A stretch of DNA of 64,000 nt. It comes from Betaproteobacteria bacterium. GTDB taxonomy: Bacteria; Pseudomonadota; Gammaproteobacteria; Burkholderiales; SG8-39. Location: the NCBI GenBank assembly GCA_005881575.1, contig VBCA01000006.1, positions 15,954 through 79,953 of the forward strand, written 5' to 3'. The position numbers and the translations under genes are program-made. Every line of letters begins with the position of its first letter. Position 1 is the first letter of the stretch. Of the stretch, positions 1 to 64,000 are shown piece after piece. The notes under the pieces were generated by a model. That model worked only from the letters and a program-made list of their open reading frames with translations. It was not told the origin of the DNA and did not search any database.

Positions 1-333
1 GGGGTACGGGATCCCGAGCGGCCCGACCGCCAGTTCCACCCCGGGTTTCCATTCGCGAAAAACGAGCGGAGCCTTGGGGGCCACCACGACCGGCAGCGCG
101 GTCCTCGCCCCGCGCCGCCGCAGGGCCGCAGCCATATGGCGCGCGTCGTATTCGTTCCGGTAAGGCCAACAAAATGCCAGTATTCCGTGCACCAGATCCG
201 GGAACGCGCGTTCAAGGTGGTGGTCAATCCGCGAGCGCAGTTCGGCGAGCGCCTCCGGGGCAAGCGCTTCGCGCTCCCGTAAAAGCCTTGTGCGCTCGTT
301 CTTGCGCCAGTTGGAAAGGTCCGAAGGAGTCAT
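1..333 (-). CDS. fau: 5-formyltetrahydrofolate cyclo-ligase (5' part; runs off the window start)
   Basis: Not in the ORF track. Manual translation from ATG at 333 gives MTPSDLSNWRKNERTRLLREREAL...LAFCWPYRNEYDAR...TALPVVVAPKAPLVFREWKPGVELAVGPLGIPYP, typical of YgfA/Fau. Divergent from slt. Confidence 0.8.
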   Translation of the reverse strand, partial: MTPSDLSNWRKNERTRLLREREALAPEALAELRSRIDHHLERAFPDLVHGILAFCWPYRNEYDARHMAAALRRRGARTALPVVVAPKAPLVFREWKPGVELAVGPLGIPYP

Positions 334-398
334 GTTTGGGGGCCTTTATCTGGCACGGAAAATGCCTGTATTCTATCAAAAGGAGGAAGTAAATCTTG

Positions 399-2357
399 AT
401 GCGAGCGCTGCTCCGTCCGGTTTGTCTTGCCGTCGCCCTCGCCGCGGCCCCGCCAGGCCACGCGGCGACGCTCGATCCGCAGGACGCGGCATTGCTTGCC
501 GCGCGCGATGCCTTCGAAGCGAATCACCGGGCCAAGCTCGCGACGCTCGCGCCAAAGCTCAAAGGCCATCTGCTCGAGCCTTATGTCGAGTACTGGCAGC
601 TCTTCTTCAGGCTTCCGGGGGCATCCGCCGAGGACGTTCGCGACTTCCTTTCCCGGTACCCGGGCACCGCGCTCGCCGAGCAGCTGCGCGCCGATTGGCT
701 CAAGGTGCTCGGCAGGAGCGGACGATGGGAGTTGTTCCAGGCGGAGTATGCGGCGCTCTCCGGCGACGATCCCGAGGTGACCTGCTATATGCTGCTCGCG
801 CGCTGGAAGCGCGAGGATGCGTCGGTGCTCGGTGATTTCAGGTCCTTCTGGAACGCGCCGCGTGAACTCCCCGAAGGCTGCCTCGCTCTGGCCCGCGCGA
901 TCTACAGCTCCGGCCAACTCGGCTCGCGCGAAGCCTGGGAGCGGTTTCGCGCGCTGGTCGGCGCCGGGGCGATGAGTGCGGCCAAGCGCACCATGGCGTT
1001 TCTGCCGCGCGGCGAAGCCATCGACGCGAAACGGCTCGCGGCGGTCATCCGCGCCCCGGTCAAGTTTCTCAGGAATCCGCACGTGGATCTGGCCAAGGTG
1101 ACCGATCGAGAGCTGGTCATCGCCGCCCTCACGCTGGCTGCCGACGCGGACCCGCGGGCTGCCGCGGGGCTCTGGAGCGGCGGCCTGAGCGATGCCTTTC
1201 CCGTCGAAGACCGCAGGTACGTCTGGCTGATGCTGGCCATGAGCGGCGCGCTCCGACAGGTGCCCGAGGCGCTCGACTGGTTCGGCGAGCCGGGAGCGCT
1301 CACCGACGAGCAGCTGGGCTGGCGTGCGCGAATCGCGATGAGGACAGGCAGGTGGGCCGAGGTCCGAAGCTCGATCGACCGGATGTCTGCGCTCGCGAAG
1401 AGCGATCCGGTGTGGATCTACTGGTACGGCCGGGCCGAGCGCGCGCTCGGCAGCCCGCTGGAAGCCGAAGGCTATTTCGAGCGCATCGCCGGAGAGCACA
1501 GCTTCTACGGGCGCCTTGCCGCCGAGGAGCTCGGCGTGAGCCTGCGGATTCCGGCCCGGGCTCCTCTGCCCACTGAAAACGAGATCGCCGAGGTCGCGGC
1601 CATTCCCGGGCTCGCGCGCGCTCTCGCGCTCTACCGCCTGGACATGCGGACCGAGGCGACGAAGGAGTGGCTCTGGACCATCCGCGGCATGGACGATCGC
1701 CAGCTGCTCGCGGCGGCTGAGCTCGCGCGCCGCAATGAAGCCTGGGACAGGGCCATCGGTACTGCGGACAAAACGGTATTCGCCCACAATTTTTTAATTC
1801 GCTACCTTGCGCCCTATCGCGAGGTGCTCGCCGAGAAAGCGCGCGCGCGCGATCTCGAGGAGCCCTGGGTGCTGGGTGTGGTGCGCCAGGAAAGCCGTTT
1901 CATCACCGGCGCGAAATCTTCCGCCGGGGCCACCGGCCTCATGCAGGTGATGCGCCCGACCGCGAAGTGGGTGGCGCAGAGAATGCGCATGAAGAACTTC
2001 TCCTGGGCGCGGCTTCACGAGCCGGATCTCAATGCCGCGCTCGGCACGTATTATCTCAAGCACGTCCTCAATCAGTTCGACGGCAGCCCCGTTCTCGCCG
2101 CGGCAGCGTACAACGCCGGTCCCACGCGCGCCCGCCTGTGGCGCGGTACGGCCCCGGTCGAGGGCGCGATCTTCGTCGAGACCATTCCCTTCGGCGAGAC
2201 GCGCGACTACGTGAAGAAGGTGATGACGAACACGGTTTACTACGCCGCCGTCCTCGGCATCGAGCCAATCTCCTTAAAGGCGCGCCTGGGCATGGTCCTG
2301 CCTCGCCGCTCCTCCGAGGGCGTGGCGGCGATCCGGAGCCAGCCGGTCGTCCAATAG
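399..2357 (+). CDS. slt: Soluble lytic murein transglycosylase (Slt70-like)
   Basis: Signal peptide and superhelical N-terminal region. C-terminal SLT motifs [39 protein letters not shown] upstream. Confidence 0.93.
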
Positions 2358-2442
2358 GGTTTTTCGCGGGACCATCGAAGCGGTCGGGCGCACCTGCCCG
2401 GGGCGCTTCGAGGTTACACTAGCGCTTTCCCCTGGCAGCAGC

Positions 2443-3393
2443 ATGAGTCGCATTCTGGTCATCGGCGGCAGCGGCTTTGTCGGCCGGCATCTCGTGCGCC
2501 AGCTCGTCGAAGACGAGCACTTCGTGGTCGTGCCCACGCGCCGGCGCGAGCGGGCCAAGCACCTGATTCTCCTGCCGACGGTCGATGTGGTCGAGGCCGA
2601 CGTGCACGAACCGGACACACTCGCGAAGCTCACCGCTGGCTGCGACGCGGTCGTGAATCTCGTCGGGATCCTGCATGGGCGCCCGGGCCGCCCCTATGGA
2701 CCGGAGTTCGCACGTGCGCACGTCGAGCTGCCGAAAAAAATCGTCGAGGCGTGCAGCAAGAAGCGCGTGCCGCGCCTGCTGCACATGAGTGCGCTGCATG
2801 CCCACGCCGACGCTCCCAGCCAATACCTGCGTTCCAAGGGCGAGGGCGAGGCCTGGGTGCTCGCGGCCCAGAACGAGCAGGCGGTGACGGTGTTCCGGCC
2901 GTCGGTGATATTCGGCCCCGAGGATCAGTTTCTCAATACGTTCGCCGAGCTCCAGCGCTGGCTCCCGCTCGTTCTGCTTCCCAACCCGCAGGCGCGCTTC
3001 CAGCCTGTCTACGTCGAGGACGTAGCGCGCTGTTTCAGGGCGAGCCTCGCCGACCGCGACAGCATCGGCAAACGCTATGATTTGTGCGGGCCGCGCGTTT
3101 ATACCTTGCGCGAGCTCGTGAAGTACTCAGGAAGCGCGAGCGGCCACCCGCGGCCGGTCATCGGCCTTTCCGACCGTCTTTCTTTCCTCTGCGCCTGGGC
3201 CATGGAATGGAAGCCGGGCAAGAAGCTCTTGTCGCGCGACAACTACAATTCGATGAAAGTGGACAGCGTTTCGAACAGCCCGTTTCCCTTCTCCATCCAG
3301 CCCACGCCGCTTGAGGCGGTCGCGCCCGTCTACCTGCGCGGCGTCTTCCCGCGCTCGCGCTACAGCTGGTTCCGCTACAAGGCGGGCCGCTAG
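2443..3393 (+). CDS. NDUFA9-like NAD(P)-binding SDR/epimerase family protein
   Basis: GGSGFVG Rossmann motif, [35 protein letters not shown]. Confidence 0.88.
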
Positions 3394-3408
3394 ACATTCT
3401 CCCCGATC

Positions 3409-4068
3409 ATGGCAGCCCGGACTCTGGTCATCGGCAACAGGAACTACTCGTCCTGGTCTTTGCGGCCGTGGTTGTTCATGAAACAGAACGGAATCGCTTT
3501 CGAAGAAGTTCGCATTCCCTTGTACCAGGCGAGCTCGAAAGAGCGCCTGCTGAGGTACTCGCCATCCGGGAAGGTTCCCGTGCTGGTGGAGGGGGAAACC
3601 CGCGTCTGGGATTCCCTTGCCATCCTCGAATATCTCGCGGAAACGCATCCGGGCACCCGGGGCTGGCCCGCCGACGCGGTCGCGCGGGCTACCGCGCGGT
3701 CCGTATGCGCCGAAATGCACTCGGGCTTTCCCGCCCTGCGCCAGCACCTGTCGATGAACGTGCGCAAGGTGTTCGCGCCGCGCACCTGGCCCATTGAGGT
3801 CTCTGAGGAGATCGAACGCATCCAATCGCTGTGGCAGAGCTGCCGCGAGCGCCACGGGACGGGCGGCCCGTTCCTTTTCGGCCGTTTCTCAGCAGCCGAC
3901 GCCATGTACGCGCCGGTCGTGTGGCGCTTCGTCGGCTACGCGGTGCCGCTCGCGCCGGCGGCGCGCGCCTACTGCGACGCAATGCTCGCCTTGCCGCCGA
4001 TGCAGGAATGGCGCGCGGCCGCAAGAGCCGAGGCGGAGACGCTGCCGCAGTTCGAGATGGGGCCCTGA
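3409..4068 (+). CDS. Glutathione S-transferase family protein
   Basis: NYSSWSLRPW, SPSGKVPVL, WDSLAILEYL, AEMHSGF, FSAADAMYAPV. Confidence 0.92.
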   Translation: MAARTLVIGNRNYSSWSLRPWLFMKQNGIAFEEVRIPLYQASSKERLLRYSPSGKVPVLVEGETRVWDSLAILEYLAETHPGTRGWPADAVARATARSVCAEMHSGFPALRQHLSMNVRKVFAPRTWPIEVSEEIERIQSLWQSCRERHGTGGPFLFGRFSAADAMYAPVVWRFVGYAVPLAPAARAYCDAMLALPPMQEWRAAARAEAETLPQFEMGP

Positions 4069-4081
4069 AAGGCAGGTTCCG

Positions 4082-5215
4082 GTGAAGATTTACGCCGTCG
4101 GCGGGGCGGTGCGCGACGAGCTCCTCGGGCTACCCGTGGCGGATCGCGACCACGTCGTGGTCGGGAGCACGCCGGAGGAGATGGTGCGACTCGGCTATAA
4201 GCCCGTGGGCAAGGATTTCCCGGTGTTCCTGCATCCGCGAACCCACGAGGAGCACGCTCTCGCGCGCACCGAGCGCAAGGTCGCGCGCGGCTACAAGGGC
4301 TTCCAGATCCACGCCGCGCCCGACGTCACGCTCGAGCAAGACCTCGCGCGGCGCGATCTGACCATCAACGCATTAGCGCGCGACGAGGCCGGGCAGCTCA
4401 TCGATCCGTTCGGCGGCGCGGCCGATCTCGAGCGCGGGCTGCTGCGGCACGTGAGCCCCGCGTTCGTCGAGGACCCGGTGCGGATCCTGCGGGTCGCGCG
4501 CTTTGCTGCGCGCTTCGGTTTTGCGGTCGCGCCCGAGACCATGGCGTTGATGCGCTCGATGGTCGCAAACGGCGAGGCGGACGCGCTCGTGCCCGAGCGC
4601 GTGTGGCAGGAGTTCTCCAGGGGCCTGATGGAGGGCGATGCGGCTCTCATGTTCCCGGTCCTCGCCGAAGCGGGGCTCCTCGAGAAGCTGCTTCCCGAGT
4701 TGAACCTCGCTTTTGAACACGGCCGCCCGGCGAACGACGCCGCCCGCGTTCTCGTCCGCTCGCTCGAGTGCGCCGCCGCCGAGCGGCTGGGCCTCGCGCC
4801 GCGCTTCGCTCTGGTCGCCTGCGGCGCGCCCACCGTCCGGGCGACGCGCGCGCTGAGCGAGCGCCTCAAGGCGCCCGGCGACTGCCGTGACCTTGCCCTG
4901 CTCGCCCGGCAGCACGGCGAGACGATAAAGCACGCCCCCACGCTGGGTGCGCCGGACCTGCTTGCGCTGCTTGAGCATTGCGACGCCCTGCGCAGGTCCG
5001 AGCGCTTCGACGAGCTGCTCGCGGTCCTCGCCTGCGTCGAGCGGGGCGAGCGCGGCTGGACGGAAAGTCCCTACATGCCGCGCGTGGTCCTGCGGCGGGC
5101 GCTCGCCGCGGCTGCCGGGGTCGATGCCGCGAAAATCGCCGCCCGGAGCGCGAAATCCGATATCGCCGCAAAGCTGCGCCGCGCGCGGATCGCCGCAATC
5201 GAAGGATTGGTCTGA
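4082..5215 (+). CDS. cca: CCA tRNA nucleotidyltransferase (HD domain degenerate)
   Basis: GTG start at 4082. Motifs VGGAVRDELLG, DRD, VGKDFPVF, ARTERK, DLARRDLTINA, EDPVRILRVARF. Confidence 0.92.
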   Translation: MKIYAVGGAVRDELLGLPVADRDHVVVGSTPEEMVRLGYKPVGKDFPVFLHPRTHEEHALARTERKVARGYKGFQIHAAPDVTLEQDLARRDLTINALARDEAGQLIDPFGGAADLERGLLRHVSPAFVEDPVRILRVARFAARFGFAVAPETMALMRSMVANGEADALVPERVWQEFSRGLMEGDAALMFPVLAEAGLLEKLLPELNLAFEHGRPANDAARVLVRSLECAAAERLGLAPRFALVACGAPTVRATRALSERLKAPGDCRDLALLARQHGETIKHAPTLGAPDLLALLEHCDALRRSERFDELLAVLACVERGERGWTESPYMPRVVLRRALAAAAGVDAAKIAARSAKSDIAAKLRRARIAAIEGLV

Positions 5216-5216
5216 G

Positions 5217-6665
5217 ATGGAACCTCGATCCGAAACCGATATGCCGTGGGACGATCTCAAGCAGAATCTCCTCGCCGGCACGCGCCTTGCGCTTTTCCTG
5301 CCGGTGCGTGCGCTCGACTTCCGCATCTCGATCGGGCAGTACGCGGCGCTGGTGTTCGTGAGCCTTGGGTTCTGGCTCGTCGGGGGCATGCTGCGCGCGG
5401 GTTTTCCGGGCACCGTCGATTTCGGCGCGCTCACCGCCGGGCTCGCGGAGATCCCGCTCGTGCTCGGCACCTGTCTTCTTGCCGCGAGAGTGTTTCGCGA
5501 AGCGCAGCTCGCCCTGGCGTTCGCGGTATTGCTCGTCGCGACGGACCCCGTTTTCGAAGTCGCTGGAGCCGCGGTCCAGGCGGCGATGCGCCTGGGAGCG
5601 GTCGAACTCGACGCGGACGCCGTGTATTGGGCGTTTGTCGTGTGGGGCTTCGCCGTGCTTCCGCGCACCCTTTACGTCCTCACCGGATGGCGCGGCCGTC
5701 CTTCGGTGCTCGCGTTCGGCCTTTTTGCGGGGCTCCTCGCGATCCTCGTCGCGGTTTTTCCGCGCAGCGAGCTTTGGATCGCGGCCCGGGATGACGGAGC
5801 CGGAGCTGCGCGTCCGCGGCTGACTCAGGAGGAAGTGTTCCACCGGCAGGGGGTCCTGCTCGATGAGCAGCTTGCCGCGCTCAGCCCGGAGCGGCACGGC
5901 GTCGTGGACCTGTATTTCGTCGGAGTTGCAGGCGACAGCGGGCAGGACACTTTCTACTCGGAGGTGGTTTCGGTCAAGGAGCTGCTCGAGGAGCGTTTCG
6001 ACGCCGCGGGAAGGTCGATCGCGCTCATCAACAATACCGCGACCCTGAAGAATTATCCCATCGCCACGGCCAGCAACCTGCGCGCCACGCTTGCGCATCT
6101 CGGCGACGTGATCAATACCGACGAGGACATCGTGCTCCTGCACATCGCCACTCACGGGGACAATGATTACAGACTTGTGCTGGATCTCCCACCGCTCGAG
6201 CTCGCGCAGCTCACCCCGAGCGCTCTCGCGCGCATGCTCGCCGACAGCGGCATCAAGTGGAAGGTGATCGTGATCTCGGCGTGTTTCTCCGGGGGATACA
6301 TCGAACCGCTCAAGGACGACAACACCCTCATCATCACCGCCGCGGACGCGTTCCACTCCTCCTTCGGCTGCGACTACGAGAGCGACTACACCTGGTTCAG
6401 CCAGGCGTTCTACGACGAGGCGCTGCGCGACACCTTCTCGTTTGCCGAGGCGTTCGAGGCTGCGAAAGAAACGGTAGACGACCGGGAACGGGCCGAGGGG
6501 TATCCGCCCTCCAACCCGCAGATGTTCGAGGGCGCCGCGATGAAGAAGAAGCTCGCTGCGCTCGAGAAGCGCCTCGCCGCGAGGGAAGCCGAGCCCGTTC
6601 AGAGGAGCCGCGCGAGCAGCGTCAGGGCGAGCGAAAGCACGATCGTGGTGGCGAAGGGAAGGTAA
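5217..6665 (+). CDS. Membrane-anchored peptidase C13 (legumain-like) family protein
   Basis: N-terminal hydrophobic TM segments. Clan CD dyad motifs ATHG (His) and ISACFSGG (Cys), plus SFGC and SNPQ. ATG lies 1 nt after the cca stop. Confidence 0.85.
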   Translation: MEPRSETDMPWDDLKQNLLAGTRLALFLPVRALDFRISIGQYAALVFVSLGFWLVGGMLRAGFPGTVDFGALTAGLAEIPLVLGTCLLAARVFREAQLALAFAVLLVATDPVFEVAGAAVQAAMRLGAVELDADAVYWAFVVWGFAVLPRTLYVLTGWRGRPSVLAFGLFAGLLAILVAVFPRSELWIAARDDGAGAARPRLTQEEVFHRQGVLLDEQLAALSPERHGVVDLYFVGVAGDSGQDTFYSEVVSVKELLEERFDAAGRSIALINNTATLKNYPIATASNLRATLAHLGDVINTDEDIVLLHIATHGDNDYRLVLDLPPLELAQLTPSALARMLADSGIKWKVIVISACFSGGYIEPLKDDNTLIITAADAFHSSFGCDYESDYTWFSQAFYDEALRDTFSFAEAFEAAKETVDDRERAEGYPPSNPQMFEGAAMKKKLAALEKRLAAREAEPVQRSRASSVRASESTIVVAKGR

Positions 6666-6793
6666 TAGAGCCGCCCTTTGTAGCGCACGGTGAGGTCGCC
6701 GGGCAGCCGGCCCAGGCCGTATTTCGACAGCCACGGCGAAAGCACCGTGAGCACGACAAGGGCGATCGCGACCGCCAGCAGCCATTTCAGCAT
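6599..6793 (-). CDS. DUF2905 family small membrane protein
   Basis: GLGRLPGDL...YLPFATTIVLSL signature in a 64-aa two-TM protein. Confidence 0.85.
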   Translation of the reverse strand: MLKWLLAVAIALVVLTVLSPWLSKYGLGRLPGDLTVRYKGRLYYLPFATTIVLSLALTLLARLL

Positions 6794-6855
6794 GGCTTTA
6801 CTTTACCGGGGTTCACGATACACTGCGCGGCTTCCAAAACTCCCCGGGGAAAACG

Positions 6856-7473
6856 ATGATCGAGCTCTACACCTGGAGCACGCCCAACGGTCGCAAGATT
6901 TCCGTCATGCTGGAGGAATGCGGTCTCGCGTATAACGTCCACAAAATCAACATCGGCGCGGGCGATCAGTTCGCTCCCGATTACGTTGCCATCAACCCCA
7001 ACGCCAAGATTCCCTCTATCGTCGATCCGGACGGGCCCGACGGAAAGCCCATGCGGATGATGGAATCGGGCGCGATCCTCATCTACCTCTCGGCGAAAAC
7101 CGGGAAATTCCTGCCACGGAGCGACCGCGGCAAATACCTGGCGCTGCAATGGCTCATGTTCCAGATGGGCCACATCGGCCCGATGTTCGGCCAGGTGCAC
7201 CATTTCCTGCGTTCGGCGAAAGAGCAGGTGCCTTACGCCATCGAACGTTACACCAAGGAAAAAGACCGGCTCTACGCTGTTCTCGACCGGCGCCTGGGCG
7301 AGGCGGAGTACCTCGCCGCCGAGTATTCGATCGCGGACATCGCCACCTATCCCTGGGTCGCGCGTTACGAGTGGCACAAGACCGACTTGAATGTTTATCC
7401 GAACGTGAAACGCTGGTTCGGCGCGATCGGCGCGAGACCGGCGGTGAAGCGCGGAATGGCGGTTCCTTCGTGA
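6856..7473 (+). CDS. GST-like disulfide-bond oxidoreductase (YfcG/Nu class)
   Basis: TPNGRK, INPNAKIPSI, MESGAILIYL, QWLMFQMGHIGPMFGQ, YSIADIATYPW. Confidence 0.9.
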   Translation: MIELYTWSTPNGRKISVMLEECGLAYNVHKINIGAGDQFAPDYVAINPNAKIPSIVDPDGPDGKPMRMMESGAILIYLSAKTGKFLPRSDRGKYLALQWLMFQMGHIGPMFGQVHHFLRSAKEQVPYAIERYTKEKDRLYAVLDRRLGEAEYLAAEYSIADIATYPWVARYEWHKTDLNVYPNVKRWFGAIGARPAVKRGMAVPS

Positions 7474-8139
7474 TCAGCCTTTGCGCGCGTACTTGGCGAG
7501 GAAGGCGTTGATCTCCTCGACTCTCAGCCGCGGCTCGTCGGGCTCGGGCCGGCTGCCGACGACGCGATTCATCCACTTCATGTTCTTTTCCATGCGTTCG
7601 ACCACCGCGGGCCACTCCGACGCGGTGTGACGCCGCGGGTCCGGCAGCACGTGGCACTGCTGGCAGGCGAGCTTGAACGATTGCCCCTCGGGCCGGTTTA
7701 CTGCGGGATATTTCTTGGGGTCGAGCGGCCGCTGAGCGTGCTTCTGGAGATAGGCGAGCAGAGCTCCCGCTTCATCCACGCTCGGCGCCTCCACGCCCGC
7801 CATCATGTCCTCCATCAGCTCGCCGAGGTTGCCCTTGCCGCGCATGCGCACCACCATGCGCTCGAATATCGCCGGCCATTTCGCCGCGTGGTGCATCGCC
7901 GGATTGGGAAGGTTGTGGCACTGGACGCAGTACCGGACGACGAGGCGCGCACCGCGGGATCGGCGCTCGGGAAGCTGGTGCAGCTCGAACGTGGGAGGAA
8001 GAATGCGCTCGAGCATCTGACCGTGCGGGCTCTCGGCCCAGCGTCTTTTTGCCTGATCGACGAGCTGGGTCGCATCCTGCGCGCACGCGGGCGCGGCGGC
8101 AAGCGCGGCAGCGAAAACGAACGCGGCGATGCGCGGCAT
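7474..8139 (-). CDS. Periplasmic dihaem cytochrome c
   Basis: Signal peptide and two CxxCH motifs (CVQCH, CQQCH), each followed by P-x-P-x2-H-x4-W-x4-ERM. Confidence 0.8.
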
Positions 8140-8217
8140 GCCGCGATTATACTGACCTGGAAGTCACGTTCATCGGCCGCAGGGAACGCGGTCGGATGTC
8201 GAGTTAAAGGAGGCTTC

Positions 8218-9609
8218 ATGAGCACTGCTCAGTTCGACACGGTCATCATCGGCACCGGGCAATCGGCGAAGCCGCTCGCGCTGGCGCTCGCTCGCGCTGG
8301 CTGGAAAATCGCGGTGATCGAGCGCGAGCACGTCGGCGGGACCTGCATCAACGTCGGCTGCACGCCGACCAAGACCCTGGTGGCCAGCGCTCGCGTCGCT
8401 TATCTCGCTCGGCGCTCGAAAGACTACGGCGTCGGCACCGGTCCCGTGACGGTGGACATGCGTCGGGTGTACAAGCGCAAGCGCCGTATGGTCGAGAGCT
8501 TCCGCAATTACGTTCAGAAGACGCTCGAGAAAGCCGCCAATATCGAACTGATCTTCGGCGAGGCCCGATTCAAGAACGCGAAGCGCGTCGTCGTGGAACT
8601 GGAAAGCGGCGGCACGCGCGAACTCGAAGGCAAGCGCATCGTCATCAATACAGGCGGCCGGGCCGCAGCGCCGGCTATCCCTGGGCTCGACAGGATCCCT
8701 TTCCTCGATTCATCGAGCATCATGGACCTGACCGAGCTGCCCAGGCATCTCATCGTGCTCGGCGGCGGTTATATCGGCCTGGAGTTCTGCCAGATGTTCC
8801 GAAGGTTCGGTGCGCGCGTGACGGTCGTGAACCGCGATCCGCGGCTGATTCTGCGCGAAGACCCTGACGTTTCGGCCGAGGTCGAGAAAATCCTCAAGGA
8901 AGACGGAATCGCGATTCTCAACTCGACGCAGGTGACGCGTCTCGAAAAGATCAGAACGGGCGTGCGCGTGGTGCTCGAGACTGGCAAGGGCTCGAGGAGG
9001 ATCTCGGGCAGCCACCTGCTGCTCGCGCTCGGCCGGGTTCCGAATTCCGACCGCCTCAACCTCGGCGCCGCCGGCGTCGAGACCGACGCGTCGGGTTTCA
9101 TCAAGGTAAATTCGAAACTGGAAACGAACGTGCCGGATGTGTACGCCATCGGCGACGTCAAGGGCGGCCCTGCCTTCACCCACATTTCCTACGACGATTT
9201 CCGCATCCTGCGCGAGAACTGGCTGAACGGCGGCAACGCGACCATCGAAGGGCGGCTGGTGCCCAATTGCATGTTCATCGATCCGCAGCTCGCAACGGTA
9301 GGGCTGAACGAAACCGAGGCGCAAAGACGCGGCATCGACCACCGCGTGGCGAAACTGTCGATGAGAGGCGTGGCCCGGGCGCTGGAGATGAGCGAGACGC
9401 GCGGGTTCATGAAGGCGATCGTGGACGCAAAGACGCAACAGATTCTCGGCTGCACCGTTCTCGGCGTCGAAGGCGGGGAGATCATGTCGATGATGCAGAT
9501 CGCGATGATGGGGAAGCTTCCCTTCCCCGCGATCAAGGAAGCGATCTTCGCGCACCCTACGCTCGCCGAGTCGCTGAACAACCTCTTCATGACGCTCGAC
9601 CCGCGCTAA
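8218..9609 (+). CDS. Pyridine nucleotide-disulfide oxidoreductase, RclA/MerA-like (no MerA C-terminal Cys pair)
   Basis: SD AAGGAGG before ATG 8218. GTGQS, redox motif [35 protein letters not shown]-terminal [12 protein letters not shown]. Confidence 0.88.
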
Positions 9610-9624
9610 AGCGGCGCCGCGCGC

Positions 9625-9849
9625 CTATTTCTTCGTCGATCCGGCTGCTTCCTTCTCGATCATCGGCTTCATCTCTCGCTCCTTCTTCTTCGCGGCCTTC
9701 TTCACATCGCCCTTCTTCATGCTTTCTTTCTTCATCTCGCCGTGCATGGGCTCGTCCATCTTCATGGGCTTCCCAGGTGCGTCCGCGGCCGAGGCGCCGG
9801 CGCCTGCCGCAAGGAACGTCGCCAGCGCGGCGATTTCAAGCGGTTTCAT
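9625..9849 (-). CDS. Small secreted Met/Lys-rich peptide (MXKDX-repeat-like)
   Basis: ATG overlaps the upstream TGA (TGATG). Signal peptide, then PMKMDEPMHGEMKKESMKKGD...EMKPMIEK. Confidence 0.7.
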   Translation of the reverse strand: MKPLEIAALATFLAAGAGASAADAPGKPMKMDEPMHGEMKKESMKKGDVKKAAKKKEREMKPMIEKEAAGSTKK

Positions 9850-10607
9850 CAGCTGCCGCTGAACCAGTTGTAGCCCTGGTCCTCCCAGTACCCTCCGGGA
9901 AACTCGTTGCTGACGAACATCGACATGATGTGCTTCGGGTTCTTGAAGCCGAGCTTGGTGGGGATCCGGAGTTTCATGGGAAAACCATATTTCGGCGGAA
10001 GGACCTGGTCTGCGAACCGGAAGGTGAGGAGCGTCTGTGGATGGAGTGCGGTCGCCATGTCGATGCTGGTGTAGTAGTCGTCGGCGCAGGTGAAGCCGAT
10101 GTATTTTGCGGAAGTGTCGGCGCCGACGCGTGCGAGGAAATCCGAAAAGCGCACGCCGCTCCACTTGCCGATCGCACTCCAGCCCTCGACGCAGATATGG
10201 CGCGTGATCTGAGAGGTCTGCGGCAGGCCGTAGAGCTCAGGCAGCGTCCAGGGTTTCTTCTCGCGGATCAGGCCCTCGAGCTCCAGCTTGTAGTCCTTGC
10301 CGTCCACGAGCGTGACCTCTTCCTCGCTGTAGAAGGCGTTGAAGGGGAAAGGCTTGGTGATTGCGCTCTCGGGATATTCCGGCGCGAGCTTGTTCGGATT
10401 GAAGAGCCAGCCTTGAGCGCGGTCGTTCCAGCGCGACATTCCCTTGAGCAGGCTCTGCACCCCTTCGTCGTCGGTCGGATCGCAGCCCGAGAGCAGCGCG
10501 AGCGCCCCGAGCGAGAGGCCTTGCTTCAGGAACAGCCGCCGCTCGATCGAGCGGACGAGCCCGGGCGAATGTCCGGCGAGACTTGTCTCCATCGTCCGTT
10601 TCTTCAT
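9849..10607 (-). CDS. Molybdopterin-dependent oxidoreductase, sulfite oxidase/MsrP(YedY)-like catalytic subunit
   Basis: Tat-like RRLFLK plus lipobox LSGC. HICVEGWS (Mo-ligand Cys), YGFPMKLRIPTKLGFKNPK, GGYWEDQGY. Confidence 0.85.
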   Translation of the reverse strand: MKKRTMETSLAGHSPGLVRSIERRLFLKQGLSLGALALLSGCDPTDDEGVQSLLKGMSRWNDRAQGWLFNPNKLAPEYPESAITKPFPFNAFYSEEEVTLVDGKDYKLELEGLIREKKPWTLPELYGLPQTSQITRHICVEGWSAIGKWSGVRFSDFLARVGADTSAKYIGFTCADDYYTSIDMATALHPQTLLTFRFADQVLPPKYGFPMKLRIPTKLGFKNPKHIMSMFVSNEFPGGYWEDQGYNWFSGS

Positions 10608-11224
10608 GATGTCCTCCTTGCGCGGCCCGTGATCATCGTGGGGAAAGTGCGCGGCACGAGAATCACCATCGCGACGTGCACCACTACGATCAGAACCAAC
10701 AGAGCCATCGCGAGAAAGTGCACGACGCGCGTGCTTTCATAGCCGCCGAAAATCGCCGTGATCTCCTGCAGCTGGACCGGCTTCCAGATCGCGAGGCCCG
10801 AGAGAACCAGCACGATCGCGCACAGGATGATCGCGAGGTAGGCTGCGCGCTGCGCGGCGTTGTACACGGAAAGATCCTCGTGTGCGAGCTGGCCGCGCAA
10901 CGCCCGCAGCATGTCGCGAAACACCGCGCCTGGCGTCAGCGGAAATAGCTTTCTGCGAAAGTGTCCGGAGACGATGCCGTAAGTCAGATATACGATGCCG
11001 TTGATCACGATCAGCCACATCGCGGCGAAGTGCCACTGCAGCGCGCCGGCGAGCCAGCCCCCGAGTGTGAGCTCGTTCGGGATCCTGAACGCGAAAAGGG
11101 GCGACGCGTTGTAGATGCGCCAGCCGCTCGCGACCATGATGAGGATGCCGAAGGCGTTGATCCAGTGGGTGACGCGCACGACCAGCGGATGGACCTTGAC
11201 CCATTGCGCTTGCGCAGCTTCCAT
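10604..11224 (-). CDS. Cytochrome b/b6-domain membrane subunit (partner of the Mo enzyme)
   Basis: ATG at 11224. RVTHWIN, LQWHFAAMW, YNAAQRAAY and RVVHF...VHV carry haem His ligands. 4-nt overlap with the next gene. Confidence 0.85.
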   Translation of the reverse strand: MEAAQAQWVKVHPLVVRVTHWINAFGILIMVASGWRIYNASPLFAFRIPNELTLGGWLAGALQWHFAAMWLIVINGIVYLTYGIVSGHFRRKLFPLTPGAVFRDMLRALRGQLAHEDLSVYNAAQRAAYLAIILCAIVLVLSGLAIWKPVQLQEITAIFGGYESTRVVHFLAMALLVLIVVVHVAMVILVPRTFPTMITGRARRTS

Positions 11225-11277
11225 CGCAGTCTCCTCTAGCGCCTGACCCGCCTTGGTCGGGGGGGATAGGTTACACC

Positions 11278-12423
11278 TTACAGCGCACTTCGCCTGTCGC
11301 CTTCGCCGAAGCCGAGCAAAGGCCGGGAGAACCCGCGAGCGAATGCGATCACCTTGAAGAGCTCGCCCATCTCCGCCGGGCTCATCAATCGGTCCGCCTG
11401 GTTGGCGAGGGGAAGGAACTTCGCGCCGTCCTCCGCCGGCGTGCGCGACATCACCTCGGTAATGCCGCAATTGACGAGGAACTGCGCCTGGCTGGCGTAG
11501 CCGGCGACTTCGAGCCCGCCCTCGTGCGCGGCGCCGGCAATAGCGCTGAAATCGACGTGGCTGGTGATGTCCTGCAAGCCCGGAAGGAAAAAGGGATCGG
11601 CGTGCGCGTGGTGGCGGTAATGGCACATGAGCGTCCCGTCCTTGCGCTGCGGATGGTAGTACTCCTTCTGCGGAAAACCGTAATCGACGAAAAACGCCAC
11701 GCCTTTCTCTAGCACGCCCGAGAGCGAACGTATGAAGCCCTGCGCGGCGAGTTGGATCTCGGTGCGATAGCCCTCGGGGAGCTTGAGCGTGCGCGCGGCA
11801 GCTAGCGGCCCGCCGGAAGCGAGCCGCCACGACCAGCCGAGACGATCGTTCCGCACGCCGACACCGCCTTCCTCCAGCTTTTCGCCCTGAACGCGCACCA
11901 CGTGGGCGGGCATCGCATCGAGCACTTCATTGCCGAGCACGACACCGGAAAACACGGGAGGCAGGCGATTGAGCCAGGCCACACGCTCGAGCAAGTGCGG
12001 CACTGTCGCGGCGAGCGTATCCCGGCTTCGCTCGCGAAGATCGGCCGAGAGCTCGAGGATGAGATAGTTGCGCGGCACGTTTCCCGCGCGCTCGAGCTCC
12101 TCGAGCAGCGTCGCGGCGAGCGCGCCGCTCCCTGCGCCCACCTCGAGCACGTCCTCGAACCCCGCCTCGAGCGCCTGTTTCACCTGGCGCGCGAGCGTCA
12201 GCCCGTAGAGCGGCGAAATCTCGGGGGCCGTCACGAAATCCCCCGCTTTGCCGAGTTTTCTCGCGCCCGCGCTGTAGTAGCCGAGTCCCGGCGCGTAGAG
12301 CGCGAGCTCCATGTAGCGCGCGAAACTGATCCAGCCGCCGCTCGCCGCGATTTCGCCGCGAATGTGCTCGGCAACGCGATTGCTGTGCGCGCGCGCTTCG
12401 GGCGTAGGCTCGGGAAGTGCCAT
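11278..12423 (-). CDS. SAM-dependent methyltransferase, MidA/NDUFAF7 family
   Basis: [55 protein letters not shown]. Confidence 0.9.
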
Positions 12424-12464
12424 CTCGCGGGAATGGAAAGAGTATTCCGGTATCATTCTAGGCC

Positions 12465-13214
12465 ATGAGCGAACCCCTTTCAGGGAAAGTTGTGCTCGTC
12501 ACCGGCGGCGCGAAGCGCGTCGGAGCAGCGATCGCCCGCCGCCTGCATCGCGAGGGCGCGAACCTGATGCTGCATTACCGGGGATCGGAGCGCGAGGCGA
12601 GGGCGCTGCGCGCCGAGTTGAACGCCGCGCGCGCCGATTCCGTGGCGCTGATTCAGGCCGACTTGCTCGATCTCACGGGTTTGCCGGAAATCGTGAGGAA
12701 CACGGTCGGTCGCTTCGAGAGGCTCGACGCGCTGATCAACAACGCTTCGACCTTCTTTCCGACCCCGGTGGGCGAGATGACCCAGGCGACGTGGGACAGC
12801 CTCATCGGCGCGAATCTCCGGGCGCCGCTTTTTCTCTCGCAAGCCGCGGCGCCGCACCTCAAGAAGACCGGCGGGGCGATCGTCAACATCACCGACATCC
12901 ACGTCGACCGGCCGCTCAAGAATTACGTGATCTACTCGATCGCCAAGGCGGGCCTCGCGGGTCTCACGCGCTCGCTCGCGCGCGAGCTCGCGCCCGACGT
13001 GCGCGTGAACGGCGTGGCGCCCGGCGCCATCATCTGGCCCGAGGACGGGTCCTGGGACGACCTGACGCGCCAGCGCATCGTCTCGCACACCTTGCTCCGG
13101 CGTACCGGAGACCCGGACGACGTCGCCCGCGCCGTTTATTATCTGATTGCGGAAGCGCCCTACGTTACGGGGCAAATCATCGCCGTGGATGGAGGCAGGA
13201 GCATCAACATATGA
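12465..13214 (+). CDS. folM: Pteridine reductase (SDR)
   Basis: [43 protein letters not shown]. Confidence 0.85.
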
Positions 13215-14059
13215 ACGCGCCCGAAAAAATCCACTTCACCCGCAAGCAGCGCTTCGAGGCGGGAAAGCTCGAAAAACGCCTGTGCCGGCTCGCCGGCGAG
13301 GCGATCGGCGACTACGGCATGATCCAGGCGGGCGACCGCGTCATGGTGTGCCTCTCGGGCGGCAAGGACAGCTACGGGCTGCTCGACGTGCTCTTGAAGC
13401 TGCGCGGGCGCTCGCCGGTTTCCTTCGACCTCATCGCCGTCAACCTGGACCAGCGCCACCCCGGGTACCCCGAGCGGGTGCTGCCCGACTACCTCGACTC
13501 GCTCGGCGTTCCCTACCGCATCGAGGTGCAGGATACCTATTCCGTGGTGAAGCGCGTCGTCCCCGACGGCGAGACGATGTGCGGGCTGTGCTCGCGGCTG
13601 CGCCGCGGCGTCCTCTATCGGGTCGCGCGCGAGGTAGGCGCGACCAAGATCGCGCTCGGCCACCACCGCGACGACATCCTGGAGACGTTTTTCCTCAACC
13701 TCTTCTTCGGCGGCAAGATGAAGGCCATGGCGCCGAAGCTGCAGTCCGACGACGGCGAACACGTCGTCATCCGGCCGCTCGCCTACGTCGCCGAGACGGA
13801 CCTCGAAGCCTACGCCAGGGTGCGGGGATTCCCGATCATTCCGTGCGATCTCTGCGGCTCGCAGCCGACGCTGCAGCGGAAGCAGGTCAAGGAGATGCTG
13901 CGCGAGTGGGAAAAGCGCCATCCCGGCCGGGTGGAATCCATGTTTCGAGCGCTTTCGGATCTCGTGCCCTCGCACCTCATGGACCGGAAGCTCTTCGACT
14001 TCGCCGCGGTGCGCGCGACCGGAAAAACGTCTGGCGACGGCGACAAGGCGTTCGACTAG
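13211..14059 (+). CDS. ttcA: tRNA 2-thiocytidine(32) synthetase
   Basis: ATGA overlap with folM. PP-loop [29 protein letters not shown]. Confidence 0.95.
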
Positions 14060-14180
14060 AACGCCGGACGTGGAATATTACCGAACGTCGCCTCCCGGCG
14101 GCGCCAACCCTCCCCTTTCGGCCCCGTTGAACGAAATGAAACCGTCACGCTCTATCTGTAAAACGGGCAATGAAACATCA

Positions 14181-14969
14181 ATGAGGCGTCACGTGGGCAT
14201 CGTCAGCTTTATCCTCGTCGTAGGCGCAGTTGCGCTTGCCGCCGCGATGGCGGGCCGAGTCACCGCGCAGGACTGGCGCAGTGCGAGCCAGGAGCGGGTA
14301 GGACTCGCGCCCGACCCTGTGACCACCCGCGATGCGATCATCCAGGTCTACGCAGCCCGCGTCGTCGGATGGCGGGGCGTTTTCGGCGTGCACACCTGGA
14401 TCGCCGTGAAACCGGCTGCCGCAGCGGAATACACCGTGTACGAGATCATCGGCTGGCGGCTGCGCTCGCAGGACACCGCGCTCGTGGTGCGGCATCGCGC
14501 ACCCGACATGCGCTGGTTCGGATCGGCGCCCGAGCTCGTCGCCGAAAAACGCGGTGCGGACGTCGAAGAGCTCATCGCGCGCATCGACAGGGCCGCGCGC
14601 TCCTATCCCTGGGCCGGCGAATACACCATGTGGCCCGGTCCGAACTCCAACACTTTCACCGCCTGGGTACTGCGCGCGGTGCCCGAGCTGGAAGCCGATT
14701 TGCCGCCGACCGCGATCGGCAAAGACTATTCCGGGAGGAAACTCGTGGGGCGCGCCCCGAGCGGACGCGGCTTCCAGTTTTCGCTGTTCGGGCTCGCCGC
14801 CTTCACCGCAAGCGCGGTCGAGGGCTTCGAAGTGAACTTGCTGGGACTCAGCTTCGGGATCAATCCTTTCGATCCCTCGCTCAAGCTGCCTCTGGTAGGC
14901 CGCGTCGGCCCGGCGCGCGCGTTCGCGTCACCGGCCAACGAGGGCGCTGCGCACAAGCACGCTCTTTAG
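14181..14969 (+). CDS. DUF3750 family exported protein
   Basis: N-terminal TM/signal. WRSAS, GWRGVFGVHTWIAVK, YPWAGEYTMWPGPNSNTF, LPPTAIGKDY. Confidence 0.78.
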   Translation: MRRHVGIVSFILVVGAVALAAAMAGRVTAQDWRSASQERVGLAPDPVTTRDAIIQVYAARVVGWRGVFGVHTWIAVKPAAAAEYTVYEIIGWRLRSQDTALVVRHRAPDMRWFGSAPELVAEKRGADVEELIARIDRAARSYPWAGEYTMWPGPNSNTFTAWVLRAVPELEADLPPTAIGKDYSGRKLVGRAPSGRGFQFSLFGLAAFTASAVEGFEVNLLGLSFGINPFDPSLKLPLVGRVGPARAFASPANEGAAHKHAL

Positions 14970-15024
14970 CCCGTTCCCCCTTTTTCGGTAACCTGCGTCA
15001 CCGGCGCCCATTAGAATTGAGGGC

Positions 15025-15729
15025 GTGAAGCCCGATTCGCCCTCCCCCGGGGAAGTGCTGCTCGTGGGCAGCGTCGGTCTGAAAGACAGCGAGGAGGTGT
15101 TTCGCACGGTGGGGCCGCTCCTCGGTGCTCGCATGAAGCGCATCCCCGACGGCGAGACCGGACCGCGGACATCGTGGGTGTCACGCCTGCGCTTCGTGCT
15201 GGAAGGCAATCCCGCGTTCGAAGATGACCCGCAAGAGGTCGCGGCGGGCGGGCGCATCACCCATCCCACCGAGGGCACGCGCACCTGGAAGGGCTCTGGC
15301 GTCATTGCGCGCGGCGCGCCACCGCCGCCGCGCCTGCGTCTCAAACCCGGCGTACGGCCGGAGCTCGGGTTCATCGGCTACCCGGCCGGCTGGCGCCATC
15401 AAGAGCGGAAAGCTGCGCGTGCTCGCCTTCAGCATGGCGCGCCGCTCAAAGCTCACACCCGAGATACCGACGGTCGCGGAGACGGTGGCGCCCGACTTCG
15501 ACATGGCCGCTCCCCTGGGCGTGTTCGTCGCCTCGCGCCGCGCGAGACCGTCGCGCGGCTTAGCCATGCCGTGAGCGCCGCGGTGAAGTCGCCGGAGGTG
15601 GTCGAGCGCATGGCCGGGATCGGCATGGAGCCCGCCGGTACGACGCCCGAGCAATACGAGCAGCTCCTTCGCGAGGAGTACGAGCGCTTCGGGAGTCTCA
15701 TCCGCAGGATCGGCATGCGGCTCGATTAG
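15025..15729 (+). pseudogene. Chimeric remnant: 5' part of a cobalamin-independent methionine-synthase-like gene joined to a frameshifted 3' part of a Bug/TctC solute-binding protein gene
   Basis: 5' frame reads VLLVGSVGL..EEVF..LG..KRIPDGETGPRTSW. A second frame from ~15390 reads AIKSGKLRVLAF..RRSKLTPEIPTVAE. The original frame resumes after ~15535 with PRETVARLSHAV..EQYEQLLREEYERFGSLIRRIGMRLD (Bug C-terminus). Confidence 0.7.
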
Positions 15730-15763
15730 CCGTGCCGTAGTCCGAGCGGAGTCTCCTTTCGTT

Positions 15764-15782
15764 TGTCAAATTCATTTTGACA
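15764..15782 (+). promoter_or_regulatory. Inverted repeat TGTCAAA-N5-TTTGACA (putative operator containing TTGACA)
   Basis: Perfect 7-bp arms in an AT-rich patch 27 nt upstream of the HTH-aminotransferase ATG. Confidence 0.55.
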
Positions 15783-15809
15783 TGTTAGTCTTTTTGCGGG
15801 ACCCCGACC

Positions 15810-17321
15810 ATGACCTGCGCGACCCGCCTCGTAGAAATCTTCGGCAGCCAAGCGGAAGTCGCGCGGGCCTTCGGGCTCGATCGTGCAGTCGTCAACAACT
15901 GGGTCAAGTCCGGCTATGTGCCGGCGCGCTGGGCGACCGAGGTCGAGCGCGTCACCCAAGGCGGCATCCAGGCCGTCGAGGTGCTCGACGAGGCTTCCGT
16001 CAAGAAGCCGGTGAAAGTCAAATCGCGTCCCGACGACGTTCTCTTCGGGTCGCCCCTTTCGGGAAAGGAAGCCATGGACCATTTCGCACCCGCCAAACGC
16101 ATCAGCTCGTTCCATCCGCCGCAGCGGACGCTCATGGGTCCCGGCCCGACCGAGATTCACCCGCGCGTCCTCACTACCATGAGCCAGCCGGCGATCGGAT
16201 ACCTCGACCCGGTCTTCCTCGAGATGATGGAAGACCTCAAAGGATTGTTGCGCTACGTCTACCAGACGAAGCACCCGCTCACCTTCCCGATCTCGGGGCC
16301 CGGCTCGGTCGGTATGGAGTACTGCTTCGTCAACCTCGTCAAGCCCGGGGACAAGGTGATCGTGTGCAGAAACGGCGTGTTCGGCGGGCGCATGATCGAG
16401 AACGTGGAGCGCGCGGGGGGCAAGGCCGTCGTCGTCGAGGACGAGTGGGGCGCGCCGGTCGACCCGCAGAAACTCGAGGATGCGCTGAAGAAAAACCGCG
16501 AGGCGCGCTTGGTCGCCTTCGTGCACGGCGAGACCTCGACGGGGGTGCGGTCCGACGCGAAGACGCTCGTGAAAATCGCGCACGAGCACGATGCGCTCGC
16601 CATCGTCGACGCGGTGACCACGCTGGGCGGATCGCCCGTGCGCACGGACGAGTGGGAGATCGACGCGATCTACTCCGCGAGCCAGAAGTGCCTGTCGTGC
16701 ACGCCGGGGCTGTCGCCCGTTTCCTTCTCCGAGGGCGTGGTCGACTACGTAAGATCGCGCAAAGACAAGATCCACTCGTGGTTCATGGACATGAACCTCC
16801 TGCTCGGCTACTGGGGCGCCGGCATCCGCACCTATCACCATACCGCGCCGACCAATTCGCTTTTCGGCTTGCACGAGGCGCTGCTCCTGCTGCGCGAGGA
16901 AGGCATGGAGAACGCCTGGGCGCGGCACCAGCGCCATCACAACGCGCTCAAGGCAGGGCTCGAAGCGATGGGACTCGAGTTCCTGGTGAAGGAGCAGTAC
17001 CAGCTGCCGCAAATGAACGCGGTACGCTGTCCGGAGGGCGTGAACGAGGCCGAAGTGAGGAAGACGCTGCTGAACGAGTTCAGCATCGAGATCGGCGCGG
17101 GACTCGGTCCGCTCGCCGGCAAGATCTGGCGAATCGGAATCATGGGCTACTCCTGCCGCCCGGACAACGTGATGCTGTGCCTGTCGGCGCTCGGCTCGGT
17201 GCTCTCCGACATGGGGATGCCGGTGCACGTCGGAGACGCGGAGGCCGCGGCGCACGGAGCCTACGCCTCGATGCACGCCAAGGCAGCGCAGCAGAAGCAG
17301 AAGAGCCGCGCCGCCGCTTGA
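15810..17321 (+). CDS. Alanine-glyoxylate/serine-pyruvate aminotransferase (class V PLP) with N-terminal Cro/YdaS-like HTH
   Basis: N-terminus FGSQAEVARAFGLDRAVVNNWVKSGYVP..IERVT-like HTH. Enzyme motifs LMGPGP, VHGETSTG, VDAVTTLGG, SASQKCLS (PLP Lys), YHHTAP, WRIGIMG. Confidence 0.88.
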   Translation: MTCATRLVEIFGSQAEVARAFGLDRAVVNNWVKSGYVPARWATEVERVTQGGIQAVEVLDEASVKKPVKVKSRPDDVLFGSPLSGKEAMDHFAPAKRISSFHPPQRTLMGPGPTEIHPRVLTTMSQPAIGYLDPVFLEMMEDLKGLLRYVYQTKHPLTFPISGPGSVGMEYCFVNLVKPGDKVIVCRNGVFGGRMIENVERAGGKAVVVEDEWGAPVDPQKLEDALKKNREARLVAFVHGETSTGVRSDAKTLVKIAHEHDALAIVDAVTTLGGSPVRTDEWEIDAIYSASQKCLSCTPGLSPVSFSEGVVDYVRSRKDKIHSWFMDMNLLLGYWGAGIRTYHHTAPTNSLFGLHEALLLLREEGMENAWARHQRHHNALKAGLEAMGLEFLVKEQYQLPQMNAVRCPEGVNEAEVRKTLLNEFSIEIGAGLGPLAGKIWRIGIMGYSCRPDNVMLCLSALGSVLSDMGMPVHVGDAEAAAHGAYASMHAKAAQQKQKSRAAA

Positions 17322-17343
17322 GCCGACACGAAGGAGGGGAGCG

Positions 17344-17826
17344 ATGCGATACGGCTGCGCTTTCTGGGGGGCGGTAGCGTTGGTTCTCGCACCCATGAGT
17401 GCGCAGGCGCAGGGGGCCGGCTCGGGACAAATCGAGCGCGGCCGCTACATGGTTCTCACCGGCCACTGCAACAACTGTCATACCGCCGGCTACGCGCCCA
17501 GGGAGGGCGACGTTCCGGAAAAGGACTGGCTCCTCGGGAGCGGGCCGCTCGGATGGCGCGGTCCCTGGGGGACGACGTACGCCTCCAATCTTCGGCTGAC
17601 CGTGCCGGCGATGACCGAAGATACTTGGGTCGTGTATATCAAGACGTTCAAGCCGCGCCCCCCCATGCCGTGGTGGAGCATGAAGGAGACGACGGAGCCC
17701 GACCTTCGCGCCATGTACCGGTACATCAAGAGCCTGGGCCCGGCGGGCCAGCACGCTCAAGCCTACCTGCCGCCGGACCGGGAACCCAAGCAGCCGTACA
17801 ACCAGGCCCCGCTGCCTCCGAAATAG
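17344..17826 (+). CDS. Periplasmic monohaem cytochrome c
   Basis: Signal peptide. ERGRY..CNNCHT, GPWGTTYASNL, PPMPW, DLRAMYRYIKSL. Confidence 0.85.
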   Translation: MRYGCAFWGAVALVLAPMSAQAQGAGSGQIERGRYMVLTGHCNNCHTAGYAPREGDVPEKDWLLGSGPLGWRGPWGTTYASNLRLTVPAMTEDTWVVYIKTFKPRPPMPWWSMKETTEPDLRAMYRYIKSLGPAGQHAQAYLPPDREPKQPYNQAPLPPK

Positions 17827-17827
17827 A

Positions 17828-17848
17828 CCGCGGCCCGAACGGCCGCGG
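17828..17848 (+). terminator. GC hairpin after the cytochrome c gene (no U-tract)
   Basis: CCGCGGCC-cgaac-GGCCGCGG, 8-bp stem. Confidence 0.35.
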
Positions 17849-17854
17849 CCGTGC

Positions 17855-17901
17855 TTGACATCGCGTTGAGCAATCGCTCATAATTCGTGAGCGCTCGCTC
17901 A
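17855..17901 (+). promoter_or_regulatory. Sigma70-type promoter overlapped by two TetR-type operators
   Basis: TTGACA (17855-60), 18 bp, CATAAT (17879-84). TGAGC-N4-GCTCA at 17867-17880 and 17888-17901. Confidence 0.7.
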
Positions 17902-17931
17902 ATTCGAACTCCAACTCCCGCCCTATCCCGC

Positions 17932-18603
17932 ATGGCAAGGCCTGCTGCAGCCCGCGTTAGCTCCCGTTCCCCGGCGATCGACCAGAGGGAAAAGCTCATC
18001 GGCGCGACCGAGCGGCTGCTGTGCTCGCAGGGGCTCGGTTGCGTGACCACGCGCGACATCGCACGCGCGGCGAAAGTCGCCGAAGGCGCGCTCTACCATC
18101 ATTTCCAGGACAAGGCCGAGCTGATGCTCTCGGTGGTGCTGCACCAGCTCGGCGATTTTCCCGAGGTGCTGCAGAGCCTCCCCATGCAGATCGGGCAGAA
18201 CACGGTGCAGAAGAATCTCGAGCGCGTACTGGAGAGCGCGTTCGCCTTTCATTTCCGGATCGTGCCGCTCGTATGCTCGCTCTTCGCCGACCAGGAGCTG
18301 CTTGCCCGTGTGCGCAAGATGATGAATGAGCGCTCCATGGGGCCGGCGCGCTCGACTTCGGTGATCTCGGCCTATCTGCGGGCCGAGCAGCAGCTGGGGC
18401 GGGTGGCGCCCGCCGCCGTGCCCGAGACGGTCGCCAACCTGATGCTCGCCGCGAGTTTCAACACCGCGCTGGGCGACCATTTCTTCCACGGAGGTTCCGG
18501 GGGCGAAGCCAAGGCACATCGCCGTTTGCGGGAGGCGGTTCGCGCCCTGGTCATCGGCCTCAGCCCAAAGAACGAGACAAAGCGCTCAAGGGAAAAGAGA
18601 TGA
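17932..18603 (+). CDS. TetR/AcrR family transcriptional regulator
   Basis: TTRDIARAAKVAEGALYHHFQDK HTH. Start is ATG 17932 or GTG 17887. Confidence 0.9.
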   Translation: MARPAAARVSSRSPAIDQREKLIGATERLLCSQGLGCVTTRDIARAAKVAEGALYHHFQDKAELMLSVVLHQLGDFPEVLQSLPMQIGQNTVQKNLERVLESAFAFHFRIVPLVCSLFADQELLARVRKMMNERSMGPARSTSVISAYLRAEQQLGRVAPAAVPETVANLMLAASFNTALGDHFFHGGSGGEAKAHRRLREAVRALVIGLSPKNETKRSREKR

Positions 18604-20096
18604 ACTCATTCATTTCTCTCTGCAGATGGATGACGCTCGCCGCTGGCGCCCTTTTGTCGGGTTGCGCGGTGGGCCCTGACTACCGTGCGCCCAATGTTCC
18701 CGCAGTCGGCCTCTACACCGAAAGGCCGCAGCCCGAGCGGACCGCAGCAGCCCCGGTGCGCGGCGGAGAGGTGCAGCGCTTCGAGGTGGGGGCGAAGATC
18801 TCGGCCGAGTGGTGGACGCTCTTCGGTTCGCCCGAGCTCGACGGGCTGATGCGCACTGCGCTCAGCGGCCATCCGACGCTCGCAGCGGCGCAGGCTGCGC
18901 TTCGCCAGGCCGAGGAGAACTTGAACGCCCAGTACGCGGTGCTCTACCCGAGCGTCGACGCCGGCTTGTCGGCGAGGCGTCAGCGCATTTCCGGCGCGTC
19001 TGTGGGCAATCCGGCGATCCCCGGCAGCGTCTTCAATCTGTACAACGCTTCGGTCAACGTGTCCTATGCCATCGACTTGGCCGGTGGCGCGCGGCGCGAG
19101 CTCGAGGCGCTGCAGGCGGGCATAGAGTTCCAGCGCTTTCAGCTCGAGGCCACCTACCTTTCGCTGACGGGGAACATCGCGACCACCGCGTTCCGGGAGG
19201 CGTCGCTGCGCGAGCAGCTCCGCGCGACGCGCGATATCGTCGATTCGCAGGAGCGCCAGCTGCAGCTGGTCGAGAAGCAATTTGCGCTCGGAGCCCTCTC
19301 GCGTGCGGACGTGCTCGCGCAGCGCGCGCAGCTTGCGCAGACACGCGCGAACCTGCCGCCGCTCGAAAAGGCCCTCGCGCAGACGCGCAATCAGCTTGCG
19401 GTCCTGATCGGCAAGTTTCCCGACGAGGCGCGGCTGCCCGAGCTCGATCTTGCGGTGTTCCAGCTGCCGCAGAACCTCCCGGTCAGCCTGCCCTCGGACC
19501 TCGTGCGCCAGCGGCCGGACATCCGCTCGGCGGAAACCGTTCTGCATCAGACGAACGCGCGCATCGGCGTCGCGCAGGCGCTCATGTTCCCGCAACTGAC
19601 CTTGAGCGGAAGCTACGGCACGGCGTCGACCAGCTCTTCCAGTTTGTTCGACCGGAGCAACCTGATCTGGAACATCGGCGCGAACCTGCTCCAGCCGATT
19701 TTTCACGCAGGGCAGCTCCAGGCGCGGAAACGCGGCGCACAGGCCGCCTACGACCAGGCCTTCGCGGAGTATCAGCAGACGGTCCTCGGCGCGTTCCAGA
19801 ACGTCGCCGACGTGCTGTTTGCCCTGGAGTTCGACGCGGTCGCGCTCAAGGCGCAGGCCGATGCCGAGGCCGCCGCGCGCGAAAGCCTCGAGATGACGAT
19901 CAAACAACTGCAGTTCGGCTCGGCGAGCTATCTCGTGCTTTTCAACGCGCAGCGCCAGTACGAGCAGGCGAAGATCGGGCTCGTTCAGGCGCAGGCAGCG
20001 CGCTACGCGGACACGGCGGCGCTGTTTCAGGCATTGGGCGGCGGCTGGTGGAATCGCGAGCAGGCGAGCGCAGCGGCGGCGAAGCGCGCTGACTGA
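18600..20096 (+). CDS. RND efflux outer membrane lipoprotein (NodT/OprM family)
   Basis: Lipobox LSGCAVGPDY, WWTLFGSPELD, LPSDLVRQRPDI, LFQALGGGWW. Confidence 0.93.
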   Translation: MNSFISLCRWMTLAAGALLSGCAVGPDYRAPNVPAVGLYTERPQPERTAAAPVRGGEVQRFEVGAKISAEWWTLFGSPELDGLMRTALSGHPTLAAAQAALRQAEENLNAQYAVLYPSVDAGLSARRQRISGASVGNPAIPGSVFNLYNASVNVSYAIDLAGGARRELEALQAGIEFQRFQLEATYLSLTGNIATTAFREASLREQLRATRDIVDSQERQLQLVEKQFALGALSRADVLAQRAQLAQTRANLPPLEKALAQTRNQLAVLIGKFPDEARLPELDLAVFQLPQNLPVSLPSDLVRQRPDIRSAETVLHQTNARIGVAQALMFPQLTLSGSYGTASTSSSSLFDRSNLIWNIGANLLQPIFHAGQLQARKRGAQAAYDQAFAEYQQTVLGAFQNVADVLFALEFDAVALKAQADAEAAARESLEMTIKQLQFGSASYLVLFNAQRQYEQAKIGLVQAQAARYADTAALFQALGGGWWNREQASAAAAKRAD

Positions 20097-20127
20097 GCCT
20101 GCGGGAAGAATTCAAGGAGTCGCATTT

Positions 20128-21255
20128 ATGACCAAGCGCATGATCATCATGTTGGCGGCCGTCGGGGTGTTGTTCGGCGGGCTATTCGGTTTCAAGGCGT
20201 TCCTGGGAGGCGCAATACGCAAGAGCATCTCCGCGCAGGGAATTCCGCCTCAGACCGTCTCGACGGCCAAGGCGCAGTTCACCGAATGGCAGGGCGAGTT
20301 CCAGGCGGTCGGAACGCTTCGCGCGGTGCGCGGTGCCGACCTCGCGCCCGAGCTGCCGGGGCTCATTACCGCAATCCACTTCCAGTCCGGCCAGGAGGTC
20401 GCCGAAGGCGCGCCGCTGGTCCAGCTGAACAACGAATCCGACGTGGCGAAGCTGCAGTCGCTCATGGCTGCCGTCGAGCTCGCCGAGACGATCTATGATC
20501 GCGACCAGAAGCAGCTGGCGATCCAGGCGGTGAGCCAGGCCGTGGTCGACGCCGACGCCGCCACTCTGAAAAGCGCGAAGGCGCAGGTTGCCGAGCAGCG
20601 GGCGCTGGTCGCCAAGAAGCTGGTGCGCGCGCCCTTCGCCGGGAGGCTGGGTATCCGCGCGGTAGACGTCGGGCAATACGTCAATGCAGGGACAAAGCTG
20701 GTAACGCTCCAGGCGCTCGACCCTGTATACGTGGATTTCTTCGCGCCGCAAAAATCACTCGGCCGAATCGCGCTAGGGCAGAAAATCGTGCTGAGAACCG
20801 ACGCATTCCAAGGCCAGCAGTTTCCCGGGGAGGTAAGCTCGATCGACCCCAAGGTGGATCCGGCGACGCGCAACGTACAGGTGCGCGCGACGGTGCGCAA
20901 CGCGAAGCGCAGCCTGCTTCCCGGGATGTTCGCCACCGTGGTGATCGCTTCCGGAGGCCCCCAGCGTTTCCTCACGCTCCCGCAGACCGCGGTCTCCTAC
21001 AATCCCTTCGGCGACACCGTGTTCGTCGTGGAAGAGAGCAAGGGGAAGGACGACAAGGTCGCGCTCGTCGCGCAGCAGAAGTTCGTCACGACAGGCGAAG
21101 CGCGCGGCGACCAGGTCGCGATCCTCTCGGGCATCAAGGAGGGCGACACGGTGGTCACCGCCGGCCAGATCAAGCTGCGCTCGGGATTTCCGGTGATCGT
21201 CAACAACGCAATCCAGCCGACGAACGATGCGGCGCCAAAACCCAAGGACCAATAG
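20128..21255 (+). CDS. RND periplasmic adaptor subunit (MexV/MexH-like)
   Basis: N-terminal TM anchor. VRAPFAGRLG, IDPKVDPATRN, LLPGMFA, VVTAGQIKL. Confidence 0.92.
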   Translation: MTKRMIIMLAAVGVLFGGLFGFKAFLGGAIRKSISAQGIPPQTVSTAKAQFTEWQGEFQAVGTLRAVRGADLAPELPGLITAIHFQSGQEVAEGAPLVQLNNESDVAKLQSLMAAVELAETIYDRDQKQLAIQAVSQAVVDADAATLKSAKAQVAEQRALVAKKLVRAPFAGRLGIRAVDVGQYVNAGTKLVTLQALDPVYVDFFAPQKSLGRIALGQKIVLRTDAFQGQQFPGEVSSIDPKVDPATRNVQVRATVRNAKRSLLPGMFATVVIASGGPQRFLTLPQTAVSYNPFGDTVFVVEESKGKDDKVALVAQQKFVTTGEARGDQVAILSGIKEGDTVVTAGQIKLRSGFPVIVNNAIQPTNDAAPKPKDQ

Positions 21256-21264
21256 GGGGTCCGG

Positions 21265-24200
21265 ATGAGGAAATTCACCGACATTTTTATCGAGCGGCCG
21301 GTTCTCGCGACGGTGGTGAGCCTGACGCTGCTCGTTCTCGGCTTGCGCTCGATAGGGCTCCTTCCGGTGCTGCAGTACCCCCGAACGCAGAACGCGGTCG
21401 TCACCGTGAACACGACCTACTTCGGGGCCGACCCCTCGCTGGTCGCCGGATTCATCACCACGCCGTTGGAGAATTCCATCGCGCAGGCGAACGGCATCGA
21501 CTTCATGAGCTCCGCGAGCCGCCAGAGCGTGAGCACGATCACGGCCGCCTTGCGTCTCAACTACGACGTCGACAAGGCCCTCACCGAGATCAACACCAAG
21601 GTCAACGCCGTCCTGAACCAGCTGCCGCCGGGCTCGCAGCAACCGGTTCTCACGGTGAGGGTCGGCCAGACGTTCGCCGCCATGTACATCGGTTTCGCGA
21701 GCGACGTGATCGCGCCCAACAAGATCACCGACTACCTGACTCGCGTCGTTCAGCCCAAGCTGCAGGCGGTCGAGGGCGTGCAGACCGCCGAGATCCTGGG
21801 CGCGAAGCTTTTCGCGCTGCGCGCCTGGCTCGACCCGGACAAGCTTGCCGCCTATAACCTTACCGCGGCCGACGTGAGCGCGGCCCTTGCCGCCAACAAT
21901 TTCTTGTCGGCCGTCGGGGCGACCAAGGGCCAGATGGTCCAGGTGAATCTCACGGCATCGACCGACGTCCGCTCGGTCGAGCAGTTCAAGAACCTCGTCA
22001 TCAAGCAGCAGGGCGGAGCGGTTGTACGCTTGAGCGACGTCGCCAACGTGACGCTCGGCGCCGAGGACTACGATTCCGAAGTGGGCTTCGACGGCAAGAA
22101 GGCGGTCTACATCGGCATCAACGTCGCGCCCGCGGCGAACTTGCTCGACGTGATCGCAGGCGTGCGCAAGGTATGGCCTGATATCCACTCGCAGCTGCCC
22201 CACGGGCTGCAGGGCGAGATCGTCTACGACTCGACCAAGTTCGTGAACAGCGCGATCGAGGAGGTCGTCTGGACGCTCGCCGAGGCGCTCATCATCGTCA
22301 CGCTCGTCGTGTTCGCCTTTCTCGGGTCCGTGCGCTCGGTGCTGATTCCCACGGTGGCGATACCGCTTTCGCTGGTCGGCACGTTCACGATCATGTTCGC
22401 GCTCGGCTACTCGATCAACCTGCTGACGCTGCTCGCCCTGGTGCTCGCGATCGGCCTGGTGGTCGACGACGCCATCATCGTGGTCGAGAACGTCAACCGC
22501 CACCTGGAAGAGGGCATGAAGCCCGTGCAGGCGGCGATCCTCGCGGCGCGCGAGCTTGCCAATCCCATCATCGCGATGACGATCGTGCTGGTCGCCGTGT
22601 ACCTTCCGATCATCTTCCTGACCGGGCTCACCGGGGCGCTTTTCACCGAGTTCGCCGTCACCCTGGTGGGAGCGGTTACCGTATCCGCGGTGGTGGCGCT
22701 GACCCTGTCGCCCATGATGTGCGCAAAGCTCTTGAAGCCGCACGACCCCGCAGCGGGCGGCTGGGACGCCAGGCTCGTCGTACTGCTCGATCGCAGTTTC
22801 AACGCGCTGCACCGGCGCTACGAGAATTTTCTCCACGACACGCTCAACTGGGTGCCGGTGACCGCCGTGTTCTCGCTCATTGTCCTGAGCACTATCTATT
22901 TTCTATGGGCGACGGCGAAGGAGGAGCTCGCTCCTCCGGAAGACCAGGGCGTTCTAATCATGTCCGCGCAAGCCGCGCCGAATTCGACGCTGCAGCAGCG
23001 CCAGCTCTATTCGCGCGCGGTGTACGAGACTTTCGTGAAGCATCCCGAAACCGACCATGTGTTCCAGCTCGACATCCCGGGACAGACTCTCGCCGGGATG
23101 GTGCTCAAGCCCTGGAACGAACGCAAGGCGACCGCCGCGCGCCTGCTGCCCGGCGTCACGCAGGAGCTCGGACACATCGCGGGCCTGCGCGCGGCGCTGT
23201 TCCAACCCCCGCCGCTGCCCGGGGCCTTCGGGTTCCCGGTGCAGTTCGTCATCCAGACCACCGAGCCCTTCGAGAAGCTGAACGGCGTCGCCTCCGCGTT
23301 TGCGCAGGAAGCGCAAAAAAGCGGCATGTTCTTCTTCATCGACAACGATCTTCGCTACGACCTGCCGCAGTCGACCGTGGTGATCGACCGGGAGCTCGCC
23401 GCGCAGCTCGGTCTCACCATGAAGGATGTCGGCGGCGCCCTGTCCTCGCTCCTGGGGGGCGGCTACGTCAACTACTTCAGCTTCTACGACCGGGCGTACA
23501 AGGTGATTCCGCAGGTGCAGCAGACCGACCGCCTCAACGCCGATCAGCTGAACAGCACTTATATCCGCACCGCGAGCGGAGATTCGATCCCGCTTTCGAC
23601 GGTGGTGCACATCACGACCAAGACGATCCCGCAAGCGCTTAACCGATTCCAGCAGCAAAACGCGGCAACGATCTCCGGTGTGCCCTTCATCGGCGTGACC
23701 CAAGGCGACGCGATCGAGTATATGCAAAAGCTCGGGGCGCGCGCGCTGCCGCAGGGCTATTCGGTGGATTACGCCGGACCGTCGCGGCAGTACGTCCAGG
23801 AATCGAGCGCGCTGCTCTTCACGCTGGGGTTCGCCTGCATCATCATTTTTCTCGCGCTCGCGGCGCAATTCGAGAGCTTCCGCGATCCGATCATCATCCT
23901 GGTCTCGGTGCCGATGTCGATCTGCGGCGCGCTCATCTTCGTCAACCTTTTCGGTACGCTCGGGATCGGCGCGGTGAGCCTCAATATCTATACCAAAGTG
24001 GGGCTCGTGACGTTGATCGGACTCATCAGCAAGCACGGGATCCTGATAGTCGAGTTCGCAAACAACTTGCAGAGGCAAGGCATATCCAAGCGCGAGGCGG
24101 TCGAGAAAGCGGCCGGAATCCGGCTGCGCCCGATCCTGATGACCACGGGCGCGATGGTGCTCGGGGTCGTTCCGCTTCTCATCGCGAGCGGTGCGGGTGC

Positions 24201-24369
24201 GGTGAGTCGCTTCAACATGGGGTTGGTGATCGCGACGGGCGTCGCGATCGGGACGCTGTTCACGCTCTTCGTCGTTCCCGCGATGTACCTCCTGCTCGCG
24301 GCCGACCACTCGAAGCGGGCGACGGGCGAGGCGCTGCCCGCGCCGGGCGGGCACGCCGGAACGCGCTGA
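21265..24369 (+). CDS. RND efflux permease (MexW/MexI-like)
   Basis: 1034 aa. FIERPVLA, GLVVDDAIIVVEN, GLISKHGILIVEFA, RLRPILMTT. Confidence 0.95.
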   Translation: MRKFTDIFIERPVLATVVSLTLLVLGLRSIGLLPVLQYPRTQNAVVTVNTTYFGADPSLVAGFITTPLENSIAQANGIDFMSSASRQSVSTITAALRLNYDVDKALTEINTKVNAVLNQLPPGSQQPVLTVRVGQTFAAMYIGFASDVIAPNKITDYLTRVVQPKLQAVEGVQTAEILGAKLFALRAWLDPDKLAAYNLTAADVSAALAANNFLSAVGATKGQMVQVNLTASTDVRSVEQFKNLVIKQQGGAVVRLSDVANVTLGAEDYDSEVGFDGKKAVYIGINVAPAANLLDVIAGVRKVWPDIHSQLPHGLQGEIVYDSTKFVNSAIEEVVWTLAEALIIVTLVVFAFLGSVRSVLIPTVAIPLSLVGTFTIMFALGYSINLLTLLALVLAIGLVVDDAIIVVENVNRHLEEGMKPVQAAILAARELANPIIAMTIVLVAVYLPIIFLTGLTGALFTEFAVTLVGAVTVSAVVALTLSPMMCAKLLKPHDPAAGGWDARLVVLLDRSFNALHRRYENFLHDTLNWVPVTAVFSLIVLSTIYFLWATAKEELAPPEDQGVLIMSAQAAPNSTLQQRQLYSRAVYETFVKHPETDHVFQLDIPGQTLAGMVLKPWNERKATAARLLPGVTQELGHIAGLRAALFQPPPLPGAFGFPVQFVIQTTEPFEKLNGVASAFAQEAQKSGMFFFIDNDLRYDLPQSTVVIDRELAAQLGLTMKDVGGALSSLLGGGYVNYFSFYDRAYKVIPQVQQTDRLNADQLNSTYIRTASGDSIPLSTVVHITTKTIPQALNRFQQQNAATISGVPFIGVTQGDAIEYMQKLGARALPQGYSVDYAGPSRQYVQESSALLFTLGFACIIIFLALAAQFESFRDPIIILVSVPMSICGALIFVNLFGTLGIGAVSLNIYTKVGLVTLIGLISKHGILIVEFANNLQRQGISKREAVEKAAGIRLRPILMTTGAMVLGVVPLLIASGAGAVSRFNMGLVIATGVAIGTLFTLFVVPAMYLLLAADHSKRATGEALPAPGGHAGTR

Positions 24370-24384
24370 GCTCTGCCGGGCCCG

Positions 24385-25593
24385 ATGACGGCGCGGGTCT
24401 GCATCGTCGGGGCGGGCCCGGTCGGCGTCGTCGCCGCAATCGCCTGCGCCCGCAAGGGGATGCGGGTCACGCTCTTCGAGGCCGAGCGGCAAATCGACCG
24501 CAGCCCGCGCGCAGCCACCACGCATCCGTCCACGCTCGAGATGCTCGCCGAGCTCGGGCTCCTCGAAGAGTTCCAGTCGTTGGGCCTTGTCGCGCGTTAC
24601 TTTCAGTTCTGGGACGGCGCGACGAAGACGCTCGTCGCGGAGTTCGATCACGAGGTGCTGCGCGGCGAGACACCTTACCCCTATGTAGTGCAGACCGAGC
24701 AGCACAAGCTATCTGAGATCGGCCTGCGGCGCCTCTCGGCCATATCGAACGCGGAGGTGCGGCTCGGAACGAGCGTCACGGGCGTTGCACAGGAAGCGGG
24801 CAGCGTGCGCGTAACGGTGGCGGGATCGGGCGGAGAAGAGCAACACGCATTCGATTACGTCATCGGATGCGACGGCGGGCGCAGCACCGTGCGCAAATCC
24901 CTGAACATCGATTTCGAGGGCTACACCTGGCCCGAGCGGTTCCTGGTGCTCACCACGCTGTTCGATTTCCAGAGTGCTCTGGGTTGCTGCTCGCGCAGCT
25001 ACATCTCCGATCCCGAGGAATGGACCAATCTCTTCAAGGTCACGGGCGACGACCTGAAGGGGCGCTGGCGCGCCGTGTTTCCCGCCCGGGAGAACGAGAC
25101 GGACGACGAGGCCTTCTCTGAGGGCTCGGTGCGGCGGCGGCTGCGAAAGCTCTGCGAGGAGCACCCGATGGAGCTCGTCGCGCACCGGAACATCTACCGG
25201 GTGCACCAGCGCGTGGCGCAATCGTTCCGCAAGGGGCGGGTGTTCCTCGCGGGCGACGCAGCGCACGTCAACAATCCGGTCGGAGGCCTCGGCCTTAACT
25301 GCGGCATCCACGACGCGATGGAGCTCGCCGAAACGCTGGACAGCGTCGCGAGCGGGAAGGCGGGCGAGGAATTGCTCGATCGCTACGAGCGGCGCAGGCG
25401 GCCGATCAACATCGAGTTCGTGCAGCAGCAGACCGTCGCGAACAAGAAAAGGCTGGAGGAGCGCGACCCGCGGCTGCGGCAAGCCCATTTCGACGAGCTG
25501 CGGCGCACCGTCGCCGCGCCCGCGCAGCACAAGCGGTTCCTGATGCGGACCTCGCTCATCGAGAGCGTGCGCCGGGCGCTGGAAATCGACTGA
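24385..25593 (+). CDS. FAD-dependent monooxygenase (PheA/TfdB-like)
   Basis: GAGPVG, GCDGGRS, FLAGDAAHVNNPVGGLGLNCGIHDA. Confidence 0.88.
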   Translation: MTARVCIVGAGPVGVVAAIACARKGMRVTLFEAERQIDRSPRAATTHPSTLEMLAELGLLEEFQSLGLVARYFQFWDGATKTLVAEFDHEVLRGETPYPYVVQTEQHKLSEIGLRRLSAISNAEVRLGTSVTGVAQEAGSVRVTVAGSGGEEQHAFDYVIGCDGGRSTVRKSLNIDFEGYTWPERFLVLTTLFDFQSALGCCSRSYISDPEEWTNLFKVTGDDLKGRWRAVFPARENETDDEAFSEGSVRRRLRKLCEEHPMELVAHRNIYRVHQRVAQSFRKGRVFLAGDAAHVNNPVGGLGLNCGIHDAMELAETLDSVASGKAGEELLDRYERRRRPINIEFVQQQTVANKKRLEERDPRLRQAHFDELRRTVAAPAQHKRFLMRTSLIESVRRALEID

Positions 25594-25602
25594 ACCGCGG
25601 GT

Positions 25603-26250
25603 CTATCGTCTTCGCGGCGGCCGATGCTCGAGAAGGGCGCCGGCCTTGCGCTCCAAGGCATCGCGCAGGCGCAGCGCCCGCGCCTGCCTCTTGGTCACCA
25701 GCCGAAAATGGCGTATCTCATCGACCGCTTCGCCGACCTCCCAGCAGTTTTTTCGGCCGGTGACCCATAGCTTCGGATCGAACCCGCGCAGATCGAAGGG
25801 ACGGGAGTAGGTGCGCAGCGTCTTCTGGTTGCGATCGTTCGCGTACTCGTGCAGATAGGACATCGCCAGCTCGCGCAGTGTTCGATAGACCGGGTCGCGC
25901 CAGCGCAGCAAGGGCGGATTGGTCTTCGAGATTGCGCCCCAGCAGCTCCCGCGCCGGAATAGCGCCACCACGTGGTCGTAGTCGCGCTCGGCTTGGAGAT
26001 CCATGAGCAGCGGCGGCTCGCCATGCACCCACAGGGCGCACGCGGCGAGCATTGCGCCTTCGATGCAGTGAGCCCGGCGCTGGCGCAGGACTTCACGCAC
26101 CGGCAGGCAGGTCTGGCCGCCGATTTCGAAATTGGCGGGCAGCGCGTCGAGAAAACCCTGGATTTTCGCCGGAGTGGACAGCCGAGCGAGAACCGAGAAC
26201 TCGGCACGGGTAAGGCCCAGGTCTTCTTGGCGGGCAAGACGCGCTCTCAA
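25603..26250 (-). CDS. Conserved hypothetical protein, possible transglutaminase-like fold
   Basis: IQGFLDALP, AHCIEGAMLAA, DYDHVVALF, WGAISKTN, RDPVYRTLRELAMSY. Start codon uncertain. Confidence 0.65.
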   Translation of the reverse strand: MRARLARQEDLGLTRAEFSVLARLSTPAKIQGFLDALPANFEIGGQTCLPVREVLRQRRAHCIEGAMLAACALWVHGEPPLLMDLQAERDYDHVVALFRRGSCWGAISKTNPPLLRWRDPVYRTLRELAMSYLHEYANDRNQKTLRTYSRPFDLRGFDPKLWVTGRKNCWEVGEAVDEIRHFRLVTKRQARALRLRDALERKAGALLEHRPPRRR

Positions 26251-26319
26251 TTCTCGGCTCCCTGAAAACGGCGGACATGGGGTGCTGCTTCGGGCATTCT
26301 AATGCTAGGCTCTGCCTCC

Positions 26320-26817
26320 ATGATCAGACTCTTGCTTACCCGGCGGATCGGAAACCTCGTCGGATTTCTCGTCTGCGCCGGGATGCTCGCCTTCGGCTAT
26401 TACCTGCAGTTCGTCGTCGCGCTCGAGCCGTGCCCCCTGTGCATCATCCAGCGGCTGCTGCTCTTTGCGGTCGGCGTCGCGTTTCTGATTGCCGCCCTCC
26501 ATCACCCCGCAGGCAGGCTCGGGGCAGGGCTCTACGGCGGGGTCATCGCTTTCATCGCGGCGATCGGTGTCGCGGTCGCGGGACGGCACGTGTGGCTGCA
26601 GCACCTACCGCCGGAGAAACAGCCCGCCTGCGGTCCCGCGCTCGATTATCTGCTCTCGGCCTTCGGGCCGATCGAAGGACTGAGCCGCGTCTTGCGCGGC
26701 TCGGGCGAGTGCGGCGCGGTCGACTGGACGCTGCTCTCATTCAGCATTCCGGAGTGGACGCTCGCCGCGTTCGTGGCGTTCGCGATCTGGGCGGTTTTTC
26801 TCGCGCGACGAGCCTGA
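26320..26817 (+). CDS. dsbB: Disulfide bond formation protein B
   Basis: LEPCPLCIIQR, RHVWLQ, second Cys pair PACGP...GSGECG, SIPEW. Confidence 0.93.
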   Translation: MIRLLLTRRIGNLVGFLVCAGMLAFGYYLQFVVALEPCPLCIIQRLLLFAVGVAFLIAALHHPAGRLGAGLYGGVIAFIAAIGVAVAGRHVWLQHLPPEKQPACGPALDYLLSAFGPIEGLSRVLRGSGECGAVDWTLLSFSIPEWTLAAFVAFAIWAVFLARRA

Positions 26818-26823
26818 ACGCGA

Positions 26824-27093
26824 TCACTCCGACTTTTCGCGGTAGGGATTTTCGATCTGCTGCACCAGCCTGCCGAGGATCTGCTTGAACTGGCGCTCGT
26901 CGCATCCCATCAGTACCGCGTCCTCGAGCGCATCCTGGCAGATCCGCTGGATCTCCTCCAGATTCTCCCGGAGCACTTTCAGTTTTTCGATGCAAGACAC
27001 GACCTCGCCGGTAGGCGAGCGCCAGACGGTGTCGGGGATGGGCGGTCGGCTCATGATTCGATCTGACATCTCGAGCGTGGAGGGTGCATTCAA
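26824..27093 (-). CDS. Small conserved hypothetical protein
   Basis: WRSPTGEVVSCIEKLKVLRENLEEI..QDALEDAVLMGCDE..Q..L..NPY, helical. Start uncertain (27093, 27069 or 27054). Confidence 0.6.
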   Translation of the reverse strand: MNAPSTLEMSDRIMSRPPIPDTVWRSPTGEVVSCIEKLKVLRENLEEIQRICQDALEDAVLMGCDERQFKQILGRLVQQIENPYREKSE

Positions 27094-27848
27094 GCCCGCT
27101 TGATGATCGCCTCGATCTTCTCGGTGAGGACCGGCTCCGCACGCGCCGCCCTCAGCACTTCGCCGAGAAGCACCACCGCAGGGCCACCGCCGGCCCCAAG
27201 GGCGAGTGCAGGCAGCTCTGCCAGAGTACCGTAGAGCACGCGTCGCTCCGGGAGCGTTGCGCTTTCCACCAGAACGAGCGGCGTGGCCTTCGGCTTACCG
27301 CGCGCTATCAATTCCGCGCCGATTTCCTCGGCGAGCTCCGCGCCCATGTAGATGACTGCGGTGTCGGCTGTGAGCACGCCCGCCGCCCAATCGTTCTCGC
27401 GCTCGCCCCTGCCCGCGCGGGGCGTGACGAAGACGACGTGGCGGGCAAGGCCGCGGCGGGTGAGCGATACGCCGAGCTCGGCGCTCGCGGCGGTCGCGGC
27501 GGTCACTCCGGGGACGATTTCAAATTCGATTCCGGCTTTGCGCAGCGCGTCGATTTCCTCCTGCGCGCGGCCGAAAAGCATGGGGTCGCCTCCCTTCAGT
27601 CGCACCACGACTGCGTGCTTGCCGGCGGCGTCGACCAGCCGCTTGTTTATGAAGCTTTGAACGGTCGAATGGCGACCGCTGCGCTTGCCGACGAGAATTT
27701 TCCGGGCGCGCGCGGCGAGCGCGAGCGTCTGCGGATGCACCAGCGCATCGTGAAAGACGAACTCGGCGCGCTTGAGAATTTCCGCAGCGCGCAGCGTGAG
27801 CAGGTCCGGTGCGCCGGGGCCGGCGCCGACTAGATACACTTTACCCAT
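27090..27848 (-). CDS. cobA: Uroporphyrinogen-III C-methyltransferase
   Basis: VYLVGAGPGAPDLLTLRA, VVRLKGGDPMLFGR, VPGVTA. Confidence 0.93.
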   Translation of the reverse strand: MGKVYLVGAGPGAPDLLTLRAAEILKRAEFVFHDALVHPQTLALAARARKILVGKRSGRHSTVQSFINKRLVDAAGKHAVVVRLKGGDPMLFGRAQEEIDALRKAGIEFEIVPGVTAATAASAELGVSLTRRGLARHVVFVTPRAGRGERENDWAAGVLTADTAVIYMGAELAEEIGAELIARGKPKATPLVLVESATLPERRVLYGTLAELPALALGAGGGPAVVLLGEVLRAARAEPVLTEKIEAIIKRA

Positions 27849-29139
27849 CGATCATCCCCGCGGCCACGGTCTGGTTGGACACTTCGTCGATCAGGATAAA
27901 GCAGCCGGTGGCGCGGTTCAATTCGTAAGAATCGACGAAGAGCGGCTGGGCGAGCGCGAGGGTCACGTGCGCGATATCGTTCATCGCGAGCCCGGCGGGC
28001 GCCGCTTGCTGCTCGAGGGTGTTGACGTCGATGCGGGAGTTGAGCGAAACAAGTCTTGCCTTCACGCTGCGCGTGGTGTGCTTGAGCACAAAGCGGGCCG
28101 CTGGCAGAGCCCCTGCAGCCAGGAGTTGGGTGGAGAGCCAGCAAATGCGCGCCTCGATGGCCTTGGTCGTTCGCGCTGGTCGTTTTGGGTCGGCGAGCAT
28201 GTCGCCGCGCGACACGTCGATCTCATCGGCGAGAACCACCGTAACAGAGTCTCCGGCAACCGCGAGCGGCAGGGATTTACCGAGCGAGACGATGTCCCGG
28301 ACGACGGTGCGCTGGCCCGAAGGCAGGGCGACAAGCTCCGTCCCGGGAAGCAGCGTTCCGGACTCGATGCGGCCGGCGTAGCCGCGGAAGTCTGTGCCCG
28401 TGCCAGGACGCACAACCAGCTGCACCGGAAAGCGCAGCGGCAACATGCCGGCCTCGTCGGCGACCTCGATTTGCTCAAGTGCGGCGAGCAAGGCCGGGCC
28501 GCGATACCAGGCCATTGCCTCGCCACGTTCGACGACGAGGTCGCCGCGCAGCGCGGAAATCGGAATAAAGCACAGATCGGCTATGCCAAGCGCGGAGGCG
28601 AACGCCAGGAATTCCTTGCGGATGCGCTCGAACACCGCCTCGTCGTGATTGACGAGATCCATCTTGTTCACCGCCACGATGACGTGGCGCACGCCGAGCA
28701 GGTGCGCGATGGCGGCGTGGCGCCGAGTCTGCGTCAGTACGCCCTTGCGCGCGTCGATGAGGATCACAGCCGCGTCCGCGATGGAGGCGCCGGTCACCAT
28801 GTTGCGGGTGTATTGTTCGTGGCCGGGTGTGTCGGCGATGATGAACTTGCGCCGCGGCGTGGCGAAATAGCGGTACGCGACGTCGATGGTGATGCCTTGC
28901 TCGCGCTCCGCTTCCAGTCCGTCGGTGAGGAGCGACAGGTCGATGTCCTCCTGTCCGCGCTTGCTGGACGCACGCGCCACCGCTGCGAGCTGGTCTTGCA
29001 AGATCGCGCGCGTGTCGTGCAGCAGCCGCCCGATCAGCGTGCTCTTGCCGTCGTCCACGCTGCCTGCGGTGATAAAGCGCAGCACGCCCAGGTCCCCGAC
29101 CGCCGGCGCATTGCGCTCGATTTCGCCCAGCAAGCTCAT
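27841..29139 (-). CDS. cysN: Sulfate adenylyltransferase subunit 1 (GTPase), no CysC fusion
   Basis: GSVDDGKSTLIGRLL, EREQGITIDVAY, DTPGHEQY, NKMD. Confidence 0.95.
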   Translation of the reverse strand: MSLLGEIERNAPAVGDLGVLRFITAGSVDDGKSTLIGRLLHDTRAILQDQLAAVARASSKRGQEDIDLSLLTDGLEAEREQGITIDVAYRYFATPRRKFIIADTPGHEQYTRNMVTGASIADAAVILIDARKGVLTQTRRHAAIAHLLGVRHVIVAVNKMDLVNHDEAVFERIRKEFLAFASALGIADLCFIPISALRGDLVVERGEAMAWYRGPALLAALEQIEVADEAGMLPLRFPVQLVVRPGTGTDFRGYAGRIESGTLLPGTELVALPSGQRTVVRDIVSLGKSLPLAVAGDSVTVVLADEIDVSRGDMLADPKRPARTTKAIEARICWLSTQLLAAGALPAARFVLKHTTRSVKARLVSLNSRIDVNTLEQQAAPAGLAMNDIAHVTLALAQPLFVDSYELNRATGCFILIDEVSNQTVAAGMIDG

Positions 29140-29140
29140 G

Positions 29141-30082
29141 TCAGAAGTACCCTTCCTTCTTGCGCCGCTCCATGGACGCTTCGGAAGTCTGGTCGTCCAT
29201 ACGCGTCGCGCCGCGTTCGGTGACGGTGGTCAGCACAGTCTCGGCGATGACCTCGGCGGCAGTCGCCGCGACGGATTCGACCGGGCAGGTGCAGCTGATG
29301 TCCCCCACGGTGCGGAAGCGGACCGACAACTCTTCGACCGTCTCGCCGGCACGCGGCGGCGTGATCTCCGTCACTGGAACGAGCAGGCCGTTGCGGCGCA
29401 CTACCGGCCTGCGGTGCGCGTAGTAGATGGACGGCACTTCCAGCCGCTCGCGTGAGAGGTATTGCCAGACGTCGAGCTCGGTCCAGTTACTGATGGGGAA
29501 GACGCGCATGTGCTCGCCCTTCGCCACGCGGGTGTTGTAGAGGCTCCACAGTTCCGGCCGCTGGTTCTTCGGGTCCCACTGGCCGAACTCGTCGCGGAAC
29601 GAGAAGACGCGCTCCTTGGCGCGCGCCTTTTCCTCGTCGCGGCGCGCTCCCCCGATGGCGGCGTCGAAACCGAATTCCGCAATCGCTTCCAGAAGCGTCA
29701 CCGACTGCGCGGCGTTCCTGCTTTCATCGAAGCGGCGCAGTTTGACCGTGCCGCGGCGGATCGAATCCTCGACTGAGCGCACGATGAGCCGCTCGCCCAG
29801 CTCCGCCGCTCGCGCGTCGCGGAAGGCGATCACCTCCGGGAAATTGTGCCCGGTATCGACGTGCATGAGGGGAAACGGAAACTTCGCGGGACGGAAAGCC
29901 TTCTCGGCCAGGCGCAGCAACACGATCGAATCCTTGCCGCCGGAGAAGAACAGCACCGGGTTCGCGCATTCGCCGGCGACCTCGCGCAGGATGAAAATCG
30001 CCTCGGACTCGAGCCAATCGAGGTGGCTGCGCGAAGGCAGCGTACCGTGTTCCGGCCGCGGTTTTTCCAAGACTGCGCTCAT
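29141..30082 (-). CDS. cysD: Sulfate adenylyltransferase subunit 2
   Basis: LESEAIFILRE, FSGGKDS, GGARRDEEKARAKER, RFRTVGD, MERRKKEGYF. Confidence 0.95.
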   Translation of the reverse strand: MSAVLEKPRPEHGTLPSRSHLDWLESEAIFILREVAGECANPVLFFSGGKDSIVLLRLAEKAFRPAKFPFPLMHVDTGHNFPEVIAFRDARAAELGERLIVRSVEDSIRRGTVKLRRFDESRNAAQSVTLLEAIAEFGFDAAIGGARRDEEKARAKERVFSFRDEFGQWDPKNQRPELWSLYNTRVAKGEHMRVFPISNWTELDVWQYLSRERLEVPSIYYAHRRPVVRRNGLLVPVTEITPPRAGETVEELSVRFRTVGDISCTCPVESVAATAAEVIAETVLTTVTERGATRMDDQTSEASMERRKKEGYF

Positions 30083-30807
30083 GCCGCCTCCGTCTCGGAC
30101 TGGGTCCGCACCAGCCGCCCGTCGGGCGCCGCGTGCAGCCCGCATTCGCGCGCTTCCCGGATCTCCCACCACCAGCGCCCGGCGCGCACGTCCTCTCCCG
30201 CAACCGTCGGCCGGGTGCAGGGCGCGCAGCCGATCGAGCGGTAGCCCTGGTCGTGGAGCGCGTTGTAGGGCACTTCGAAAGCGCGGATGTATCCCCACAC
30301 CTCGTCCTCGCTCCAGTCGGCGAGCGGATTGAACTTGACGATGCCGCGCGCGGCGTCGAATTCCTGGAGCTTCAGATCGGCGCGCGTGACGGCCTGCTCG
30401 CGGCGCTGCCCGGTGATCCAGGCCTCCCTCCCTTGGAGCGCGCGATTGAGCGGTTCGACTTTGCGGATGTGGCAGCAGCGCTTGCGCAGCTCCTGGCTTT
30501 CATAGAACGCGTCGCGGCCGAAGTTTGCGACGTAGTCGGAGACGGACTCGGGGTCGGGACGGAACACGCGTACCTCGTAGCCGTAGCGCGCGCGGATCGC
30601 CGCGATCACGTTGAGCGTATCGGCGTGCAGCCTTTGGGTGTCGAGTGTGAAGACTTCGATTTCGAGCTTGTGCCGCAGGATGACATCGGTGACCACCATG
30701 TCCTCGGCGGACAGGCTGGAGGCGAGGGCGGCAGGCGCGTGCTCGAGCGCGACGCGGACCAACAGGCGTTCGAGCTCGGAGGTCTTGCGATTCAGCGTAT
30801 CGGTCAC
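30079..30807 (-). CDS. cysH: APS reductase ([4Fe-4S] type CysH)
   Basis: CCHIRKVEPL and SIGCAPCT (CC...CxxC Fe-S ligands), RAGRWWWE, ECGLH. Confidence 0.93.
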   Translation of the reverse strand: MTDTLNRKTSELERLLVRVALEHAPAALASSLSAEDMVVTDVILRHKLEIEVFTLDTQRLHADTLNVIAAIRARYGYEVRVFRPDPESVSDYVANFGRDAFYESQELRKRCCHIRKVEPLNRALQGREAWITGQRREQAVTRADLKLQEFDAARGIVKFNPLADWSEDEVWGYIRAFEVPYNALHDQGYRSIGCAPCTRPTVAGEDVRAGRWWWEIREARECGLHAAPDGRLVRTQSETEAA

Positions 30808-31328
30808 GATTTACCCGCGGCCAGGCGGCGGCGGAAAAGGGGCACGGGGCGCAGCACTGAAGTTTGGTAGCCGTCGCTGAAGGTGTTGAACGCGGAGAGC
30901 GCTTCTTGCGGGTCCTGGTCTTCGCGCAGCGCAAAGGCGTCGAAGCCGCACTGATACATGAAGAACAGATGATCGTGCAAGACATCGCCGATGGCGCGCA
31001 GCTCGCCCTTGAAGCCGTAGCGCTCGCGCAGAAGGCGCGCAATCGAATAGCCGCGGCCGTCGCCGAACTTGGGAAAGTTCACCGCGATGAGCGGGAAACT
31101 CCGCACGTCGGCGGCGAGCGCTTCCGGCCCGTCGTTGGCATCGAGCCACACACCCAGCGTCCCCTTTTCTGCGCGAGAAAGTAGTCCATCGCGGCGCTCT
31201 AGCCACAGAGCGAGCGGTACGACGACGTCGCCGCGCGCCGGCACCTCGGGCAATTCGCCCTTCGGCCCGCGCTCAAGCAGATGCCAGCTGTCCGCGACGA
31301 TGCGCCGCTCTTTGATCAGCGTTGCCAT
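30804..31328 (-). CDS. DUF934 protein (sulfite reductase-associated)
   Basis: FPKFGDGRGYSIARLLRER, GELRAIGDV, CGFDAF. Confidence 0.9.
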   Translation of the reverse strand: MATLIKERRIVADSWHLLERGPKGELPEVPARGDVVVPLALWLERRDGLLSRAEKGTLGVWLDANDGPEALAADVRSFPLIAVNFPKFGDGRGYSIARLLRERYGFKGELRAIGDVLHDHLFFMYQCGFDAFALREDQDPQEALSAFNTFSDGYQTSVLRPVPLFRRRLAAGKS

Positions 31329-32988
31329 ATACGGATTCCTTGAAGGGTTCTGCCCCGACGCGGTGCACCACGTCGATGAAGCGTTCGGCCTCGCTGTCGC
31401 GGCGCGCGAGATAGCACTCGATCAGCTTTTCGATCACGTCCGGAACCTCGGCGCGCGCGAAGGATGGACCGATGACCTTGCCGAGAGATGCACCGCGGCC
31501 GGGCCGGATCTCGCCTTGGTTGCCGCCGATCTCGATCTGGTACCACTCCTCGCCGCTCTTGTCGACGCCGAGGATGCCGATGTGGCCGACGTGATGGTGA
31601 CCGCAGGCGTTCATGCATCCGGAGATGTTGACATCGATCTCGCCGATGTCATGCAGGTAATCGAGGTCGTCGAAACGTTGCTGGATGGCCTCGGCGACCG
31701 GGATCGACTTGGCGTTGGCGAGCGAGCAGAAATCGCCTCCCGGGCAGCAAATGATGTTGGTGAGCAGGCCGACGTTGGGCGTGGCGAACCCCAGCGCCCG
31801 GACGTCCTGCCACAGCAAGTGCAGGTCGGACAGTTGCACGTCGGCAAAGATCAGGTTCTGCTCGTGGGACACGCGCAGCTCGCCGAACGAATAACGGTCG
31901 GCGAGGTCGGCGATTTTCTCCATCTGCTCGACGGTGACGTCGCCAGGCGGTACGCCGGTTTTCTTCAGCGACAGTGTGACGGCGGCGTAACCCGCCTTCT
32001 TGTGCGGATGGACGTTGCGCTTGTGCCAGTTCGCGAATGCGCGGTCCGTGGCGAGCGCGGCTTCGAATCGGGCATCGGTGGCCGGCAGCCGCAGGTAATT
32101 CGGGCGCGTAAACCGGCCTTCGATGCGGGCGATCTCTTCGGGAACGAGCGTCGCGGCGCCGTCTTTCAGGTGCGCCCACTCGGCATCGACTTCCTCGCGG
32201 AATTTCTCGGGGCCGCGTTCCTTCACCAAGATCTTGATGCGCGCCTTGTGGATGTTGTCGCGCCGCCCGTAGCGGTTGTAGACACGCAGGATGGCTTCGA
32301 TATAGGTCAGCAGGTGCCGCCAAGGCAGAAAGTCGCGGATGACGAATCCGATCGCCGGGGTGCGGCCCAGGCCCCCGCCGACCAGCACGCGGAACCCCAC
32401 CTCGCCCTTCTCGTCCTTGACCGCGTGCAGACCGATGTCGTGCACCGCAACCGCGGCGCGGTCCGACTTGGCGCCGTTCACCGCGAACTTGAACTTGCGC
32501 GGGAGATAGGAGAACTCGGGATGGAACGTGGACCACTGGCGGATGATTTCGCACCAGACGAAGGAATCGACGATCTCGTCCTGCGCGACGCCGGCGAAAT
32601 GATCGGTGGTGATATTGCGGAAGGAATTGCCCGAGGTCTGGATCGCGTGCATCTGCACCGTCGCCAACTCCGCAAGGATGTCGGGAACGCGCTCGAGCTT
32701 GGGCCAGTTCAACTGCAGGTTCTGGCGCGTGCTGAAGTGGCCGTAGCCGCGGTCGTACTTGTCGGTGATCTGCGCGAGTTTTCTCAGCTGCTTCGTCGAC
32801 AAGAGGCCGTAGGGAATCGCGATGCGCAGCATCGGCGCGTAACGCTGGATGTAGAGACCGTTCCGGAGGCGCAGCGCGCGGAACTCGTCCTCCGAGAGCT
32901 TGCCCGCGAGAAAACGTTTCGTCTGGTCGCGGAACTGGACAACGCGCTCGTCGACGAGCTTCTGGTCGATTTCGTCGTAACGGTACAT
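31273..32988 (-). CDS. cysI: Sulfite/nitrite reductase haemoprotein
   Basis: LRLRNGLY, TRQNLQ, LPRKFK, CPGGDFCSLA and SGCMNACGHH siroheme/Fe-S ligands. Confidence 0.93.
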   Translation of the reverse strand: MYRYDEIDQKLVDERVVQFRDQTKRFLAGKLSEDEFRALRLRNGLYIQRYAPMLRIAIPYGLLSTKQLRKLAQITDKYDRGYGHFSTRQNLQLNWPKLERVPDILAELATVQMHAIQTSGNSFRNITTDHFAGVAQDEIVDSFVWCEIIRQWSTFHPEFSYLPRKFKFAVNGAKSDRAAVAVHDIGLHAVKDEKGEVGFRVLVGGGLGRTPAIGFVIRDFLPWRHLLTYIEAILRVYNRYGRRDNIHKARIKILVKERGPEKFREEVDAEWAHLKDGAATLVPEEIARIEGRFTRPNYLRLPATDARFEAALATDRAFANWHKRNVHPHKKAGYAAVTLSLKKTGVPPGDVTVEQMEKIADLADRYSFGELRVSHEQNLIFADVQLSDLHLLWQDVRALGFATPNVGLLTNIICCPGGDFCSLANAKSIPVAEAIQQRFDDLDYLHDIGEIDVNISGCMNACGHHHVGHIGILGVDKSGEEWYQIEIGGNQGEIRPGRGASLGKVIGPSFARAEVPDVIEKLIECYLARRDSEAERFIDVVHRVGAEPFKESVYGNADQRAAHRRGQLASA

Positions 32989-32993
32989 GGGCG

Positions 32994-33770
32994 CTATAAC
33001 GCGAGCTTGCCGCCGATAAGGATCAGCATCGCCGCGAGCGCGCCGCGCAGCAGCCGTTCCGGGATCTTCTGGCTGAGCGCACTGCCGAGCCAGATGCCGG
33101 GCAGGGAGCCGGCAAGCAGAGCCCCCAGCAGTTGCCAGTCCACCGCCCCGGCCGCGGCGTGCCCGAGGCCCGCGACCAGCGTGAGCGGCACGGCATGGGC
33201 GATGTCGGTGCCGACGATGCGCGCAACTGCCAGGCTGGGGTAAAGGAGAAACAAGATCGTCACACCCAGCGCGCCGGCGCCTACCGAGGAAACCGTGACC
33301 AAGACCCCGAGTACCGCGCCGAGCGCGACGGTGCGCTGCGCTGAGCGGGTCGTCGAACGCGGGCCGGACGCGGCGTGACGCGCCGCCCAGGCGTGAAGCT
33401 TTTCTCTGAATAGGAGTGCTCCGGCGGTGAGAATGAGCGCAAAACCGAGCGCTACGCTCACGATCGCCGAGAGTTTGCCGGGGTCAGGCACGAACAGGTG
33501 CAACAACAGCAAAGTGACGGCGGAGGCTGGCACGCTGCCGGCGGCGAGCCAGCCGACGATGCTCCAAGCGACGTTGCCGCGACTCGCGTGAGCCCATGCG
33601 CCGCCGGTTTTGGTCAATGCGGCAAAAAGGAGATCCGTTCCGACCGCGGTGACGGGCGCGACGCCGAACACGAGCACGAGCAGCGGCGTCATCAGCGAGC
33701 CCCCGCCGACGCCGGTGACGCCGACCACCAAGCCGACCACAAACCCAGAGAGTGAGTAGAGCCAATCCAT
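32994..33770 (-). CDS. Sulfite exporter TauE/SafE family protein
   Basis: GVTGVGGGSLMTP, AVGTDL, SSVGAGALG, VGTDIAHAVP. Confidence 0.9.
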   Translation of the reverse strand: MDWLYSLSGFVVGLVVGVTGVGGGSLMTPLLVLVFGVAPVTAVGTDLLFAALTKTGGAWAHASRGNVAWSIVGWLAAGSVPASAVTLLLLHLFVPDPGKLSAIVSVALGFALILTAGALLFREKLHAWAARHAASGPRSTTRSAQRTVALGAVLGVLVTVSSVGAGALGVTILFLLYPSLAVARIVGTDIAHAVPLTLVAGLGHAAAGAVDWQLLGALLAGSLPGIWLGSALSQKIPERLLRGALAAMLILIGGKLAL

Positions 33771-33834
33771 GTTCAAGTTTTTCGTCGAAGGAAGGCATCC
33801 TAGCGTCCGCACTTAATACCTCAAAAGACTTTCG

Positions 33835-33860
33835 TGTTAGAATTTAATAACCATCTAACA
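33835..33860. promoter_or_regulatory. AT-rich divergent control region with inverted repeat TGTTAGA-N12-TCTAACA (candidate CysB site)
   Basis: 7-bp inverted arms between the divergent tauE and cysB genes. Confidence 0.45.
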
Positions 33861-33874
33861 TATGATGTAAGGTT

Positions 33875-34816
33875 ATGAATTTCCAGCAATTAAGGTATGT
33901 CCGCGAGACCGTCAGGCAAGGCCTCAACCTCACGGAAGCCGCGAAGAAGCTCTTTACCTCCCAGCCGGGTGTATCCAAACAGATTCGCGAGCTCGAGAAC
34001 GAGCTGGGTGTGGAGATCTTCGTGCGTCACGGCAAGCGCATCGCCGCGGTGACCGAACCCGGAAAAGCGGTCGTGGAGGTGATCGAGCGCCTGCTGCAGG
34101 AAGCGGAGAACCTGAAGCAGGTGGGACGCGAATTCAAGGACCAAGCCGCGGGCACGCTGACCATCGCCACGACCCATACCCAGGCGCGCTACTCGCTTCC
34201 CAAGGTGGTGGGCGCGTTCAAGCGGCGTTATCCGAAAGTGCACCTCACGATCAAGCAGGGCAACCCGCCGCAGCTTGCGGAGATGGTGATCGCGCGCGAG
34301 GCCGACATGGCGATCGCCACCGAAGCGCTGGACAACTATCCCAAGCTCCTCGCGCTGCCGGGTTACGAATGGCGCCATTGCGTGGTGGTGCCGGTGAAGC
34401 ACCCGCTCGCGAAAGAGCAGCGGCTGACGCTCGAGACGCTCGCGCAATACCCGATCGTGACCTACGACCCCGCGTTCGCGGGGAGGAGCCGCATCGACGA
34501 AGCGTTCCGGGCGCAAGGGCTCGCGCCCAACATCGTGCTCTCCGCGGTCGACTCGGATGTGATCAAGACCTACGTAGAGCTCGGTCTGGGGATCGGCATC
34601 ATCGCTGCGATGGCCTTCGACGAGAAGCGCGACCGGCACCTGCGCGCGCTGGAGGCCGGACACCTGTTCGGCACCATGACGACCCGCGTGGCGGTGCGCC
34701 GCGGCGCGGCTCTGCGCGGCTATGCCTATACCTTCATCGAGCTGTTCTCGCCGCGGCTCTCGCGAAAGCTGATCGAGACGACCTTGGCGGGCAAGGCCGA
34801 AACGTACGAGTTATGA
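33875..34816 (+). CDS. cysB: LysR regulator CysB/Cbl
   Basis: MNFQQLRY, LFTSQPGVSKQI, IATTHTQARY, DSDVIKTYV. Confidence 0.93.
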   Translation: MNFQQLRYVRETVRQGLNLTEAAKKLFTSQPGVSKQIRELENELGVEIFVRHGKRIAAVTEPGKAVVEVIERLLQEAENLKQVGREFKDQAAGTLTIATTHTQARYSLPKVVGAFKRRYPKVHLTIKQGNPPQLAEMVIAREADMAIATEALDNYPKLLALPGYEWRHCVVVPVKHPLAKEQRLTLETLAQYPIVTYDPAFAGRSRIDEAFRAQGLAPNIVLSAVDSDVIKTYVELGLGIGIIAAMAFDEKRDRHLRALEAGHLFGTMTTRVAVRRGAALRGYAYTFIELFSPRLSRKLIETTLAGKAETYEL

Positions 34817-34852
34817 GTCGGAACGAGAGTTTCGACTCTCAATGTCGACGGC

Positions 34853-35563
34853 TCAGTCGCCGCTCGGGGCAATGCGGAACGCGGTGACCGAAGGCAGGGC
34901 GTTGAGGGCCTCGGCGAGCAGGCGGGTGTTGCTGCGATCGGGTGAATGGACCACCATGTGGTATTCGAAGGTCTTCCCGTCGCCCGTCACGCTGTAGTTC
35001 ATATTCGCGATGACGAAGCCTTGCCGTTCCACCGTGGCGCGCAACTCCGATTCGGGCATAGCGGCGTTGCGAAGAAACGCCACCGTAAGGTTCGCGTAGA
35101 ACTCGATCGGCATCCGGCGCTCGATCCAGCGAAAACCCGAAAGCACGACGAGCGTCAACGCCGTTCCGATGCCGGCGGGGAAGTAGAATCCCACGCCGAT
35201 CATGATGCCGATTGCGGCGGTGATCCAGATCGAGGCAGCGGTGGTGAGGCCGCGGATCGTCAAGCCCTCTTTCATGATTACCCCGGCGCCGAGGAAACCG
35301 ATGCCGGTCATGATCCCCTGCGCCATGCGGGTCGGATCGACGCTGACCTGGTCCAGGGCCAAGGCCGAGAACCAGGTGTCCTGGTAGACGGTGAGAACCA
35401 TCAACATGCAGGAAGACAGGCACACGAGCGCATGCGTGCGAAAGCCGGCGGGCCGGCCGTGATAGCTGCGCTCCAGGCCGATGATTCCACCTGCGGCGAG
35501 CGCGATGACCAGGTGCAGCGCGATCGCGGCGTAGGTATCGTTCCAGATCGAGTTTATCTCCAT
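34853..35563 (-). CDS. MgtC/SapB family membrane protein with C-terminal ACT-like domain
   Basis: IGLER..PAGFRTHALV, DPTRMAQGIMTGIGFLGAG, GLTTAASIW. Confidence 0.9.
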   Translation of the reverse strand: MEINSIWNDTYAAIALHLVIALAAGGIIGLERSYHGRPAGFRTHALVCLSSCMLMVLTVYQDTWFSALALDQVSVDPTRMAQGIMTGIGFLGAGVIMKEGLTIRGLTTAASIWITAAIGIMIGVGFYFPAGIGTALTLVVLSGFRWIERRMPIEFYANLTVAFLRNAAMPESELRATVERQGFVIANMNYSVTGDGKTFEYHMVVHSPDRSNTRLLAEALNALPSVTAFRIAPSGD

Positions 35564-35578
35564 GATCCGACGCGGTGC

Positions 35579-37003
<1,425 letters not shown>

Positions 37004-37030
37004 CTCGCGCCCTCCTTGCTCAAAGAGTTT

Positions 37031-37102
37031 GCGAGCGCCGTTGCTATGTGAGCCCCCGAGCCTGGCGAACCTGGCGGTTCGTTGCAACGCTCCTCGGAGG
37101 GG
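37031..37102 (-). ncRNA. SAH riboswitch
   Basis: Minus strand CCGAGGAGCGTTGCAAC...CGCCAGGCTCGG...CAACGGCGCTC matches the SAH riboswitch consensus, directly upstream of ahcY. Confidence 0.9.
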
Positions 37103-37126
37103 CGGAATTATACCCCAGGCTAAAGC

Positions 37127-38314
37127 TCAGGCCATCGCCGGCTGCTTGATCCCCGAATCGGCCGCGAGCGCGCGCGCCTTGTCGGTCGCCTCCCAGGTGA
37201 ACTCGGGCTCATCGCGGCCGAAGTGGCCGTAGGCGGCGCTCTTCTCGTAGATCGGCCGCAGCAGGTCGAGCATCTGGATGATGCCCTTCGGGCGCAGGTC
37301 GAAGTGCCTCTGCACCAGCTCGGAGAGTTTCTCGTCCGAGAGCTTGCCGGTACCGTGCGTGGTGACCATCACGCTCGTGGGCCGCGCGACGCCGATCGCG
37401 TAGGAGACCTGGACCAGGCATTTGGACGCGAGTCCCGCGGCGACGATGTTCTTGGCGACGTAACGCGCGGCGTAAGCTGCCGAGCGGTCGACCTTGGAGG
37501 GGTCCTTGCCGGAGAATGCGCCGCCGCCGTGCGGGGCCGAGCCGCCGTAGGTGTCCACGATGATCTTACGGCCGGTGAGCCCGCAGTCGCCCTTGGGGCC
37601 GCCGATCTCGAAGGTGCCGGTCGGGTTGACCAAGTACTTGATGTGCCCCTTATCCAGATTCTTGGGCAACACCGGTTTGATGATCTGCTCGATGACGGCT
37701 TCCTCGATCTGCTTGTGCGTGAGGCCAGGCCGGTGTTGAGTCGAGAGCACGACGGTCTCGATCGAGTCGGGCTTGTTGTCCACATACCGGATGGTGACCT
37801 GGGACTTGGCATCCGGGCGCAGCCAAGGCATACGCCCGTCGCGGCGCAGCTCGGATTGGCGCTCGACCAGCCGATGAGCGAGATAAATCGGAAGCGGCAT
37901 CAGCTGCGGCGTCTCGTCGCAGGCGTAGCCGAACATCAGGCCCTGGTCGCCCGCGCCCTGCTCGAGATCCAGGCCCTTGCCTTCGTCCACGCCCTGGGCG
38001 ATGTTTTGCGACTGCTCGCCGTAGGCGACGATCACCGTGCAGGTGTGGGTATCGAAGCCGATCGCCGGATCGGTGTAGCCGATGCGCTTGATGGTCTTGC
38101 GCGCGACCTCTGAGAAGTCGATGTGAGCTTCGCGCTTCTTGGTGATTTCACCGGCGAGCACGACCAGGTTGTCCTTCACCAGAGTCTCCGCGGCGACTCG
38201 GGCGTGCTTGTCCTGCGCTAGAATGGCGTCGAGAACGGCATCGGAAATCTGGTCGGCGACTTTGTCCGGATGTCCTTCAGACACCGATTCGGACGTGAAT
38301 AGATAGCTGCTCAT
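37127..38314 (-). CDS. metK: S-adenosylmethionine synthetase
   Basis: [43 protein letters not shown]. Confidence 0.97.
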
Positions 38315-38407
38315 GCTGGCGGTTTTCCCCGCGAAAAAGGTTCGCCAGTCTAGCACAGCGACCCGAGCCCACCCAACCCACTCCGCTCCCACTTTCGTCC
38401 CATAGAC

Positions 38408-39253
38408 ATGCTATTCCTGCTGCGGCTCGTGGCGCGCCTCCCCCTGCCGCTGTTACACGCTCTGGGCGCGGTCCTGGGTTGGACGGTCTACCTCGGCTCA
38501 CCGCGTTACCGGAGGGACTTCAAACGCAATCTCGCCGCCGCCGAGCTGAGCGGGGTTCGGCTGCGCTGCGCCGCCGTAGCGGAAGCGGGCAAGAGCGTGA
38601 TGGAAGTGCCGGCAGTCTGGCTGCGGCCGCTCGGACAGGTGGCCGCCCTCGTGGTCGAGGTGAATGGATGGGAGCACGTGGACGCCGGCGCGAAGCGCGG
38701 AAAGGGCGTCATCGTAGTGACGCCTCACATCGGCTGCTGGGAAATGGTCGGACAATATGTTGCGAGCCGCATGCCGATCACCGTGATGTACAGCAGACCT
38801 AAAATCCGGGTGCTCGAGCCGCTCATGCGGATCGGCCGCAGCCGCGGCCCGGCGATGGGAGGCATTCCCGCCGATCTGCGGGGCGTGCGCGCGATGTTGA
38901 AGGCGCTCAAACGCGGAGAAGCGATCGGGCTGCTGCCCGATCAGGTCCCCGGTATCGGCGAAGGTGAATGGGTCGAGTTCTTCGGCAGGCCCGCGTACAC
39001 CATGACCCTTGTCGGCCGGATCGCCGAGCAGACCGGGGCTGCGGCGCTGCTGTGCTACGCCGAGCGCTTGCCCAGAGGACGCGGCTATCGCTTCGTCGCC
39101 GAACCGATGCTCGCGCCGCGGCCGCCCGAATCTGCGGTGCGCGCCCTCAACCGCTCCCTGGAGCGCCTGATTCGCCGCCACCCCGAGCAGTACCTGTGGG
39201 GCTATAACCGCTACAAGGTACCGGCGGGGGTGCTGCCGCCGGATGCCCGGTAG
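38408..39253 (+). CDS. lpxL: Lipid A late acyltransferase (LpxL/HtrB family), paralogue 1
   Basis: TPHIGCWE (Hx4E), [19 protein letters not shown]. Confidence 0.85.
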
Positions 39254-39264
39254 AGGGGCCCGCC

Positions 39265-40134
39265 TTGCTGATCCGAGTTGCCGCCGCCGTCGCCTGGATG
39301 CTGCATCGCTTGCCCCTTGCGCTGCTCGCTCCGATCGGCGCCGCTCTCGGTTCGCTCCTGTACATCCTTGGACGCGAGCGGCGCAAGGTCTGCCTGACCA
39401 ATCTTTCTCGCTGCCTGCCGGAGATGACGGAAAAAGAGCGGGTCGCACTCGCCAAAGCGCACTTCCGCGCCTTCGGCAGAAGCGTCCTCGAACGCTCGAT
39501 TCTATGGTGGGCGCCGCGCGAGCGCGTGATGCGCCTCGTGAAAATTGTCGGACTCGAGCGGATCCACGCGCTCAAAGGGCGGCCGCTCGTCCTGCTCGCG
39601 CCGCACTTCGTCGGCCTAGACGCAGGCTGTACGCGCCTCACCTGTGAAATCGACTTGGCGGGGATCTACGCGAGGCAGAAGGACCCTTTCTTCGACGCGC
39701 TGCTCCTCTTGGGGAGAACGCGCTTCGGGCACCAGCTCGCGATATCCCGCCAGGAGGGCGTGCGCCCGGCCCTCGCCGCGCTGAAGGAGGGGATCCCGTT
39801 CTACTATCTTCCCGATCAGGACTACGGGCCCCGCAATGCGATTTTCGTCCCGTTCTTCGCGGCCTCCGCCGCGACGATCACGGGCCTCTCGCGCATGGCC
39901 CGGCTCGCGGGCGCCCGCGTGCTGCCCTGCGTGACGCGCATGCTGCCGGGCGGCGCCGGCTACGAGCTACGGTGCTATCCGGTCTGGGAAAATTTCCCGG
40001 GCGACGACGATGCGGCCGACACGCGCCGCATGAACGCCTTCATCGAGGAGCGCGTGCGCGAAATGCCCGAGCAATACTTCTGGACGCACAAGCGTTTCAA
40101 GACCCGGCCGCCCGGCGAGACCAAGTGGTATTGA
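39265..40134 (+). CDS. lpxL: Lipid A late acyltransferase (LpxL/HtrB family), paralogue 2
   Basis: APHFVGLD (Hx4D), YLPDQDYG, PEQYFWTHKRFKTRP. Confidence 0.88.
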   Translation: MLIRVAAAVAWMLHRLPLALLAPIGAALGSLLYILGRERRKVCLTNLSRCLPEMTEKERVALAKAHFRAFGRSVLERSILWWAPRERVMRLVKIVGLERIHALKGRPLVLLAPHFVGLDAGCTRLTCEIDLAGIYARQKDPFFDALLLLGRTRFGHQLAISRQEGVRPALAALKEGIPFYYLPDQDYGPRNAIFVPFFAASAATITGLSRMARLAGARVLPCVTRMLPGGAGYELRCYPVWENFPGDDDAADTRRMNAFIEERVREMPEQYFWTHKRFKTRPPGETKWY

Positions 40135-40303
40135 CGTCGGGCCGGGCAGGGCTCGCCAGCTATAGTAGGGGCGGGTGATCGCACCCGGGAAGGTTGAACA
40201 CCCACCGCGCGCGGGGTCGTGCGTTCCGTTATTCTGCTGTTAGTATTTGAAGGGCAACCAGTCGGAACGGGACTGGGTTCGTTCAGATCAGCGGATATGG
40301 TAC

Positions 40304-41827
40304 ATGGTGGCTGAGTCGAAATCGGTCAGCAGCCAGATGGCGACAGGCGCAGCCTGGATGGTGCTGCTGAAGCTGATCGACCGGTGCATTGGGCTCATCA
40401 GCACGGTCGTTCTGGCACGCCTCCTCGTGCCGGCAGATTTCGGCTTGATCGCGCTGGCGACGTCCTTGATCGCAATGCTGGAAGTGCTGGGTGCCTTCGG
40501 TCTCGATACCGCTCTCATCCAGCAGCCCGCCGCAGGGCGCCCGCAGTTCGACACGGTGTGGACTTTCAACGTGTTGTTCGGCCTCGGGATGGGACTGGTG
40601 GTCGCCGGTCTCGCTGCGCCGACTGCCTGGCTTTATGGCGATCGCCGGCTGGTGTCAGTCATGGTCGTGCTGGGGCTCGCGCGCGCGATCCAGGGCTTCG
40701 AGAACATCGGCGTCATCGCATTTCGCAAGGAAATGGCGTTCGACAAGGAATTCAAGTATCTCCTCGCGAAGAGATTCGCTACAACGGTGCTGGTCACGAT
40801 CCCGCTCGCATTCGCCCTGAGAAGCTATTGGGCTCTGCTCGCGGGGAGTCTGGCCGGGATCTGTATCGGCGTAGGGCTCAGCTACGCGCTCCACCCGTTT
40901 CGTCCGCGGCCTTCCTTGGCAGCGCTCGGCCAACTGATGAAGTTCTCCAAGTGGCTGTTCGTCACGAGCTTGGTCGAATTTCTCTACTCGCGGATGGCAG
41001 ACCTCATTGTAGGGCGATGGGTCGGCACGGCAGCGCTCGGTTCGTTCGCGCTCGCGCGTGAAGTCGCGAGGGTCCCGGCCCGCGAGCTGGCGGCATCAGT
41101 GCACCGGGCAGTGCTTCCTGGCTACGTCAAGCTCGCTGACGATCGAGCACTCCTGCGGCGGCAATACCTGAAAGTCACTTCGATCCTACTCCTCCTCGCA
41201 ATGCCCGGAGGAATTGGCTTGAGCCTACTCGCTGAGCCGATCGTACTGATCCTCCTTGGCGCCAAGTGGAAGGAGACCGTGCCCTTGGTCCAGGTACTCT
41301 CGATCAACAGCGTACTAGCGGTGCTACTAAGCACGGTGCACTACGTGAATCTTGCGGTCGGCATGTCACGCGCGACGAGCTTGGTGCTCGCGGCCCATCC
41401 ATGCATTTCGATCCCGCTGATGCTCTGGTGGGTGCCTTCTTACGCCGCCCAGGGTGCGGTCGCAGCGATGCTCGCAGCCTCGGTCGTAACGGCCCCGCTA
41501 AACTTTCAGCTGCTTGGCAAAGCAATCGAGTTCGGGCGCCGCGACCTGCTCGATATCCTCTGGCGGCCCGGCACGGGTTCGCTCGCGATGATCACTGCCG
41601 TTCTCGGCATCAAGACTTATTGGGCGCTGCTGCCATCGAGCCTTCCTGGTCAGATCGCTTACGTCACATTCGTGTCCGGCGTCGGGGCGCTCGTGTACAC
41701 CGCGACTATCCTCTTGCTTTGGTGGTGGTGGCGAGGTGACTCTGACAGCCCGGAAGCCTGGCTACTCGAACGTGCCGCAAAGCTGGCAGGCGTCGTCCGC
41801 AAGCGCAGCGGCACTCGCTTTCGCTAG
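40304..41827 (+). CDS. Wzx/WzxC-like polysaccharide flippase (PST family)
   Basis: LARLLVPADFGL, GLDTALIQ, RSYWAL, LMKFSKW, DLIVGR, LAEPIVLILLGAKW, many TM segments. Confidence 0.85.
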   Translation: MVAESKSVSSQMATGAAWMVLLKLIDRCIGLISTVVLARLLVPADFGLIALATSLIAMLEVLGAFGLDTALIQQPAAGRPQFDTVWTFNVLFGLGMGLVVAGLAAPTAWLYGDRRLVSVMVVLGLARAIQGFENIGVIAFRKEMAFDKEFKYLLAKRFATTVLVTIPLAFALRSYWALLAGSLAGICIGVGLSYALHPFRPRPSLAALGQLMKFSKWLFVTSLVEFLYSRMADLIVGRWVGTAALGSFALAREVARVPARELAASVHRAVLPGYVKLADDRALLRRQYLKVTSILLLLAMPGGIGLSLLAEPIVLILLGAKWKETVPLVQVLSINSVLAVLLSTVHYVNLAVGMSRATSLVLAAHPCISIPLMLWWVPSYAAQGAVAAMLAASVVTAPLNFQLLGKAIEFGRRDLLDILWRPGTGSLAMITAVLGIKTYWALLPSSLPGQIAYVTFVSGVGALVYTATILLLWWWWRGDSDSPEAWLLERAAKLAGVVRKRSGTRFR

Positions 41828-41883
41828 AACCGCGCTCCCCCACCATTCCGATCCTTGACATCTACGATTCGATCTGCAGGACC

Positions 41884-44800
41884 ATGAAACTTCAGCACGA
41901 GTGTATCGAAGATGCGCTTGGGGCTCTCGCCGAAGACCGGCCGGCCGCGCCTGCGTTACAGGCACCGGGCCGCAAACCGCTGACCTACGCCGACCTCGCT
42001 GCCCAGATCAACCGCGTTCGAAAATACCTCGGCGGCCTGGACATCGGGCGGGGGGATATCGTCGCAGGAGTTATTCCGTCGCGGCCGGAAATGGCCGTCG
42101 CGTGTGCCACCCTCCCTGCGTCATCGACGTTCGCGCCGCTCAGCCCATCACTCACTCCCGACGACTATGCGCAATTGGTCGTTCGCATGGGCGCGAAGGC
42201 AATTCTGGCACCGAAAGGGGAGGACCATCCGGTTCGCGCGGCAGCGCGGCGGCACGGGGTTGCGGAAATCGACGTTGCGGTGGAGCCCGATGCACCCGCC
42301 GGTCTGTTCACGCTCGATCTCGGCCGGGCCGCGGACTCGCTTCGCAACCCGACGCCAGCGCGTCCGCAGCTCGCCTACATCTTGGTGTCCTCGGGTACGA
42401 CGGGCCGGCCGAAGCTCATTCCTTCACCGCACCACCAAACGCTGCGCTACGCGAACGCGGTGGGCGAGTGGCTCGAATATTCGCCGCGCGACGTGGGCTG
42501 TCATCTCATGCCCATGCATCTTGGGAACGGCTTGCGCAGCGGATGGTTGAATCCGCTTCTAAACGGAGTATCGACCGTCTGCCTTCCTGAAGTCGACGTC
42601 GACGCTTTCTTCGCGGCTCTAGAGCAATACCGGCCGACGTGTTTGAACGCCGGGTTCACCCTGTTGAGCGCGATCCTGCGCCGGGTGCCCGATTACCGAG
42701 GCGCAGTTGCCCAAAGCCGCCTCCGGTTTCTGCGCGCTGGGTTGGGACGACTCGATTCCGACGAGATCGAACGCCTCGAACAGGACTTTAGCGCACCCTT
42801 GCTCGGCGCGCTTTCGTCGACCGAAACCACTTCGATCGCCCATGACCCGCTTCCGCCGCGTCCGCGGAAACGCGGCACGGCGGGGCTCCCCCTGGGGAAC
42901 GAGATTGCGATCATGGACAGCTCCGGCGCGATCGCCGGCGCTCGCGCGGAAGGCGAGATCGTAGTCCGTGGCCCGCTCGTCTTTGGCGGCTATCTCGACG
43001 ATCCACAACTTACGGCAGAGTCGTTCGTGGGCGATTGGTTCCGCACCGGCGACCTGGGACACATCGACGAGGACGGATATATCCATCTTTCTGGGCGTAT
43101 CAAAGAGATCATCAACCGCGGCGGGGAAAAGATCTCTCCGCTCGAGATCGACCTAGCGATTCGGTCTTTGCCGGGCGTGAACGAGGCCGCTGCGTTCGGC
43201 ATCCCTCACCCAACTCTCGGGGAGGAGATCGTCGCCGCAGTAGTTCGACAACCGGATGTGACGCTCCAGGAGGCGCAGGTTATCCAGCACGTCGGCCGGC
43301 GTCTCGAGCTACGGAAGGTGCCGCGACGCATTTACTTCGTCGAGCGTCTGCCACGCACCGACAACGGCAAACTGCGCCGTCATGCACTTCCGCAATTGCT
43401 GGGCTTGACTCAAGACGCCGCCGCTCAAGGCGCTCCCTCGCCGGACGCGAAAGAGATCCGGTGTCTGTCGCCGCTCGAAGGGGCGCTTGCCGGACTTTGG
43501 GCCACGTTGCTCAAGATCGAGCACGTCAACCCAGACGACAACTTCTTTCTCCTTGGCGGGGATTCGTTGCGCGGCGTCCAACTCATCGCGCAGGTCAAGG
43601 CCTTGTTCGGTGTCGAACTCGCTATCCAGTCGCTGTTCGAGGAAGGGGCCACACTTGTCGGCATGGCGCGCTCTATCGAGGCGATTCGCAACGCGGAAAC
43701 TAAAGCGCCTGTCGGCGCCCGTAGCGCGGCGGGGCAAGCTGCCGATGCGACAATTCCTCGACGGCAAAGTCGCGAACCATCGATCCTCTCACACACGCAA
43801 CGACGCGCATGGTTTCTCGCTCGGCTCGATCCAAGCAACCCCGCCTACAACGAGCGCCGCGCACATCGACTGACCGGGACCATCGACGTCGATGCGCTGC
43901 GCGGGAGCTTGCAAGCTGTCCTGCGTCGTCACGAGATCCTGCGAACCACCTACGCCCTGGTCGATGACGAGCCGCGGCAGGTCGTGCGTGAGCACGCGAC
44001 GCTGGATCTCCGGCGCTTCGATCTCTCCTCTATGGCGGCGTCGAAGCAGGACGATGCGTTGGCCGACATCCTGACCGTCGAGGCACAACAGCCCTTCGAC
44101 CTCGAAACCGGTCCGCTCGCGCGCTTCAGTCTTATCCGTCTTGGGGACGACGATCACGTGCTGATGCGAGTGTGGCATCACATCGTCTCCGATGGCTGGT
44201 CGGCGGGGCTATTCGAGCGTGAGCTCTCGATTTTGTACAACGCGTCGGTAGCGGGCCGTGCTGCGGAGTTGCCGGCACTTGCGCTGCAGTACGCAGACTA
44301 TGCGGTATGGCAGCGCCAGTGGCTCGCCGGCGAAGCGCTGGACAAGCAGCTTGGCTACTGGAAGGGGAAGCTCGCCAACCTCTCGACCCTGGAGCTGCCT
44401 ACCGACCGCCCCCGCCCGGCGGTGCAAAGCAACCATGGGGCACGCCTGGAGAGCGTACTCCCGCAGTCACTTGCGGAAGCGGTAAAGGCGCTCGGACACG
44501 TCGCAGGCACCACGCCGTTCATGACGCTACTGGCGGCATTCCAGGTGCTGCTGCATCGCTACAGCGGCGTCGAGGATATTGTGCTGGGCACGCCGATCGC
44601 CGGGCGCAGGCGCGCCGAGCTCGAGGGGCTGATCGGATTTTTCGCCAACACGCTGGTGCTGCGCGTGAGCCTGGCGGACGCGCCGACGTTTCGCGAGCTG
44701 CTCGCGCGAGTGCGCGAAAGCGCCCTCGCCGCCTACACGCAACAGGACGTCCCCTTCGAGAAGCTGGTCGAGGAGCTCGCCCCGAGCCGCGATTTGAGCC

Positions 44801-47793
44801 GCAATCCGCTGTTCCAGGTCTGCTTTGCGCTGCAGAACACGCCCGACGCGGTGCTCGCGCTGGAGGGCCTGCAGGCCAGCCGCCTGGCGCTGCCGACCCG
44901 CCACGCCAAGTTCGATCTCACCTTGACGCTAAGCGAGCGCGCGTCGGGGCTGCAGGCAAGCTGGGAGTACTGCACCGATCTTTTCGAGCGTGCGACGATC
45001 GAGCGCATGGCGGCCCATTTTCAGCGGTTGCTCGAAGCAATCGTGGCCGATCCGGGACAGCGCATCGGGCAGTTCGCGCTACTCGACGCGGCCGATCGCC
45101 ACCGGCTGCTGGTGGAGTGGAACAACACCGCGGCAGATTACCCCAGAGAGGCCTGTCTCCACACGCTGTTCGAGGCCCGTGTAGTCAAGGCGCCGCAGGC
45201 GGTGGCGGTGGCCCACGAGGGCAACACGCTTACCTACGCCGAGCTCAACGCACGCGCCAACCGGCTCGCCCATCGCCTGCGCGCCCACGGAGTCGGGCCG
45301 CAGGCGCTGGTAGGCATTTGCATGGAGCGCAGCCTCGATCTCATAGTGGGCTTGCTCGGGATCCTGAAGGCGGGCGGCGCTTACGTGCCGCTCGATCCTT
45401 ATGTGCCTCGCGAGCGGCTAGCCTGGATGCTTGACGACGCGCACGTCGCGGTGGTCCTCACGCACGCGCATCTACGGCAGCAGCTCCCCGCCGGCCCGAA
45501 CCTGATCTGTCTCGACACCGACTGGTTTGAGATCGCGGCCGAACCCGATTACGAACCGGCATCCGCCACCACCCCCGACAACCCGATCTATGTCATCTAC
45601 ACGTCCGGCTCGACCGGCATGCCCAAGGGGGTTTTGGTCTCGCATCGATCGTTGGTGAACTACACGCAGTGTTTCAACGCCGAGTTGCAGATCGGTCCAC
45701 GCGATCGGGTGCTTCAGTTTGCTTCGGTCGCATTCGATGTTAGCGCGGAAGAAATCTTCGGCGCCTTGACGGCCGGCGCGACGCTCGTGTTACGCGACCA
45801 ACAGATGCCGCGCTCGGGATCGGCGTTTCTTCAGACGTGTGAAAGGTTGGGAATCACCGTGCTGGACCTACCGACCGCCTTCTGGCACGAACTCGTCAAC
45901 GGTTTCACACCGCGCGCGCTTAAGCTGCCACAATCGGTCCGCGCGGTGATCATCGGAGGAGAAAGAGCGCTGCCCGAACTCACCCGTCGATGGCTGCGTG
46001 AAGTCGGTCCGACTGTGCGCACGGTCAACATGTACGGACCGACCGAGGCAACCATTGCAGCGACCTGCCACGACTTGACCAACGCCACCGGCGACTGGAC
46101 AGAGGTGCCGATCGGTCGACCGATGGCGAATGTCCAGATCTACATTCTAGACGCGTACCTGCAGCCGGTGCCGGTGGGCGTACCCGGTGAGTTGCACGTC
46201 GGTGGCGTGGGGGTAGCCAAGGGCTATCTGAATCGACCCGACCTGACCGCCCAGAAATTTATTCCGCACCCATTCAGCGAGGACCCGCAGGCGCGCCTCT
46301 ACAAGACCGGCGACTGGGCACGCTACCTGCCCGACGGCAATATCCAGTTCCTGGGACGGGTGGACGCGCAGGTGAAGCTGCGCGGGTTCCGCATCGAGCC
46401 GGCAGAAATCACCTCCGCGCTGGATACCTACCCGGCTGTGCGGGCGTCCCATGTCATAGCGTGGCGGCAGGCTTCGGGCGATGTCGCCCTCGGTGCTTAC
46501 GTCGTTCCGCGGCACGCCGATCGGGATCCGCCGACCGCCGCAGAGCTACGGCGCTTCCTTTCCTCGCGCCTGCCGACCTACATGGTTCCGGTTTGGTTCG
46601 TCGTGTTGGAATCGATTCCGCTGACGTCGAATGGCAAGGTGGATTTGCATGCCCTGCCTGATCCTTCTGTCCATAGCGTGCGCGAATCCGGCGAGTATGT
46701 CGCGCCCAGGGACGAGACCGAGCGGGTCATATGTCGCCTGTGGGCCGAGGTACTCGGCATCGAGCGCGTTGGGCTCGATGACAATTTCTTCGAGATCGGC
46801 GGACACTCGCTGCTTGCGGCCCGGCTATTTGCCCGACTCGACAAGGAGTTCGGCCGGTCGCTTCCGCTCGGAGTACTGTTCGCCGCACCGACCGTCCGCG
46901 TCCTCGCCGAGAGCTACCGCGTTTCTTCAGCACCGCAAGGTTATTCCACGCTCGTCGCGCTCACGACGAGCGGCTCGCTGCCGGCCATCTACGCCGTGCC
47001 GGGGATGTTTGGAAACGTAATAGGCTTCGCTGAGCTCTCGCGCGAACTCGGGCTCGCACAACCATTCTATGGGTTGCAATCGCTAGGACTCGACGGAATG
47101 GCAACGCCGCTCGATTCGATCGACGTGATGGCAAGACGCTATGCAAGCGAGATCCAGACGATTCAGCCGCACGGACCTTATATTCTCTTCGGCGCGTGCT
47201 TCGGTGCGACCGTCGCCTACGAGATGGCTCGTCAGCTCCTCGCAGCGGGGGAAGAAGTGGCGTTCCTCGGGCTGCTGGATCCAGCGCGCCGCATTACGAG
47301 CGGGGCGAGTAAGGATCCGACTTCTACACCGCGGCTTTTGAAGCGCGCGCTGGCGCTCGGTAACTCCGTGAAGGACCGGCTGACGCTCTATCTCGAAGAG
47401 ATGCGCGGCCGCGGCTACGGCGATCGTGTCACATACATCGCGCGCAAGCTTCGTGCGCTCGGCCGCTTGCTCGGGAAAGGCGACGCCTTCAAGGACGTCC
47501 AACGCGAGATCAATCAGCTCGAAGTCTATCGGGCGAACCTCCTTGCCCTAGATCGCTATCGGCGTAAGCCGCTGAGCGGCCGCCTGCGAGCGGTTGAAAT
47601 CTTTGAAACGACCCGCCGGGGCCGCCGCCGCGAGGGCGGGTCCTCCGAATGGAGTGCGCTCTGGGAAGGCAAGGTGATTCGCCATCGCGTGCTGGGCAGA
47701 GACTCCGGGGACATGCTGACCGGTGCGAACGCACGCGTTCTCGCTGCGCTCGTTGCGGAGCGATTGCGGGTTGCCCGCGAGGGAAGCACATAG
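41884..47793 (+). CDS. Non-ribosomal peptide synthetase, A(acyl-CoA ligase-like)-T-C-A-T-TE
   Basis: A1: SSGTTGRPK, WFRTGDLG, INRGGEKI, LPRTDNGK. T1: GGDSL (Ser 43564). C: HHIVSDG (44176). A2: YTSGSTGMPKG, YGPTE, LYKTGD, PLTSNGK. T2: GGHSL (Ser 46807). TE: GACFG. Confidence 0.93.
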   Translation: MKLQHECIEDALGALAEDRPAAPALQAPGRKPLTYADLAAQINRVRKYLGGLDIGRGDIVAGVIPSRPEMAVACATLPASSTFAPLSPSLTPDDYAQLVVRMGAKAILAPKGEDHPVRAAARRHGVAEIDVAVEPDAPAGLFTLDLGRAADSLRNPTPARPQLAYILVSSGTTGRPKLIPSPHHQTLRYANAVGEWLEYSPRDVGCHLMPMHLGNGLRSGWLNPLLNGVSTVCLPEVDVDAFFAALEQYRPTCLNAGFTLLSAILRRVPDYRGAVAQSRLRFLRAGLGRLDSDEIERLEQDFSAPLLGALSSTETTSIAHDPLPPRPRKRGTAGLPLGNEIAIMDSSGAIAGARAEGEIVVRGPLVFGGYLDDPQLTAESFVGDWFRTGDLGHIDEDGYIHLSGRIKEIINRGGEKISPLEIDLAIRSLPGVNEAAAFGIPHPTLGEEIVAAVVRQPDVTLQEAQVIQHVGRRLELRKVPRRIYFVERLPRTDNGKLRRHALPQLLGLTQDAAAQGAPSPDAKEIRCLSPLEGALAGLWATLLKIEHVNPDDNFFLLGGDSLRGVQLIAQVKALFGVELAIQSLFEEGATLVGMARSIEAIRNAETKAPVGARSAAGQAADATIPRRQSREPSILSHTQRRAWFLARLDPSNPAYNERRAHRLTGTIDVDALRGSLQAVLRRHEILRTTYALVDDEPRQVVREHATLDLRRFDLSSMAASKQDDALADILTVEAQQPFDLETGPLARFSLIRLGDDDHVLMRVWHHIVSDGWSAGLFERELSILYNASVAGRAAELPALALQYADYAVWQRQWLAGEALDKQLGYWKGKLANLSTLELPTDRPRPAVQSNHGARLESVLPQSLAEAVKALGHVAGTTPFMTLLAAFQVLLHRYSGVEDIVLGTPIAGRRRAELEGLIGFFANTLVLRVSLADAPTFRELLARVRESALAAYTQQDVPFEKLVEELAPSRDLSRNPLFQVCFALQNTPDAVLALEGLQASRLALPTRHAKFDLTLTLSERASGLQASWEYCTDLFERATIERMAAHFQRLLEAIVADPGQRIGQFALLDAADRHRLLVEWNNTAADYPREACLHTLFEARVVKAPQAVAVAHEGNTLTYAELNARANRLAHRLRAHGVGPQALVGICMERSLDLIVGLLGILKAGGAYVPLDPYVPRERLAWMLDDAHVAVVLTHAHLRQQLPAGPNLICLDTDWFEIAAEPDYEPASATTPDNPIYVIYTSGSTGMPKGVLVSHRSLVNYTQCFNAELQIGPRDRVLQFASVAFDVSAEEIFGALTAGATLVLRDQQMPRSGSAFLQTCERLGITVLDLPTAFWHELVNGFTPRALKLPQSVRAVIIGGERALPELTRRWLREVGPTVRTVNMYGPTEATIAATCHDLTNATGDWTEVPIGRPMANVQIYILDAYLQPVPVGVPGELHVGGVGVAKGYLNRPDLTAQKFIPHPFSEDPQARLYKTGDWARYLPDGNIQFLGRVDAQVKLRGFRIEPAEITSALDTYPAVRASHVIAWRQASGDVALGAYVVPRHADRDPPTAAELRRFLSSRLPTYMVPVWFVVLESIPLTSNGKVDLHALPDPSVHSVRESGEYVAPRDETERVICRLWAEVLGIERVGLDDNFFEIGGHSLLAARLFARLDKEFGRSLPLGVLFAAPTVRVLAESYRVSSAPQGYSTLVALTTSGSLPAIYAVPGMFGNVIGFAELSRELGLAQPFYGLQSLGLDGMATPLDSIDVMARRYASEIQTIQPHGPYILFGACFGATVAYEMARQLLAAGEEVAFLGLLDPARRITSGASKDPTSTPRLLKRALALGNSVKDRLTLYLEEMRGRGYGDRVTYIARKLRALGRLLGKGDAFKDVQREINQLEVYRANLLALDRYRRKPLSGRLRAVEIFETTRRGRRREGGSSEWSALWEGKVIRHRVLGRDSGDMLTGANARVLAALVAERLRVAREGST

Positions 47794-47872
47794 GGCCGGA
47801 TCGCACCTATGCCGAGCGCCGGTGTCGATATGACTTGGCTACGCCGAGTTACCGTTCCTGACCGAAAATCGG

Positions 47873-48649
47873 TCAGTCTAGTCTCCGCGCAGCCTCGAAC
47901 GTCGGCTCGAGTTCAATCAGAAGCGGGCGTAGCGCTTCCGTCACCGAGCCGATGGCAACCGAGACCACATGATCGGGCGTGGGCTGGAACGTCCGCACCT
48001 GCCAGCCGGTTCTGGAGCGGGGTTCGACGGTTGGATCGTTCACGAACGCAAGCTCGTCCGCGTCTCCGATCAGCACGCAGCGCGGGTCTATCTTTAGCCC
48101 CAAGCCCAACGCCTTCAACACCGCTTCTTTGCGGGTCCACAGTCGGTGAAACGCCGCGGTAGCCTCGTTCCCGGCCAGGGTGCCCATGCGCGCCAGCTCG
48201 GACGGGGAAAGGATGGCGCTGAGCAGCGGATCGTCCACCGCGCGGGTCGATAGTCGCTCCGCATCAACACCGCAGGCCACACGTCGCGTGAGCGACACGG
48301 CAAATAGGTCCAAAGTGTGGGTGAGGTTGAACCGAATCGGTGGTGCCCCTGTGGACCAAGCGAGCTCCGGACGCCCACCGCTGCCAGTTTCGAAGGCGAG
48401 CTCGTGGGCTGCCGTGCCTATATAGGTCGCAAGCGTCAACCTGAGCGCTGCGTGCGAGGCGAGGAACATGGTGCGGTCCTCAAGCCGCCTGAAGCGTCGA
48501 GCCGTCTCTCGCTCGCTTGCATCCAACAGTGTTCCGTCGTGGACCCATGGAGGCATGCACTGCGGGGATAGGCGCCCGATCCAGACGTGAACACAGGCAT
48601 CTGAAGCATCCAGAGACTGGACGAGGCCAGGGGGTACGCGGATCCGCAT
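47873..48649 (-). CDS. Sfp-type 4'-phosphopantetheinyl transferase
   Basis: GRPEL, FNLTHT, CGVDAE, FHRLWTRKEAVLKALGLGL. Confidence 0.9.
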   Translation of the reverse strand: MRIRVPPGLVQSLDASDACVHVWIGRLSPQCMPPWVHDGTLLDASERETARRFRRLEDRTMFLASHAALRLTLATYIGTAAHELAFETGSGGRPELAWSTGAPPIRFNLTHTLDLFAVSLTRRVACGVDAERLSTRAVDDPLLSAILSPSELARMGTLAGNEATAAFHRLWTRKEAVLKALGLGLKIDPRCVLIGDADELAFVNDPTVEPRSRTGWQVRTFQPTPDHVVSVAIGSVTEALRPLLIELEPTFEAARRLD

Positions 48650-48966
48650 ATTGGCGTGTTGTCGACGTCCTCCGGGACTAGGCGAGGGGAAGTCGCGACG
48701 ACGCTCGCGTTTCGTTGTCGTGAACTGCTACGATCCCACGCGCGTCGGGATGCATCTCGGCGACTCCAATCGCGCCGAGCATGACGCAGGCTGCATACCG
48801 CCGCTCCTGCTCGCCATGGCAAATCTGTCGATCGTGGCCCCTACCGACCGCAATGACCGCGACGACCAGCCGCGGGGGGATACTCTCAGCAATTACGGGT
48901 AACGTTGCGGGTATCACCGGGACGGAGCTGGGACAAGTATAGTGTAAGCAATCCGCTAGATCACTT

Positions 48967-49845
48967 ATGCGACTCAAATTCACCAAGATGCATGGCGTCG
49001 GCAACGATTTCGTCGTGATCGACGGTGTCAGCCGGGACATCAAGATGACGCCACAGTTCGCGAAACGGCTCGCGGACAGGCATTTCGGCGTCGGCTGCGA
49101 TCAGGTGCTGGTCGTGGAAAAACCTCAACGCAAGCACGTCGACTTCCGCTACCGCATCTGGAACGCCGACGGAGGCGAAGTCGAGCAGTGCGGCAATGGC
49201 GCGAGGTGCTTCGTCCGCTTCGTTCACGAAAAGGGACTGACGACCAAGAAGAAGATATGCGTCGAGACCCTCTCCAGCGTGATCGCTCTGCGCCTGGAGA
49301 CCGACGGGCAGGTGAGCGTCGATATGGGCGCGCCAATATTCGAACCCGAACGCGTGCCCTTCGATGACTCTGGAATTGTACCGATCGGAAAAATTCCCCC
49401 CGATTCCCCCTTGAGGTGGCCGCTGGAAGTAGCCGGCCGCACGGTGCAAGTCGCGGTGCTTTCCATGGGCAATCCGCACGCCGTGCAGACAGTCGCCGAC
49501 GTGGATTCGGCGCCGGTTACTACCGAAGGGCCGCTGATCGAGCGTCATCCCCGATTTCCGCGACGTGCGAACGCGGGCTACATGCAAGTGGTCGCGCGCA
49601 CTCACATCCGGCTGCGCGTATGGGAGCGCGGCGCGGGAGAGACGCTCGCCTGCGGCACCGGCGCCTGCGCTGCAGTCGTCACCGGCATCCGCGAGGGGCT
49701 GCTCGACGAATCGGTCGAGGTCGACACGCGCGGCGGCCGATTGACGATACGCTGGGCGGGCGGGGAAAATGATCCAAACCGCACGGTGTGGATGACCGGT
49801 CCGGCCGTCGCCGTGTTCGAAGGGGAGATCGAAATTGAGAGCTGA
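48967..49845 (+). CDS. dapF: Diaminopimelate epimerase
   Basis: [42 protein letters not shown]. Confidence 0.97.
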
Positions 49846-50494
49846 CGATGTCGCGCGCTACCTGAGGGAGAACCCCGACTTCTTCGAAAGCTACGCCGAC
49901 ATGCTCGCCGAGATCACCGTTCCGCATCCGCACGGCGGGCGCGCCATTCCGCTCTCGGACCGCCAGATGCTCGGCCTGCGCGAGAAAAGCAGAGCGCTCG
50001 AATCGCGCCTCACGGAGCTCCTGCAGATCGGCGAGGAGAACGACGCGATCGGCGAGAAGATGCACCGCCTGAGCCTTGCCCTGCTCTCCGCGCCCGACCT
50101 GCAAAGCCTCCTGACCGTGCTCTATCTGCACTTGCGCGAGGACTTCGCCGTCCCCCACTCCGCGCTGCGGATCTGGGGCGCGGAAGGCGGGGCCTTCCGG
50201 GGAGCGGCGGATGCCGCGGAGTTGCGCCCCGTGGGCGAACAACTGAAGCGTTACGCGGCGTCCTTGTCGCAGCCCTTCTGTGGCCCGAGCGGGGACGCGG
50301 AGGCCGCAGCCTGGTTCGGCGAGGGGGCCTCGCACGTTCGCTCGGTGGCCCACATGGCCCTGCGCGACAAGGAATGCTTCGGGATGCTTGCCCTGGGCAG
50401 CGAGGACGTTCTGCGTTTCTACCCGGAGATGGGCACGCTGTATCTGAAGCGCATGGGCGAGCTCACGGGCGCGGCCCTGCTGAGATTTCTCTAG
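49835..50494 (+). CDS. DUF484 (YigA) family protein
   Basis: [36 protein letters not shown]. Lies between dapF and xerC. Confidence 0.9.
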
Positions 50495-50509
50495 CCGCGG
50501 CCGGCGGGA

Positions 50510-51433
50510 ATGGCTCACGACTCCCGCCTCAGGCTGCTCGAAGAGTTTCTCGATCAGCTCGCGCACCAGCGGCGGCTGAGCCCCGGAACTGCGCGCAATT
50601 ACCGCCGCGCGCTTGAGCAGCTGTTCGCCTCGAATGACGGCGTGCCCCTGAAGAGCCTCGAGGCGCAGCACCTACGTCGCACCGTGTCGCAGTTGCACGC
50701 GCGCGGCATGTCGGGCCGGACCATTGCGTACCTCCTCTCGGGCTGGCGGGGGTTTTTCAATTGGCTCGTCAAGCACCGCGGGTTTCCCCACAACCCCTGT
50801 GTCGGCTTGCGCGCGCCGAAAAGCCCGAAGGCGCTGCCCAAGGCGCTTTCCCCGGACCTTATGTCGCGCCTGTTGGACACCCCGGCGGCGGGGCCGGCGC
50901 AATCGCGGGACAAGGCCATGTTCGAGCTGCTCTACTCTTCCGGACTGCGGCTTGCCGAGCTGGTAAGCCTCGATACGGCGGACGGCGAAAGCCTGCAGCG
51001 GCAAGCGGAGGTCACGGTGACGGGCAAGGGTGCGAAGACACGCACCGTGCCGGTCGGCGGCAAAGCGTGCGCCGCAATCGCGGTTTGGCTCAGCGAGCGC
51101 GCGAGGCTCGCAAGGCCGGGGGAAACGGCGCTTTTCGTCGGCGCGCGCGGCCGGCGCATGGCGCCCAGCTCGGTGCGCTACGCTCTTGCGCACTGGGCGC
51201 GGCGTCTCGGCCTGCCGCAGCACGTCCACCCGCACATGCTGCGCCACTCTTTTGCAACGCACCTGCTCCAATCTTCCGGAGACCTGCGCGCAGTGCAGGA
51301 AATGCTCGGCCATTCGAGCATCTCGACCACGCAGGTCTACACTCATCTTGACTTCCAGCATCTCGCCAAAGCCTATGATGCGGCTCACCCGCGAGCGAAA
51401 AGGAAAGCGCAGATGCCGGTAAAAAAGCCGTGA
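50510..51433 (+). CDS. xerC: Tyrosine recombinase XerC
   Basis: YSSGLRLAEL, GKGAKTR, HPHMLRHSFATH, GHSSISTTQVYTHLDFQHL. dapF-yigA-xerC context. Confidence 0.93.
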   Translation: MAHDSRLRLLEEFLDQLAHQRRLSPGTARNYRRALEQLFASNDGVPLKSLEAQHLRRTVSQLHARGMSGRTIAYLLSGWRGFFNWLVKHRGFPHNPCVGLRAPKSPKALPKALSPDLMSRLLDTPAAGPAQSRDKAMFELLYSSGLRLAELVSLDTADGESLQRQAEVTVTGKGAKTRTVPVGGKACAAIAVWLSERARLARPGETALFVGARGRRMAPSSVRYALAHWARRLGLPQHVHPHMLRHSFATHLLQSSGDLRAVQEMLGHSSISTTQVYTHLDFQHLAKAYDAAHPRAKRKAQMPVKKP

Positions 51434-51440
51434 GCGGAAC

Positions 51441-52637
51441 GTGGGTGCTGCGCCACGACTCACCCTGAAGCCCGGGCGCGAGCGCTCGCTCCTGCGACGC
51501 CACCCGTGGATCTTTTCCGGGGCGATCGCCGAGGTCCGTGGAGCGCCGCAGAGCGGTGATACCGTCGATGTCCGAGGCGCAGACGGGCATTTCCTCGCCT
51601 GGGCGGCGTACAGCCCTGCCTCGCAGATCCGGGCCCGCGTCTGGAGCTTCGACGAGGCCGAAATCCCCGGCCCGGATCTGTTCGAAAGGAGAATCGGGGC
51701 CGCGCTCGACCTGCGGCGCGCAACGGTTCCGCCGGAGACGACCAATGCGTTGCGGCTCGTGCACGGAGAGTCGGACGGGCTCCCCGGCCTCGTCGCCGAC
51801 CGCTACGCGGACACGCTGGTGGTGCAGATCCTTTCTGCGGGCTGCGAGAGGTGGCGCGACGCGCTGATCGCGATCCTCCGCGAGCGGAGCGGCTGCGCGA
51901 GGATCCACGAGCGCTCCGATACCGAGGGGCGCGAGCTCGAAGGTCTTTCCGCAAGTGCCGGACTGATCGCGGGCACAGCGGTCGACGGACCACTCGAGAT
52001 CGTCGAACACGGCATCCGCTACGAAGTCGACGTCGCCGCTGGGCAGAAAACCGGGTTCTATCTGGACCAGCGGGACAACCGCGCTCGCGTGGGGCTCCTT
52101 GCCGAGGGCCGGGAGGCGCTCAACGGTTTCAGCTATACCGGCGGCTTCGCGCTTTGCGCGCTCGCCGGAGGCGCCCGCTCGGTGCTCTCCATCGACAGCT
52201 CGGCGCCCGCGCTCGAGCTGGCGAAGCGCAACCTCGCGCTGAACGGGCTCGAAGCGGACCGCGCGGAGTGGCTCGAGGCGGATGTATTCGGAGCCTTGCG
52301 CGGTTTGCGCACGGAAGACAGGCAATTCGACCTCGTCGTGCTCGACCCGCCTAAATTCGCTCCCACGCCCAAGGACGCCGAGCGCGCCGCGCGCGGTTAC
52401 AAGGACATCAACCTGAATGCGCTGAAGCTGCTGCGGCGGGGAGGGCTGCTCGCTACTTTCTCGTGCTCCGGCGGCGTGTCCCCAGAGCTCTTCCAGAAAA
52501 TCCTCGCCGGGGCCGCCGCAGACGCGGGGGTGTCGCTCCTTCTTCGCGAGCGCTACCGCGCGGCGGCGGACCACCCGGTGCGCATCGAGTTTCCCGAGGG
52601 CGAGTACCTGAAGGGGCTGTTGCTGGAACGGCTCTAG
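51441..52637 (+). CDS. rlmI: 23S rRNA m5C1962 methyltransferase (RlmI family)
   Basis: RRHPWIFSGA PUA domain, ESDGLPGLVAD, GQKTGFYLDQR, DPPKF, FSCSG. Confidence 0.88.
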   Translation: MGAAPRLTLKPGRERSLLRRHPWIFSGAIAEVRGAPQSGDTVDVRGADGHFLAWAAYSPASQIRARVWSFDEAEIPGPDLFERRIGAALDLRRATVPPETTNALRLVHGESDGLPGLVADRYADTLVVQILSAGCERWRDALIAILRERSGCARIHERSDTEGRELEGLSASAGLIAGTAVDGPLEIVEHGIRYEVDVAAGQKTGFYLDQRDNRARVGLLAEGREALNGFSYTGGFALCALAGGARSVLSIDSSAPALELAKRNLALNGLEADRAEWLEADVFGALRGLRTEDRQFDLVVLDPPKFAPTPKDAERAARGYKDINLNALKLLRRGGLLATFSCSGGVSPELFQKILAGAAADAGVSLLLRERYRAAADHPVRIEFPEGEYLKGLLLERL

Positions 52638-52692
52638 GGGCCTGCGCATGTGCAATGCCGTCGGGCGACGGAATGGGTTGCTTTGTAATGCC

Positions 52693-52718
52693 GGGCGTGC
52701 TGTAATGCGCCCTTTTTT
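52693..52718 (+). terminator. Putative intrinsic terminator
   Basis: GGGCGTG-ctgtaa-TGCGCCC (with G-U pairs) followed by T6. Confidence 0.5.
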
Positions 52719-52871
52719 CAGGACCGCCGGTGCCGTCCGGACTACCCGGACGCTTCGCTGCAAACTGCGAATCGATATGCTCAAATAAAGCTTGTTTGCC
52801 GGCGGAGAGCGTGGTTTTGGACTTGCGGTTTCGGCTACCGCCGGGCGCGCGGAAGGTGCCAGGAGATCGAA

Positions 52872-53864
52872 TTGTCGGCACAGGAAAACATGGTTCCGGT
52901 GACCATACTCACCGGCTTCTTGGGAAGCGGCAAGACCACGCTCGTCAACCGTATCCTCAAGGAGCAGCACGGCCACCGCATCGCAGTGATCGAGAACGAG
53001 TTCGGCGAGGCGGGTGTGGACAACGAAATCCTCCTGAGCGAAGCTGGCGAGCAGATCATCGAGATGAACAACGGCTGCGTCTGCTGCACCGTGCGCGGCG
53101 ACCTCATCCGTATACTGGGGGAGCTCAGGGAGCGGCGCGATTCGGGCAAGCTCAAATTCGAGCGCGTGATCATCGAGACAACCGGCATGGCCGATCCGGG
53201 CCCTGTCGCTCAGAGCTTCTTCATCGACGAGAAGATCGGCAACTATTATCTTCTGGACAGCGTCATCACCTTGGTGGACGCAAAGCATGCCGCGAGGCAA
53301 CTCGACGAGTTCCACGAGGCCCAGGAGCAGGTCGGATTCGCCGACCGGATTCTCATGTCCAAGACCGACCTCGTGTCGGAATCCGAGCAGGAAACGCTGC
53401 GGAAGCGCCTCACGAAGATGAATCCTCGGGCGCCGATCAAGAAAGTCCATTTCGGCAACACGCCGATCGAGGACATTCTCGATATCCGCGGTTTCAACCT
53501 CAACGCGACCCTCGAGCTCGATCCGGGGTTCCTCGAGGACAGCGAGCACGAGCACGACGAGCACGTCAGCTCCTTCGCATTCCGCTCGGACAAGCCGTTC
53601 GAGAGCGCGAAGCTCGAGGAGTTCCTGTCCGGGGTCGTACAGATTTACGGACCGGACATGCTGCGCTATAAAGGGGTGCTGTATATGAAGGGCAACACGC
53701 ACCGTGTCGTGTTTCAAGGGGTGCACATGCTCATGGGCGGCGATCTGGGTCGCGCCTGGGGCAAGGACGAAAAGCGTTCGAGCACGATGGTTTTCATCGG
53801 CAAGAATCTGCCGCAGGACCTATTTATGAAGGGATTGGAACAATGTTTGGTGGAAAAGCAGTAA
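52872..53864 (+). CDS. COG0523 (CobW/YjiA/ZigA-like) G3E GTPase metallochaperone
   Basis: TTG start with SD AGGAGA. GFLGSGKTT, ENEFG, GCVCC, ETTG, SKTD, HEHDEH, RYKG, FIG. Confidence 0.92.
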   Translation: MSAQENMVPVTILTGFLGSGKTTLVNRILKEQHGHRIAVIENEFGEAGVDNEILLSEAGEQIIEMNNGCVCCTVRGDLIRILGELRERRDSGKLKFERVIIETTGMADPGPVAQSFFIDEKIGNYYLLDSVITLVDAKHAARQLDEFHEAQEQVGFADRILMSKTDLVSESEQETLRKRLTKMNPRAPIKKVHFGNTPIEDILDIRGFNLNATLELDPGFLEDSEHEHDEHVSSFAFRSDKPFESAKLEEFLSGVVQIYGPDMLRYKGVLYMKGNTHRVVFQGVHMLMGGDLGRAWGKDEKRSSTMVFIGKNLPQDLFMKGLEQCLVEKQ

Positions 53865-53872
53865 AGAAGCTG

Positions 53873-54355
53873 GTGACCAAGGCGACGAAACCGGCGGAGC
53901 AGAAGCCGGCCGAGCACAAGCCGGCCGAGCACAAGCCGGCGAAGAAGAACGGCTTGACCGAGGCCGAGTTACTGCGTGCTCCTGCGTCGCAGTACATGAG
54001 CGCCGAGCAGCTCGCGTTCTTCCGCGAGCGCCTGCTCGAGACGCAAAGGGAATTGCTGGAGAAGGCGGATCTCACCTCGGAGCATCTGCGGGAGCACGAA
54101 CTGGAGGCCGATCCGACCGACCAGGCGACGATCGAGGAAGAGTACGCGCTGGAGCTCCGCGCGCGCGATCGCGAGAGGAAGCTCCTCAAGAAAATCGACG
54201 AGGCCCTGCGCCGCATCGAGGAGGGCAGCTACGGCTACTGCGAGGAAACGGGAGAGCCGATCGGCATCCCCAGGCTGATCGCGCGGCCGACGGCGACGCT
54301 CTCCATCGAGGCGCAGTCGCGCCGCGAGCAGAAGCAGAAGCTTTACGGGGAGTAG
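53873..54355 (+). CDS. dksA: RNA polymerase-binding protein DksA (zinc-free, one-Cys type)
   Basis: DPTDQA coiled-coil tip, RDRERKLLKKI, YGYCEETGEPIGIPRLIARPTATLSIEAQ. Start GTG 53873 (or ATG 53843). Confidence 0.93.
   Translation: MTKATKPAEQKPAEHKPAEHKPAKKNGLTEAELLRAPASQYMSAEQLAFFRERLLETQRELLEKADLTSEHLREHELEADPTDQATIEEEYALELRARDRERKLLKKIDEALRRIEEGSYGYCEETGEPIGIPRLIARPTATLSIEAQSRREQKQKLYGE
53888..53941 (+). repeat. In-frame 15-bp tandem repeat (KPAEQ/KPAEH, ~3.5 copies)
   Basis: aaaccggcggagcag aagccggccgagcac aagccggccgagcac aagccggcg. Confidence 0.85.
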
Positions 54356-54371
54356 ACTTGTAGTAGACTTG
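54351..54371 (+). repeat. 10-bp direct repeat AGTAGACTTG x2 spanning the dksA stop
   Basis: agtagacttg-t-agtagacttg. Confidence 0.8.
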
Positions 54372-54398
54372 CGTCCGGTGCTGCCTATGACGTCGGTC

Positions 54399-54716
54399 AT
54401 GCCGAACCGCACTCTGCGTCACCTACTCCTCGCCGCCGCGCTGGTGTTTACCCAGCAGGCGGCGCAACTGCACGCGCTGTCGCACGTGCAGTACGATATG
54501 GCGAAGGCCGAGCGCAGCGGCAAATGCGTCCCGCCCGTCAGCCATCCCGCCGAGCAGTGCATCGCGTTTCACGCCGTCGACAGCGCGCTGCCGGTGCTCG
54601 CGCTTGCGATCGAGCCGCCGAAGATCGCGTTACCGGTCATTGCGTCCGTTGATCTTCCTCTTCCCTTCGCTCCGCGGATCGAATTCGATTCGCGTGCCCC
54701 TCCCGTCCTCTCCTAG
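54399..54716 (+). CDS. DUF2946-like leader protein ending in a RAPP motif
   Basis: Hydrophobic N-terminus, HALSH, HPAEQCIAFH, Pro-rich spacer, C-terminal SRAPPVLS*. Start 54387 or 54399. Confidence 0.72.
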   Translation: MPNRTLRHLLLAAALVFTQQAAQLHALSHVQYDMAKAERSGKCVPPVSHPAEQCIAFHAVDSALPVLALAIEPPKIALPVIASVDLPLPFAPRIEFDSRAPPVLS

Positions 54717-54811
54717 TTCGGTCGCTCGGTAACCCGCTTCGCTTCTCGCGAAGCGACCGTGTTCGCGACCGCCCATCGAGGCGCATCGCGATCGCATGAA
54801 CTTGGAGAGAC
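54705..54811 (+). promoter_or_regulatory. Putative translational attenuator (anti-SD/SD stem with nested hairpins)
   Basis: CTCTCCTAGTTC (54708-19) is complementary at 11/12 positions to GAACTTGGAGAG (54798-809, contains the SD). Inner 8-bp hairpin at 54735-55. Confidence 0.65.
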
Positions 54812-54814
54812 AAC

Positions 54815-56119
54815 ATGCACAGAAAGGCAACCGTGACGCTCGCCGTCGCGGCGGCGTTCGGCCTGCCCCACGCCGCGACTGCGCAGACCCAGGACGAGCT
54901 GCGGACGTTGCGCGAGCAGGTCAGGCAACTCGACCGGCGCGTGACGGACGCCGAGCAGGCGGCGATTCAGGCCTCCAGCAGGCCGACCGGCGAGAACGCG
55001 ATGAACCCGGCCGTTTCGGTGATCCTGAACGGCATCTATTCGAATCTTTCCCAGGATCCGAACGCGTTCAGGATCAACGGATTTGTGCCGACGCTGGGCG
55101 AAGTCGGGCCTGGGGTTCGCGGTCTGAGCCTGGGCGAATCGGAGCTCGCCCTTGCGGCAAACATCGATCACAACTTCCGCGGAACGCTGATCGCATCCAT
55201 ATCGCCCGAAGACAGCATCGGCGTCGAGGAGGGCTACATTCAAACCCTCTCCCTGTCGTATGGATTCACCGTCAAGGCCGGACGCTTCTTCTCAGGCGTG
55301 GGCTATCAGAACCAGATCCACGCGCACGCCTGGGACTTCACCGACGCGCCGCTTGCGAACAAGGTGTTTCTCGGCAACCAGTTGAACGAGGACGGGATCC
55401 AGCTCAAGTGGGTGGCGCCCACCGACACCTATTTCGACGTCGGCGTCGAGGTCGGGCGCGGAAGGCAGTTTCCCGCGGCCGCGGGCCCGGCCGGACCGCG
55501 CAACAAGAACGGCGTCAGTTCGGGCACCTTGTTCGCGCACGTCGGCGGAGACCTGGGAACGGGCACCGCATGGCAGACCGGAGTCTCGTATCTGGGCACC
55601 TCGCCCCAGGACCGGAGCTTCGAGGATCCAGCCGGCAAGACCAACAGCTTCACGGGCCAAAGCCGCCTTTGGGTGTTGGACGGAATCCTGAAGTGGGCGC
55701 CGAACTACAACCCGACTTACACCAACCTCAAGCTGCAGGGCGAATACTTCCGCCGCAAGGAAGATGGCGATCTCACCTCAGGTGCCGCGGCGCAAACGGG
55801 CGGGTTCGCATCGGTGCAGTCGGGCTGGTACCTGCAAAGCGTCTATCAGTTCGTTCCGATGTGGCGGGTCGGCTATCGATATGACAGGCTGAACTCGGGC
55901 ACCGCCAGCTTTTCGGCTCCGCTCAACGCAGCGGATTTCCCGATCCTCGCCGCGTACAACCCGACGCGGCACACGGTGATGGCCGATTGGAGCCCGAGCG
56001 AGTTCAGCCGAGTGCGGCTGCAGTTCGCGAGCGACAAGTCGCGCAGCGATGTGACCGACAAGCAGGTCTTTCTCCAGTACATCGTGAGTCTGGGCGCGCA
56101 CGGCGCCCACAAATTCTGA
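54815..56119 (+). CDS. Outer-membrane beta-barrel metal-uptake protein
   Basis: Signal peptide, short coiled coil, NPAVSVIL, VEEGY, KAGRFF, QIHAHAWDF, SEFSRVRLQ, C-terminal GAHGAHKF. Confidence 0.75.
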   Translation: MHRKATVTLAVAAAFGLPHAATAQTQDELRTLREQVRQLDRRVTDAEQAAIQASSRPTGENAMNPAVSVILNGIYSNLSQDPNAFRINGFVPTLGEVGPGVRGLSLGESELALAANIDHNFRGTLIASISPEDSIGVEEGYIQTLSLSYGFTVKAGRFFSGVGYQNQIHAHAWDFTDAPLANKVFLGNQLNEDGIQLKWVAPTDTYFDVGVEVGRGRQFPAAAGPAGPRNKNGVSSGTLFAHVGGDLGTGTAWQTGVSYLGTSPQDRSFEDPAGKTNSFTGQSRLWVLDGILKWAPNYNPTYTNLKLQGEYFRRKEDGDLTSGAAAQTGGFASVQSGWYLQSVYQFVPMWRVGYRYDRLNSGTASFSAPLNAADFPILAAYNPTRHTVMADWSPSEFSRVRLQFASDKSRSDVTDKQVFLQYIVSLGAHGAHKF

Positions 56120-56129
56120 GGTGACGAAC

Positions 56130-57035
56130 ATGAAAGCGATTCTGAGATTTCTTTTCGCGTTGAGTTCGCTTGTTGTTGCGCTGCCGGCAACCGCGGCGCT
56201 CAACGTATTCGCCTGCGAGCCCGAATGGACCGCCCTGGCGCAGGAGCTGGGGGGAGACAAGGTGTCGATCTATTCGGCCACGACCGCGTTGCAGGATCCG
56301 CACCGCATCGAAGCGCGTCCCAGCCTGATCGCGCGCATCCGCTCCGCCGATCTGCTGATCTGTTCCGGTTCCGAGCTGGAGATCGGTTGGATCCCGCTCT
56401 TGCTCACGCAAAGCGGGAACAGCAAGATCCAGCTCGGCAGCCCGGGTTACTTCGAGGCCTCGCAGCACGTCGCCAGGCTGGAGATCCCGAAGGTGATCGA
56501 CCGGGCGCTCGGGGACATGCATCCCGGCGGCAATCCGCACGTCCATACCGACCCGCGCAACATCGCCAGGATCGCGCCGGCGCTCATGGAGCGCATGTCG
56601 GAGCTCGATCCGGCGAACGCCGAAAGCTACCGTTCGCGCGGCAGATCGTTTCTCGAGCGCTGGCAGGCGGCGATCGCGCGCTGGGAGCAGCAGGCGACGC
56701 CGCTCAAGGGCGTCCCGGTCGTTGTGTACCATAAGGACTTCTCGTATTTCATCAATTGGACGGGAATGCGCGAAGTCGGAAGTCTTGAACCGAAACCCGG
56801 CATTCCGCCCACTCCCTCGCATCTCGCCGAATTGATAGACCAGATGAAACGCGCTCCCGCAAAAGTGATCGTCTATTCGCCCTACAGCAACCCGCAGGCC
56901 GCGGAGTTCCTGTCGAGCAGGGCCAACATTCCCGCAGTCATGGTGCCCTTCACGGTCGGCGGAACGGACAAGGCGAAAGACCTGTTCGGCTTGTTCGACG
57001 ACACGATCGCTCGGTTGCTGGGAGCCGTGAAATGA
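56130..57035 (+). CDS. Metal ABC transporter substrate-binding protein (ZnuA/TroA family)
   Basis: QDPHRIEARPS, ELEIGW, HPGGNPH, YHKDFSY, EPKPGIPPTPSHL. Confidence 0.88.
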   Translation: MKAILRFLFALSSLVVALPATAALNVFACEPEWTALAQELGGDKVSIYSATTALQDPHRIEARPSLIARIRSADLLICSGSELEIGWIPLLLTQSGNSKIQLGSPGYFEASQHVARLEIPKVIDRALGDMHPGGNPHVHTDPRNIARIAPALMERMSELDPANAESYRSRGRSFLERWQAAIARWEQQATPLKGVPVVVYHKDFSYFINWTGMREVGSLEPKPGIPPTPSHLAELIDQMKRAPAKVIVYSPYSNPQAAEFLSSRANIPAVMVPFTVGGTDKAKDLFGLFDDTIARLLGAVK

Positions 57036-57793
57036 ACATCGACGCAGCGAGTCTCGGCATCCTCTGGCCTGCGTTCATCGCGGGTCTCTTGGTCACCGCC
57101 ACCCACGTCCCGCTCGGGATGCAAGTACTGTCCCGCGGCATCGTGTTCATCGACCTGGCAGTGGCGCAAATTGCGGGTGTCGGAGTAATCCTGGCGGATT
57201 TCTTGGGCTGGGAGCCCACGGGCGTTGCGGTGCAGGTTGCTGCGCTCAGCGCGGCGATTGCGGGTGCCGTCCTTTTGACCTGGACCGAGCGCCGCTGGCC
57301 GGAAGTTCAAGAAGCGGTCATCGGCGTGGTATTCGTACTCGCCTCGAGTCTTGCGATCTTGCTGCTTGCCGGGAATCCGCGCGGTGGCGAACATCTCAAG
57401 GAGCTTCTGGTCGGCCAGATCTTGTGGGTAAACCCCGCACGGCTTCCGCTGGTTGCCCTGGCGACCGCTGCGATACTCGCGCTCTGGTTTGGTCTAGGCG
57501 AGCGACTGGGCAGGATGGGCTTCTATCTGTTGTTCGCGTGCGCGGTCACCATGTCATTGCAACTGGTCGGGCTGTACCTGGTTTTCATCTCGCTGGTGGT
57601 GCCTGCCCTCGCTACCTATTATCAAAGGCGCCGACGCTATGCCAAGGCCTATGCGGTCGGCGTACTCGGCTACGCGGCCGGCCTCCTCGCGTCGCTGTGG
57701 CTCGACCTTCCCTCCGGCGCGATGATCGTATGCGCCGTGGTTGCCGCCGGAGTGCTCGTGGCGTTCGTCGGTCGCAGGGCCTCGGCTTCCTGA
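57032..57793 (+). CDS. Metal ABC transporter permease (ABC-3 family)
   Basis: HVPLGMQVLSRGIVFIDLAVAQIA, QEAVIG, LVGQILWV, GLYLVF, DLPSG. Confidence 0.85.
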   Translation: MNIDAASLGILWPAFIAGLLVTATHVPLGMQVLSRGIVFIDLAVAQIAGVGVILADFLGWEPTGVAVQVAALSAAIAGAVLLTWTERRWPEVQEAVIGVVFVLASSLAILLLAGNPRGGEHLKELLVGQILWVNPARLPLVALATAAILALWFGLGERLGRMGFYLLFACAVTMSLQLVGLYLVFISLVVPALATYYQRRRRYAKAYAVGVLGYAAGLLASLWLDLPSGAMIVCAVVAAGVLVAFVGRRASAS

Positions 57794-57903
57794 ACAGGAA
57801 GAATTCATCGCGGGGCTGCCGCGTTGCACGCTATCGAGCAAAGTGATACAAAGTGGTCCCTTTGCGTCACCAGGCAGATTCTCCGGGAGGCGGGTAGTTC
57901 CTC

Positions 57904-59202
57904 GTGTTCTTTTCACTATTCGGCAGGAAGAAGACCGAAAGTAAAAAAAAGCCGATTACCCGGCAACCGGTAAAGCCTTCGCCGGAGAAGTCCGCGACGC
58001 CCGTCGCAGGTCCGCAAGCGGGCGAGGATTCGCTCGATTTCAGCGCCTACGTTCCTCCGCCTCAATCGACGCCACTCCCGGCCTCGCCGGCTCCTGCCCC
58101 CGCGCCGCAATCGGATTCGCGAGACGCCGATGCCGTTCCTGCGCCGCCGACTCTGGACGTGTCCGCGCTCGCTTCGTCCCTCGCCGGCGAGCCGGGTCCC
58201 GCCCCGAGCGCGTCGCCCGCTCCCGAAGTCGCGCCCATCATCGCGGAGGCGGCGACCCTGTTCGCGAACGGAGAGGTCGAGCAGGCGCTGGCTAGACTTT
58301 CAAACTCGGTGCGCGAGGAAGATCTCGGGGATTCAGCGCAGCAGGCCTGGTTGATGCTTTTCGATCTATACCAGCATCGGGGTCAGAGGGTGGAGTTCGA
58401 GGCGCTCGCTCTGGAATTCGTGGTGAAATTCGAGCGCTCACCGCCCGCGTGGATCGAGTCCGACGAGCGTCATGATCCGGCGCTCGCCACCGGAGGCATC
58501 GGCTATTTTGCGCTGAACGGAATGCTGACCGGCGCGAGCGCCCCCGAGCTGGAAAAACTGCGCAACACGCCCGGCCGAACCGTGCGCATTGAGTGCGACA
58601 GACTCCTGGGCCTCGACGGGCCAGGCTGCAGGCTTCTCCGCGAGGCTCTCTTGTCCATCCGCGATGCGGGAAAGGAAGTAATGTTTACCGGAGAATCCCG
58701 GCTCCTCGCGTTTCTCGAGAGGTTCTGCCAGCCGGGAAAGATCGAAGCCGACGCTGCGGCTTGGGCGCTGTTGCTCGACGTATACAGAACGCTCGACCTC
58801 AAGGACAAGTTCGAGGAAGCGGCGGTCAACTATGCGGTGACGTTCGAGGTTTCTCCGCCTTCCTGGGAGCCCCAGCCGAAGGCCGAGGCAAGGCGTTCCG
58901 CGGTCCTCCGGCCGGTCGAAGCCGCGGAGCAGGCCTTGATACTCTCCGGGGAGCTGAGTGGGGCGGGCGAACCACTCGCCCGACAGTTGCAAGACTGGGC
59001 CGGTGCGAACAAGATGCTGGTCGTCGACATGTCGCGAGCGACGCGCGTTGATCTTGCCACGGCCGGGCTTATGCTGAGGGTGCTCTCGGAGCTCCAAAAG
59101 AGCGGCACCACGATTCAGATTCGCGGCGCGAATGAGCTGATCTGCGCCTTGTTCGGCGTCGTCGGCCTGAACAGGGTTGCCCGTATTATTCCGCGCAAAT
59201 AG
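57904..59202 (+). CDS. STAS domain-containing protein with Pro-rich linker
   Basis: [37 protein letters not shown]-terminal [20 protein letters not shown]. Upstream of hslV. Confidence 0.75.
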
Positions 59203-59230
59203 CTTGATAGCCGGCGCCCCGGCCCCATCT
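59203..59230 (+). promoter_or_regulatory. Sigma32 (RpoH) promoter of hslVU
   Basis: CTTGAT-N14-CCCCATCT. Confidence 0.7.
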
Positions 59231-59245
59231 TCCCTGAACTCGGAC

Positions 59246-59782
59246 ATGGAACAATTCCACGGAACCACCATCATGTCGGCCCGTCGCGACGGAAAAGTCG
59301 CGTTGGGCGGTGACGGCCAGATCACCCTCGGCCAAGTCGTGGTGAAAGCGAGCGCGCGCAAGGTGCGCCGCCTTTATCACGACCGGATCCTCGCCGGCTT
59401 CGCCGGGGGGACCGCCGATGCGTTTACGCTGTTCGAGCGCTTCGAGGCGAAGCTCGAAAAGCACCAGGGCAATCTGCTTCGCTCAGCCGTGGAGCTCGCC
59501 AAGGACTGGCGCACCGACCGAATACTGCGGCGCCTGGAGGCGATGCTCGCGGTGGCCGACCGCGAATCCTCGCTGATCATCACCGGGATGGGCGACGTGA
59601 TCGAACCGGAGTTGGGACTGATCGCGATTGGCTCGGGAGGCCCCTACGCGCAGGCGGCAGCGCGCGCGCTCCTCGAAAATACCCAACTCGACGCGGAGGC
59701 CGTCGTTCGCAAGGCCCTTTCGATCGCCGCCGACCTGTGCATCTACACCAATCAGCAAGTCGTCGTCGAAACGCTGGACTAG
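59246..59782 (+). CDS. hslV: ATP-dependent protease peptidase subunit
   Basis: [31 protein letters not shown]. Confidence 0.97.
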
Positions 59783-59843
59783 AGCGGCCGGTGTCCGGGG
59801 CCTCTAGAATCCCTCGACCTCCCGGCTCCCGGCATCCGCCTCC

Positions 59844-61202
59844 ATGTCATCCATGACTCCCCAGGAAATCGTCCACGAGCTGGACAAGCACATCGTCGGC
59901 CAGACCCGCGCAAAGCGCGCCGTGGCGATCGCCCTCAGAAACCGCTGGCGGCGCCAGCAGGTGGCCGAGCCTCTGCGGCAGGAGATCACGCCCAAGAACA
60001 TCCTCATGATCGGACCTACGGGCGTGGGAAAGACCGAGATCGCGCGTCGCCTCGCTCGCCTCGCGGATGCGCCTTTCATCAAGGTCGAAGCGACCAAGTT
60101 CACCGAGGTGGGCTATGTCGGCCGCGACGTCGATACGATCGTCCGCGACCTCGTCGAAATCTCGATTAAGGACACTCGCGAAGCGGCGACGAAGAAAGTG
60201 CGACGCAGAGCCGAGGATTCGGCCGAAGAACGGGTGCTCGATGTCCTGCTCCCCTCCGCACGCCGGCCGGGCGCCTTCGCGGCGAACGGTGCCGAGCTTC
60301 CGGCCGGCACCGTCGGCGAGGAAGAGTCCGCGACGCGGCAGAAGTTCCGCAAGAGACTGCGCGAGGGCGAGCTCGACGACAGGGAGGTCGAAATCGAAGT
60401 GTCGGCGCCGCAGGCGCACATGGAGATATTCGCCCCGCCGGGGATGGAGGAGCTGACGCAGCAGATCCAGGGCATGTTTCAGAATCTGGGCGGCAACAGG
60501 AGAAAACTTCGCAGGATGAAGATCCGCGAAGCGATGAGGATGCTCACCGACGATGAGGCGGCTCGCCTTGTCAACGAGGAGGACCTGCGTGCGAAGGCGC
60601 TCGCCAACGTCGAGCAGAACGGCATCGTGTTTCTGGACGAGATCGACAAGATCGCGAGCCGCGGGGAAACGGCCGGCCCCGACGTTTCGCGGCAAGGCGT
60701 GCAGCGGGACCTGCTCCCCCTCGTGGAGGGCACCACGGTCTCCACCAAGTACGGAATGGTGAAAACCGACCATATACTCTTCATCGCGAGCGGAGCGTTT
60801 CATCTTTCCAAACCCTCGGACCTGATTCCAGAGCTGCAGGGACGCTTCCCCATTCGCGTCGAGCTGGATTCGCTTTCGGTGGAGGATTTCGAGCGAATCC
60901 TCACGGCGACCGACGCCTGCCTCACCCGCCAGTACCAGGCGCTCCTCGCCACCGAGGCGGTCGAGGTCTGCTTCGTGCCGGACGGGATCCGGCGTCTCGC
61001 CGAGATCGCCTGGTCGGTGAATGAAAAAACCGAGAACATCGGCGCGCGGCGTCTTTACACGGTAATGGAGAAGCTGCTGGAGGAGATTTCGTTCGATGCG
61101 GGCAACCGTGGCGGGGAGAGCTTCAGGATCGACGCCGCCTTCGTCGATGCGAAACTCAAGGAGCTTGCGCAAAGCGAGGACCTCGCGCGCTACGTGCTGT
61201 GA
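59844..61202 (+). CDS. hslU: ATP-dependent protease ATPase subunit
   Basis: [36 protein letters not shown]. Confidence 0.97.
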
Positions 61203-61212
61203 CGGTTTGAAG

Positions 61213-61662
61213 ATGCGGACGGTGATAAGAGCGCTCCTCGCTGTGTTGTTCCTTGCCGCCGCAGCGGGCGCGCACGGACAGGTCGAGGCAAGAGGCGCAT
61301 GGGTGCGCGGGACGGTGCTCGGCCAGACGACCGCCGGGGCCTACATGGAGCTCACGAGCGATCGGCGCGCGAGCCTCCTCGGCGCGGAAAGCCCGGCCGC
61401 CGGCAGTGCGGAAATCCACGAAATGAGAATGGACGGCAACGTGATGCGCATGCGCGCGGTGCCGAGGCTGGAACTCCCTCCCGGCAAGACCGTCGAGCTC
61501 AAGCCGGGCGGCCACCACATGATGCTGGTTGACCTGAAGCGGCCGCTGAAAAAGGGAGACCTCGTGCCCATCAGGCTCAAGGTCGAGCTGAGTGACAAAA
61601 CGATCAAGACGATTCGGGTCCTGGCCGAAGTCAGGGACCTCGCCGCGACCGGCCGTCCCTGA
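61213..61662 (+). CDS. Copper chaperone PCu(A)C
   Basis: Signal peptide. AWVR, GAYM, EIHEM..MRM, LKPGGHHMML. Confidence 0.9.
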   Translation: MRTVIRALLAVLFLAAAAGAHGQVEARGAWVRGTVLGQTTAGAYMELTSDRRASLLGAESPAAGSAEIHEMRMDGNVMRMRAVPRLELPPGKTVELKPGGHHMMLVDLKRPLKKGDLVPIRLKVELSDKTIKTIRVLAEVRDLAATGRP

Positions 61663-61665
61663 GGG

Positions 61666-61836
61666 CTAAGGGCTTTCGTCTTCGATCGACTCTTCGAGAC
61701 AGCGGGGGCAGTAGCAGCCTGAACCGGGGGTCGGAGCGGACAGCGCCGGGAATTCCCCGCACCAGCAATGCGCCCGACCTGTCTGCGCTCCGCATTCGAA
61801 CACGTCGCCGCAGCGTGCGCAGTGGCTGGCTTGCAA
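61666..61836 (-). CDS. Cysteine-rich CWC family protein
   Basis: CARCGDVFECG..HCWC..GCYCPRCL. TTG start at 61836 with GAAGGAGG upstream. Confidence 0.7.
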   Translation of the reverse strand: MQASHCARCGDVFECGAQTGRAHCWCGEFPALSAPTPGSGCYCPRCLEESIEDESP

Positions 61837-61910
61837 TGCCTCCTTCGAGCGGGAGCCCGGCCTCACGGTGGCGCCCAATCTAGCCGCTTCGCGCAAGGCT
61901 CGCAAGCGCG

Positions 61911-61938
61911 CTTGAAATCCTCGGCACGATCCCCATAT
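61911..61938 (+). promoter_or_regulatory. Sigma32 (RpoH) promoter of hsp20
   Basis: CTTGAA-N14-CCCCATAT, matching the consensus. Confidence 0.85.
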
Positions 61939-61984
61939 CTGCGGTACGCGGGCTCTTGCCCGGAACGAACAGAAGGAGAGAATC

Positions 61985-63398
<1,414 letters not shown>

Positions 63399-63510
63399 GC
63401 GGGGGATCCAGGATTGCACTGACTGCCGGGAAGATCGCAGTGGGACCCGGTAGCGAGCACTTACCCGGAGTCATACAATAAGCATCCTGCCGTCCGCCCC
63501 GGAGTACGCC

Positions 63511-64000
63511 ATGCCCGCCGTGAAGCCCGGTGCCCGCCGCCTGCAGATCCTGCAGGTGCTGGCACGGATGCTCGAGAACCCGAAGGGAGAGAAAGTGACG
63601 ACCGCGGCTCTGGCCAAGGAGCTCGACGTGTCCGAAGCCGCGCTCTACCGGCACTTCGCGAGCAAGGCGCAGATGTTCGAGGGCCTGATCGAATTCATCG
63701 AGCAGACGCTGTTCGGCCTGGTGAACAAGATCACCGCGGAAGAGGAGAACGGCCTGAAGCAGGTCCAGGCGATCCTCTCCTCGCTCCTCAGCTTCGCCGA
63801 GAAAAACCCGGGGATGACGCGCGTGCTGGTCGGCGACGCGCTGGTCAACGAGGACGAGCGGCTCCAAGTCCGCATCAACCAGCTGCACGACCGCCTCGAG
63901 GCGACGCTCAAGCAGTGCCTGCGCGTGGCGGGGACGCAAGGACACGACACCGGATCCCAGCCTCCCGCCGATCCAGCTCCTCAGGCCAATCTGATGCTTT
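63511..64000 (+). CDS. slmA: Nucleoid occlusion factor SlmA (TetR family; runs off the window end)
   Basis: Manual translation: MPAVKPGARRLQILQVLARMLENPKGEKVTTAALAKELDVSEAALYRHFASKAQMFEGLIEFIE. Confidence 0.9.
   Translation, partial: MPAVKPGARRLQILQVLARMLENPKGEKVTTAALAKELDVSEAALYRHFASKAQMFEGLIEFIEQTLFGLVNKITAEEENGLKQVQAILSSLLSFAEKNPGMTRVLVGDALVNEDERLQVRINQLHDRLEATLKQCLRVAGTQGHDTGSQPPADPAPQANLML

Follow-up and report, generated by a model that had tools for sequence, protein, structure and literature searches.

Does the ribosome that translates a small leader decide whether the porin and transporter genes behind it are translated? This question is raised by a locus in the 64,000-nt stretch of DNA analysed here (the window), which covers positions 15,954-79,953 on the forward strand of contig VBCA01000006.1 of Betaproteobacteria bacterium (GCA_005881575.1). 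The original prediction held that the last codons of the leader pair with the next gene's Shine-Dalgarno (SD) sequence. We found that this is very probably a conserved, stall-operated translation switch, as judged from sequence, conservation, covariation and gene content together with a predicted fold and its predicted opening. On balance, we favour the reading in which a stalled ribosome covers the anti-SD arm and frees the SD of the porin gene, so that a probable zinc-uptake operon would be translated under metal scarcity.

The leader and the genes around it

The leader ORF (54378-54716) encodes 112 residues from GTG 54378, which aligns with ATG in close relatives; ATG 54387 (109 residues) and ATG 54399 (105 residues) are other possible starts, and the product is about 110 residues long. 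Upstream are located a COG0523/CobW-family GTPase gene (52872-53864) and dksA (53843-54355; TIGR02420 over cut-off). Downstream, 98 nt separate the leader stop from ATG 54815 of a gene for an exported 434-residue protein (54815-56119), which is followed by genes for a ZnuA-family periplasmic metal-binding protein (56121-57035; PF01297, E 3e-44) and an ABC-3 (ZnuB-like) permease (57032-57793; PF00950, E 2e-21). All these genes, and all the leader and RNA elements described below, are on the + strand. Elsewhere in the window, inspection of the translations shows an NRPS-like gene of 1969 residues (41884-48649), adjoined on the divergent strand by a phosphopantetheinyl-transferase-like gene.

The N-terminus of the leader is basic and then hydrophobic by inspection, and a long helix is predicted; the AlphaFold model (pTM 0.39) consists of two helices with a tail that is disordered. 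Candidate metal ligands are found in HALSH (His32-x3-His36, 54471-54485), which is invariant, and in CIAFH (Cys61-x3-His65, 54558-54572), and the ORF ends with the RAPP codons CGT GCC CCT CCC (54693-54704), the predicted arrest site, followed by GTC CTC TCC (VLS) and the stop TAG (54714-54716). A C-terminal RAPP-like motif in a small upstream ORF defines leaders of the ApdA/ApdP type, and the window leader has this arrangement. HxxxH, the Cys and PP were observed to be invariant in the leaders, with HxxxH and the Cys present in 22 of 22 aligned sequences. The family profile gathered 1948 representatives at E<=0.001, and motifs were counted in the best 149 of these, where 143 are motif-bearing and 117 have a Cys motif. 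HxxxH is found in 139 of the 143. The Cys motif is variable (CxxH 44, Cx8C 37, CxxxH 18, CxxC 17, none 26), and the distance from the first Cys to the Arg is 45-48 residues in 108 of the 117 and 45 residues in the window. A tail of three residues follows the PP motif in all 43 loci and in 118 of the 143 representatives, and QAPP, QGPP or RDPP replaces RAPP in 60 of the 149. PF11162 (DUF2946) gave no match to the window leader, a weak match in 3 of 22 relatives (best E 0.0018) and scores of 16.9-21.5 bits in 5 of 14 representatives, below the cut-off of 23.7; as far as these sequence scores go, the leaders are distant kin of DUF2946 and by score lie outside that family.

A -10-like hexamer, TAGACT (54364-54369), is located 8 nt before GTG 54378. 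Of the 43 loci, 21 have such a hexamer (TAGACT, TAGAAT or TACACT) at a distance of 5-9 nt upstream of a possible leader start, compared with 63 of 2760 called genes; the pattern was picked after the loci had been seen and several starts per leader were permitted. A sigma-70 scan did not call the window hexamer. These sequences suggest a leaderless leader transcript made from its own promoter. Contigs from RNA runs (4 of 12 runs, these 4 from one study; best share 0.30) were short and covered cobW, dksA and pieces of the leader; none extended across the helix described below.

The 434-residue protein gave no Pfam or NCBIfam match, and a PDB sequence search with the porin alignment returned nothing significant. 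It carries His-rich conserved motifs and has at least 7904 relatives, and its model (pLDDT 63) is a beta-barrel in which no TonB plug was seen. The top Foldseek matches were OmpT, OprP, ChiP and OprO (E 1e-9 to 1e-7), and its Atlas clusters are named porin, carbohydrate porin or TonB-dependent receptor. It is predicted from this fold to be an outer-membrane porin.

A predicted helix between the leader end and the porin SD

The sequence strings quoted in the original prediction all occur where it had placed them, and folding predicts the proposed helix. The leader end (54705-54719) pairs with 54798-54811 through 13 bp, a bulged C (54707 or 54708) and a U-U mismatch (54714/54803). The anti-SD arm consists of the last three codons, the stop and 3 nt beyond, and begins at the base directly after the RAPP codons; the opposite arm contains the SD GGAGAG (54804-54809), which precedes ATG 54815 as had been claimed. 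In five folded segments of 121-261 nt (ViennaRNA), the pairs 54709-54713/54804-54808 reached p 0.99-1.0. The enclosed hairpin at 54735-54755 was also predicted, its inner 4 bp at p 0.96-0.98 and its outer pairs in competition with others. A third helix (54759-54795, p 0.85-1.0), which had been overlooked, brings the two outer arms together, and the three helices form a predicted three-way junction. It had further been proposed that CGGTCGC (54719-54725) pairs with either of two GCGACCG copies. Pairing with the copy at 54753 was predicted (p 0.42-0.56); pairing with the copy at 54765 never rose above p 0.3, because 54765-54768 are occupied by the third helix. Only 8 of 43 loci contain a 7-nt complement, and 4 of 43 contain at least two copies of it, so this alternative is lineage-specific and was discarded as a designed part of the switch.

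Occlusion of the SD is by itself unremarkable in such GC-rich RNA, because shuffled sequences often pair it as well. When the upstream RNA was randomised by dinucleotide shuffling with the ribosome-binding site (RBS) held fixed, the SD was on average 83% paired, and in 51 of 200 shuffles it was at least 95% paired to some partner. What stands out is the position of the partner: only 1 of 200 shuffles reached the 11 leader-end/RBS pairs observed, and 29 of 200 reached 5. Among background gene pairs of the same genome (same strand, gap 35-100 nt, SD present; rough gene calls, SD strength scored with a 16S anti-SD motif), 7 of 136 reached 5 pairs and 1 of 136 reached 11.

Relatives were collected by scanning species genomes with the downstream protein, which gave 45 loci (3 truncated), mostly labelled as Burkholderiales or Betaproteobacteria MAGs. 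Wherever upstream DNA was available (42 loci, with the start of L019 adjusted manually), a leader ending in [RQ][AGD]PP-xxx-stop was found 35-98 nt before the porin ATG. The expected number of leader-end/RBS pairs is at least 5 in 37 of 43 loci, the window included, compared with the 7 of 136 background pairs. A second set, taken from 60 genomes of the family, is more divergent and partly overlaps the first; here 14 of 22 scored loci pass after removal of the window's own locus, 2 duplicates, 2 truncated loci, 1 without a porin, 1 with an RTPP leader and 1 with a frameshifted porin. The loci below 5 predicted pairs number 6 of 43 in the first set and 8 of 22 in the divergent set.

We noticed that the two arms change together by clade. 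For example, leaders ending in Leu-Ser-stop were observed with GGAGA(G), and those ending in Leu-Leu-stop with AGAGGAG or AAGGAG. Since the alignment of the distant group was too poor for counting by column, a swap test was used, in which the leader end of each locus was paired with its own or a foreign SD. Among 25 representatives below 80% identity, cognate pairs averaged -16.1 and non-cognate pairs -12.1 kcal/mol, a difference reached in 0 of 20,000 permutations; among 16 below 70% identity the values were -16.7 and -12.1 kcal/mol (0 of 20,000), and with 4 below 60% identity 826 of 20,000 permutations reached it. A control stretch further upstream showed no difference (-8.2 and -8.0 kcal/mol). 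The choice of codons points the same way: a final Ser is encoded by TCC in 30 of 30 cases (background 14%) and a final Leu by CTC in 13 of 13 (background 39%), and the median pairing of the tail codons is -13.2 compared with -7.5 for synonymous recodings, with 21 of 25 loci within the best 10%. In the close clade, 91% of the cells of the three-helix structure are paired and 10 of its pairs show changes on both sides, which was reached in 0 of 500 shuffles, and slid controls have 30-56% of cells paired. The hairpin at 54735-54755 is conserved (95% of its cells are paired, and 10 of 25 sequences have a two-sided change at one pair), as is the helix at 54759-54795 (93%, two-sided changes in 5 of 13 pairs). 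Within this clade the six core anti-SD/SD pairs hardly vary and therefore show conservation, not covariation. RNAalifold recovered only the 6-bp SD helix and the first hairpin from the 25-sequence alignment, with a small covariation energy of -0.28. All these conservation and covariation counts are inflated by the relatedness of the sequences.

Proposed stall position and output of the switch

The stall was placed with the geometry of ApdA/ApdP (PMC10951233), with the Pro codon 54699-54701 in the P site and 54702-54704 occupying the A site, and the ribosome was taken to cover 12-15 nt from the P-site codon. Under this modelled ribosome, opening the SD becomes cheaper: in the window it costs 2.3 kcal/mol instead of 8-10, and the median of 25 loci is 3.4-4.3 kcal/mol instead of about 9. 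The step coincides with the first Pro in the P site or with one codon earlier, and it wants at least 12 covered nt, as about 15% of the SD is open with 11 and it is shut with 9. After opening, the AUG remains paired in a weak hairpin, and opening of -16..+3 then costs 5.0 kcal/mol instead of 12.5. In the same model a ribosome simply running to the stop codon opens the helix equally; therefore, the role of the stall would be to prolong the opening. The secM-like logic of the original prediction thus agrees with the conservation, the covariation, the constraint on synonymous codons and the modelled step at RAPP. Stalling, the identity of the metal and its releasing effect we infer from CruR, from ApdA/ApdP and from the uptake-type gene content. 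It is highly likely that the ribosome stalls on RAPP, and with nearly the same confidence we expect unmasking of the SD to be the working output.

Similar outputs are known. Control of a stem by a RAPP-like peptide has been shown for uDF_RQH (PMC10987492). SecM, MifM and VemP, ApdA/ApdP and uDF_RQH differ from the window leader in that they monitor protein export and control sec or yidC genes, and no metal motif appears in the accessible accounts of them (PMC10951233, PMC10987492). CutF, which precedes cutO in Rhodobacter capsulatus (PMC9973294), is closer: it is an exported metal-binding leader with a C-terminal proline motif and a stem-loop over the next SD that is opened by stalling. An SD-hiding stem-loop within reach of the stalled ribosome was likewise found in the window, where it is predicted, conserved and covarying. 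However, CutF has CxxxC and a copper-induced, EF-P-dependent polyproline stall and serves detoxification, whereas the window leader has CxxxH, HxxxH and RAPP before an uptake-like operon; the CutF stem-loop is also described as intergenic, in contrast to the anti-SD in the window, which is the leader's own last codons. CruR (Bp2923, DUF2946/PF11162), which precedes bfrG in Bordetella pertussis (PMC9426467), shares its layout and inferred polarity with the window leader, as well as a tail of three residues and a conserved Cys-to-Arg spacing (49 in CruR by residue numbers, 45 in the window leader). It differs in having CxxC and responding to copper, where the window leader has HxxxH and CxxxH and no CxxC; in its target, a TonB receptor with PepSY instead of a porin with ZnuA/ZnuB-like genes; and in its reported output, Rho-dependent termination across a spacer of 162 nt, an SD-hiding helix being absent from the accessible text. 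The switch would have a SecM/CutF-like output and a CruR-like logic, and is a member of neither CruR nor CutF by motif or Pfam score.

The strongest rival makes CruR-type attenuation the main output: the stalled ribosome would shield a Rho site, metal would release it, and the SD helix would be secondary or a fail-safe. In the favoured reading, too, Rho may add termination because the 3' half of the leader is C-rich. A C-rich, G-poor stretch of 78 nt (54638-54715) is a possible Rho loading site as in CruR; its C/G ratio of 2.29 is reached by 0.6% of 2757 gene ends in the same genome, and a ratio of at least 1.48 was found in 43 of 43 loci and in 21% of the background. A pyrimidine run 13-20 codons before RAPP occupies the position of the rut site mapped in CruR (PMC9426467), the inferred polarity is the same, and no intrinsic terminator was found in the spacer. 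However, the excess of C comes mostly from amino-acid content, the excess at the codon level is centred on RAPP and the tail, and the best C-rich segments include the anti-SD itself. The spacer is short (35-98 nt compared with 162 in CruR) and highly paired, and covariation with each locus's own SD requires selection on translation initiation. We consider it unlikely that attenuation is the main output and retain SD unmasking in this role.

The putative metal signal

The genes around the leader point to metal uptake. A downstream ZnuA-like gene is present in 38 of 43 loci and a ZnuB-like gene in 36, a COG0523 gene lies upstream in 36 and dksA in 21, and ZIP transporters flank 2 loci. Zur regulons can include both COG0523 proteins and paralogues of dksA (PMC6103462, PMC11340326). 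The ZnuA-like protein scores under every NCBIfam equivalog cut-off, so the sensed metal may be Mn, Co or Ni; zinc is nevertheless the metal that we regard as reasonably likely. No ATPase gene directly follows the ZnuB-like permease in the window and none was identified there in related loci, and no ZnuC over cut-off was found in the genome (96.6% complete).

Neither was Zur found in this genome, where Fur and an Irr/PerR-like protein were the only ones present. In all 5 operon-bearing genomes that have one, a gene of the Fur family with CxxC motifs is located 1.4-4.9 kb upstream on the same strand; we take this gene, which heads the cluster, to be probably Zur from its position. Such a gene was counted in 5 of 26 operon-bearing genomes and 6 of 35 others (absent from 21 of 26 and 29 of 35), with a weak 49-residue match in G044 scored as negative, and an enterobacterial Zur model scored over cut-off in 0 of 61 genomes. 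Zur is thus rare in the family with the query used, and an anti-correlation in which the leader replaces Zur was rejected on the same counts. The palindrome TGCAAC-N3-GTTGCA, presumably the Zur box, which is present before the Zur-like gene in L078/L079, gave 0 matches in the window with up to 2 mismatches and no exact match in the genome. The gap between the rlmI-like gene and cobW (52638-52871, 234 nt) contains neither this palindrome nor the Zur-like gene, both of which are found there in G052 and G056. In one of these genomes (L073/L076, G052:C21:137949-139167) the porin gene seems to be frameshifted, with the leader and the Zur-like gene intact. In another locus (L043:1173-3500), an ABC ATPase, an FtsX-type permease and more genes are inserted between cobW and the leader; this insert resembles the Zur-regulated PA4063-66 cluster of Pseudomonas.

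The favoured mechanism would run as follows. With no ribosome on the leader end, the three-way junction would hide GGAGAG. When metal is scarce, a lasting stall at RAPP would keep the anti-SD arm covered and the SD open, and the operon would be translated. When metal is present, the nascent chain would bind it via His32/His36 and Cys61/His65 and fold just outside the exit tunnel or the translocon, which would pull the arrest loose; leader translation would then terminate and the helix close over the SD, and the untranslated C-rich RNA might perhaps also be terminated by Rho.

That metal releases the stall, and does not induce it, is the probable polarity. In the opposite polarity, periplasmic metal would induce or prolong the stall and the operon would be on with metal, for example for export or sequestration. 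CutF, alone among metal leaders in having a stem-loop over the SD that has been tested, has this polarity (PMC9973294; bioRxiv 2025.02.05.636593), and as the permease lacks an ATPase partner, uptake is no more than the probable direction of transport. The ZnuA/ZnuB-like, COG0523, ZIP and Zur-like neighbours, however, indicate uptake under scarcity, and RAPP arrests intrinsically and is EF-P-resistant (PMC12992588), unlike the proline motif of CutF. We therefore regard this polarity as improbable. Equally improbable is a purely constitutive arrangement without metal input, whether translational coupling or SecM-like monitoring of Sec. Any ribosome at or past RAPP opens the modelled helix, the leader has a hydrophobic N-terminus, its three downstream products all use an export pathway, and the Cys motif varies and is missing in 26 of 143 representatives, all as such an arrangement would allow; HxxxH and the nearly fixed distance from Cys to the arrest site are nevertheless kept while the rest diverges to 22-30% identity, in a gene context that is consistently metal-related. 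That a pyrimidine-rich run of codons matches a purine-rich SD by chance can be dismissed as highly implausible, as the CU-rich nature of Leu, Ser and Pro codons and the SD pairing seen in most shuffles are outweighed by pairing in 37 of 43 loci against a low background rate, by the swap test and by the fixation of synonymous codons.

Returning to release by metal under an SD-unmasking output, a more specific and tentative possibility is that the leader is a zinc-sensing arrest switch, a protein-based stand-in for a zinc riboswitch, which would be the sole zinc control of the ATPase-less porin/ZnuA/ZnuB uptake route in the many soil betaproteobacteria that gave no Zur match (21 of 26 operon-bearing genomes). 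In this zinc-sensing form, one short RNA stretch would encode the arrest tail and the anti-SD together. No riboswitch for Cu or Zn had been described according to Roy et al. (PMC9426467), and in the literature found, metal sensing by a nascent chain has been tested solely for copper (CruR, CutF). A zinc-responsive RAPP leader was likewise absent from the literature found; subscription papers and supplements (PMC9426467 Table S1, PMC9973294 File S1, Fig. S6) may hold one. In this family, the stalled ribosome is a concrete and testable candidate for a zinc sensor; the family joins the inferred polarity of CruR, in which metal turns the operon off, to the output of CutF and SecM, it makes natural compensatory arm pairs available across loci, and it points to an uncharacterised metal porin and a ZnuAB-like pair for which no ATPase was found.

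Part of this arrangement was already on record. The catalogue of RAPP/RGPP upstream ORFs by Fujiwara et al. 2025 (PMC12992588) lists in its source data RAPP ORFs before genes for a 'carbohydrate porin' and a 'zinc-regulated TonB-dependent receptor', and these are probably the same class as judged by eye and by Atlas cluster names. Its main text has 0 occurrences of 'zinc' and of QAPP/QGPP, and in its accessible parts the class comes without discussion of RNA structure and with no member tested. The mechanism class is established and the pairing of leader and porin stands in a published supplement, which makes the present finding less surprising.

Outside the window, the same genome carries a second, canonical CruR-like leader (G000:C62:1970-1993, - strand) with CxxC and RAPP-FFS-stop. 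The gene 102 nt behind it probably encodes an outer-membrane barrel, whose N-terminus carries a CGSAFC motif. Anti-SD tails may be general in DUF2946 leaders. The tail of this second leader also closes with TCC TGA, and part of it is predicted to bind the purine run in front of the next ATG; with a stalled ribosome in the model, opening the SD costs 3.9 instead of 7.3 kcal/mol.
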